Position numbers and translations under genes: made by a program
The notes under the pieces: generated by a model
Databases searched by the model: none
The model's input: the letters and a program-made list of their open reading frames with translations, nothing else
What the model was told of the DNA's origin: nothing
In this document: positions 1 through 64,000 of the stretch, one piece after another
Position numbering within the stretch: position 1 is the stretch's first letter
Layout of the letters: each line of letters starts with the position of its first letter
Assembly: GCA_002269645.1 (NCBI GenBank)
Contig: NIVC01001606.1
Span: forward strand, 62,001 to 126,000
Length of the DNA stretch: 64,000 bases
From: Macrostomum lignano
Lineage: Eukaryota
Reading direction: 5' to 3'

Positions 1-411
1 GTTCCCTGTGTTGCAAATAATTTAATTCCATGCTATATTCTCACCTACAGTGACACTGACGCATCCCTGCTGTTAATGCCAAGTACCACAATGGCGGAAC
101 GTCTCAATGCAGAGTTGGAGAAGCTGGACAGCGAGTCTTCTCATGCCATCCTACAGTCAGGCACAGGACTTCATATTGAACGCGAAGTCGGTCGTGAGAT
201 CGAATTCATGCGGTCAACTGGCCAACTCGGCAAGCTGCTGCAGACAATGAACAGTGCCCTTCTGTCCATTCCTCCTACAAGCGTCGAGGCAGAGAGAGCT
301 TTTTCTGCTGCTGCTATCCTGATGAATCGGATCCGTTCGCGCTTGGCTGATGAGACGCTATCAAAATTGTGCATGCTTCGATCGTATTTTCAGAAGCAGT
401 CGACATCCTAA
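1..411 (+). CDS. hAT-family transposase, C-terminal dimerization domain (5'-truncated by window edge)
   Basis: ORF 76-411 contains LLSIPPTSVEAERAFSAA...RSRLADETLSKLCMLRSYF, the hAT dimerization motif (IP.TS...ER.FS...R.RL). The same frame is open back to base 1. Confidence 0.85.
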   Translation, partial: VPCVANNLIPCYILTYSDTDASLLLMPSTTMAERLNAELEKLDSESSHAILQSGTGLHIEREVGREIEFMRSTGQLGKLLQTMNSALLSIPPTSVEAERAFSAAAILMNRIRSRLADETLSKLCMLRSYFQKQSTS

Positions 412-1042
412 ACTGACTTGTCACATTGGACTCAATGGGATGATAGAAATCGCGCTACTGGATTTTGCGCGACCTTGCTTTCGCGCATCCTGTTCGTGCA
501 TAATCCAGTCGCACGAAAGCCAGGTCTCGCGAAATCCAGTAGCGCGATTTCTATCATCCCGACTCCATGAATGGCAACAATGCTATAAGTAGTATTTTCT
601 TACACTACTGTAAGTAAAAATTGCAGTATCATTAATTAACCAAATAATTTCGAAATAAATTGCATGCGGAAGAGCCCCCCCCCCCCGGGCTGACCCGCTG
701 GGCCGTTCGGCCGAAATCGTTCGACAACAAGTAGTATTTTCTTCTGTCAAGGTCAAGCCTTTAGCACGGACTGCAATTATTTGTATGATTTTGCACTTCT
801 CTTTTGTTGCAGGCTCTGAGTTCTCAGCTAACCAGAACTTGAAATTTTGTTTTTAAGTCATTCGGACTCGGACCTCGGGTCGGGATCCCGGGATCCCGGG
901 ATTTCTGAAACTTTTAAACGGGATCCCGGGATTTCAAAAGCACCGGGATTCCGGGATTTTGAATCCCGGGATTTCAACAGCATCGGGATTTCGGGACTAT
1001 TCAATCCCGGGATTGTAAAATGTCGGGATTTTGGAATCCCTA
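1..1042 (+). mobile_element. Right end of a hAT DNA transposon (subterminal CGGGAT repeats and terminal inverted repeat)
   Basis: After the transposase, 880-1040 holds many CGGGAT/ATCCCG motifs in both orientations. It ends ...gggattttggaatcccta at 1042 (reverse complement TAGGGATTCC..., a hAT-like terminus). The left end is outside the window. Confidence 0.65.
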
Positions 1043-1049
1043 CTCGGCG

Positions 1050-1260
1050 CCCTGCTGCCATCGGTGCCTGCCTCGCGCCCCTGCCACTTTTGGCACCTGC
1101 CTTGCACCCCTGCCACCTTTGGCGCCCGCCTCGCACCCCTGCCGCCTTTGGCACCCGCCTCGCGCCCCTGCGGTCTTTGGTGCCCGCTCCTCAGCAGCTC
1201 CATGGTCTTTGGCGCTTAGCTTTCGGCGCCTACTCCTTGGCACTCTCGCGGCCTTGGCTA
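1050..1260. repeat. Degenerate ~30-bp GC-rich tandem repeat
   Basis: Recurrent cctgccacctttggc(a/g)cccgcctcgc(g/a)cc units; these explain the several spurious overlapping ORFs here. Confidence 0.6.
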
Positions 1261-3249
1261 CCACCCGATGTTCGGGGCCTAGCTCGGTGCTGGGGGGAGC
1301 TGTGTGGTGGCCAGACTACGCGACCGGCAGCACCAGTGCAGCCGCACTGGAAACCCCCCCACCTCTGTCTAGCTGAGGCGGGGTAGGTGCACGCCAAGCT
1401 AGCCGGCTTGCTAAGCCGGGGGGTTGGCATAGCCAATCACGCCACGCCACCTTTTCACACCTCCCTTGGCCCCTCAATCTTGCATTGTTTGTTATAATCA
1501 TATAAATACATGCGCAACGCAGTGCAGAATCTTCGCTGCCATTCCATCTATTGAACTAATTAAGGCCTTCCACCTCAAATCTAAATTAATCACCTAGTTT
1601 CTTAAAATTCTTCCCTCGCCACACACCTTGACCTTTAACCCTTTTTATGGTTTATAAAGCTACAAAAAGTAAATCATTACAATAAAAATTTAAAAATTTT
1701 AAACATAAACCATTTTAGTTTATGTTGATTCTAGAATAGTCAGTTTCAAAGGTGATATAAACAAGCAGTTTTTGAAATTGCATTTTTTATTTTAATATTG
1801 CATTTTGGCAACAGTGAATAATTACTATATCTATAACAAATTACTTGAACATTTGATGTAGTGTACCTCATTTTTTTATATAGAAAACCTTCCAGTAGGC
1901 CTATACATATTAATTACAAAAACTTTTCTTAGAAAATACTGTATTTGAATTTATGAAAAAAAGAAATTAGTATAGTTTTTGTTTAAATGTTGTGGATGCA
2001 CCTCTGTAATCAAGATTGGATATATTTAAATATATTGTGCAAAGAGTATAAATAGATACCTAGAGCGGGCCAAGAAGAGCAACCTTGCCTTCAAGCAACT
2101 CAAGCAAACTTGAACATACAAACAATTAAAATCTTTAAGCAATTGTTCAAATCGGCTTATTTAATTTCTTGAGCACTAAGAAACCTCAAAATTGGGAGAA
2201 TTGAAAACCGCTGAAAGTGAGAATTACTTAGTAGTCTAAGGAGGACTGCCTTAGAGCAGTAAATCGCCTTAGAGGGCAGAACACTTACCAAATGGTATAT
2301 AATCCAGACTCAGAGTCCAAGAAATCCACCTAGGGCAGAATACCCAGCAAGTAGACTGTGACCCTCTGATCTAGGGAATGCTTGGACTAAGAAAAAAAAC
2401 CTCTATAAGAATAAGAATAAAGTAGGCAATGCAATTAGACTGCTCAGGCTAGAGGTACAATACCTATACAAATGCTACCAATAGACAAGACAAATAGATG
2501 CTACCAACATAGAAATAGATAAAGAAGTAGTCACGCTACCAACAAGTAAAAGTATATGCAAAAGTACATTAAGACTAAGTGAGCTTGATAAAATAGTCAC
2601 CCCTATTACAACTTGGTAAGAATAGGTCTAAATAATAAATAGAAGAGAAAGCCTTAGGAAAGCTTTTGGCTGCAATAGTAGGATAGTTACAGTGAGAACA
2701 AGCAGCCCTACAACAACTTTTGGTGACTAAGGGGTGGGATATCAAGAATATAAGAAGCCTTACGATACATTTAGCAAAAACTAAGGGCCTATGCTATGCT
2801 TTATATAAATGAATGATTGATGACTTGATAACTCTATTAGGCCTAGATTAGAATAAATGTAGAAAACCTACAGATATATACTATTTACAGAGTCTAAAAC
2901 TAATAGCTCAAAAATGTGATATGACATAGAACATGTTAACTTTTGCATTGAATACAAGTATAGGCCTAGCAGCAATTAGGCCTAGAATTTAGATAATGAG
3001 GCATTTAGCGGCCTAGCCTTAGGCCGCCCTAATAAGACAGTCATAGTGGCATTCCTTCAGTTTACGATCATTTTTCCACCCACATTTCACATTTCGGTTC
3101 ACAATCCCCATGTAATTTTTCATATAAATGATCATAGCTTGCTTGAAATAAACAAAAATTGTTAAACTGAGCATATTCATTACATTAAAAAAACTGAATG
3201 GAACAGCCGACAAATGGTTTCTTTCATGGCATGGCAATGACGAAGATCC

Positions 3250-3798
3250 TATATATCCACTTCAGTTTACGATCATTTAAATGGAAGCAATACATGTAAA
3301 TGATCGTGAACCGAAGCTAGCATATGTGTGTAAGGGGGTTTTGGTGTTTTACAAGCTCTATCTGAAATCGATCACTATCTCAATACATGGCTAGCTTTGG
3401 TTCATGATCATTTACATGTATTTCTTGTATTTAAATGATCGTGTACCAAAGCTAAGAGGGGGGTGTCAAAGACATATGTAGGACTTCATATAATAATTGG
3501 TAGCTTGTTGGCAATTGAAATGTCATCTTGAGTTAACGTGCGCTCCCAAGTAACTTGATGTTTTATTATTCTCTGCATGCTGCCACCCCCCCTCAGCTTC
3601 GGTTTACAATCATTTAGATGTAAGCAATACATGTCAATGATTGTGAACCAAAGCTAGCCATGTATTGAGATAGTGATCGATTTCAGATAGAGCTTGTAAA
3701 ACACCAAAACCCCTTTACACACATACGCTAGCTTCGGTTCACGATCATTTACATGTATCTCTTCCATTTAAATGATCGTAAACCGAAGTGGATATATA
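3250..3798. mobile_element. Foldback/MITE-like element with ~215-bp inverted arms
   Basis: 3250-3465 (tatatatccacttcagtttacgatc...aagctaagaggggggtg) is the near reverse complement of 3584-3798 (cacccccc...cttcggtt...gaagtggatatata). Spacer ~120 bp; both ends in TATA (TA-target-like). Confidence 0.8.
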
Positions 3799-5415
3799 CT
3801 ATATAGGTTATCTTTAGATTCTTGGAACTGTGAAATGGATCACTATAACCCTTTTACCTTCTTTTTTCATTTGAACATGCAACTAGTGTTATGATGGATA
3901 AATAAAAAGGATTGGAGTGCTTGTCTACACTGTTTTTTTTGCATTTTGATGAAATAAACAACAATTTTGTATCTTCCCTATCTCTCCAATGGGGATTGTC
4001 ACTAATTTCAATGATTGTAAACTGAAGGAATGCCGTCATAGATATCCCTGACATTTACCCAAAACTGTTCTATTGTTGCAAGACCATCTGCCTTGACTTC
4101 AGCTATAAATTTGACACTAGAAAATTCTAAAGTTGCATTAGACAGTTGAGTTGGACAATTTTTTACTTTTGTCTATTTTTTTATTCTAACACTGTAACAG
4201 GGCTTGATAAATGTCAAAATTATAATTTATTTTTCTTTGTATTTTATTTAAAAGATAAAATAGATCATGACCTATTGTAGCAGCCACAAATATATTTTTT
4301 TTATAATTAGGCCCTATGCTAGGCCTATAGCTAAATAAATTTAAGGCAATCTTTTGGTTTGTTTTGCATTATTATTTTCAAGTTTGAATTTTTGCTAAAA
4401 GTTAAAACATAGTGCCATTGTAGAAAAGGATATCTGAGGCCAAAGGATGGTAGATAGAATCTGAAAATACTCTAGGCCAGGGCCTAGCTCTATCTAGTAT
4501 CTACTATCGCTACTTTTATTGCCCAGTAGATCTGTTCTATTGATCTATCTACGACTACCACTCTAGCTACTGCTCTAGCCTATTTATTACTTTCAACTGC
4601 TCTATCTAATGCTCAGAGCCATTAGCCTATACAAAAGTCTACACCATAACAGGCATTTTAGTCAGTCTAATCATAATTTCATTTGCTGTACTAACGATTA
4701 GACGGTCGTCGTCAATAGAGTGCAGTCCGTCCGAACCGGAAAGTGTGTAGCTCAAACCAGTTTTTGCTTTGCATTAAAACAAATATTTCATTGAGGCTTT
4801 CTTTTACAGAAAGTTCTATGTAAAGTATTTTTATATTTAAACGGTCAAGCAGCTTTTGTAGTTTGTTTTAAAAAATCTACGATCCTTTTTAATACACAAT
4901 TATTTGTTTTTCTCAGATGCAAAACTGCGTTGGTCAAAGTTGGCCGGGTGGACTTTTGCTGCAATTTTTGTAACACTTACATTTCTTTAATAGGCCTTTC
5001 CCCGTACTCTGTTCTAAATAGTTTGATATCCAATCATTCACAATTACTGTGAAGATACAAAAAATATGTAAATTCATGCATTATAAGCTTTTATTTTTAT
5101 TACGAATCATGATAGTAAAAATCATGATATAACTATTTTATTTGTTGATATTAATTTTAGGAAAAAATGTTTAGGAAATACATGTACCACGTAAACATGG
5201 TAATCTATGTAGTCCTATGGACTTTCATAAAAAAATTCAATACATGCGCACACTCGTACATGTACCAGGATAAACAGGAATATAAACTTAAAATATTGAC
5301 ATGTAATTATAAGTGTCCCTTGACGGATTTTTTTGCAGACTGCCGTACGGTTACGCATTTCATCAACCGAAACATGCATGCACATTCATGTTCAGCTAGC
5401 AAAATTATACCAAGC

Positions 5416-6983
5416 TCAGGCGCACAAGTCACTGCTCGCGGTCCCTAACAGTTCAATTTTTACTCTTCCACCGCTAGTCTGCACGTTGGAACTGACAGTA
5501 ACGCCTTTGGCTTCTAGGGCCGCGAAGTTGCTACCCGCGCTGCCAGATCCGCCGGAACTTGTGCCTCCGCGACCGCCAGCAAAGCCGCCGCCACCTCCGC
5601 CACCGCCAGAATTTCCGTTCCCATCTCCTGCGCCGCCGCCGCCGCCAAATCCACCGACTCCCGTAGCGCTTGAAGCTCCGCCAGCCCATCCGTTAGCGCG
5701 ACCGGAACTGCCGCCGAAGCCCTGCTTTGTCGACGCGTCGCAGTCCGCGCCGGATCCGCTCCAACCGGCGCCGCCACCGCCGCACGACGGAATGGAAGAG
5801 GCCCCGCCTCCAGTTCCGGCTCCGCTGCGCGAGAACGACAATCCGGCACTGTTGCCTGAACTGCCAGCTCCGGCGCCGCCACCGCCCCCAGCAACCAGCA
5901 GCAGCTTCCAATCGGCTGCGTCGTTGCCGGTGTTGTTCCGACGGAAATATACAAATGTGCCGCCGCCGCCTCCGCCGCCGCAGTTGTTGCTGGTTCCGGC
6001 CTGGCCGAGAACCAGAGTTAGTTGCGTCAATAAACCGTTAGCAGCTGGTAGAGCAAATCTGGCGCTAATGATGGCGCCGCGACCGCCGGCGCCGCCATCA
6101 GCTGATCCGCCCTTAGCGCCCCAAGCTGTTATTGAGAAGCAGCCGGACGAGCTTGTCAGCGAGAAATGCTGCAGATAGCCGAACCGACCAGTGGAGGTGG
6201 CTGCATTGTTGGCTGCATTGAAAGCATCACATTTTGTAAATACTCTATTTCTCAATAACAAATTTGTTTAAGTATATATTCTTTGCAACATTCCGACCAG
6301 TTTCCGATGTACCCGATGTCTATATGAACGACATAGACGAATGGGTATTTTTAAATTATGCCAAACACGTTGGCTAAACGTCGGTGTAGTGTAAATATCC
6401 CCATTTAGCTAGCGACGTCCGATACTAATCGAAAAAAACATTGGTCATCGTCAATGTCGTGTTGCTTTACGGGCAAATAATAATTATTATTCTAAGATTT
6501 AGAGAGTAACAATTTAAATTCTAAATAAGAGGAATCTCACGAACCCGAATAGATCATCGGACTGGCCAACAGAGCGTCACACGACAGGCGATCGTCGAGC
6601 ACTTGAGTGAGGCATTCACCGTTAGAATAGTTGTTGTTGTAGCTCCACTGATTAGCCAGGTCGCAGGAGGAGCCGAGCAGACAGTCACCGGGCGAGCTGG
6701 AACCCTGCTCCGATCCTGGAACTAGCTGGAACACCGAACACCGCAGCGAGCCCGCAGCGGCGCACTCCACAGCGCACACTCGAACGTCGGCAATGCCGGA
6801 GATTCGACGAAAGGTCGCGTTAGTGGAGTTTGCAGCGGGCGGGACTGCCGCGACTGCTGCTGGCGTTGAATTCTTTAGGCAAAGATTGGACTCCTTGACG
6901 AAGGTGACGGCAAGACAGTCAGCTGGATGGCTGTAGACGAACAGCAGCAGCAGAAAAGTGAGAACTTCGATTTTAGTTTTCAT
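5416..6983 (-). CDS. Secreted protein: signal peptide + PAN/Apple-like domain + ALK/LTK-type glycine-rich domain (~423 aa, 2 exons)
   Basis: Exon 1 6983-6541: MKTKIEVLTFLLLLFVYSHPADC signal; CAVECAAAGSLRCSVFQLV...CLL PAN-like Cys pattern; donor TC|gtgag. Exon 2 6244-5416: acceptor aatag|A, phase 2 matches; ITAWGAKGG..GGRGAIISARF..LVLGQAG..GGGGGGGTFV..LLLVAGGGGGAG..GGFGGGG..GGRVKIELL is the ALK/LTK Gly-rich signature. Confidence 0.85.
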
Positions 6984-7605
6984 TTTTGCAATTTAGATGA
7001 GGCTATTCAGCTCTTCATGTGTGGGATTCAAATCTTAACTTTTTTCCTCAGGAACTGTATCTCTGTAATCTGATTGGCCAAACCGGTACAGCAGCTCCCA
7101 AGAAAATAGCAAGAAGTTATTTTTAGTAGTTTAGTTAGTAGTAATTGCAAAACTTGGCAAATAGTGCTCGTTGTTAGGCAATGGGTCGAATATTTGAATA
7201 TGACAAATTATCTGATCTGGAGCTCCAACACAATAAGCAGGATGTTACAATGGATTCGCACGTGAAACTCCCAAAAACCGAACCGATGCCCCTATATACT
7301 TTTCAGATACTCGTAAAAATTCCATGTAACATTCATTAAAAGCTATAGAATCAAAAATGCATTCAAGAAATTTAAGTGCAAAGCCTGTAAACCTCCGAAA
7401 GAATGCGTACTTCAAAGTGCACTAAATTGAAGTAGGTTATTGTACGTCTAAAATCAATTGATTCTATGAGTATGCCAAAAGCTCAAAGATCAAAAAGTGC
7501 AAAAATCGTTGCATTGAGAAGTTTGAATCAGAAATTTGCTCAAATAAACTAATTCTTGTTCTTCACACTCCAGCTTGTTTTCTACCTGTCGGATTTTTTC
7601 ATCAG

Positions 7606-8040
7606 TGTTGTGTGACCCCGGATCCATGCCCTCCAACCCGCCTACCTGCACATAACATCCACCTGCACCAAGACCATCCTCAGCCGCTCGGCCAAGTTGT
7701 GAAGGACCTGCAGACAGCCTGGTGCATCCAAAGGCACCTAGCCATGAGCGGCTCAAACAAGGTGATTCAAGAACAGCCGCCTCACATCGACCGATGGGAA
7801 CTGCCCCTTCCTACATGTAGGGCTCAGCGTGTCCTGCTGTCTCAACTCCGATCTGGCCACTGCAGGCTCCTTTCCTCTTACCAGCACAAAATTGACAGCA
7901 GCGCCTAGCCCACCTGCCCTCGCTGCAACCGCTCCGAAGACTAAGAAACCATCTGTTCGACTGCCCATCCGCACCCACGTCGCTGGTGGCTCAGGACCCT
8001 TTAGGGCAAACTCGAAGCCGCTGTGTACATTCCTGTGAGT
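7606..8040 (+). mobile_element. Degenerate 3' fragment of a non-LTR retrotransposon ORF2 (C-terminal CCHC zinc-knuckle region)
   Basis: RAQRVLLSQLRSGHCRLLSSYQHKIDSSA*PTCPRCNRSED..NHLFDCPSAPT matches the LINE C-terminal QLRSGH...CPRC...HLF.CP motif. Interrupted by a stop (7906-7908) and a frameshift. Confidence 0.7.
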
Positions 8041-8651
8041 ACTCGTATTGATATGCTATATTCTTGTTTACCAGCTGTAAAGTTCCAGCTCACATAGTCG
8101 CGTACTGCTTACGAAGCCCCTAGCTTCATCTAAAAGAAGATTAACAGCAAAAAACGTTATTAAAACCTCCGATTGCATTACAGAAAGCATTTTAGATCAA
8201 CTAAAGAAAGAAAAAAATCTGCAGTTGTCTTCATTTCCGCGCAAGTTGCTCAAGAAAAGATGCTGGAGACAAAGGATTCGTTGACTTCCGTCCCGTTCCT
8301 TATAGCCGACCCTGTAACCCATGCGCCCCACAGAAAACACCAAGGTGGATGCTGTCTTTGCAAACAGTTAGACAAAACACAATGGAAAACTGCAGGAAAT
8401 CCTTTATCCTGTATTCTGCTATGCCTTCTGCGCATCACTGTCAGGGATGAGCGAGGCATCAAGTTTCCTGGAGACTGACTCTCACGATGTCGCGATGGGC
8501 GAATCGAACACAGTTTCTTTGTTATAAATACCTTGCTGTTTATAATCGTCCTAATATGGTTTTTTTGCTCCTAAAAAAGATTTTTAATTCACAAGTTAAA
8601 TAGTTTCGAAAGTTTAAGCAGAGTTCGGCTGCTGTATTTTAATAGCTAGAA

Positions 8652-8890
8652 GCAGGGCCTGTGTGCACCATGGCGCATTTTAATTAAGCGACATTGTCAC
8701 ACAACGGGCGAGAGGCATTGCTGCCCATTCCGCAGACTCCCCTAAGCATGACAGGCACACAAGCGCGCGGATACGTACGCAGTCATACGCACAGGCACAC
8801 ACTCACACAGGAGTGTAAGGGGCCCTATAACTTTATTTATCGTTAGAAATGTACACTTCACTGTGCCTTAGGGGTTGGCGCGAGTAGGGA
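8652..8890 (-). mobile_element. Copy of a dispersed SINE-like repeat lacking the tRNA head (same family as 38956-39275)
   Basis: Shares ctgtgtgcacc(a/c)tggcgca..taagcgacattgtcacaca..gcggatacgtacgc..agtcatacgcacaggcacacactcacac..ggcccta..tttatttatcgt..atgtacacttcactgtgccttaggg with the copy at 38956-39180. Confidence 0.75.
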
Positions 8891-9884
8891 GTCGAGTTCT
8901 TAATAAGCTTCAGAAGACAGACCCTTACCCGCTTTAGTCCAATTAACTATAAAAATTTATTAAAGATACATTTTTTTCTACTTTAAGTAGTATCGTACCG
9001 CCCCTAAAGCTTCATAATTTAAAAAAAGCATTGCAATGCTTAATTGTAACTGCTATTACAGTACTTGCGAGCGTTAAAGTTAGAGGTACATTGTCTAAAT
9101 TCTGATAGAAAGTGATAATCGGTTTGATATTTTACTTCGAGTGATGTTAGGGACGATATATTATAAATTTATGCACATTAGTTGCATGTTGTTGCTTAGC
9201 TGTTGTTGGTGAAAATTGAGTTTATAACTTGCGTCCTTCTATGTACTTTATAGTTGTCAATGAGCTTCACTTGTTTTACAGTAGGAGCCAGTAGGATTTA
9301 AGAGCAAACGACAGGTGAACACACAAATCAAATTCTAAATTGGAGCAGAGCTGCATTGTCAACAGCCTACTCCAGCTCTGCATGGGTTGTCAAGCGGTTT
9401 GCTCTGGTTGTCAGGCGGAAGTCGTAGTCTCTGAAAAGCGAGAATTAAAATCAGTTTTACAGCTTATAAAACGAATTTTTACATTCATTAAAGTTGGCAA
9501 AGCCGGGGGGATTTTACGACCTGGGCTGGTTGCTATGGTGAGTTTTGATTAAGAAGACAAACTGTGTCGACTGCAAACAATGGGCGTTTCCTTACTGTGT
9601 TATATGAGTTTGCGAACCCAGATCACACAATTGGGGCCATAAATCAATTCATTTGGCTTTCTATACTGGCAATAAACATTATAGTTGCTCAAAAATTAGA
9701 ATGAAGAGTCTATTGTCGGGTGTTTGCAGGGTTTTAAAAAATATATTCAGGTTTTAGCAGACCGCTCAGAAAGGACCAAATTTTTTATTGCATTGAGTTT
9801 TTGATGCTTCTTAGAAGCCTATTATAATATTGCTGTCTAAGTCTTATTCTAATCTCACTGCAATTCCATTCCATTCTCATCCAA

Positions 9885-10260
9885 ATCTCACCCCATTCTT
9901 ACCATAAACTCACCCACACTCACCTTAATCTCACCCCAAGCTCACCCTAATCTCACCCCAAGCTCACTTTAATCTCACCCCAAGCTCACCCTAATCTCAC
10001 CCCAAGCTCACTTTAATCTTACCAAGCTCACCCTAATCTCACCAAACCTCACCCTAATCTCACCCCAAGCTCACCCTAATCTCACCCCAAGCTCACCCTA
10101 ATCTCACCTCAATCTCACTTCCGTCTCCCTCTATTCTCATCCCAATCTCCACCTGATATCACTTTGATCTCACCTGAATCTCATCCCAATCTCACCATAA
10201 TTCCATTTCCATCTCATTCCAATATTATTCTACTTTTATATCCCAACTATAACTCTAATT
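9885..10260. repeat. Degenerate CTCACC/CTAAT-type tandem repeat (~22 bp)
   Basis: Recurrent aatctcaccccaagctcaccct units; a related degenerate tract lies at 12420-12800. Confidence 0.6.
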
Positions 10261-10536
10261 CAATTTCAACCTCACCCAAACCTTATTTCTAAGTCTTCTA
10301 CAGTGCAAACCAATGCAAGGTAAGCAAGGAAACAAAAAGTGACGCTAACGCTCAGTCCGTGACGGTGCATCTGGTTGCTGCTGGGCTGCTTGCAACTCGC
10401 TGCTCTGCTGCTCATTCGGGCTCCCACCTGCGGCGTTGCCAGACTCGCCATTGGCTTCGGGAGCGGCTGATGGGTTGCCTTCCACTTGCTGCTGGCTTTC
10501 GGGTGCCGCGGAGTTGGCGGCTGCACCTGCGGCTGG

Positions 10537-11822
<1,286 letters not shown>

Positions 11823-11826
11823 TCAG

Positions 11827-14800
11827 GCCTTACCCGTCTCACCGTTGCCGTTAGCTTTGCTGCCTCCACAGCCCATATTCCGTATCAGTTACTGGCACAG
11901 ATTTCAGCAGGTAGACAGACAGTCAAAAAGTTCTTTTTGAGCGCACAGTCGAAAAAATTCTGTTTACAGCCATTGTCATATAAAAATGCTTCAAAGTTTT
12001 TCCCGTTGTTGTCATGGCAACGCGGCTAACATACGAGTTAATGGAGTTGGGGAGTTTTGAAGCGGAATGCTGGCCAAATGCCAGGGGGGGTGGGGTCGGA
12101 GCTGCCCAATGCTCAATAAGTCGGTAAAGAAAGAGTGTGGACGTCGCTCCAAGGTTTGAGCAAGTACTCAACTCTTTTGAGCACAGCTCTCTGAATAGGA
12201 ATGCGAGAGACAAAAGAGGGCCGCACTGATTTCAGTGCCTTCTAGAAATCAGTACCTTTTTGTGGCATTTTTTATAGAGAAGCGATGGAAGCCTAAAATG
12301 ACGCGTTGTGAAGCTTCTGCCATTTGTGAGATTAGTAATGCACTTTTGTTTGTCTCTGGACAATGACGTTTTTTGGAATTTTAAGCTAAAAGATTATTAC
12401 AATCTCATGATAAGCTCATCTTTATTTCAACCTGGTCTCACTCCCATCTCACACTATTCTCATTTCAATCTCATCTCAATCTCAGTGTAATATCATCCCC
12501 AATCTTGTCTCAATCTCATTTTAATCTCAATATTTTTATCTCAGCTTAAATCTCGGTGTAATCTCATCCCAATCTCACCCAAACTTATTCTAATTTCATC
12601 CCAATCTCATTCTAATCTAATCCGAATCCCATTCTAATCTCATCCCAATCTCATCCTAATCTCATTCCAATCTCATCCTAATCTTATCCCGATCCCATCC
12701 CATCCCAATCTCATTCTAATCTCAACCCAATCTCATTCTAATCTCATTTCAATCTCATCCTAATCCCACCCTTATCTCAATTTAATCTCACCTTCATCTT
12801 ATTATAATCTTACGCCAATCCTATTCTATATAATTACAATCAGTATTCAAATAAACAGCAATAAAATCACAAGCTTATGCATAAGTTCGATAGCTATGAC
12901 ATTAAAAACTGAAACGCAACTTCACAGCGTCTGCAACTGTGAGGTGGCTGAGGTATTCACCCCCGTCATGCTTAGCAACCAAACATGGGCGTCGTTTTTC
13001 TCTCTCACAACAGCCTTTTTTCTGTTGTTGACCAAGCCTTGATAAGATATGAGCTCTAAAGTCGACTCATTGCTCTGCGGCCTGAGTCAACACGCGCCTT
13101 ATTAAGCGTTCGAATTAATTTCTCAGAAACATGAATGCAGAATAAGGTGACGAGTCAGCCTAGTTATAGAAATTAATCAATAATATACTTTCTTCTTTGA
13201 TTCACAAGATTTCTGGCATAGTAAAAACTCAGTTTGAAGAAATTAATCTAGCTTTGAGATTTGGATTTAATGTTGCATTCTAATCGAATTTTTAATCTTG
13301 TATTTCTGGGTTTTGCACTGTTGTTGCTTCCAGAAGATGGAAATTGTAAGTTAATTTGCCTTCTTTCACTCATTTGATTTACTCAAATTAATCTCATCTC
13401 ATCTAAACTCATCTAATCTCATTCTCCTTGATTCTTTGGTTTGAAGAATCTTATATTTGAATCCAACAAATCTCGTCTAATCTCATCCTTCCAAGTTAGT
13501 CTCAGCTTTCTGAACCTCGTTTATGGATCTAATCTCATCTTGAGAATCTAACCCAATGGATCTAATGTTGTTTTGAAAATCCTATTCTTTTTAATCTAAT
13601 CTCACCAAAAGAATCTCACCTTATAGATATATTCTCATCTTGAAACTCTTATTCTTTAAATATAATCCAATCGTGAGAATATTATACATATAGATCTATT
13701 TTCATCTTGAAAATTTTACTCATTAAATCTAATCTCATCTAGAGAATCGCAACCTTTAGATGTAATTCCAATTTGAGAATCTCATCCTATGGATCTAATC
13801 ACATCTTGATAATCTCATCCTTTAGATCTAATCTCATTTTGAGACTTTTATCCAATAGACCTAGAGAATCTCATCCTATGGATCGAATCTCATCCTATGG
13901 ATCTAATCTCATCTTGAGAATCTCATCCTTTAGATCTAATCTCATTTTGAGACTTTTATCTAACAGATCTAGAGAATCTCATCCTATGGATCTAATCTCA
14001 TCTTGAGAATCTCATCCTTTAGATCTAATCTCATTTTGAGACTTTTATCTAACAGATCTAGAGAATCTCATCCCATGGATCTAATCTCATCTTGAGAATC
14101 TCATCCTTTAGATCTAATCTCATTTTGAGACTTTTATCCAATAGACCTAGAGAATCTCATCCTATGGATCTAATCTCATCTTGATAATCTCATCCTTTAG
14201 ATCTAATCTCATTTTGAGACTTTTATCCAATAGACCTAGAGAATCTCATCCTATGGATCGAATCTCATCCTATGGATCTAATCTCACTTTGAGAATCTCA
14301 TCCTTTAGATTAAATCTCATCTTGAGAATCTAATCCTATAGATCTAATCCCATATTGAGAATCTCATCCTAGATCCAATCTCATCCTGAAAATCTCATTC
14401 TTTCAATCTAATTTCAAATTTAAAATCTTATTATTTAGATCTAATCTTATTTCCAGAATCTCATTCTAGAATTTTTATCACATTATAAGAATCTCAGCAT
14501 TCTGAATCTACTGAAACACAACTTGTCAATCAACTCAGGCCTCACAATTGAGCGAGCCAGTCTGGGCAGCGGCTCCCAGAGCGGACTGCTGCTGGCCGAG
14601 CTTGACAATGGCCAAGTCGGCAGCGTGTGTATGCTGAACGACTCAAGGGTTGGAGCGGCGGTTTGCACTTACCTGCTGGGAAAGGCCAACTCTTCGGCTG
14701 TGCGAGTCACATTTTTCAAGGGCACCGCGCCAGCGGTTGTTGTCGCTTTGAATGGTTGCCATGGTTACGATGTGAGAGCAAATTAAATTTCTGATTTGCG

Positions 14801-17800
14801 TGGGTTGGCATGTCCTTTGATAGAGTTGCTCTCTTCTGGTGGTCTTCTGGTGGATTGGGGTGTCTTCTGGTGGATTGGGGTGTCTTCTGGTGGATTGGGG
14901 TGTCTTCTGGTGGATTGGGGTGTCTTCTGGTGGATTGGGGTGTCTTCTGGTGGATTTGGGTGTCTTCTGGTGGATAAGAGTGTCTTCTGGTGGGTTGAGG
15001 TGTCTTCTGGTGGGTTGGGGTGTCTTCTGGTGGATAAGAGTGTCTTCTGGTGGATTGGGGTGTCTTCTGGTGGATTGGGGTGTCTTTTGGTGAATTGGGG
15101 TGTCTTCTGGTGGATTGGGGTGTCTTCTGGTGGATTGGGGTGTCTTCTGGTGGATTGGGGTGTCTTCTGGTGGATAAGAGTGTCTTCTGGTGGGTTGAGG
15201 TGTCTTCTGGTGGGTTGGGGTGTCTTCTGGTGGATTGGGGTGTCTTCTGGTGGATTGGGGTGTCTTCTGGTGGATTGGGGTGTCTTCTGGTGGATTGGGG
15301 TGTCTTCTGGTGGATAAGAGTGTCTTCTGGTGGGTTGGGGTGTAAATTAGTGGATTAGGGTGTCTTCTGTTGTATTAGGGCGTCTTCTAGTAGATTAGGG
15401 TGTCTTTTAGTGGATTAGGGTGTCTTTTAGTAGATTAGAGTGTCTTTTAGTGGATTAGGGTGTCTTCTGGTGAATTGGGGTGTCTTCTGGTGGATTAGAG
15501 TGTCTTTTAGTGGATCAGTGTGTCTTCTGGTGAATTAGGTTGCCTTTTAGTAGATTAGGGTGTCTTCTAGTGGATTAGGGTGTCTTTAGGTGTTTTTGGG
15601 TGTCTTTAGATCAATTTTTGTGTTTTCTGATCGATTAGGATGTCTTCTGTTGTATTAGGGTGTCTCCTAGTGAATGATGGTGTTTTTTAGTGGATTATGG
15701 TGCTTCTTAGGTGGATTAAAGCTTTTCTTTTTTGACTGAAGTATCTCCTGTCGGACTGAGGTGTCTCCTGTCAGACTGAGGTGTCTCCTGTCAGACTGGG
15801 GTGTCTCCTGTCAGACTGGGGTGTCTCCTGTCTAAAAATGTCAATAAAATCCCTCACCCCGGCCCCCAAACGCAGCCCTCCCAAACGGGCCGGTGGAACC
15901 TCAACAACGACTGCGACGTGAAGACTGGCCCGGCAATTCCCGGCATCTGCAACGAGCGCCGGCTGCAGCTGGCCTGCGAGCTGGTGGAGCTGCGCCCGGA
16001 CAGCGCCAGCAGCGAAGGCCTGGTGGTGGTCGGCCTTACTGGACAGCTCGGCACCGTGTGCGCCACGGGAGCCGGCTTGAACGAAGCTGCCGCAGTGTGC
16101 AGAAGCCTCGGATTCGCCAAGTGAGTGCCAGCGAGCACAAACCTCACCTCCGCGCACCTACCTCACCTCCGCGCACCCACCTCACCTCCGCGCACCCACC
16201 TCACCTCCGCGCACCCACTTCACCTTTGCGCATCCACCTCACACCTCCACGCATTAACCTCACCTCCACGCATCCACCTCACCTCCGAGCACTCACCTCA
16301 CCTCCACGCACCCACCTCACCTCCGCGCATCCACCTCACCTCCGAGCACTCACCTCACCTCCACGCACCCACCTCACCTCCGCGCATCCACCTCACCTCC
16401 GAGCACTCACCTTACCTCCACGCACCCACCTCACCTCCGCGCATCCACCTCACCTCCGAGCACCCACCTCACCTCCGTGCATCCACCTCACCTCCGAGCA
16501 CCCACCTCACCTTTGCGCATCCACCTCACACCTCCACGCATTAACCTCACCTCCACGCATCCACCTCACCTCCGAGCACTCACCTCACCTCCACGCACCC
16601 ACCTCACCTCCGCGCATCCACCTCACCTCCGAGCACCCACCTCACCTCCGTGCATCCACCTCACCTCCGAGCACCCACCTCACCTTTGCGCATCCACCTC
16701 ACACCTCCACGCATTAACCTCACCTCCACGCATCCACCTCACCTCCGAGCACTCACCTCACCTCCACGCACCCACCTCACCTCCGAGCACCCACCTCACC
16801 TCCGAGCACCCACCTCACCTCCACGCACCCACCTCACCTCCGAGCACCCACCTCACCTCCGAGCACCCACCTCACCTCCACGCACCCACCTCACCTCCGC
16901 GCACCCACCTCACCTCCGCTATCAAACTTCCCCAACTCCCCCGCAGTCCCGAGAGCGCCTACCCCATCACGGGCCGGTACAAACCGAATCCAAGCGACCC
17001 GACTGAGAACACCACGGTGGAGCAGTTGAACTGCAAACCCGGTGACCGGTTAATCAACTGCAATTGGCAGTCGGCAAGTGGCTGCTATGAGGTTCACAAC
17101 CGGCTGGCGGTGGCCTGCAACCCTGTGGCGCCCACACCCAAGCCGATGCCGAGTCCCACGCTGGTCTGCTATCGTCAGGAAGCCAGAATCTGCTTCGGCA
17201 CCAATGCCATCAGTTCGATGAGCGAGCTGCAGTTGATGTACAATGCCACTGAAGTCAGCGGCTGCGTTGTTATTAGCGAAGTGACACCTGCTCAGGTATG
17301 AGGCTGACCGGGATGCTTGCTTTATATACTGAGTGACTATGTGAGAGTGACAATCTGAGAGTGACTTTACAGGAGTGACTATCTGAGAGTGACTATCCGA
17401 GAGTGATCATTTTCCGAGAGTGACTATCCGAGAGTGACTATCCTATAGTGACTATCTGAGATTTATTATCCAAGAGTGACTATCCTATAGTGACTATCTG
17501 AGATTTATTATTCAAGAGTGACTATCCTATAGTCATTATCTGAGATTTATTAACCAAGAGTGACTATCCGAAAGTGACTATCTGAGAGTGACTATCCGAG
17601 AGTGACTATCAGAGAGTGACTATCAGAGAGTGACTATCCGAGAGTGACTATCCGAGAGTGACTATCCGAGAGTGACTATCCGAGAGTGACTATCCGAGAG
17701 TGACTATCCGAGAGTGACTATCCGAGAGTGACTATCCGAGAGTGACTATCCGAGAGTGACTATCCGAGAGTGACTATCCGAGAGTGACTATCCGAGAGTG

Positions 17801-20800
17801 ACTATCCGAGAGTGACTATCCGAGAGTGACTATCCGAGAGTGACTATCCGAGAGTGACTATCCGAGAGTGACTATCCGAGAGTGACTATCCGAGAGTGAC
17901 TATCCGAGAGTGACTATCAGAGAGTGACTATCCGAGAGTGACTATCAGAGAGTGACTATCCGAGAGTGACTATCCGAGAGTGACTATCCGAGAGTGACTA
18001 TCCGAGAGTGACTATCAGAGAGTGACTATCCGAGAGTGACTATCAGAGAGTGACTATCCGAGAGTGACTATCCGAGAGTGACTATCAGAGAGTGACTATC
18101 CGAGAGTGACTATCCGAGAGTGACTATCAGAGAGTGACTATCCGAGAGTGACTATCAGAGAGTGACTATCCGAGAGTGACTATCCGAGAGTGACTATCCG
18201 AGAGTGACTATCCGAGAGTGACTATCAGAGAGTGACTATCCGAGAGTGACTATCCGAGAGTGACTATCAGAGAGTGACTATCCGAGAGTGACTATCCGAG
18301 AGTGACTATCCGAGAGTGACTATCCGAGAGTGACTATAAAAAATGACTACTGAAAGACCGAAAAGAAAAGACTTTCTCACTTCCCCAATCATGTCAGGTG
18401 TGCGCCAAGGTGCAGAGCTATTCAACATGCGCCGCGGTGGCGGGTCAGACGGCCCAGTACACGCAGTACCACCTGCTGATGCGCTTCCTAGGCGAAAAGA
18501 ATTCAATTGGCAACTATGTGCGACCGCCAATGAGTTTCGATTTGTACTGCCGATTGGCTAAGGAGACCCTGGCGACCGGCCAGTCCATCGGGCCGGATTT
18601 CGTCACCCCCACCAGCGCAATCGATGGTCACTCAGGCGGTGTGTCTGTTGTGGAGATCTACAGGTGAAAATGCGCTTGTGGGAGACATCGGGACCGATGT
18701 GGGTAGTAAAATCATCATATATAAGTGTGGGCCTCAGGTGATGATGGCGTCAACGAAGTTTTTAGAGTGACTATATAAGAGTGACTGTTAGAGAGTGACT
18801 ATTCAATAGTGAGTATTAAAAATTGACTAAGATAGAGTGTATGTTTATTATTTAAGTGTGACGATTAGAGATTGACCTATCAAAGAGTGATTATTCAAGG
18901 GTGAAATTTGGAAGTAACTATGTACTAGTGAATATCCTAGAGTGACTATGCAAGAGTGACTATCTGAGAGTGATTATCAACCGAGTGACTATGCGAGAGT
19001 GACTATCTGAGAGTGACTATCCTAGAGTGACTATGCGAGAGTGACTATGTGAGAGTGACTTTGAGAGAGTGAATATCCTAGAGTGACTATGCGAGAGTGA
19101 CTATGCGACAGTGACTATCTGAAAGTGAATATCCGAGAGTGACAATAATCCGAGAGTGACTATCCAAGAGGCACTATCTGAGAGTGACTATCTGAGAGTG
19201 ATTGTCGGAGAGTGACTATGCGAGAGTGACTATGTGAGAGTGACTATGAGAGAGTGAATATCCGAGAGTGACTATGCGAGAGTGACTATGCGAGAGTGAC
19301 TATGCGAGAGTGACTATCTGAGAGTGACTATGCGAGAGTGACTATGCGAGAGTGACTATGCGAGAGTGAATATCCGAGAGTGACTATTCGAGAGTGACTA
19401 TGCGAGAGTGACTATGCGAGAGTGAATATCCGAGAGTGACTATCCGAGAGTGACTATCCGAGAGTGACTATCCGAGAGTGACTATCCGAGAGTGACTATC
19501 AGATAATCAGCAGGTGAAAAGCACCTTCATCCCAAAAGTAAAAATCGCTTTCATTTCACACCTTTCACACTCTCAGAGGCCTGACAGGCGGCAACTTCAC
19601 TGACGGCCCGATCTCGGGCAGCGTGGAGGTCGGCACCATTCTCTATGCCGCGGTGGTGCTGCGCGGAGCCGCAAATTTGACCAGCAGCTGGCTTGTCGTT
19701 AACAGCTGTTGGGCCACCGACGGTCAGCAGAATGCCACTCTAGTGGAGAATAAGTGCCCAAGGGATGGCAGCGTCATACTGATCCCAGTGAATAATACCG
19801 CCATGGCAGTGCGCTTTCAGGCAAGTGTCTTTGCTTGCATTGTTTTTTTAGCTTTAACAGTGCTTTAAAGATGAATTGTATGATACAACTACCGTTAGTA
19901 CATTAATTATTCTGACATGCTTAGTACATGATCCTAATATGCTTGTTAAATCATCCTGACATGCTTATTACGTCATCCTTACATGCTTATTACGTCATCC
20001 TTACATGCTTATTACGTCATACTGACATGCTCATTACGTCATCTTGACATGCTTATTACGTCATCTTGACATGCTTATTACGTCATCTTGACATGCTTAT
20101 TACGTCATCCTGACATGCTTATTACGTCATCTTGACATGCTTATTACGTCATCTTGACATGCTTATTACGTCATCCTGACATGCTTATTACGTCATCTTG
20201 ACAGGCTTATTGTACTATTCTGACATTTTTTAAAAATCCCACGGCACTTACATCTTGTACATAAGTGGATAGTTTCGCTTTTGGTATACTTGTACACGAA
20301 CATAATTCGTATTTATTTGTTACATATAGTCATACACATTTTGACATGATTCTGACATTGATAGAAGCCTGACCCTGACCCTCAGACATGCCTCCATAAA
20401 TGATTCTGACACATTTTAAATCATAGGCACTTGAGGGTTTTCTAAAGACACGTGAATTATGTATGTCAGTAGTATATAACATGAATCATGTACAAAGTAT
20501 GTGCTTAAGATACTTACGGAATCATGTAAAAAGTGTGTTAAAATAATGTGTTATTGATGGCAGAATTGTCTACAACTGATATTTACCCTATCAATTGAAA
20601 TTTTCTAATGAAATTTTTATGTCAGAATGTTACTGGTAGTTACAAGCCAAATTAAACTGCAAACAACCAGAACTTGATCATTATTTTTTGCAGGCATTCA
20701 TGTTCAACACCAGCAGTGGTGGCATCGGTTCCGGTAGCATGCAGCTGCTCTGTTCCACAATTGTCTGCAGACTGGGGGATCCTTCTGAGCAGTGCAGCAG

Positions 20801-20993
20801 GCAGTGCGTGAGCTTCTATTATCATGAGGCGGCTCTCGGCACTCAGGCTGAGCAGGAGGCGAGAGAGATGGTCACCCTGCCAGCGTCCTTGAGTGTACAT
20901 CAGCCGGCGAACTCTGGTCGAAGACTGAGCCTGCAGTTTGGCGTGACTGCAGTTGCGACTGCCGCTGGCCTGAGCTTGCTGTGGATGCTGTAG
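11827..20993 (+). CDS. SRCR-SRCR-ZP domain protein with C-terminal hydrophobic (GPI-signal-like) tail; DMBT1/uromodulin-like; 5' end unresolved
   Basis: Phase-consistent exons 11827-11910, 14539-14771, 15876-16120, 16947-17295, 18398-18663, 19577-19820, 20694-20993. SRCR motifs SGLLLAELDNGQVGSVC..AAVC and SEGLVVVGLTGQLGTVC..EAAAVCRSLGF..LNC..C..C..LAVAC. ZP-C motif VGTILY..LVVNSCWAT..LVENKCPRD..RFQAFMF..LLCSTIVC..C..C. Ends VTAVATAAGLSLLWML*. Possible upstream exons near 9535 and 10303-10526 could not be joined in frame. Confidence 0.85.
13770..14400. repeat. Higher-order tandem repeat (~87-bp unit built from ~30-bp GATCTAATCTCAT subunits), intronic
   Basis: gatctaatctcatcttgagaatctcatcctttagatctaatctcattttgagacttttatc..agagaatctcatcctatg repeated. 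Confidence 0.85.
14830..15830. repeat. 20-bp minisatellite (TGGATTGGGGTGTCTTCTGG)n grading into (GTGTCTCCTGTCAGACTGAG)n, intronic
   Basis: Directly visible; homogeneous on the left and degenerate on the right. Confidence 0.95.
16125..16920. repeat. C/A-rich ~20-bp minisatellite (CCACCTCACCTCCG(C/A)GCA) with higher-order duplication, intronic
   Basis: Fills nearly the whole intron 16121-16946. Confidence 0.93.
17330..19500. repeat. 14-bp minisatellite (GAGAGTGACTATCC)n in two blocks (17330-18340 and 18765-19500) flanking exon 18398-18663
   Basis: Directly visible; the same unit occurs on both sides of the exon. Confidence 0.95.
19960..20210. repeat. 22-bp minisatellite (CTTGACATGCTTATTACGTCAT)n, intronic
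   Basis: About 10 copies visible. Confidence 0.9.
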
Positions 20994-21009
20994 TTGACCC
21001 CAGAGACAG

Positions 21010-21046
21010 AAAACAGACAGACAGACAGCCAGACAGACAGACAGCC

Positions 21047-21115
<69 letters not shown>

Positions 21116-21209
21116 CTAAGACAGACAGACAGACAGACAGACAGACACTAAGACAGACAGACAGACAGACAGACAGACACTAAGACAGACAGACAGACAG
21201 ACAGACAGC

Positions 21210-21258
<49 letters not shown>

Positions 21259-21329
21259 GCCAGACAGACAGACAGACAGCCAGACAGCCAGACAGACAGA
21301 CAGACAGACAGCCAGACAGACAGACACTA

Positions 21330-21406
<77 letters not shown>
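21010..21406. repeat. (CAGA)n microsatellite immediately 3' of the ZP gene stop codon
   Basis: Directly visible. Confidence 0.95.
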
Positions 21407-21408
<2 letters not shown>

Positions 21409-21720
21409 TTGACGAAAAACACGCGCAATGAAGCGTACATGAATGCTTAATAATGTAATATGCTTATTTTATTATATTTATATTTTGCCTGTGCGACTGT
21501 CAAAAACTGTATTAAAAATATAACTAATCCGTTTTGTAACACACTTTATGCATTAGTATTATACAATTACAATCATTATCCAACAGTAAGTTAAGGCCAT
21601 AGACAATTGAAAACAGCAAGGTCAGTGATTTATAAACAACTATTGGAACTAGCTCGTAAATATGCGAGAACTACGTTTACATAGGTATTATTGAGATTTA
21701 ACTAAAAATGAGTGCTGGCG

Positions 21721-23076
21721 CCCCTTGGTGCTAAAGCCCCTTGGTGCTAAAGCCCCTTGGTGCTAAAGCCCCTTGGTGCTAAAGCCCCTTGGTGCTAAAG
21801 CCCCTTGGTGCTAAAGCCCCTTGGTGCTAAAGCCCCTTGGTGCTAAAGCCCCTTGGTGCTAAAGCCCCTTGGTGCTAAAGCCCCTTGGTGCTAAAGCCCC
21901 TTGGTGCTAAAGCCCCTTGGTGCTAAAGCCCCTTGGTGCTAAAGCCCCTTGGTGCTAAAGCCCCTTGGTGCTAAAGCCCCTTGGTGCTAAAGCCCCTTGG
22001 TGCTAAAGCCCCTTGGTGCTAAAGCCCCTTGGTGCTAAAGCCCCTTGGTGCTAAAGCCCCTTGGTGCTAAAGCCCCTTGGTGCTAAAGCCCCTTGCTGCT
22101 AAAGCCCCTTGGTGCTAAAGCCCCTTGGTGCTAAAGCCCCTTGGTGCTAAAGCCCCTTGGTGCTAAAGCCCCTTGGTGCTAAAGCCCCTTGGTGCTAAAG
22201 CCCCTTGGTGCTAAAGCCCCTTGGTGCTAAAGCCCCTTGGTGCTAAAGCCCCTTGGTGCTAAAGCCCCTTGGTGCTAAAGCCCCTTGGTGCTAAAGCCCC
22301 TTGGTGCTAAAGCCCCTTGGTGCTAAAGCCCCTTGGTGCTAAAGCCCCTTGGTGCTAAAGCCCCTTGGTGCTAAAGCCCCTTGGTGCTAAAGCCCCTTGG
22401 TGCTAAAGCCCCTTGGTGCTAAAGCCCCTTGGTGCTAAAGCCCCTTGGTGCTAAAGCCCCTTGGTGCTAAAGCCCCTTGGTGCTAAAGCCCCTTGGTGCT
22501 AAAGCCCCTTGGTGCTAAAGCCCCTTGGTGCTAAAGCCCCTTGGTGCTAAAGCCCCTTGGTGCTAAAGCCCCTTGGTGCTAAAGCCCCTTGGTGCTAAAG
22601 CCCCTTGGTGCTAAAGCCCCTTGGTGCTAAAGCCCCTTGGTGCTAAAGCCCCTTGGTGCTAAAGCCCCTTGGTGCTAAAGCCCCTTGGTGCTAAAGCCCC
22701 TTGGTGCTAAAGCCCCTTGGTGCTAAAGCCCCTTGGTGCTAAAGCCCCTTGGTGCTAAAGCCCCTTGGTGCTAAAGCCCCTTGGTGCTAAAGCCCCTTGG
22801 TGCTAAAGCCCCTTGGTGCTAAAGCCCCTTGGTGCTAAAGCCCCTTGGTGCTAAAGCCCCTTGGTGCTAAAGCCCCTTGGTGCTAAAGCCCCTTGGTGCT
22901 AAAGCCCCTTGGTGCTAAAGCCCCTTGGTGCTAAAGCCCCTTGGTGCTAAAGCCCCTTGGTGCTAAAGCCCCTTGGTGCTAAAGCCCCTTGGTGCTAAAG
23001 CCCCTTGGTGCTAAAGCCCCTTGGTGCTAAAGCCCCTTGGTGCTAAAGCCCCTTGGTGCTAAAGCCCCTTGGTGCT
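21721..23076. repeat. 16-bp minisatellite (CCCCTTGGTGCTAAAG) x ~85
   Basis: Almost perfectly homogeneous (one G>C variant near 22095). No unique spacers, so not CRISPR. Confidence 0.97.
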
Positions 23077-23281
23077 GGCGTCTTTGACTGAGCTCTTTGA
23101 CCAGAATTCAGAAATTTGCGTATTGTCTATGGCCCAACCTGTACATATGCTTTAAGATGTCGGCTTTCTTACTCGGTATGTCAAAAGCAACAAAGGCATA
23201 GACTCGCAAGTAAAAGCACACAAACTAGTTAGCTAATTCTATCGAGATTGCAAGGCAGCATATTGCACAGAGATCACAGTC

Positions 23282-24361
23282 ATGAGCGTCGTGAAATTCA
23301 GTCCGTCTCGGGTGCTACGTCAATCGCGCCACCACCATCGTCCTAGCACCGGCGGCACCGGTCATCGGATGTCGCCGCATCGACACCAAGACAACGGCGA
23401 GTTTGGCCTGCTCGAAGAGGACTCCGACCTGCAGACCGGGGTGCACGGGCTGGAGATTTGGCTGGACAGGGAGCGCGGTGGAGCTACGACTGGCACAAAA
23501 GTGACCACTGGATCGCACTTTGCTGCCAACCTGGCTCGGTGAGTTGCCGCACATATGGGATTTTTTATGGGAGCGATCATCCTGATTGCCTTCTAGCTCA
23601 CTTTAGTGGCTTAGGGAATGTTTTAGACTGCTGTTATAGGTCACTTTCACGGTATTTGTCAAATAAACTATATAGCTAGGTCACTCTCTAGCTAAGTTGT
23701 TATCAAAGTCACTATTTTGGATAAGACCACAGTTTAGGCCACTGTCTATGTAGTCATCAATGTCACTGTTAAGGTGAAAGTTTAGGTCACAGGTAGTCGT
23801 CAAAGTCAGTATTTAGGTCACAGTTTAGGTCACTGTCTAGATAGCCGGCAAAGCCACTATTTAAGTCACAGTTTAGGTCACTATCTAGATAGTTATTGAA
23901 GTCACTATTTAGGTCACAGTTCAGTAAGTAAGTAAGTATACCCTATTAGACTGAATTCAAATTGTCACACAACCAGCGGCAGCAGCCTGACGGACTCCGC
24001 GGACGTGGATCGGGCACATCATAAAACTCGTGCTGGCGACGCTCTTGGCGACAGGGGAGACGGCGGTCAGCGCAAAGGCGCAACTGACTATGGCGACGAG
24101 TTGCAGACATTCGGCGGCGGTAGCAACCAGCTTTCCAGCTCAGTCCAGTTGATCCTTTGCGTGTGTCTGTTTCAACTGGTTGCTCTGTTCTGCTTTCTGG
24201 TGATTTTCTTATGTAAAAAGATTTTCTCTGAGACGATTGCACCGGTCAGTGCGGTTCAGCTCATTTTACTCGGTAGCTTTGAGAGCATTTTCTGGCTGAC
24301 AATGCTGTACGCTGCTGCTGGCCTGATGTACGCGGCTTGCTGCAGCAGAGAGAGCGATTAG
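23282..24361 (+). CDS. Hypothetical ~222-aa protein with low-complexity N-terminus and two predicted C-terminal TM helices (2 exons)
   Basis: Exon 23282-23538 (donor CG|gtgag) and exon 23950-24361 (acceptor tattag|A), phase 2 matched, 669 nt total. Hydrophobic segments VQLILCVCLFQLVALFCFLVIFLC and VSAVQLILLGSFESIFWLTMLYAAAGLMYAACC. Confidence 0.65.
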
Positions 24362-24780
24362 TGTGCAGGTGGGTTTGCTAGTTATTGTGCAGATGGGTGT
24401 GGTAATTAGTGTGCAGATGGGTGTGGTAATTAGTGTGCAGGTGGATGTGGTAATTAGTGTGCAGGTGGGTGTGCTAATTAGTGTGCAGGTGGATGTGGTA
24501 ATTAGTGTGCAGGTGGGTGTGCTAATAGTGTGCAGGTGGATGTGGTAATTAGTGTGCAGGTGGGTGTGCTAATTAGTGTGCAGGTGGGTGTGCTAATTAG
24601 TGTGCAGGTGGGTGTGCTAATTAGTGTGCAGGTGGATGTGGTAATTAGTGTGCTAAATAGTGTGCTAATTAGTGTGCAGGTGGGTGTGCTAATTATTGTG
24701 CAGGTGGGTGTGCTAATTATTGTGCAGATGGGTGTGCTAATTAGTGTGCAGATGGGTGTTCTAATTAGTGTGCTGGCGAG
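24360..24780. repeat. 24-bp minisatellite (GTGTGCAGGTGGGTGTGCTAATTA)n
   Basis: Starts right at the stop codon of the 2-TM gene. Confidence 0.9.
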
Positions 24781-25172
24781 TTGAATTGTTCGAAGATTTT
24801 AAGGCTGATTTAATTACGAGTATAACGTTCAACTAAGTAGGCAAGTTAGGAAATTCGTTGAATTTGTTTATTGCAGTGTTATAATTCTCTCAAAATTATA
24901 TTTAAAAGTTTTGTTTTAACGCTCAAAATTAATAATAACAAAGTTTTGCTCGATTTTGTCAAAATTAGAAAAGTCGTTCATAGATTGCCGATAAAGACAT
25001 GGCAGACATTAAATTGTCCTGATACCTTTGTTACCAACGCAATTCAACTAATTGGCAAAGCGCTTTTTCGATACATATCGTGTCTGGATTTGCTGCTAAA
25101 TTTTTACTTCATTAGCTGTAGCAAAACTTTAGTCAGTTGGCAGTCTTAGACAGACTGCATCGGGTAAAAGTT

Positions 25173-28100
25173 TTAATCGGTTTCCAGTCTAGTCGCTTTA
25201 TCGGCGCCATTAACAGTTGCTATGGCAACATCAATAGCGTCCATAGCAACGCGAGCGAATCGCGCTAGCCGACCGGCCAACCTTCGCCATTCCGCCGGTC
25301 TCAGCCGAGGGACCCGGGCTCGAATCTGCGCTCGAAACTGGGCCACTCCAGTGCCGCCCAGCTCGGAGCAATCGGCTCGACACCTTGGTTGCCATGACAA
25401 CACCTGGTTGCTATCCAAACCGGTTAGTCGTTGGAAAATATCGGATCGACGCTTGGTGCGCAGCCACAGTCGAGCCAGAGCGAGGAGTTCGCTGTCAAGC
25501 TCCGGTAACGGGTCCAGCTTCATCGACATCAACCTTCGCACCTCGTAGCCCATATCATCTAGCCAGTCATAGAGGCGCTTGTAGTCAGCCAGGTGGGCAA
25601 ACAGAATGCCGTGCAGGCGAGCGGCAGCCTCGGACCCCATGCTCGCGAGGCTGTTCTGCATCACTTGAGCTGCTGTGGAGTACTCGAACGAATCGTCTGG
25701 CGTGAGGAAATTCTGCAGCCAATCTTGAGAAATGGGGATTTGAGTTTTGATTTTGGATTTGCAAACAAAACTGGAATTCAGGGAGTGGAAAGTAGGGAGT
25801 AGAATGTAGGGAGCGGAATGTAGGGAGTAGAATGTAGGGAGTAGAATGTAGGGAGCGGAATGTGGGAGCAGGCTATTAGAAGTGGACTGTGAGTAATATT
25901 AAGGAAGGAGCTGGGATGCAGGGATTGGGATGCAGGGACTGAGATGCAGGGACTGAGATGCAGGCAATGGGATGCAGGGACTGGGATGCAGGGACTGGGA
26001 TGCAGGGACTGGGATGCAGGGACTGGGATGCAGGGACTGGGATGCAGGGACTGGGATGCAGGGACTGGGATGCAGGGACTGGGATGCAGGGACTGGGATG
26101 CAGGGACTGGGATGCAGGGACTGGGATGCAGGGACTGGGATGCAGGGACTGGGATGCAGGGACTGGGATGCAGCTACCATAATCCAGTCTCACGCACAGA
26201 TATCATATTCGGCCTCGCTGTAGTCCTGTCTCGCTTCCGCAGGCCGCTGGTCCAGCTCCCGGAGCCGCATCCAAGCCCGTCTCAAGCGGCCAAGGTGCCC
26301 GGAGACGGCGTGTCGCCAGCGAAGGGCCAGACGTTCCAGAGCAGTCTGCAACCAACCTGGTGCTGAATAACTTCCCGGTAGCCTCGACTGAGGCAACTGA
26401 AACCTCCGCATCTGATTCCTAATAGTCAATATTCTTTGCCAACCAAATTTCCACACTCGGTTGCTAAGGCCGCCAAATCTGCTTAGCAACGGCGTTGCTA
26501 CGGATTTCAAGTAGAATTCGTCCCTGGATGAAATCTGGCGAATGAAATTCCACCCAGCGGTCAGGTCGGAGGCCGCGAGGGTCACGTCGGAATCGGGTCG
26601 GGCCTGTTGGGTTTTAAAGTACACGTAGAATGATGTCTGGTTATGGTGTTCTGTTGGCTTCACATTTCAAGTAGTGGAGCTTGTATATTCGCAATGAAAC
26701 ATCATAAAAAAACATTTGAATAATCAGCGGCTCACCTGCCATGCGAACAGCTCGTACTGAAGTGCATCGCCAGAACCTGTGAGAGCAACGCGAGAGCCTT
26801 CGGCCAGGGCTTGACGCAGCGCTGAGGCAGAGGGCAAATTGGCAATCAGTCGTGAATTGATGATGGACAGAAGCTGGACCTGACGGATGAGTTGCATTAC
26901 AGTCAAATAAAATACAGCAGCTTCAACCATTTAATCTATATCTAACACTATTCAAATCGTGTCTAACACTATTCAAATCGTGTCTAACACTATTCAAATC
27001 GTGTCTAACACTATTCAAATCGTGTCTAACACTATTCAAATCGTGTCTAACACTATTCAAATCGTGTCTAACACTATTCAAATCGTGTCTAACACTATTC
27101 AAATCGTGTCTAACACTATTCAAATCGTGTCTAAGACTATTCAAATCGTGTCGAACACTATTCAAATCGTGTCTAACACTATTCAAATCGTGTCTAAAAC
27201 TATTCAAATCGTGTCTAACACTATTCAAATCGTGTCTAAAACTATTCAAATCGTGTCTAACAATATTCAAATCGTGTCTAACACTATTCAAATCGTGTCT
27301 AAAACTATTCAAATCGTGTCGAACACTATTCAAATCGTGTCTAACAATATTCAAATCGTGTCTAACACTATTCAAATCGTGTCTAAAACTATTCAAATCG
27401 TGTCTAACAATATTCAAATCGTGTCTAAAACTATTCAAATCGTGTCTAACACTATTCAAATCGTGTCTAACAATATTCAAATCGTGTCTAACACTATTCA
27501 GATGATCGTGTCTAACACTATTCAAATCGTGTCTAACACTATTCAAATCGTGTCTAACACTATTCAAATCGTGTCTAAGACTATTCAAATCGTGTCTAAC
27601 AATATTCAAATCGTGTCTAACACTATTCAAATCGTGTCTAACACTATTCAAATCGTGTCTAACACTATTCAAATCGTGTCTAACACTATTCAAATCGTGT
27701 CTAAGACTATTCAAATCGTGTCGAACACTATTCAAATCGTGTCTAACACTATTCAAATCGTGTCTAACAATATTCAAATCGTGTCTAACACTATTCAAAT
27801 CGTGTCTAACACTATTCAAATCGTGTCTAACACTGTTCAGATGATCTTGTCCAACACTATTCAGATCGTGTCTAACACTATTCAAATCGTGTCTAACACT
27901 GTTCAGATGATCGTGTCTAACACTATTCAAATCGTGTCTAACACTGTTCAGATGATAGTGTCTAACACTATTCAGATGATCGTGTCTAACATTATTTAGA
28001 TTATCGTGTCTAACACTATTCAAATCGTGTCTAATACTGTTCAGATGATCGTGTCTAACATTATTCAAATCCTGTCTAACACAATTCAGATCGTGTCTAA

Positions 28101-31100
28101 CCCTAAGCTACAAAACGGCATAAATTATTCATAAAACCGCGCACATGAAACACCGGCTCTCTGGGCAGACGCCACGAGGTCGCCAACTCCATCGAGCCGT
28201 TGCGACTCAGGTGGAAGCCGGCAAAACCGAAGCTCACGTTGGCCGGCACAGATTCGCTGAACCATAAATCAATTTTTCTGGCATCTTTGACGCTGTCGGA
28301 ATCGGAGTTGACTGCCAGGGCACCGGCGTGAGCTGCGGTTCCGTTGAAGACAGCAAACAGCAAGGCGGGCACTTGAGTCGGCCAGTAGATTCGATGCTGC
28401 CTGTTCAGCAACCCGCTGCTCACTTCAATTTGAGCATCGGAATTTGCGGCATCCACAACTGCCAGAACTCTTGCCGCAGCAGACTCTTTTTCTGATCGAG
28501 TTCTGTTGCCACCAGTGCCGCCTCGGGAAGTCAGGAGCTGCCAGACCAGGCGACCGGAGGCTTGGTTGAAGCTCAGGTCTAACAGGGGACCATCTTTTAT
28601 CTGAAAGGAATTGCAAGTGACAATTAGTCAAGCATCGAATTGAGAGTCAAAGTTCTAACAACTTCAATCATTGAGCTACAACTTACCGAGAAATAGAATC
28701 GCTGAAATGGCGCCAATTCAAATTCGATCTGATGCGCTATGCCACCACGATGAACATTTGACATCGACTTGCCAAGTAAAATCTTCATGCGACCATTGCG
28801 CAAGGCTACAGGACCGATGCGCTCCATCTTCGCAGGCAAATCTGCTCCAGCTTCCATTCGAGAAGTCGCATCCGGCGTGATTAGGCTAGCAAAGATTTGC
28901 AATCTTTTTAAAGAAACTTCCTGCAGAAGTGACGCCTTTAAATCGAGACGAATTGCGCGAGTCAAAGCAACCAACAACTGCATTCTGGTAGCATTAGAAG
29001 AGAGGCTGACCACCAAACCTGGCGAAGCAAGATAAGGTGAAGTAAGTTCAATCGTGTAGTTTAGCGAACTGCCACTCACTGTGAGACACCGCAGCTTATT
29101 GGCGTCAAAGGGCCGATTGATTGCATCGGGCCAGAGCATCAGCTCCCACAAATTGGCAGTCAATCGACGTTGCACCAGTCGAATCGTGCGCCAGGGAAGT
29201 CGCAGTTCCGTTGTACCATTGCTGGGCGAGTTGCTAAGCACAACACCCGAGGTTCGTCGGAAATCCGGCGTTAAATGCCACTTGGAAACGCCAGCGATTG
29301 TTGTTCGTGAGACTTTGAAATGTCGGATCATTGTGTAACACTCGAACTGCCAATTTTTCACATCGCTGCTAGCATTGAAGGCGATTCGTACTTGGTCTGT
29401 CATTGAGAAGTGAAGCAAAGGTGCTCGGCTTTTCATTAGATACGGTAGAACTACCCGACCGCGACAAGCACTCTGGTTAGTGCTGGTTTCAGCGTTGAAT
29501 TCCGCAATTCCAGTTTTACTAGCAGAGACTTGAACTGCCAATAGTTGCTTTGCTTGCTCGCGACACACAACACCTGCTGTGGCTTCTCCGTTAGCAGATT
29601 TCCAGTTGACCTCGGCTTCGTAGTGTAGGGCTTGAATCAACTTGAAACCTTTAGTCATGACAGTACCTATCAGTTTGCTACCTTGGCTTTTCGTGACTGC
29701 TTTAGCAATAGTGACGTCAGCTTGCTGAAGACCGCCATCAGCTTGATAGGTGCACACAAGACTGACATTCCGAACTTTCAACTGCGAATCCAAAGCAACC
29801 ATGCGAACAATATTGAGAGACGCGGGCCTCAGCAAACTCAAAGTTGGTGCTGTAAGATTCGCCGCAAATTTCAAACTCTTAACATTGTCTTGATTATTCC
29901 ATGGAAATTGAAACAGATTTGGGTAAAGCATATCAAGTTTATCTGCAGAGTCAGCAAGGCTTACTTTCAAGCTGTTTTGTGTGATATCTACGTCTCCGAA
30001 ACCATTTGAACTGCCAAAGATTTGCACCGTACGACTTGCAGTCTTGTGATTCCAGAAAATGCGCCAAGAATTTGATACAGTCTCTATCTGCGCTTCGGAG
30101 GCGGCCGCTGACAGCACGACGCGATGGCGGTGACGAAATCGCCAGCTGGACCAGAAGTCAAGATTGAGAAGGCCATTGGACAGCCAGTCATCCGGAGTCC
30201 AAACGGCGGTCAGGTTGACAGGTCCAGGAGGTGTTGGTAGACGGAGCGCTAGTCCGGGAGCCAGAGGCACTCGACCATCAAAGCTGCCGTTTGCACTATG
30301 AATCAGCGACAACGAGCTTGTGCTAATCCCCAGTTTAACAGAAGCTAGATTAGCACCTCGACCAAAAACAGCACGAATGCGACTGGGCCAGTCAGCCTCA
30401 ACATCTAAAGTACCAACAGTGGTCTCTGATGAACTTTTGGCCCGATGCTGCGAATTCAGACGAAAACGAAATCTTGCAAGGCTGGTTGCTTGGACTGACC
30501 AGTTGAAGTCGACTGGCGCGAATCCACTGGCAGTGATGCGAAGACTGCTAGGACCATCAGGCTGTTGAACTGAGTATTTGGTGCCGCGGATGATCACTGA
30601 AGACTGGGCTGTTGGATCTGGGTCCAAGCGAGTGCCTCGGAAGCGAACGTCTGCTGTCACAACGTCGCCACCATCGTTTAGAAACAGTCGCCATCTCTTT
30701 CTGCCATTTTCTCCTACAGTAGCTTCTTCGGTAGCATTCAGAGTCACTGCCGGACAGATTACCCGGAGACCACTGGAAATCACGGGGTTTTCGCTACTGC
30801 CATTGCTAGTTTGGCGGTAAATCCGACCACTTAGAAGGTCCATTCCTGCAGTTGCTCCACTCAGCGTCAATTCAAAGTCGCTATCATCAATGCCGCCTCC
30901 TGAGGTCAGGCCGACGCTGGCGTTGGCAACAAAGGCCTCAATGGAGTTCACACCGAAGGCTATGCCGAGAACCCAGTCATCGCGTCGACGTATGTAACCT
31001 TTTGGATCGAAATTTCTATTGCTGATTCGGCGAGCATCAAAAATCCTTAGCGACTCGCCGTGCGCTATTCGGTCAATATAGGTAGCTGCCGGAGTGGCAA

Positions 31101-34100
31101 CAAACTCGAGTTGCTGCAGCGACCTCCATGACGTCTTGATAAAACCGCGCAAATTTGTTTCCCCGCTTCCTGCCAAGACAGCTGCAACGCTAGCATTCAG
31201 AAGCTGCGGCTCAAAAGTCAATATCAAAAGATTGTTCTGATAGTGCACTCGAGCTTTTAAATTAGTCAGCGTCTCGTCAAACTCGTGCTCGTACAGCGCA
31301 ACGAAATTGGAGCTTGGACCCGACAGAGACGCGGACACGAGAGCTACCCGACGCGACAGTTGGCAGCGGAGCTCCGCCGAACATCGGCGCCAGTGAGCGA
31401 CCGGCGTCGCCAATCCAAGGCGCAGATGCAGCGGCCACCAGCAAGCAAGCACCTCCACCCCGGCCACCGGCTCGAGGCCAAAAGCTGACACAGGAGACGT
31501 CAGCCACCAGGCAAGGTCGACCTCCCCGCGCCGAGTCGCAATCAGTCGAGCTGACAAGCGAAGCTGCTTAGCGATGTCAGAAAAAGGCGCCGCATCTTCC
31601 AGTCCGTACAGATCCAGGGCCTGAAAATTTAAACAGCAAATAAACATCGTGGATAACTCGAGAAATCCGAACTCAAACAAAACATCTTACCTGCTCAACA
31701 GTCAGATTGAATAACGGAAGCTGATTTGAAGCGCCATTGAACGTAACACCACCGCGTCCTCGGGCATCAGCTCTAAACTCATGTCCGTAGCGCACGTACC
31801 TTACAGTAGCAGCATAGCCTTCAGCAACGTCTGAGCTACGATAGTCGAGTCCGATTTGCTCTATTTTCGGTTCCGACGTATTTAACAGGAAAGTCAATCG
31901 TCCACCACTTGAAGGACGCTTCACTGCCAGGTGGATATCTGGGCCCCATCTGTTGTCGATGCTAGTTCTCTCAAAGTCCAATCGCATACTGCCGAGTTTG
32001 GGCCAGCTAATTTCGAGCCTCTGACGAGCCCGAATGTTCGGCTGCTCAGCTAAAAGTCTAAGCAAACCAACTGACAGGTTGATTGCTCCTGAGAAATTGA
32101 AGTTACCGGCGCTAGCACCAGTGGTAGGGCTGGTAGCCTTGATAAGGATAGAAGCAGTTCGCGATGATAAGTTCCAGTCAGCTGTCAGCAGTCCCTGTCT
32201 TCCGCTTACGTACGACCGAAGTTCAAACTGCACGGAGGCTCTCTCAGCTGGCCAGTTCGATAGTTTTGCACGAAGCTCGCCGCGGCCGGCGACTTCAAGC
32301 GTTGCTTGAACCTGACGCTGTAGCTTGAGAACTCTGACATCCAACAAGACCTGCGAGCTGCCCCAGCCTTTCTGCAGGACATGCCGATGCAGCAGTCGCA
32401 AGTCTACTGCATCAATGTCTGTCTGAACACTGGCTAAAAGGCTGTTCCCGAGACTGAATGTCATGTTCTGACGAGCTCTGACTGTACTGAGCAGCTGCCA
32501 AAGTTGGCGCAAGAAAGCTGCAGTCACTGCGTTGGCGCTTGCGCGATCGATCGCAACAAAATCTGCGCGTACGAGCTGTCGGGCAGCTTTCACCGTGGCG
32601 TCATCAACAGCGGCTTGGGTGGAAATTTTCAAACCGCCGCTGCGTAGGAGATGCGAGTTATTTGAAGTTTCAACAGTGAGAGCGTAGCCGACTCGATGCC
32701 ACCATGTTGATGCACTGGCTGAGTAGTTTTCAGCCAGCTCAACCTGCTGTTTCATCCTGAACAGGCACTTTCCGTTTAGCTCGAACAAGCTGACAAGTTT
32801 GAAGAAACCTCTGCGATAGGCAAGCCAACTGAGTTGATTTGTCAGGCTGAAGTTTCTCGGCACAAGGCTGCCATCTGCGCTGATCTGATGCGTCAGACCA
32901 CGGTTCTCAGGCAGGTGCAACAAGGATTGTTGAAAGTAAATTGCGTTCTTGGAATGCTTAGGTTCTCGGAATCTCTGCGTGTCAATTGTCAATCGCAGAG
33001 ACTGGTTCAGTGAGGTCAAAGCTGGCCAGTAGTGCTTGATATTGAATGCTATGCCGTCAGTTTCTTTATAAATTCTCATACCGCTGGGAGAACGAATAAA
33101 CCGAACATCTAGGTTGAAGCTTTCCAGTGGCGCCGGACGAAATACGCCATCTGCAGTTTCGATTAACCCCATGGAAGCTGCTACAGTTGTCGATCTGCTT
33201 GAATTTGATGACAAAATCGTCAAAGCTCCACGAGCTTGACACAGCGACATGAAGTTACTGCCGGCATCAGACACAGATAGGTTCAATAGAGCCTTTGGAA
33301 CTTCTAGCCTTTGCCCGAGAGTGCCAACAAGGCTAAATATTTCACCGCCACCAGACAGTGCGAGCCATTTCTCACCTCGCGTCTCTGCTAACGAAACATT
33401 GATCGTGTCGGTTCTGTCAGAAAAAACATCAGACGGCAGCATTGAAAAGCTTCTTCCAAGCGCGCTATGAGTAAATAACTCAAGTCGATGCCCTAAACTT
33501 AAATTTAGGGTACCTAAGCCATTTTCAATGCCAGCTCGGCTCACGGAGGTTTCAAGTCGATGCCGCATCCATCCAACCCCAAGTTGTCGGGCTTCTGTCG
33601 ATTGAACAAACACCAGCTTATCTGAGGAACCATTCGACACGCGACCGCCAGAAATTCCAAAACGCGCAGAGGCCGTCTCATTACTGCCTGATTCGGTTAG
33701 CCGCGCAGAAACTGCTGCTTCAAAATCCGAGGCACGAAGTCGCAAAGTTCGAGCCAAAGTGAGGCTTCCAAAGTCGCCATCTAAACTGTTGATACGCCGG
33801 CTGCCGTTGGGAAATCTCACAGTGAGTTGATCAGTGCCGGACACTGCATCGGAGACCAAGTCTAGACCGAATCTCTGCCAGGATCTGTCCACTCTGGACA
33901 CGTCGCCAGTCAGTCTGATAAAGGGAAGTGAAAAAGTACACCTTTGTCTTCATAAACCAAGTCCAGAGCTTGGGGCTCAACAGTAATGGGTCTGAACTTT
34001 GTGCCAAATTGATCTGATTATGACAGCAATAGCTGCAGGATATGGTTGCGGGCATTCTGGCTTCGGCGAAATCGTCAAATAATTGTGCCCGTTCCTCTGG

Positions 34101-37100
34101 ATCCTGAGCACAATACAAGCGCGCCAACACTGTACGCAGACAAGCACTCATGCACACGCTCGAACAGGGTGCACAGGGAGGGGCCCTGCCTTTCTAATCG
34201 TCAGGCAGGAACACTCTTTGTGCCTTGGGGTTGTCCCTCATGGGTTGAATCAAAGCACTGGTCAATTTTTGTGCACGAGCCCCAAATGATACGCACCGCC
34301 AATCTGAGCTGTTGCGGCTCCAGTTTCCAAGAAACGAGTAGCTCTGGCTGCCAGCCAACAACTGGGCAGCGGCGATGCCTCCTCCAGCCTGCAGACTCGA
34401 GTTGAGACTCACCGGAAACACCGGGTTGCTGGCGTCGAACTTTAAAAAGCTGCCTTCCGAAGTATTTAGCGAATTAATTGTCAAACCGAAGTGTCTCTGA
34501 GGAGAGTTTCGGTTTCCAAAAACTATTTTGGTCTCTGACATGGTCTCGGTGGTTTTCTTTTCCAGTGTAGCTTCAAACAGTTCAGCCTTGGGATCCTGCA
34601 AATGGCGGAAAAATGTGTAACAGATTTAATCTTTTTTAATTTTGTAAAATAATTACACCCGCCTAGTTATTGCGCGACGCATCTGAAGGCTGCGTACAGC
34701 TGGTCAGTCCAATGACTAAGAGAGGTCGCCAGCCACACAACAACAACAACAACAACAACAGAGTACGCTGCCAGATCACAAAAGCAGCGTCAGATGGCGC
34801 GCTTCAAAGCTTGGGCGCGAACAAAGCAGCCACACACAGTCTCAATTACTCCAGCTAATGCTGGCACCAATTTCACAGCTGGGTGAACTGAAGCAAAGCA
34901 GAGTTACAAGTGTCTTTCTCAAGGACACAAATTGTTCCATTGGGATCGGGAATCGAACCCCGAACTTCAAGTCGTGAGTCCGACGCTCTAACCACTAGGC
35001 TACAACCCTCCACTGCTACAGCCCCACTAGGCTACAACCCCCCATTGGGCTACAACCCCCACTAGGCTACAACCCCCACTAGGCTACAACCCCCACTAGG
35101 CTACAACCCCCACTAGGCTACAACCCCCCACTAGGCTACAACACCCAACTAGGCTACAACCCCCCCCCCCACTAGGCTACAACTCCTACTAGGCTACAAC
35201 CCCCAACTAGTCTACAACCCCCCCCCCCACTAGGCTACAACCCCCAATTAGGCTACAACCCTCCCCCAACTAGGCTACAACCCCCAACTAGTCTACAACC
35301 CCCCACTAGGCTACAACCCCCAACTAGGCTACAACCCCCACTAGGCTACAACCCCCCCCACTAGGCTACAACCCCAACTAGGCTACAACCCCCAACTAGG
35401 CTACAACCCCCACTAGGCTACAACCCCCAACTAGGCTACAACCCCCAACTAGGCTACAACCCCCAACTAGGCTACAACCCCCAACTAGGCTACAACCCCC
35501 AACTAGGCTACAACCCCGTCATATTCCCCCCAGACCCTCCAGGTATTTTATAACCTTATTAAATATCGTTTACAGATTATAAACTCACCTGTCGCTCTAA
35601 AATTAGACTAAACTTACTCCACTGTCTCTGCTTTTTAACGCTGGCGCAAATGTTGTGGCCCGTGATAGTTCTGGAAAAAGCTCGCATGCACAACTGCCAA
35701 GATTGTCTTGATGAAATGTCGTCTTGATTTTCAGAAATCCAGGTGTCATTAAACACTGGATTTTTCGCATCATTCTTGCCTTCAGCCAGAACACTCATCA
35801 AGCGCACTCTGAGCAGCTCCTGACGTTGCAGGGGCGATCGAAGACCCACAGACAGGCCCCATCCATCAGAAGTCTGCCAGCGCCAGAACAGCTCCACTGA
35901 GAGATCGCCGTCGCCAGAGATGCCCAATCGATGGATGACACTTGAACGCGAACTCCGCCTGCCCATGGACAACCCTGATAGATGGACTGAGCGACTGGCA
36001 TAAACTGAGAAGCTCGGCTGCAGCATGACGGAGCCATCGGTTCGAAAGCTCTCAGTCACAGACGGTGGCCGCCGTGACACACCGCTATTTGCAATCAGTG
36101 CCGCCTCGCTTGATATCAAGAGGGCCTGCGAGTGAACATGGCTGAAGATTAAAGATAGAATCACGTGTTTCAAGCAGATAACTTCAAAAAGAGGAGGCTT
36201 TCTCTTAACTTCCATCACTTCGGTCGAGAAATATCTGTTCTACGAGTATAAATGGCTCCAGATATTGCAAAGTTAGCGGTGAAAAAATATGAAAATTTCT
36301 ATTTTGCTGAAGCATTTTTGCAGCTAAAACCCTGTCTTTAACGAAATTCGCAAAAAATCGCAAGTTTTGCGTACTTCTAGTTTTCGTTTTTTGTGATTTT
36401 TTATCTTAGGAGAGTTGAAGATTCGGTTTCCCTACCTGTCCAAGGCTTGTAGTCACTTGCAATGTTGTCGGCATCAAAACAGACTCAATTGTCGCAGACA
36501 TCCACGTGTCGTCCCACAGAAGCCGCTGCAAATCGCCAATAGAAGACTCGCCTGTCCAGTCAACTGCTACAGTAACATCGCCTCTTCTTCTGATGACCGC
36601 CGTATGATCACCTGGGCCGTTAGAAAACCGTCGAATCAATTCCGCATCCAGCAGTGGAACAGCAAATCCAGTCATCTGGTTATGTAGGGTCAGTTGAAAC
36701 TCGGCTCGAGTTGGCATCGAGATTATCACCGCATCAGCGCTTTCCCAGTCAATCTCATAGCTGATATCAATCAGGCCGTCTACCAGCTGAAACCTGTCGG
36801 CGCGAACCGACGGTTTCGACGCCCGGTCGATGGAGAAAAGCGCCGGAGGTTTCTCCACCAATTGACGCAATTGCCTCAGAGCTGCGTCGCTTTTCAACGC
36901 AGAGTCCTGTGAAAGTGACGATTCCAGTTTTTCGAGCCGTTTCCGAGCGACAGAGTGTGCGTAAGTGGCTAAGGCTGCGTCAGCTGGGTTGCTGCTGTTC
37001 CACAAGCGTTCGATTGCAGTGGAGAGAGACGTTGGACTGAAATATTAGTGTCATTAGGGTCTTTATTAATAAAATTAGCAGTTCAAAGTCACTGTACCGG

Positions 37101-40100
37101 ACGTATAAAATATGAATAAATTGACTTTATAACGTTTATTAAATCAAAAAGCCTTTCAGAAGAACACAGTTCTGAACTAAGAAGGCTGCAAATTTGTTGT
37201 TGTGCGATAGTAATATTAATGGTATTTGATTACAATTGGGCCAGATGTGCAACCGAGAGCTCAGCCGCAGCTATTGCGCGGCGCATCTGAAGGTTGCGTA
37301 CGGCTGCTCAATCCAAGGACTGGGGGGTCGCGACACGCACCGTCAATTACCCCAGCTAATGCTGGTAACCATTTTACAGCTGGGTTAACTGAAAAAATGC
37401 AGAGTTAAGTGTCTTGCTCAAGTGCACAAATTGTTCCAGTGGGTTTGGAATCGAACCCCTGACCTTCAGTTGTGAGTCCGACGCTCTAACCACTTGGCTA
37501 CAACCCCTAAGGTCCCCTCATTATGTATACTTAGCAACATTGAAAACCGCCACCCTACACCCTAGACAACCCGAGCGAGCGTTAAAAAACCTTGCATCAT
37601 CATCTGCATACTGTAGTAGTAAGCTGAAGTCAATCGCTCGGCCACTGCTCTGGCGGTTTTCAACGTTGCTAAGGGTACACTCGTAACGACTTCTGTCGCG
37701 ACATCCCTCGGTAAAATTACCTGCAACTTAAAAAAACATGATTGACTCACCAATTTCTGTTAGTTGGACAAGTGCCTTTTTCCAACCTGGGCAGCAAGGC
37801 GCGTACAATGGCAGCCTGCAGTCTTCTGCCATCAGAGCTGCTGATCAAAGCACCCGACATCAGCAGACGCTCCAACGCCGAAACTGCCAATGCTGATGGC
37901 TGCATGTTCTGAAGTGCTGCGACAGCCAGAAGACGTCTGCCAGTAGAATGACGAGCTGCTTCAACTGTGGAGGCAGCCACAGAAGTGACAGCCTGAGTTG
38001 CCCAATCGGGACCGAGATTGCCGATTGCCAGGAGTGCCCAGTCGGTCAGGTGACGTTGATTCTGATTGGTGTCGTGTGATTAAAAAAGTTAACCCTAGCT
38101 TTTTACCTTACCTCCCGATGCCTGAATATATATAGTTACCAGTAAAACTAAACCAAGAGAAGTTTAAAAGTCCAACTAGTGATAAAAAATCTGCTGAATT
38201 CGTTCACGATCCTTAGCTCTGTTTTCACTCTTTGTTGCCATTAGAGCCCGTGTAACCATTATCACAAGTTCATTAACGAGCATATGAATCTTACTTTCCC
38301 ATTGATTTTATCATCTCCCTCGCTGAATCCGGTCAGCAGAGTGGTCAGAGAAGATTCCAACTCAGCTGATCGTTCTGCTGCTTTCGTTCGACGCGCAACT
38401 GCTGAGACGGCCAGCATGGCCGGCCCGACGTCCTCGGGTGAGCAGCTGGCTTTTGAGTTCGACGATGTAAGGCAGGTCTTGAAAAAATCTACGGCGCTAA
38501 TTATCACTGCAGTGGACAACGGGAACTTTGATGAAGCAGCTTGGATAGCTAATATCTTCAAGATGTTTTGTCTGTCAGGACCGACAATCGGCAATCCGCC
38601 ACCGATGCTTTTATCGGCCAGAAGGCGAAAAATCGCGACAATGCCCGCGTCCATGTCTGCCTGCACCAAAGTCTTCAGGTATTGCCACCTGCGTTTGATA
38701 GAAAGGGGGTTGAAAGCTGTAAAAAAACTGATATGAAAAGCATTTGAGAAATTCTATAGTAGTACTACTAGTTGTATTTTTTATTGAAATTATGCTAAAA
38801 TCTCACGAATTATCCATTCAATCTAGTTCTTCCGGTGCATACAGTTTATGCATTAACTATACACTTTACAATTTATTCATACTTTCTGTAACTATAAACC
38901 CAATGTACACACATCATCCGTTAACTCTCTCCTTTTTGACTAGAATAGCTGGAGGCAGAGGGCTGTGTGCACCCTGGCGCACTTTAAGCGACATTGTCAC
39001 ACATCGGCACACAAGCACGCGGATACGTACGCTGCAGTCATACGCACAGGCACACACTCACACACGAGTTTACAGCGGCCCTAAATTTATTTATCGTCAA
39101 GGCATGTACACTTCACTGTGCCTTAGGGATTGGCCTTTAAAGCCATTAATGGCGCGAGCAGAGCCAAGCCGAGATTCCAATTTAGCCCCAAAGTTAGTGT
39201 GACTGCACTTGGAATCGAGCCTGGGCCGTTGGTACACAAGAAAGCGCCGCACTAGACCACTGGGTTACGACCCCCTGCAACTCTCGACTAATGTGCACAC
39301 ATCATCCGGGAACTATGGACTCTGCACATACATCTTACATTCTTCTTTATTGCACTTGGTCTCACCTCGCAAGACGTAAATTCGAGCACTTCAAGCTTGT
39401 TGTCAGCCATCGATGCAGTAACTCCAGCGGTTCGGGGTAGCGAACTTTGCTGACCAATTTTCCTAAATTCATAACCAGCACGGCAGGATTTCGCACTTTT
39501 GACTGATTGCATAGACTGGTCAGTACAGACTGCAACGATTCGACATCGTCTCTCGGCGACTCAGCATCCAGCTCATCGTCGTTCTCATAGCTGAGACTAG
39601 TTCGTCGAGAAATTTTGCTAAGCATAGTTGACGGTTGTACTGAAGCAGAACGCCTGTCAATCAAGCGTAGGCTGGTGCGAATTTCAAGCTTAACAGGGGA
39701 GCCAAAAGAGGCAGGAAGTGGAGAATTCAGCGAGAGTTTCTCTGAGCAGTTGACCAGGTTGATTGAGCCATGAATTGGATGTAGGCTGGTGTCGCACTGT
39801 TGATGGCCAGTTACTAGACGTCTGGATGAATCTGGAGACTGGAAAGTGACAGTTAAATGCGCTGAAACGTTTGCCCCAGCAAAATCACTTTATACGATGT
39901 TAAACAGTCGCTCACCACACCGCTAAACCAGCTCGATATTCGAGGACCAACCGTGGCGAATCGGTTCACGCCGCGGCACTCTTGAAGTTGCTTCGTTTTA
40001 CGAAAGCTGTTGGGTCCGGTTGCCACGAAGTGGGTTGCGCAATCCCGAGGATGTCAGTCTTGGTTGGGTGTAGATAGAAAATAGATACTTTCCTTATAAT

Positions 40101-40870
40101 TAGAAGAAGACTGTTTCTTTTTCAAACTAAGACTAACGAACATACTTCAACAAGGCTTTTTGGCAGGTGGAAATCCCTAGCAGATGTCTGCAGCATAGAC
40201 AGCAGTCCTCGCTGTAGGTTCAGCGAGGCAGCCGATGAGCCAGCGCTCTCGTCAGCTCCCAGGCAGACGGCACGAATTCGGCCGCCGCTGATGGCAAACC
40301 TCAAATCGGGCAGGCGTTCATGGGTCCCGGCGTCGACGCTCACTCGAGCTGCCATCTCGCAGCTCTGTCTGCGAAACTTGACAACCGTCAGCAAGCCAGA
40401 GGCAACTCTCTGCTTGGCCGCTTGCTTCGAACCCCTGTGGCTCTGTTGGCCGTCTTCTTCAAACCAGCTGATCGACTGCTCGAAAGCGTATCGATACTCA
40501 ACAGATTTGCCTGCACTCTCGGAATTATCAAAACCGATTGTTGGTTGACAAGTGACTCCCTTAGGTAGGCAATTCTCGGTAGGTGTGTCTTCTGCTTGGG
40601 TTGGTGTGTTTCGACATTCGACTTAAATTCTATAATAGCTAGACACTCTTCAATGAAAACCTCTTTATTAAATGAAGACTGGTTTGAATAGTTTAAACGC
40701 ATTTGATAGCGTATTGATACGCTCGTACATTCAACAGACATGCTAAAGAACAGAAAAATTACAATAATTAGAAGTAGCATGTACTCTACCTCACCTTGAG
40801 CATGAGCAGTCGCCATCACAAGCAGAATTGCCATGAGTAAAAAAAGCAAATTCTTTACGAGACGCGACAT
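25173..40870 (-). CDS. Large lipid transfer protein (apolipoprotein B/apolipophorin/vitellogenin superfamily), ~3,400-3,500 aa, ~16 exons
   Basis: Signal peptide MSRLVKNLLFLLMAILLVMATAHAQ. Vitellogenin_N motifs GKSVEYRY, LRFAISGGRIRAVC...LNLQRGLLSMLQ, ETDILG(D)CATHF...KTKQLQEC, LAVSAVARR, LLAIGNLG. DUF1943-like MPTRAEFQLTL..G..VPLLD; then long alternating beta-strand region and amphipathic helices. Exons (approx.): 40870-40795, ~40621-40146, 40058-39916, 39838-39366, 38688-38295, 38061-37751, 37720-37591, 37036-36436, 36125-35589, 34595-~33940 (unresolved), 33914-31691, 31620-28687, 28600-28145, 26879-26736, 26636-~26198, 25723-25173. Confidence 0.85.
25795..26175. repeat. Two adjacent 14-bp minisatellites: (GGGAGTAGAATGTA)n and (GGGATGCAGGGACT)n, intronic
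   Basis: Directly visible in the last intron of the LLTP gene. Confidence 0.9.
26935..28100. repeat. 21-bp minisatellite (GTGTCTAACACTATTCAAATC)n, ~55 copies, intronic
   Basis: Directly visible; yields the HDLNSVR and SNTIQIV pseudo-ORFs. Confidence 0.96.
34665..35008 (-). mobile_element. tRNA-derived SINE with CORE-like central domain (copy A, with internal (CAA)n/insert)
   Basis: Minus strand: gggttgtagcctagtggttagagcg (A box)...ggttcgattccc (B box)...gtgtccttgagaaagacacttgtaactctgc...cagttcacccagctgtgaaattgg. Resembles the MIR CORE GTGACCTTGGGCAAGTCACTTAACCTC...CTGTAAAATGG. Confidence 0.75.
35009..35518. repeat. 17-19-bp minisatellite (CCACTAGGCTACAACCCC)n derived from the SINE 5' end
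   Basis: The unit equals the reverse complement of the first ~18 nt of the abutting SINE head (ggggttgtagcctagtgg). Confidence 0.9.
37265..37507 (-). mobile_element. tRNA-derived SINE with CORE-like central domain (copy B)
   Basis: Minus strand: ggggttgtagccaagtggttagagcgtcggactcacaactgaaggtcaggggttcgattcc...gtgcacttgagcaagacacttaactctgc...cagttaacccagctgtaaaatgg. Shares its 3' tail with copy A. Confidence 0.8.
38956..39275 (-). mobile_element. Second tRNA-derived SINE family (head at 39275-39200)
   Basis: Minus strand ggggtcgtaacccagtggtctagtgcggcg...ggctcgattcc gives A/B-box-like motifs, followed by a body shared with 8652-8890. Confidence 0.65.
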
Positions 40871-41735
40871 GACTGCAGCCAGTCCCTTAGAGAATTAGCT
40901 TGCTGACCAGTGAATCTTGTGGAAATGTTTTAAAAACTCACTCAGTTCTCCACTTTGATAATAATGCTGTGTTAACACTTTCTGCAAACCAAGCATAAAA
41001 ATTTAAGTCAGCTGAGCGGCCCCTCGAACCCGCTGAGTTCAATGCGATAAGATTATAAGTTAATTTAGTAAGTGACCAGTGAGGAAGCGACCATATTCCT
41101 GTAATTTCTCAAATTCTAGTGTACACCGAAAGCTTAGTTGAATCTGGGCGTACAGTATGTGAAGTATATAAGATGTACATGCGCGTTTAAATATATCAAT
41201 CAGTCGCAATATCTAGGGAAACTTTTCTGGGCGAATGTAAAATGTGTGCGATTTATTTGTTCAAGCTAAGGCTTAAAAACGTGAAACGGAAAACCCGCAT
41301 TAATTCATCAGAGCAAGAACTTTGACCCAGTGCAAACTCGAAATACCTGTGAATACCTAGGTGCGGGCTGGTTTATATAAAATTACTATTTCGGTTAGAA
41401 AAAAGTTCATTGAAGTCTACAGTCTTACTCGACCATCATCTACCCCAAATTTATTCAAGCATATTACTTGAGCGACAAATCTGTTTGTTGCAACCGCCAT
41501 GTCTCCGAATAGCCACAACCATGCCTGCAGTCCAGGGACGAAAAAAAGACCCAGCTAGGGCAGGGGACAGGAAAACTAAAAGATGTTGCCTTCGTCTCTT
41601 TGCTTTTGCGGGCCTGAAAGAGAGGCGGAGAGAGAGGTGAGCAGCTGCGCAGGCACACAATAGGGCCAGGGCAGACGAGTAAGAACTGTGGCGCACTTTA
41701 TTTACAATTGCACGAGCACCACGCCGAGGCTTGAG

Positions 41736-43257
41736 ATGCCGAGACAAAAAAGTTGGTGTAACAGAATTGTTTCTAAATCAAAAAGAAGTAGTCTCAAGAC
41801 CTCCAGCTTATACCCAGCGTCTGAGCATTGCTCTGGGGAAGACAATTCCTGTCTGCAAGCAATGCCGAAACAGGAAGGCAAATCGTACCAACCAGCCTCA
41901 GCATCTGCTGGGGAATCTGCGGCATCAGGAGACAGTCTGGACTTCCTCATCAGGCCAAGATTTGGCAACAAATTCTCTATGATGAAGCAGAATGGAGAAG
42001 ATCAACAGCGGGAGTCCGTGTTGCTGAGCTCGGTGCTGAACCAGCTGGAGAATCCGGAAACTCAGGCTGATGCGCTGGCCCAGCTCGGCATTCGGCTGCT
42101 TTCTAAGAGTCGAGTGCAGCTTGACCTGCAGGTAGGAATTCAAATTGGCCTGTTTTGTTACCGCTTTGAAGCTCGAAATGAACGTTGAATATCTTAAACA
42201 GTTTTGAGGTGCAGTAAGGCTAGAAAATAAATAAAGGCTAGAAAAAACCAATAGAATATGCCTTTTATTGCTTTCATTAGGTACGAAAGTTTTGGAGGAT
42301 ACAACTTTCCATTTCAACACCATAGCAAGTTAAGTTTAATGCTTGTGCAATGGGTAGCGAAGAGGTAGCACGTACGATTCTCGGGTTCCGGGGTTCGACT
42401 CCATTTAACGTTAATGTGGCTGACTCTCTACAGGTAACATTCATACAAATCACCCACTTACGCAGGAGTACCCGCCGAGCAAGCTGAAGAAGCAGAAAAA
42501 CGGCAGCAAGAGCACGTCAGCTCTTAAACAGCCGTCGCAGCCTTCAGACTCGAGCATAGAGCTTCACGGGAACTTCATCACTAGAAATCCGGTGATTCAA
42601 CCACTCGGCATTCGAGTCAACTACCTGAGAGACGCCTACATTGAAGCAGAAACAGTCTACTGCTGCCTGCTGGAGGTCAGCTCGCCCTACGGAGACGCAT
42701 TCGCCGTGCCCGTGCTGGGCAGAGGCAGCTTCAATCTCCTGGGCGACGAGGAGGGCAAATGGCCGCACCCGACCATGGCCCAGCGAGAGCACTGCATTAG
42801 CGGCGTCTCAGCGGGGTTCCTACAACGAGCCGCGGTGTCCCTGACCTGCCTGTTGTGCCTCTGCGAGCTGTCGCCGCAGGACGAAGCATCAGTTATCGAT
42901 TTCTACCGAAAAGTGGACAAAACCTACAATTACGGATACGGTCCCTACATTGACTACCTGGTGTACTGCTGCCAGACGGAGTCAAGAATCCGAGACTCCT
43001 ACCTGAAGTACCTGTGCCTGGAATTTAACAATCGCTTCACTCAGGATCTCATGACGCAAGCATTAAAACAATTCGTAGAGACCCGACAGCCAACTAAGGA
43101 ATACTACGAACAGGTGCCCACGATGCTGACCTCGGAAGAGCTGGCCAAGGACCGCGAAGTCCATTACTCAGTGAAAGGCCGAGCTGCCAAGGCGTCGATG
43201 TACTTAAAGAATGCCAGCAGACAGCATCTTGCCTGCTGTCCCTGTCACGTGATGTAG
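41736..43257 (+). CDS. Hypothetical ~395-aa protein ending in a CaaX-type prenylation motif (..LACCPCHVM*), 2 exons
   Basis: Exon 41736-42131 (donor CAG|gtagga) and exon 42466-43257 (acceptor cgcag|GAG), phase 0, both open with GC-rich codon usage. No family recognised. Confidence 0.7.
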
Positions 43258-43619
43258 CCTGAAATTACTAGTATAAGGGCTTAAAGAAAGCGACTGATGA
43301 TACTCAGCACACGATATAAGTTCGTGCTAGTCTGTTTACTCTGGTGACATTGCACTTTACTAATGAAGCTCAAGGTGACGGAATTTCAGTGCGTGATAGA
43401 AAATTCTCAAGCTTTTTACCAAAACAAAAATCTCATTTAAATCACCATCTGAACTTCCGAACTTTGACTTTAAAATGAGGCAAGTTCTAGATGCAATCAC
43501 AAGTGTATCAATCGAGCTATCTATTTACGAAATGCTAGCGGAAATGGGCAATCAAGAAAAGTTTCTGCGAAAGTTCAGCTGTACTTTTTGTAGTTCATCC
43601 CCACTTGTCACTGTTTTCT

Positions 43620-44095
<476 letters not shown>

Positions 44096-45069
44096 TTCTC
44101 TGTTCAAAAATTGTACATTGCTTTTTAAACACCAAATTTGACTGATCATAAAATGAAATAAAGAGACTGTGTAAAACCTGATGTTTAAAACTGATTTCAA
44201 ACAACATCAACTAGATAATATATATTATTGGAATATAATAAGCACAATACAAGTTGAGAATAAAACATTGTTCTCATGTTTTTGTAAGCAAAATCCCTGC
44301 TGGGGGTTTTGGGACCAGAATATAATTGTGGCAAATATTTGATCATCAATAACGAATATTTATTCACCAGCTCAGACAGTCTTACCAACGCTTGTGTGAC
44401 AATTTTTTTCATTTGTGCAAAGTAAAACGGAAAAACGGAACTTGGCTAATAATTATATCGCTAAGTTTCTATGGAATTTTGTTTTAATACGAGTCAAAAA
44501 TAAAATCAATAATAACAAATATAACAAAGTTAGAAACTGTATTAATAAAATCAGTTCAGAAAGCTGAAATAAAAAAAGAGAGGAAAACAACATCAGTAGA
44601 CTAAAAAGTAACAGTGGTGACAAACTACTCAAGGTAAAGCAATTAATTGAAACACAACACAGTTGAATAAAATAATAAAGCAATTTGGGATTTTCTAAAA
44701 TAAGTTCACTGCCCATCAACAGCAGAAAGTCATCAATAAAATGGGCTGCTCAGAGTATAAGTCATGCATAATTAAAACAAAGAAAACCATTTAAAGCACA
44801 ACACAAGACAAATTTGGGCACGCTGAAACAAACAAAATAATTTTAATCTTCTCATAAGTTCGACGACATCTGAATTTTGCAATGCAATTATTTAAAGCGG
44901 GCATTACAGATAATTTGTATCAGATTCAAACTCAACATAGTTTTTTGTTTAATTGTTATGATTTTAAATTCCCCAAAACGTTGAAGGAAAATATTTTTTA
45001 AAATTTACAGGCCCCTCTTATAAATATCTAGGGACAATCTTACAAATATGAATTGACAAGTAATATAAA

Positions 45070-45760
45070 TATGTAGGGGCAATTCTTAGAAATATGTAGG
45101 GGCAATTCTTAGAAATATCTAGAGCCATTCATAGAAATATGTAGGGGCAATTCTTAGAAATATCTAGGGACAATTCTTAGAAATATGTAGGGGCAATTCT
45201 TAGAAATATCTAGGGACAATTCTTAGAAATATGTAGGGGCAATTCTTAGAAATATCTAGGGACAATTCTTAGAAATATGTAGGGGCAATTCTTAGAAATA
45301 TCTAGAGCCATTCATAGAAATATGTAGGGGCAATTCTTAGAAATATCTAGGGACAATTCTTAGAAATATGTAGGGGCAATTCTTAGAAATATCTAGGGAC
45401 AATTCTTAGAAATATCTAGGGACAATTCTTAGAAATATCTAGGGACAATTCTTAGAAATATGTAGGGACAATTCTTAGAAATATGTAGGGACAATTCTTA
45501 GAAATATGTAGGGACAATTCTTAGAAATATCTAGGGACAATTCTTAGAAATATCTGGGGACAATTCTTAGAAATATGTAGGGACAATTCTTAGAAATATC
45601 TAGGGACAATTCTTAGAAATATGTAGGGACAATTCTTAGAAATATCTAGGGACAATTCTTAGAAACATCTAGGGCAATTCTCAGAAATATCAAAGGGCAA
45701 TTCTAATAAATATCTGGGGGTGATTCTTAGAAATATCTAGGGGTAATTCTTGCGAGAGAA
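45070..45760. repeat. 23-bp minisatellite (TAGGGACAATTCTTAGAAATATC)n
   Basis: Directly visible, just downstream of the Rab2 stop. Confidence 0.93.
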
Positions 45761-45899
45761 TTAATTCATTGAAATAGAATTTTAAACCCCTATATTAGGG
45801 CATATTCTAAGAAACGGCCTGCCAGATAATTATGGATTGCTAATATTGCCGATTGCCCTTCAATGTTATTCTGCGTTTTGCACAATCCAGTTGTCAAGT

Positions 45900-55856
<9,957 letters not shown>

Positions 55857-56199
55857 TCTTAGAAACAATACTAAAATGTGACTATTTGAAGATTGTAAAT
55901 TGTATGCAATACAGAACTCTTAATTAATATTAAATGTTTTTTCCTTCAGGCTTAGCTTCGAAGGCCTAGTTGTTTAATTTTCTTGAAATCTGATATTATT
56001 AGTTTTGCAAAAAAGTAAACTAGTGCTTAATGCAAAAGTATGAAATCACAGACTGTATATATCTATGCAGCACAGCCACAGGGTTGATATTTTTTATTGT
56101 GGATAAAAAATTAAGACCCACTGAAATAGTTAACCGTGTGGACGAAAGAGCAATTATAATGTTTCTATGAAAAAATAAAGGTTGAAATTACACCCGCAA

Positions 56200-56579
56200 G
56201 GGTCTCCCTAAAACACGCACCGCACCGCCCCGAACCGCTACACATTATAACATTTTTTGTCAATGCAGTATTTGATTGCAAAAAAAATATTTGTTGTAAT
56301 AGTAATGGAATAAATAACTTTAGTTAATATTTTAAATATTAATTTTAGTTTCATTATTCTCGCTTTCATTATTAAATTATAGTATTATTATTTTATTAAT
56401 ATTATTATTGATATCACTTATTATTCACCGAATTTTATATTTCAAATTAAAAAAAACTGAATTTAATAAAAACTTTGAAGCTTAACAGAAAACGCATTTT
56501 TTAGTGTCTTCAGTTATAGTCCAATTTGTTTTAATGTGTAGCGCTGCAGGGCGGTGCGGGGCGTGTTTTAGGGAGACCC
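56200..56579. mobile_element. Mutator (MULE)-type MITE, ~50-bp TIRs, 9-bp TSD CACCCGCAA
   Basis: gggtctccctaaaacacgcaccgcaccgccc..cgctacacatta versus its reverse complement ending tagggagaccc at 56579; cacccgcaa at 56191-56199 and 56580-56588. Confidence 0.85.
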
Positions 56580-57543
56580 CACCCGCAACATTGGTTGTAA
56601 CTTGTTCTACTATAAAAACAAAAAATCTGTCTACTAGTAACCAATTTTTTGCGTTTTGGTAAAAATTTTTAATTAGATACACGTATTTTAGTTATCTAAA
56701 CAACAGTTTAAAAGTTATTGACAACAATTGTGGGTTAAAGTTATTAAACCGCGAAAGGTTGCGCCACGATAATAGAAAACTCTCCATAAGAAATACATGG
56801 AAAAGTAATCATCAGGTCCTCTGGACCCCAAAATTTCGTTCGAGAGTTAAATTGATTCTTCATAACAGTCTTCTGAAATATATTTGAATGTCTCACAAAT
56901 TTATACCGTCATTAAAAATAATTTGGATTCGAAAAAATACTTCGAAAAAAATAATAAAAAGAAGTATTTTAGACGCAAGAAACTAAGTGCAATTAAAGAT
57001 GTACATGTACTAACTTATATAAAACTTTATAATTAACTATACTAGCCACCGATAATGAGCTAGGTTTTCCAGGGAATCAGGGATTTTCCCATTGGAAATT
57101 TATATTACATCGTACCTAGGCGCACGAAATTCTAGAATATTAGAGCGGCTTGTTGCGAGCCTGGTGGCTAGTTGAAAAGTAGCAAGCGAGCAAAAAGATT
57201 TTGCATATACTTGTTAAGCATAGTCATTTATACTTAACAAGAATATAGGGAGGTGTGAGTCAGATCGAACTGCAAAACTCCTCCCCCCAGCAGCCATGGC
57301 ATGCAGGGCCTGTACCGGCGGGCCTCGCTCTCAGCCGTGCACCAGTCTGGCCGCCACAATATAAAAAACTACAGGCAGTGATAAAATTTCTAAACAAGTG
57401 GTGTAAATTCATGTACAACCATGGATCATAGAATGAAAAAAATCGAACAATTAATAATCCAGATACCGTGACGTCACAGACATACTGACTACGGGCTTGC
57501 TAATTTCAGGAAAAATAGTCTGCGTAAGGTTTTTAGTAGCTTT

Positions 57544-60500
57544 TCAAGGCACAAAAATTGATTTTACCAAGGGAATCAGCTTCAACAACGCGTACCCGAT
57601 AAGTGCGGAACACAGAGTGAGCGGTGTAAATACAGTAGCCTGCACTGCGATCAAAACAAGAGCCAATAAAACCCCGAATGTTGACGAAATCGCGTCCACA
57701 AAAATATAACGTCTTCGCATCGAAAACTCTTCGTTAGGCATGGCTGTTCGAGCCCGACGCCTGATTAGTTGCAGAAATCGACAGCCGGCGATAACAAGGT
57801 TGAGAACTAGGCCAACGCTCTCAAAAATTGGAATTTTAACGCCGACTTTTCTTAAGCCAGACGCGTGGTGCATTGCAAACTTCAGGAATCTAATGCCATC
57901 GGCAGCTAAATGGTGTAGAAAACTCGGTACAAAGCCAAACAGCCTCCTCGAGTGCCTAACTAGCTGCAGACAGACAACTCTGCCATAAATCAAGTAGTTG
58001 ACAAAGTGCTCGCAATTGTTGAACGGAATGCTGTAATCTTCGCCTCCGCGCAGATCTCGAATCTTTTCTTGAATTAGATCCCAATTGAATTCTGAGTTGT
58101 GCACCACTTTCTCGATCTGACCTGGGCCAGTTAATCTGAGAAAGCCTTTAAACTCGTAGAATCCCATTTCGGTCTTCTTTACGGGAAATTCGTAAGTTAC
58201 TCCATAGCCGGTAGATAAATTTGCATCCCAGCTCGTGATGACGAAGTGAACTTCTGCTTCCTTACCAGCTACAGTGCGCCTAAGAACGATGTGATCCAAC
58301 GGTTTTAGGCTTCGTCCACCTACGATGGTTTCCGTGTCCTTCCTCTTGACTTTCAGTTCGTTCCTTAACAGCCCCAACTCCTCGCCGAGTAAGTTTTTGA
58401 CTGCCTTGATGCCATCCTTTGAGAAGCGAGTTTTTATCCAGAAGCAGAAATCTTGGCTAGTCACTCTGCTGCCTTGCATTCCTAGGTAGCCCAGCCGATC
58501 GTCATCCGCATTTAGAAACGTATGATCAATCAGATTTTCTAGTTCTGCTTGGTTCCATTCTCGACAGCTTGCGTACCGAACTCTTTGGAGGTGCTCATCT
58601 TCTCCAATGTCCAGCTTCTCAATGCGGACATGCTTGAAAACGACGTTGTTTTCATAGTATATCACTCTCAGCACATCGTCGCAGTCTTCAACTTTACTGC
58701 ACTCTTTGAGAAGAACATCGTGCGCGTAGAGAGACTTCGGCTTCTTCAAGAATTTGATGTGTCCTCTTTGGAAACGATGTAGATCGTCTGCCGAGGTAAC
58801 AGGAACGATGCACTGTTCCAAATTACTCTGGTGCTTGATGCTGCACCATCGAGCTAAGTCTCGGCCGCTGTTCCACTGGAAGTTGTGCTGTCTCTCTCCC
58901 AGACGCGAGCGAGCCCTAAGAACCACCTCCTCAGTTGAGTAGAGAACCTCGTTCGAGACACAGTACTTCACAACGTAAACTGGCGTTGTTCTTAAATTTA
59001 TTGTGTAGCTGCTCTCGGCGACGGAATTTTTTCCGAGCAACATAGAAGGTCCTACATTGTAGGAAATCGCGCTAAACATCACTTGGTTTTTCATTGCCGG
59101 TGTACTAATGATTTTGGGACAATCGGTGACAACCAAGTGTTTGAAGACTAAGCCGTCTCTGGTGCTAATGACGCACCCTTTGTAAATTTCATTCACACTC
59201 GTCACCTTGGTTACAGTGTAGCTGGGTGTTTCAAGTCCTCCACCGTACAGATGACAATCTCGGAAAATGTCGTTGTGAACGCAAAGCACAGCCTGTCTTT
59301 CGTATTTTTCGATAGCAATTTTTATTTCAAACAGGCAGTTATGAGCATTTTTGTTTACTCGACGGGCAGAGTACTGAATTTTAGTTATCAGAGCACCTGA
59401 GCCATCGCATCTGACTGCAGACACCACTGAGTATATGCCGTCATGCAGTATGATGTCGCCTGGATTCAACAGCTCTGGGCGAATGGTCTTACAGAGTGGT
59501 TGCGCAGTTTCTGTCGTGACGTTTGGAACCTGGATAGCTCGACAAAGCCAGTCTTCCCTGCTTAAGTTAGGATTGGTCAGGTGTAGACAGAAGGCAACTT
59601 TTCCAACCAAACGCTTGTAGGAAATATCCTGTATCATTCTGATTCGCCATTGTAAATCTTCACTAGTCAGACCAATTGCAGCTGATTTTACAACTTGTAC
59701 TGGTTTTTGAATTCTAGTTTCACAAATGTGCGCAGAGTTGATTATTTCTCTGTTCACGTGTCTACTCGACACTAGCATAGTTAACAAAACCTGCGACTCA
59801 CTCGCCTTGACAGCATCTCTAACTTCTCCGTGTAATTCAATTTCACCGTCTGTCGCAAAGTTCAAATGGTCGCCAACTTTCACTTCGTGAATGTGCTGAT
59901 TAGCGGCTACAAAGATCGGTGCAATATTGTTCGCACGATTGCTAACCGACTGGGTCTTGCACCAAAATGCAAAATGAGACGCCCTGTTGTCAATGACCGA
60001 GTGCTCTCGTTCGTTCAGCCGACTTCGAGCTCTTTGCACTACCACATCGGGTGGGTGGCACCAGGTTGGTGGGAAGTGACACTTCCAGCATTTCCTGCTC
60101 AGCGCCCCACCGGGATCCAATGAGTCTTTTCGAGCAATGAATTGAAATTTTTCTCTCATTACCTGGACAGAAAGCCAGTCTCTTCCGTAGTGAATGGCAT
60201 CGATGGTGATGATCAACTCCTGCTCAGTGTCAACGATGCTCGTGTTCTCCACGATAATTTTGTGCGGCAGTTCAAAGTATCGGATTTCTAGTACGTCGCC
60301 AATGGCAACATTCTTGATTGATTTGCACGTGAGCCTCTCCTCGTAGCAATACACCCGTGGTGCCGTATCGGCTTGTGACTCGGTTGATTCGCAGGGCGCA
60401 TCACAAGCGGTAGCGAGTTCGTCAGCTTCAACAGCATCACTTTCAGTCGTGTTTTCGGCTACAGCGGAAACGAAAATTCCCTGGTTCTGAGTTTGTTCCT

Positions 60501-60583
60501 AAAAGTAGAAAAGATATTCGTGGTATTGTGTGTATAACATTGTCGATTTTTAGTTACATGTAACAAGCGAAAGAACTTACCAT
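57544..60583 (-). CDS. Multi-LRAT/PLAAT (permuted NlpC/P60) domain membrane protein, ~985 aa (copy 1)
   Basis: ATG|gtaagt at 60583-60581 spliced (82-nt intron) to a single 2955-nt exon 60498-57544. Repeated LRAT signatures: GD..I..H..., VV.RARSRL.E..(Y/H)..N and NRASHFAFWCKT, NSGRDLARWCSIK, TSQDFCFWIKT, YSIPFNNCEHFVNYLIYG. Hydrophobic C-terminal helices. Confidence 0.85.
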
Positions 60584-61550
60584 AGCGGTCAAGCGCCTCG
60601 CCAGAAAATCCTGTGCACTGTGCATTACAAAAAGCAAGCAAGATAGCTAATAAATATAAACGCTCGTATCTCTGACATGTTATAAATAGCTCTGACATAT
60701 AAAAACACGCCTGAAGCTTGATGCGAAATCTCTGTACATCTGGCGGCTTTGATAACACATTTTCCGCATGAAGTACATATAGGTAGGGCATTAGATAAGA
60801 AATTTAAGAATTTTAATATGTTAAAAATAGAAATGATTACTTTTGTATCCGCTGTCCGTTTGAGCAAGAGTTGCTTACACTCAGAAAATCGCTGCTTTCA
60901 CGTGTAAAAACAAAACGGATGAAGTCCAGCAGTACTACGAGCGTGTTTAAACAAAAAGTCAAACTTTTTTCTATGAATTTAACAGCGTTGAAAAAAAGAT
61001 AACCATTTGAAAAAAAAACTGCATAATATTCACTTATTAATTTAGTCAGATTAAGTTTCTATTAAAACAAAAATTACTACACGATTTTAATTAGCCATCA
61101 CCAATATTCATGTAATATTTATTACTCGTACTTCATTTTTTAAAAACACAGGAATTTTTTTTCTGAATAATACGCATGCATTTGGCTGCAGTACTGTTTA
61201 AAGAGGATATGAAATTGAAATAATTCTTTGTCTATAGAACGTTTCTAGATGAATGGACAACTGAAGCAGAAGGACGCTATATACACTAGAAATGACCTGG
61301 AGGCCAAAGAACGTATGTCTGCCGTAGTGAATTTAGTATGCTTTAGAGAAGGCTGAATAGGGTCGTAAATCGAAAAATTAGGTCACATATTAGAGCATAT
61401 TAATAAGGCATTAGCAATGCGGCAAGTATATGTATACGTTGGTTTAACCGGCATCTAGCACAAAATTTCTAGGAAAGCTGAGTGTATCGTCTAAGCTTGT
61501 ACTCCAGTTTTTTATGTTTATGCATCTTTAAAAAACTTAATTGCTTAAAT

Positions 61551-61913
61551 CAGGGATCAGAAAACTTCGGCCTGCGGGCCACATGAGGCTCCCTAACCCT
61601 CGAGTGCTTTGAAATTTCATAATAGCAATCCGGCCTGCTCAAGGTTTGCCTCTTCTCAGCTCTCTTCTCTTTAATAATATGTTCTCTATTCTCTCATCTT
61701 CTCTCCCTTCGCTCCTCTCATCTCCTCTGCTCTATCTTCTGTTCTCATTTATTTTGTCTCTCCTCTCCTCTTTTATCCCTCGCCTCTCCTTAATTAATTC
61801 TCTCTTCTCTATTAGCTCTGACCATCTCTCACCCTTCCACTGGCCCGCGGCTATGCACTAGATTCTCTAGTCGAGAGAAGGCCCTTCAGGTAAAAAAAGT
61901 TTGCCAAGCCCTG
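61551..61913. mobile_element. hAT-Charlie-type MITE
   Basis: cagggatcagaaaacttcggcctgcgggccacat...tggcccgcgg...aaaagtttgccaagccctg; imperfect 8-bp flanks gcttaaat/gtttaaac; CT-rich interior. Confidence 0.7.
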
Positions 61914-62298
61914 GTTTAAACTAAAAGCAACTGTTTTTTTCCTGAGTACGTCACGCAATTAAGTCGAAAAATACCATAAATATGCATGTACCGTAAACTT
62001 CTGGACTTTATGCATGGTCTTCAGCATATTACAAGGTCGTAGTTTGTCTGGAGCTATTAAATAAGCAATTTTGTATGGTAGAGTAAATAATTACTTTAGA
62101 ATAAGTATACGCATAGACAATTACTGAAGTAGGGCAATGGTATGGTCATGGGGTTTCACCATAGACAAATTAGCTTTCTCGAAAATATACTAAGACTAAG
62201 AGCATCCTTCTACTTCAGTTGTCCATGACTGTTGGTACACATATCTAATAATTATTCGTAATTAAAAAATTATTCAATAAAAGGTTGCAGTGAATCTG

Positions 62299-64000
62299 CT
62301 ACGGTTTCATTCGCGCCATCAGTATGGCGCGCATGCTTGGCAGGAAGTAAGCAAGACCAACAGCCAGTGCTCCGACTCCAGCGGCACTGCCAATAATGGG
62401 GGCACTGACCGGGGCAGTGTGAATGACGGCTCCAACAATGATTACGCTAAATATTGGAACCAAAGTGCGGCACAAGATGTCACGTCTTCTGCCGAGAAAC
62501 TCCTGCTGAGGCATATTGAAGTTCGCTTTGCGATACTGCAAAAGCAGATATGATGCAATACCCAAAAGGGCAATTAAAAGCACCGAGCCGCCCTCAATCA
62601 GCACTAAGGGAAGTGAAGGAGCTGTGCTCAAACTTCCCGTCTCCATCAAGGTGTAGACTAATCGAAGGATTCGAACTGCAGCAGTAGCAATGCTTTGTAC
62701 CGCGTTGGGCAAAAAGTGGCTAAAACGCCAGGCTAGATTATTCAGCTGAGTACTGCTCACCCGGCCATAAATTAAATAGTTGACAAGGTGTTCGCAGTTG
62801 TTAAACAGTAAACTGTAACTCCTACTGCCACACAGTTGATTGAATTTGGCGTCGATCTGATTCCAGTCTAAATCGGAGTTGTGCACGACCTTCTCGATCT
62901 GATTGTCTTCAACTCGAAGAAATCCTTGAAACTTGACGACTCCCATGTCTTTTGGATCCTGCGGCAATGCGTACGTGACCCCAACGCCGGAACAAGTGGC
63001 AGCATCCCACTCGGTTAAAATGAAATCAGCCTCAGAAACTACACCGTTGACCATCCGATATATTCAGAATAATGTGATCGTATTGCCTGAGACTGCGTCT
63101 ATCAACTCTGTCTTCGAGTTCAACTTTTTGATTACTTTGCGAAACCTTTAGTGATTTTTCTCTAATAAGTTTCTTCATTTTGTCCTGAATTTCGGCCAGG
63201 TCAGTACCGAACAGGCTTTGAATGCCGCACATCCGACCGGCATCAGAATTAGTTCTCAGCCAGAAGCAAAAGTCCCGGTTGCAAACCTTGCTGCCAAACT
63301 TCTTGGCCTTCGCAGTCCATCCCTTCCTGTCGTCGTCGGCATTCAAAAACGTGCAGTCCGTCAGCTCCTCCAGAATAGCAAAACCAGCGGCTTCTTCAAA
63401 GCCGTAGTAGTTGACGCGTCGAATCGAGCTCTCACCCGGGCCAATGACGAGCTTTTCAAATCGCACCTGTTTCTGGTCGTGATTATTTTCGTACAACTCG
63501 ACCCGAACAATATCGCTGCAGCCATCCACTGCAGAGCAGCTGCGCATAATTGCTTCGTGCTTGTAAAAGCAAGGCGACTTGTAGAACTTTATGTGGCCTC
63601 TCTCGAACTCAACAAGGTCTTTTGCCGAGTGTACGGGAACTGCGCACTGCTCCCTGTTGCTGCTATGCTTGATGCTGCACCAGCGAGCAAAGTCGCGACT
63701 GCTGTTCCACTGGAAGTTGTGCTGCTTCTCTTTGAGTCGGCTGTTGGCTCTTTTAATCACCTCTTCTGGGGTGAGAACGCAGCCTTCCAGTACGTTGTAC
63801 TTAATCGTATAAATTTTCTGCTTCTTCAAGTCTACTGATAAAGTTTGCCTCTCAATCTGACCTCTCCACGAACCTCTGTAAAAAATGACATCGATTGCAG
63901 CGCAGTGGGGATTGTTCGCATCCGGTAGCACCGGGTTTCCGACCACCACAGCGTGCTGGTACAGAGAATACCAATGGTCTCTCCAAGAAATGACCGAGCC
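62299..64000 (-). pseudogene. Tandem paralogue of the multi-LRAT gene (copy 2), frameshifted near 63055-63062; 5' part outside window
   Basis: ORFs 63032-63949 (open to the window edge) and 62299-63054 align collinearly with copy 1 modules 4-6 (EKQHNFQWNSSRDFARWCSIKH; TFLNADDDR; NNCEHLVNYLIYGRV) but lie in different frames. Could be a true pseudogene or an assembly error. Confidence 0.7.

What the first reader, a model, noticed from the sequence alone, without database searches (positions are those of the whole stretch)
57544..60583. String of ~six LRAT/PLAAT modules, only the last retaining the catalytic Cys, anchored by C-terminal TM helices
Seen in sequence: module 1 keeps both His (LPHKII, AIHYG) but has NRASHF instead of NCEHF. 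Modules 2-3 are very degenerate (VKVGDHLNF..ELHGEV; LNPGDIILHDGIY). Module 4 has FKHLVV/AISY/NSGRDL and module 5 has YAHDVL/VIYY/TSQDFCFW. Module 6 keeps the first His (EVHFVI) and NNCEHF, but the second His position appears to read VTY. A hydrophobic tail follows. Established: characterised LRAT/PLAAT enzymes, EGL-26 and picornaviral H-NC 2A proteins carry one catalytic module. Inference: this is a beads-on-a-string protein of pseudo-enzymatic modules (lipid or pathogen sensing, scaffolding) with one acyltransferase/phospholipase tip, possibly a lineage-specific membrane-remodelling or innate-immunity system. I know no characterised protein with this architecture. Nearly all the coding sequence is one 2.9-kb exon.
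Basis: partly seen in the sequence, partly recalled or inferred. Interest (0 to 1): 0.78.

Follow-up and report, generated by a model that had tools for sequence, protein, structure and literature searches.

The report
Chained LRAT-domain membrane protein, flatworm
An intact Macrostomum lignano gene encodes a ~1000-residue protein in which one PLAAT-like lipid-enzyme domain with a hydrophobic tail follows a chain of catalytically dead, partly decayed copies of the same fold; nobody has characterised this layout, but the worm has many paralogs and bivalve molluscs have related proteins.

Summary
The gene is real. It lies on the minus strand: exon 1 is 60581-60625, an 82-nt GT..AG intron follows, and exon 2 is 57544-60498 (2955 nt). 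The product is 999 aa and 99% identical to M. lignano BOX15_Mlig027402g1.

LRAT identity varies by module:
- M1, M4 and M6 are solid.
- M5 is probable, matching over its whole length at 84% profile-profile probability.
- M2 and M3 are weak. Only their N-terminal beta part matches, and M3 is a strand-only half-module.

Only M6 keeps the nucleophile (NNCEHFVNYLIYGR, PLAAT-like). Its triad reads His-Thr-Cys. Hydrophobic segments occur only in the last 100 residues.

The layout is not unique to flatworms. M. lignano has at least 18 related gene models, one of them in tandem in this window. Bivalves (Mytilus, Potamilus, Mercenaria, Sinanodonta) encode proteins with up to 9-10 LRAT modules in the opposite order: catalytic module, TM block, then Cys-to-Ser modules. 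None is characterised and I found no paper on them.

My best reading is a cytosol-facing, membrane-anchored PLAAT-type thiol acyl-hydrolase/transferase, with dead modules that bind or regulate. The function is inferred, not shown. I rate it a new variant of a known kind, of moderate interest.

The parts
60581..60625 (-). Exon 1: ATG plus 14 codons (MHSAQDFLARRLTAM)
   Evidence: Read directly from the sequence. Identical to the N-terminus of P0001 / BOX15_Mlig027402g1 and to the allelic contig L001.
60499..60580 (-). Intron, 82 nt, GTAAGT...TTTTAG
57544..60498 (-). Exon 2, 2955 nt including the stop codon; encodes residues 16-999
   Evidence: tblastn of P0001 residues 16-999 gives 98.98% identity over 60498..57547. 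ORF.
59944..60354 (-). M1: complete LRAT module without a nucleophile (His LPHKII, His AIHYG, Ala at the Cys position in NRASHF)
   Evidence: Pfam LRAT covers 3-117/120, E=1.6e-4. 81.6 bits against the bivalve module HMM. hhalign 99.9%.
59509..59922 (-). M2: degenerate module (VKVGDHLNF, ELHGEV) of 5 strands plus 3 helices
   Evidence: hhalign 79% over 25 N-terminal columns. AF2 pLDDT is about 80-95, with the same strand/helix order as M1. No Pfam hit and no Foldseek hit.
59236..59496 (-). M3: beta-only half-module (LNPGDIILHDGIY ... LCVHxDxxxDCxLYGGG)
   Evidence: hhalign 85% over 38 columns and 66% over 61 columns. The reverse HMM hits bivalve LRAT modules in a constant register, best 27 bits. 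AF2 gives 6 strands and no helices.
58822..59232 (-). M4: complete LRAT module without a nucleophile (FKHLVV, AISY, Gly at the Cys position in NSGRDL)
   Evidence: 73.6 bits against the bivalve module HMM. hhalign 99.8% to that profile and 99.6% to M1. Pfam E=0.01.
58408..58815 (-). M5: probable, very diverged LRAT module (YAHDVL, VIYY, Ser at the Cys position in TSQDFCFW)
   Evidence: hhalign 84%, 107 aligned columns spanning the whole module. Controls gave at most 0.3%. No Pfam hit. AF2 confidence is poor.
57964..58320 (-). M6: PLAAT-like catalytic module (LDHIVL, EVHFVI, GVTYEF, NNCEHFVNYLIYGR)
   Evidence: Pfam LRAT 28.4 bits, above the 24.3 cut-off. PLAAT2 4dpz E=1e-5 and PLAAT3 4dot E=4e-4. 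His/Thr/Cys assignment comes by alignment through paralog P0022.
58012..58014 (-). Codon of the putative nucleophile Cys (residue 781 of the ORF, 844 of the full protein)
   Evidence: NNCEHF is invariant in six paralogs and aligned to the PLAAT NCEHF motif.
57547..57963 (-). C-terminal tail: an amphipathic stretch, then three hydrophobic segments (57763-57834, 57643-57705, 57565-57636) with a basic loop RRRARTAMPNEEFSMRRR between the first and second
   Evidence: Kyte-Doolittle 19-residue means reach 1.5 or more only at ORF residues 837-936. AF2 predicts long helices here. Weak profile similarity to the TM block of bivalve relatives: 58%, 130 columns.
62299..64000 (-). 3' part of a tandem paralog (93% aa identity to P0002 / Mlig000580g1). 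It is cut by the window end and carries a frameshift near 63058-63062.

Best explanation
This is an intact, expressed-type gene of Macrostomum lignano. It encodes a protein of about 1000 residues built from repeated, progressively decayed copies of the LRAT/PLAAT (permuted NlpC/P60) domain.

The C-terminal unit is module 6 plus an amphipathic and hydrophobic tail. It is laid out like a PLAAT enzyme: a catalytic domain with a Cys at the start of the NCEHFVN helix and a His on an upstream strand, followed at once by a membrane anchor.

I infer that this unit sits on the cytosolic face of a membrane. I also infer that it forms an acyl-thioester on Cys844 with a phospholipid acyl chain, then hydrolyses or transfers it (PLA1/2 or acyltransferase chemistry).

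The five upstream modules cannot do this chemistry. The nucleophile position is Ala in M1, Gly in M4 and Ser in M5, where the second His is lost. M2 and M3 have no recognisable active site. Yet these modules are conserved among paralogs nearly as well as M6. They therefore most likely act as non-catalytic binding, spacing or regulatory modules for lipid, acyl chain or partner protein, controlling where and when the single active tip works.

Shown: gene structure, module homology, which catalytic residues are kept or lost, the hydrophobic tail, the paralog family and the bivalve relatives.

Inferred: topology, enzymatic activity, substrate and the role of the dead modules.
For: - Gene integrity: the 3000-nt CDS is intact here and in the allelic contig NIVC01004522.1. 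The two differ by 10 synonymous and 10 non-synonymous changes, pN/pS = 0.29.
- LRAT identity: Pfam PF04970 E=2.7e-14. M1 and M4 score 82 and 74 bits against an LRAT-module HMM. M5 reaches 84% over its whole length, with clean controls.
- M6: NNCEHFVNYLIYGR is invariant in six paralogs. It aligns to PLAAT2 and PLAAT3 across the NCEHFVN..YG helix. His in EVHFVI and the invariant Thr in GVTYEF occupy the two His positions.
- The third triad residue is not always His. HRASLS1 uses Asn (PMC4624172), and 24 bivalve Cys-type modules have Glu.
- As in PLAAT1-4, whose C-terminal hydrophobic domain is needed for endomembrane localisation (PMC4624172), the only hydrophobic segments follow M6 directly. 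No N-terminal signal-like segment exists.
- Dead modules are under constraint. Mean pairwise identity among six paralogs is M6 0.44, M5 0.40, M1 0.35, M4 0.35, M3 0.32 and M2 0.24, against 0.16 for the N-terminal leader.
- The six-module order is kept down to paralogs of about 25% identity, such as P0008.
Against: - No activity, expression or localisation data exist.
- The M6 triad is incomplete, with Thr in place of the second His. Paralogs P0002 and P0003 have Asp in place of the first His although they keep NCEH. Paralogs P0012 and P0031 have lost the Cys or the whole of M6. Catalysis may therefore not be the conserved function of the family.
- Only the C-terminal third of M6 is recognisably LRAT by sequence, and AF2 confidence for M5 and M6 is below 50.
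- The basic loop between hydrophobic segments 1 and 2 conflicts with a simple three-pass topology if the N-terminus is cytosolic (reading of the sequence), so the anchor may be a hairpin or monotopic.
- The role of the dead modules is pure inference.
Confidence: 0.55

Rival explanations
1. The whole protein is non-catalytic: a membrane-tethered scaffold or sensor. M6 keeps the NCEHF helix for binding, or at most for stable self-acylation, but does not turn over substrate.
For: - The second triad His is replaced by an invariant Thr.
- The first His is Asp in paralogs P0002 and P0003.
- P0012 lost the Cys and P0031 lacks M6, yet both keep M1-M5.
- Five of six modules are already dead.
- From memory: vertebrate LRATD1/2 (FAM84A/B) are LRAT-domain proteins regarded as inactive.
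Against: - NNCEHFVNYLIYGR is invariant across six paralogs that are otherwise 34-44% identical.
- M6 is the best-conserved module.
- Active family members tolerate Asn at the third position (PMC4624172). Glu occurs there in 24 bivalve Cys-type modules, though their activity is untested.
Confidence: 0.25
2. There are only three or four LRAT modules (M1, M4, M6 and perhaps M5). M2 and M3 are unrelated small beta-rich domains, such as SH3- or Tudor-like barrels, that happen to share a 'GD...hydrophobic strand' motif.
For: - Pfam finds nothing in M2 or M3 of any paralog.
- hhalign matches cover only 25-61 columns.
- A confident AF2 model (pLDDT 83.6, pTM 0.82) gives no NlpC/P60 hit in PDB or BFVD. 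The best E-value is about 0.05, and only small barrel-like fragments match.
- M3 has no helices at all.
Against: - hhalign scores of 33-35 compare with at most 17.6 for reversed or shuffled templates.
- Reverse HMMs of M2 and M3 land on bivalve LRAT modules, and for M3 always at the same offset from the module start.
- The strand/helix order of M2 copies that of M1.
- Bivalve relatives also alternate intact and degenerate LRAT modules.
- Foldseek also failed to find PLAAT for the undoubted M1 and M4 in the full-length model, so its silence is weak evidence.
Confidence: 0.3
3. M6 acts on proteins or peptides rather than lipids, as a thiol peptidase, amidase or deacylase like classical NlpC/P60 enzymes. 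The dead modules would recognise the substrate.
For: The LRAT family is a branch of the NlpC/P60 papain-like superfamily (PMC4624172). Many members of that superfamily are peptidases or amidases (from memory).
Against: The motif NCEHFVN-L-YG and the immediately following membrane anchor are the specific signature of the PLAAT/LRAT lipid-acyl branch. No peptidase-type NlpC/P60 family was hit.
Confidence: 0.07
4. The ORF is a decaying pseudogene or an assembly or annotation artefact.
For: The tandem neighbour in the window carries a frameshift. The M. lignano genome is highly duplicated and repeat-rich.
Against: - The 2955-nt exon is uninterrupted in two independent assemblies, with canonical splice sites.
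- pN/pS is 0.29.
- The architecture is conserved across many paralogs.
Confidence: 0.03

Closest known systems
PLAAT/HRASLS 1-5 (PLA2G16 etc.; structures 4dpz, 4dot, 2kyt)
   Same: M6 shares the NCEHFVN-L-YG helix with the nucleophile Cys (E=1e-5 to PLAAT2). It has an upstream His-bearing strand, and a C-terminal hydrophobic anchor follows the domain directly.
   Different: PLAATs are 160-280 residues with one domain. Here five extra LRAT-derived modules (about 680 residues) precede the catalytic one. The third triad residue is Thr rather than His or Asn. The tail has three hydrophobic segments rather than one. Only the last third of M6 is alignable.
Uncharacterised bivalve multi-LRAT proteins (e.g. 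Potamilus KAK3603616.1, Mercenaria XP_053378500.1, Mytilus XP_076105740.1)
   Same: They carry many tandem LRAT modules (4-10), a single Cys-type catalytic module and a block of 2-3 TM segments. Their non-Cys modules are the closest relatives of M1 and M4 (82 and 74 bits). They also contain further degenerate modules.
   Different: The order is reversed: catalytic module, TM block, then the array. Their array modules keep both His and a conserved Ser at the nucleophile position (H-H-S in 162 strong modules), whereas the window's modules have Ala, Gly, or Ser without the second His. Modules like M2, M5 and M6 are not found there.
LRAT (lecithin:retinol acyltransferase)
   Same: Same Pfam family (PF04970), with thioester chemistry on the NCEHF Cys (PMC4624172).
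   Different: LRAT has a single domain with N- and C-terminal anchors. No evidence here bears on retinoid substrates.
LRATD1/LRATD2 (FAM84A/B) and C. elegans EGL-26 (from memory, not tested here)
   Same: These are LRAT-domain proteins thought to work without, or independently of, the canonical Cys. They set a precedent for non-catalytic LRAT domains.
   Different: They have a single LRAT domain and no array. They were not recovered in any search here.
Picornavirus 2A H-box/NC proteins (from memory)
   Same: They share the H...NC motif fold family.
   Different: They are viral, single-module and lack a TM tail of this type. No similarity was detected in BFVD with the M2-M3 model.

Membership tests
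LRAT/PLAAT family (Pfam PF04970, permuted NlpC/P60) | Significant match to the family profile above the curated cut-off | tested here: met
   The whole protein scores 54 bits against a cut-off of 24.3, E=2.7e-14. M6 alone scores 28.4 bits. M1 scores 22.4 bits covering 3-117/120, just below the cut-off. M4 scores 16.6 bits.
LRAT/PLAAT family (Pfam PF04970, permuted NlpC/P60) | Nucleophile Cys in the NCEHF motif | tested here: met
   Met in M6 only: NNCEHF, Cys781 of the ORF, invariant in six paralogs. Not met in M1 (Ala), M4 (Gly) or M5 (Ser).
LRAT/PLAAT family (Pfam PF04970, permuted NlpC/P60) | First His (general base) on the second strand | tested here: met
   The M6 motif EVHFVI aligns to the His column through paralog P0022. 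This His is also kept in M1, M4 and M5. It is Asp in M6 of paralogs P0002 and P0003.
LRAT/PLAAT family (Pfam PF04970, permuted NlpC/P60) | Second polar triad residue (His, or Asn in HRASLS1) | tested here: not met
   M6 has an invariant Thr (GVTYEF) at this column. Thr is polar, so catalytic competence is not excluded, but the canonical residue is absent.
LRAT/PLAAT family (Pfam PF04970, permuted NlpC/P60) | Permuted fold: antiparallel sheet first, Cys at the N-terminus of a later helix | tested here: inconclusive
   The AF2 full-length model puts Cys844 at the start of helix 844-853, after six strands, but pLDDT there is below 50. Foldseek found no PLAAT match for any module.
PLAAT subfamily | C-terminal hydrophobic membrane anchor right after the catalytic domain | tested here: met
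   Hydropathy peaks occur only at ORF residues 837-936. There are three segments instead of one.
PLAAT subfamily | PLA1/2 or acyltransferase activity with a thioester intermediate | not testable with these tools
   This needs biochemistry.
Bivalve-type multi-LRAT proteins (uncharacterised; defined here) | Array modules of the H-H-Ser ('NRS') subtype | tested here: inconclusive
   M1 and M4 are the nearest relatives of these modules. However, Ala or Gly replaces the Ser, and M4 has lost the second His.
Bivalve-type multi-LRAT proteins (uncharacterised; defined here) | Order: catalytic module, TM block, then array | tested here: not met
   The window protein has the array first, then the catalytic module, then the TM block.

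The most novel reading that the evidence does not exclude
Multi-LRAT arrays would be a previously unrecognised lophotrochozoan class of membrane-anchored lipid-acyl machines. In bivalves, the conserved H-H-Ser modules would be active serine-nucleophile versions of the NlpC/P60-LRAT fold, or acyl-holding stations that pass acyl chains along the string. In that case the Macrostomum protein is a derived form, in which these stations have become pure binding or regulatory (or decoy) modules feeding a single Cys-type tip. A related speculation rests on memory that PLAAT3 is a host factor for picornaviruses: the expanded, fast-diverging arrays could serve in virus-host conflict.
Probability: 0.12. 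Interest if true: 0.8.

Novelty: new variant of a known kind. Interest (0 to 1): 0.5.

Why it matters
LRAT/PLAAT enzymes are known as small, single-domain, tail-anchored lipid-acyl enzymes with roles in N-acyl-PE synthesis, organelle breakdown and virus entry. This gene shows that the fold has also been multiplied into long strings in which one live domain is tied to several dead ones. The family is large in M. lignano, and a mirror-image version exists in bivalves. It offers a natural series of domain decay (H-H-C, H-H-S, H-H-A, then motif-less) for studying how pseudoenzyme domains acquire binding or regulatory roles. M. lignano is a tractable model (RNAi, transgenesis) in which to test that. 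If the bivalve Ser-type modules prove active, that would be a new catalytic variant of the papain-like NlpC/P60 fold.

Tried and rejected
1. Foldseek of the full-length AF2 model (mean pLDDT 50) against PDB returned only noise. It did not even find PLAAT for M1 or M4, so I do not use it as evidence either way.
2. Foldseek of the confident M2+M3 model against PDB and BFVD gave no hit below E=0.05.
3. Pfam scans of M2, M3 and M5 from five or six paralogs found nothing relevant.
4. I looked for a bivalve counterpart of M2 and M5 among the degenerate bivalve modules. No specific match appeared (2.2% and 0.9%).
5. At first I thought the second M1 copy of P0002/3 ('ANCGTRF') kept the catalytic Cys. 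Register analysis against PLAAT puts that Cys one position off the nucleophile column, so I dropped the idea.
6. A homolog search with M6 plus the tail recovered only another M. lignano protein. The module-profile word-index search returned 15 proteins, and all the named ones are bivalve. Taxon sampling beyond bivalves and Macrostomum remains unknown, because many hits come from unnamed read assemblies.
7. Five literature searches found nothing on this architecture or these gene IDs. The Anantharaman & Aravind NlpC/P60 paper could not be retrieved.
8. The pseudogene or artefact reading was rejected.
Full report
**What is there.** The stated interval holds a 936-codon ORF on the minus strand, 57544..60354. 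Its frame stays open upstream to 60498. The word-index protein search found a 999-residue Macrostomum lignano protein, P0001 (BOX15_Mlig027402g1, 'LRAT domain-containing protein'), that is 99% identical over the whole query. tblastn places its residues 16-999 on 60498..57547. Its first 15 residues (MHSAQDFLARRLTAM) are encoded at 60625..60581, followed by GTAAGT...TTTTAG, an 82-nt intron. The organism is the free-living flatworm M. lignano.

**Is it a live gene?** The allelic or homeologous contig NIVC01004522.1 (L001) is 98.9% identical across the gene. It has the same intron and an intact 3000-nt CDS. The two copies differ by 10 synonymous and 10 non-synonymous codons, giving pN/pS = 0.29. 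The numbers are small but point to constraint. I found no expression data and no paper naming this gene.

**Checking the motifs.** I numbered six modules on the ORF:

| Module | ORF residues |
|---|---|
| M1 | 1-137 |
| M2 | 145-282 |
| M3 | 287-373 |
| M4 | 375-511 |
| M5 | 514-649 |
| M6 | 679-797 |
| Tail | 798-936 |

**Which modules are LRAT domains?**
- Pfam LRAT (PF04970) hits the whole protein at E=2.7e-14 in three stretches.
- Scanned separately, M1 matches nearly the whole model (3-117/120, 22.4 bits). M4 matches the C-terminal two thirds (16.6 bits). M6 matches only positions 81-119 (28.4 bits). M2, M3 and M5 match nothing, and neither do the same modules of other paralogs.
- Profile-profile comparison of module alignments from ten paralogs shows that M1 and M4 are homologous to each other (99.6%).
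- I then built a profile from 239 LRAT modules of non-Macrostomum relatives. Against it, M1 scores 99.9%, M4 99.8% and M6 94% (36 C-terminal columns). M5 scores 84% over 107 columns spanning the whole module. M3 scores 85% over 38 columns and M2 79% over 25 columns. The TM tail scores 0.2%.
- Reversed or column-shuffled templates never exceeded 2.7% or a score of 17.6, against 33-35 for the real comparisons. A few shuffle runs errored.
- The platform's own hhalign gave 66% over 61 columns for M3.
- HMMs built only from M2, M3 or M5 find bivalve LRAT modules. For M3 the match always lies at the same offset from the module start, with a best score of 27 bits.

**Structure prediction.** The full-length model from six sequences was poor (mean pLDDT 50; M5 and M6 below 50), and Foldseek returned noise. 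A second model of M2+M3 with a 12-sequence alignment was good (pLDDT 83.6, pTM 0.82). M3 has six strands and no helix. Foldseek against PDB and BFVD gave nothing below E=0.05. Foldseek had also missed PLAAT for the undoubted M1 and M4, so I treat this as a weak negative.

My reading is that M1, M4 and M6 are certain and M5 is probable. M2 is a possible full but motif-less module. M3 is a beta-sheet half-module.

**Catalytic residues.** Aligning the Ser-type module profile to PLAAT2 places its 'nrSshf' on 'DNCEHF', so the Ser column is the Cys113 column. On that register:

| Module | First His | Second His position | Nucleophile position |
|---|---|---|---|
| M1 | His | His | Ala (NRASHF) |
| M4 | His | Ser | Gly (NSGRDL) |
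| M5 | His | Tyr | Ser (TSQDF) |
| M6 | His | Thr | Cys (NNCEHF) |

- NNCEHFVNYLIYGR is invariant in six paralogs that are only 34-44% identical overall.
- It aligns to PLAAT2 and PLAAT3 through the whole helix.
- The HRASLS review states that the triad is Cys113-His23-His35, that the third residue only orients the first His and is Asn in HRASLS1, and that the C-terminal hydrophobic domain is needed for endomembrane localisation (PMC4624172).
- Twenty-four bivalve Cys-type modules have Glu at the third position. A Thr there does not exclude activity, but it is not canonical.
- Paralogs P0002 and P0003 have Asp for the first His of M6. P0012 and P0031 have lost the Cys or the whole module.

**Membrane anchor.** Kyte-Doolittle 19-residue means of 1.5 or more occur only in ORF residues 837-936. 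They form three segments, about 841-864, 884-904 and 907-930, with a strongly basic loop after the first. There is no N-terminal hydrophobic segment, so the array is most likely cytosolic (inference). The basic loop fits poorly with three full passes, so a hairpin or monotopic anchor is possible (inference).

**Relatives.** The exhaustive profile search gave 722 proteins at E<1e-3.
- Full-length relatives are all M. lignano proteins (P0002-P0008, P0012, P0031). Shorter M5-M6-TM or M6-TM forms also exist (P0029, P0022). In all there are at least 18 annotated gene models.
- The M1-M6 order is kept down to about 25% identity. P0002 and P0003 carry a second M1-M2-M3 block.
- One paralog, 93% identical to P0002, lies 1.7 kb upstream in tandem at 62299-64000 and carries a frameshift. 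P0004 is on the same 43-kb contig as the allele.
- The next best hits are bivalve proteins from Potamilus, Mercenaria, Mytilus and Sinanodonta, all annotated 'hypothetical' or 'uncharacterized'. They have 2 to about 10 LRAT modules.
- Their typical layout is an N-terminal H-H-Cys module, then 2-3 hydrophobic segments, then one to eight modules with His, His and Ser at the triad positions. Some proteins interleave further degenerate modules.
- Among strong modules the triads are H-H-S 162, H-H-C 98, H-E-C 24 and H-H-A 11.
- M1 and M4 are closest to the Ser-type modules.
- The TM blocks resemble each other only weakly (58%, 130 columns).
- M6 plus the tail has no significant relative outside Macrostomum in the word-index search.

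The same building blocks are thus used in both phyla, but in opposite order. I cannot tell whether the arrays share an origin or were assembled twice.

**Constraint on the dead modules.** Mean pairwise identity among six paralogs is M6 0.44, M5 0.40, M1 0.35, M4 0.35, M3 0.32, M2 0.24, tail 0.20 and N-terminal leader 0.16. The Cys-less modules are conserved far above the leader, so they are functional parts and not spacers.

**Mechanism.** The best-supported reading (confidence about 0.55) is a cytosol-facing, membrane-anchored PLAAT-type thiol acyl-hydrolase/transferase at the C-terminus, with five non-catalytic LRAT-derived modules that bind or regulate. The rivals are:
- a wholly non-catalytic scaffold (0.25);
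- M2 and M3 as unrelated beta domains (0.3; this concerns anatomy only and is compatible with either functional reading);
- a protein or peptide substrate (0.07);
- a pseudogene or artefact (0.03).

**Novelty.** The protein is already in databases as an unnamed LRAT-domain protein. I found no description of multi-LRAT arrays in five literature searches. It belongs to a known superfamily with a domain architecture that is new to the literature but not unique to this lineage. I therefore rate it a new variant of a known kind, of moderate interest.

Noticed in passing
window 62299-64000 (-): This is the 3' part of a tandem paralog, 93% aa identity to P0002 / Mlig000580g1, and it runs off the window end. 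A 4-nt insertion near 63058-63062 shifts the frame between 'DHIILN' and 'RMVNGV', at the start of its module 6. That means either a pseudogene or an assembly error.
   Followed up: partly
bivalve relatives (P0009-P0070 etc.), not in the window: In 162 strong LRAT modules the nucleophile column is a conserved Ser ('NRS') and both His are kept (H-H-S). This compares with 98 H-H-C and 24 H-E-C modules. It may be a serine-nucleophile variant of the NlpC/P60-LRAT fold.
   Followed up: partly
window 59236-59922 (-), modules M2-M3: His and Cys residues are invariant or near-invariant across 12 sequences (GDH, LHGEV, LCVHxDxxxDCxLYGGG; alignment A2 positions H27, H39, H224, C231). AF2 packs M2 and M3 as one unit (pTM 0.82). 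A metal-binding site is conceivable but was not tested.
   Followed up: no
window 61652-62213: An intergenic stretch of about 560 bp, purine-rich and GAGAGG-like, is absent from the allelic contig NIVC01004522.1. It is an indel polymorphism or a repeat insertion.
   Followed up: no
window 28624-33901 (-): Two adjacent long ORFs (1018 aa and 742 aa) have no Pfam match and no similarity to the LRAT gene. They probably belong to a large unannotated gene.
   Followed up: partly
window 9876-51638: The window is dense in minisatellites: TCAA x315 at 10546-11810, a 16-bp unit x85 at 21720-23076, a 31-bp unit x51 at 47423-48985 and a 30-bp unit x48 at 50171-51638. The 31-bp array is also present, in shorter form, in the allelic contig.
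   Followed up: no
M6 of paralogs P0002/P0003 (not in window): The first catalytic His of module 6 is Asp in these two paralogs, although NNCEH is kept. An invariant 'DH' on the first strand of M6 (LDHIVL) is conserved in all paralogs, and nothing explains it yet.
   Followed up: no
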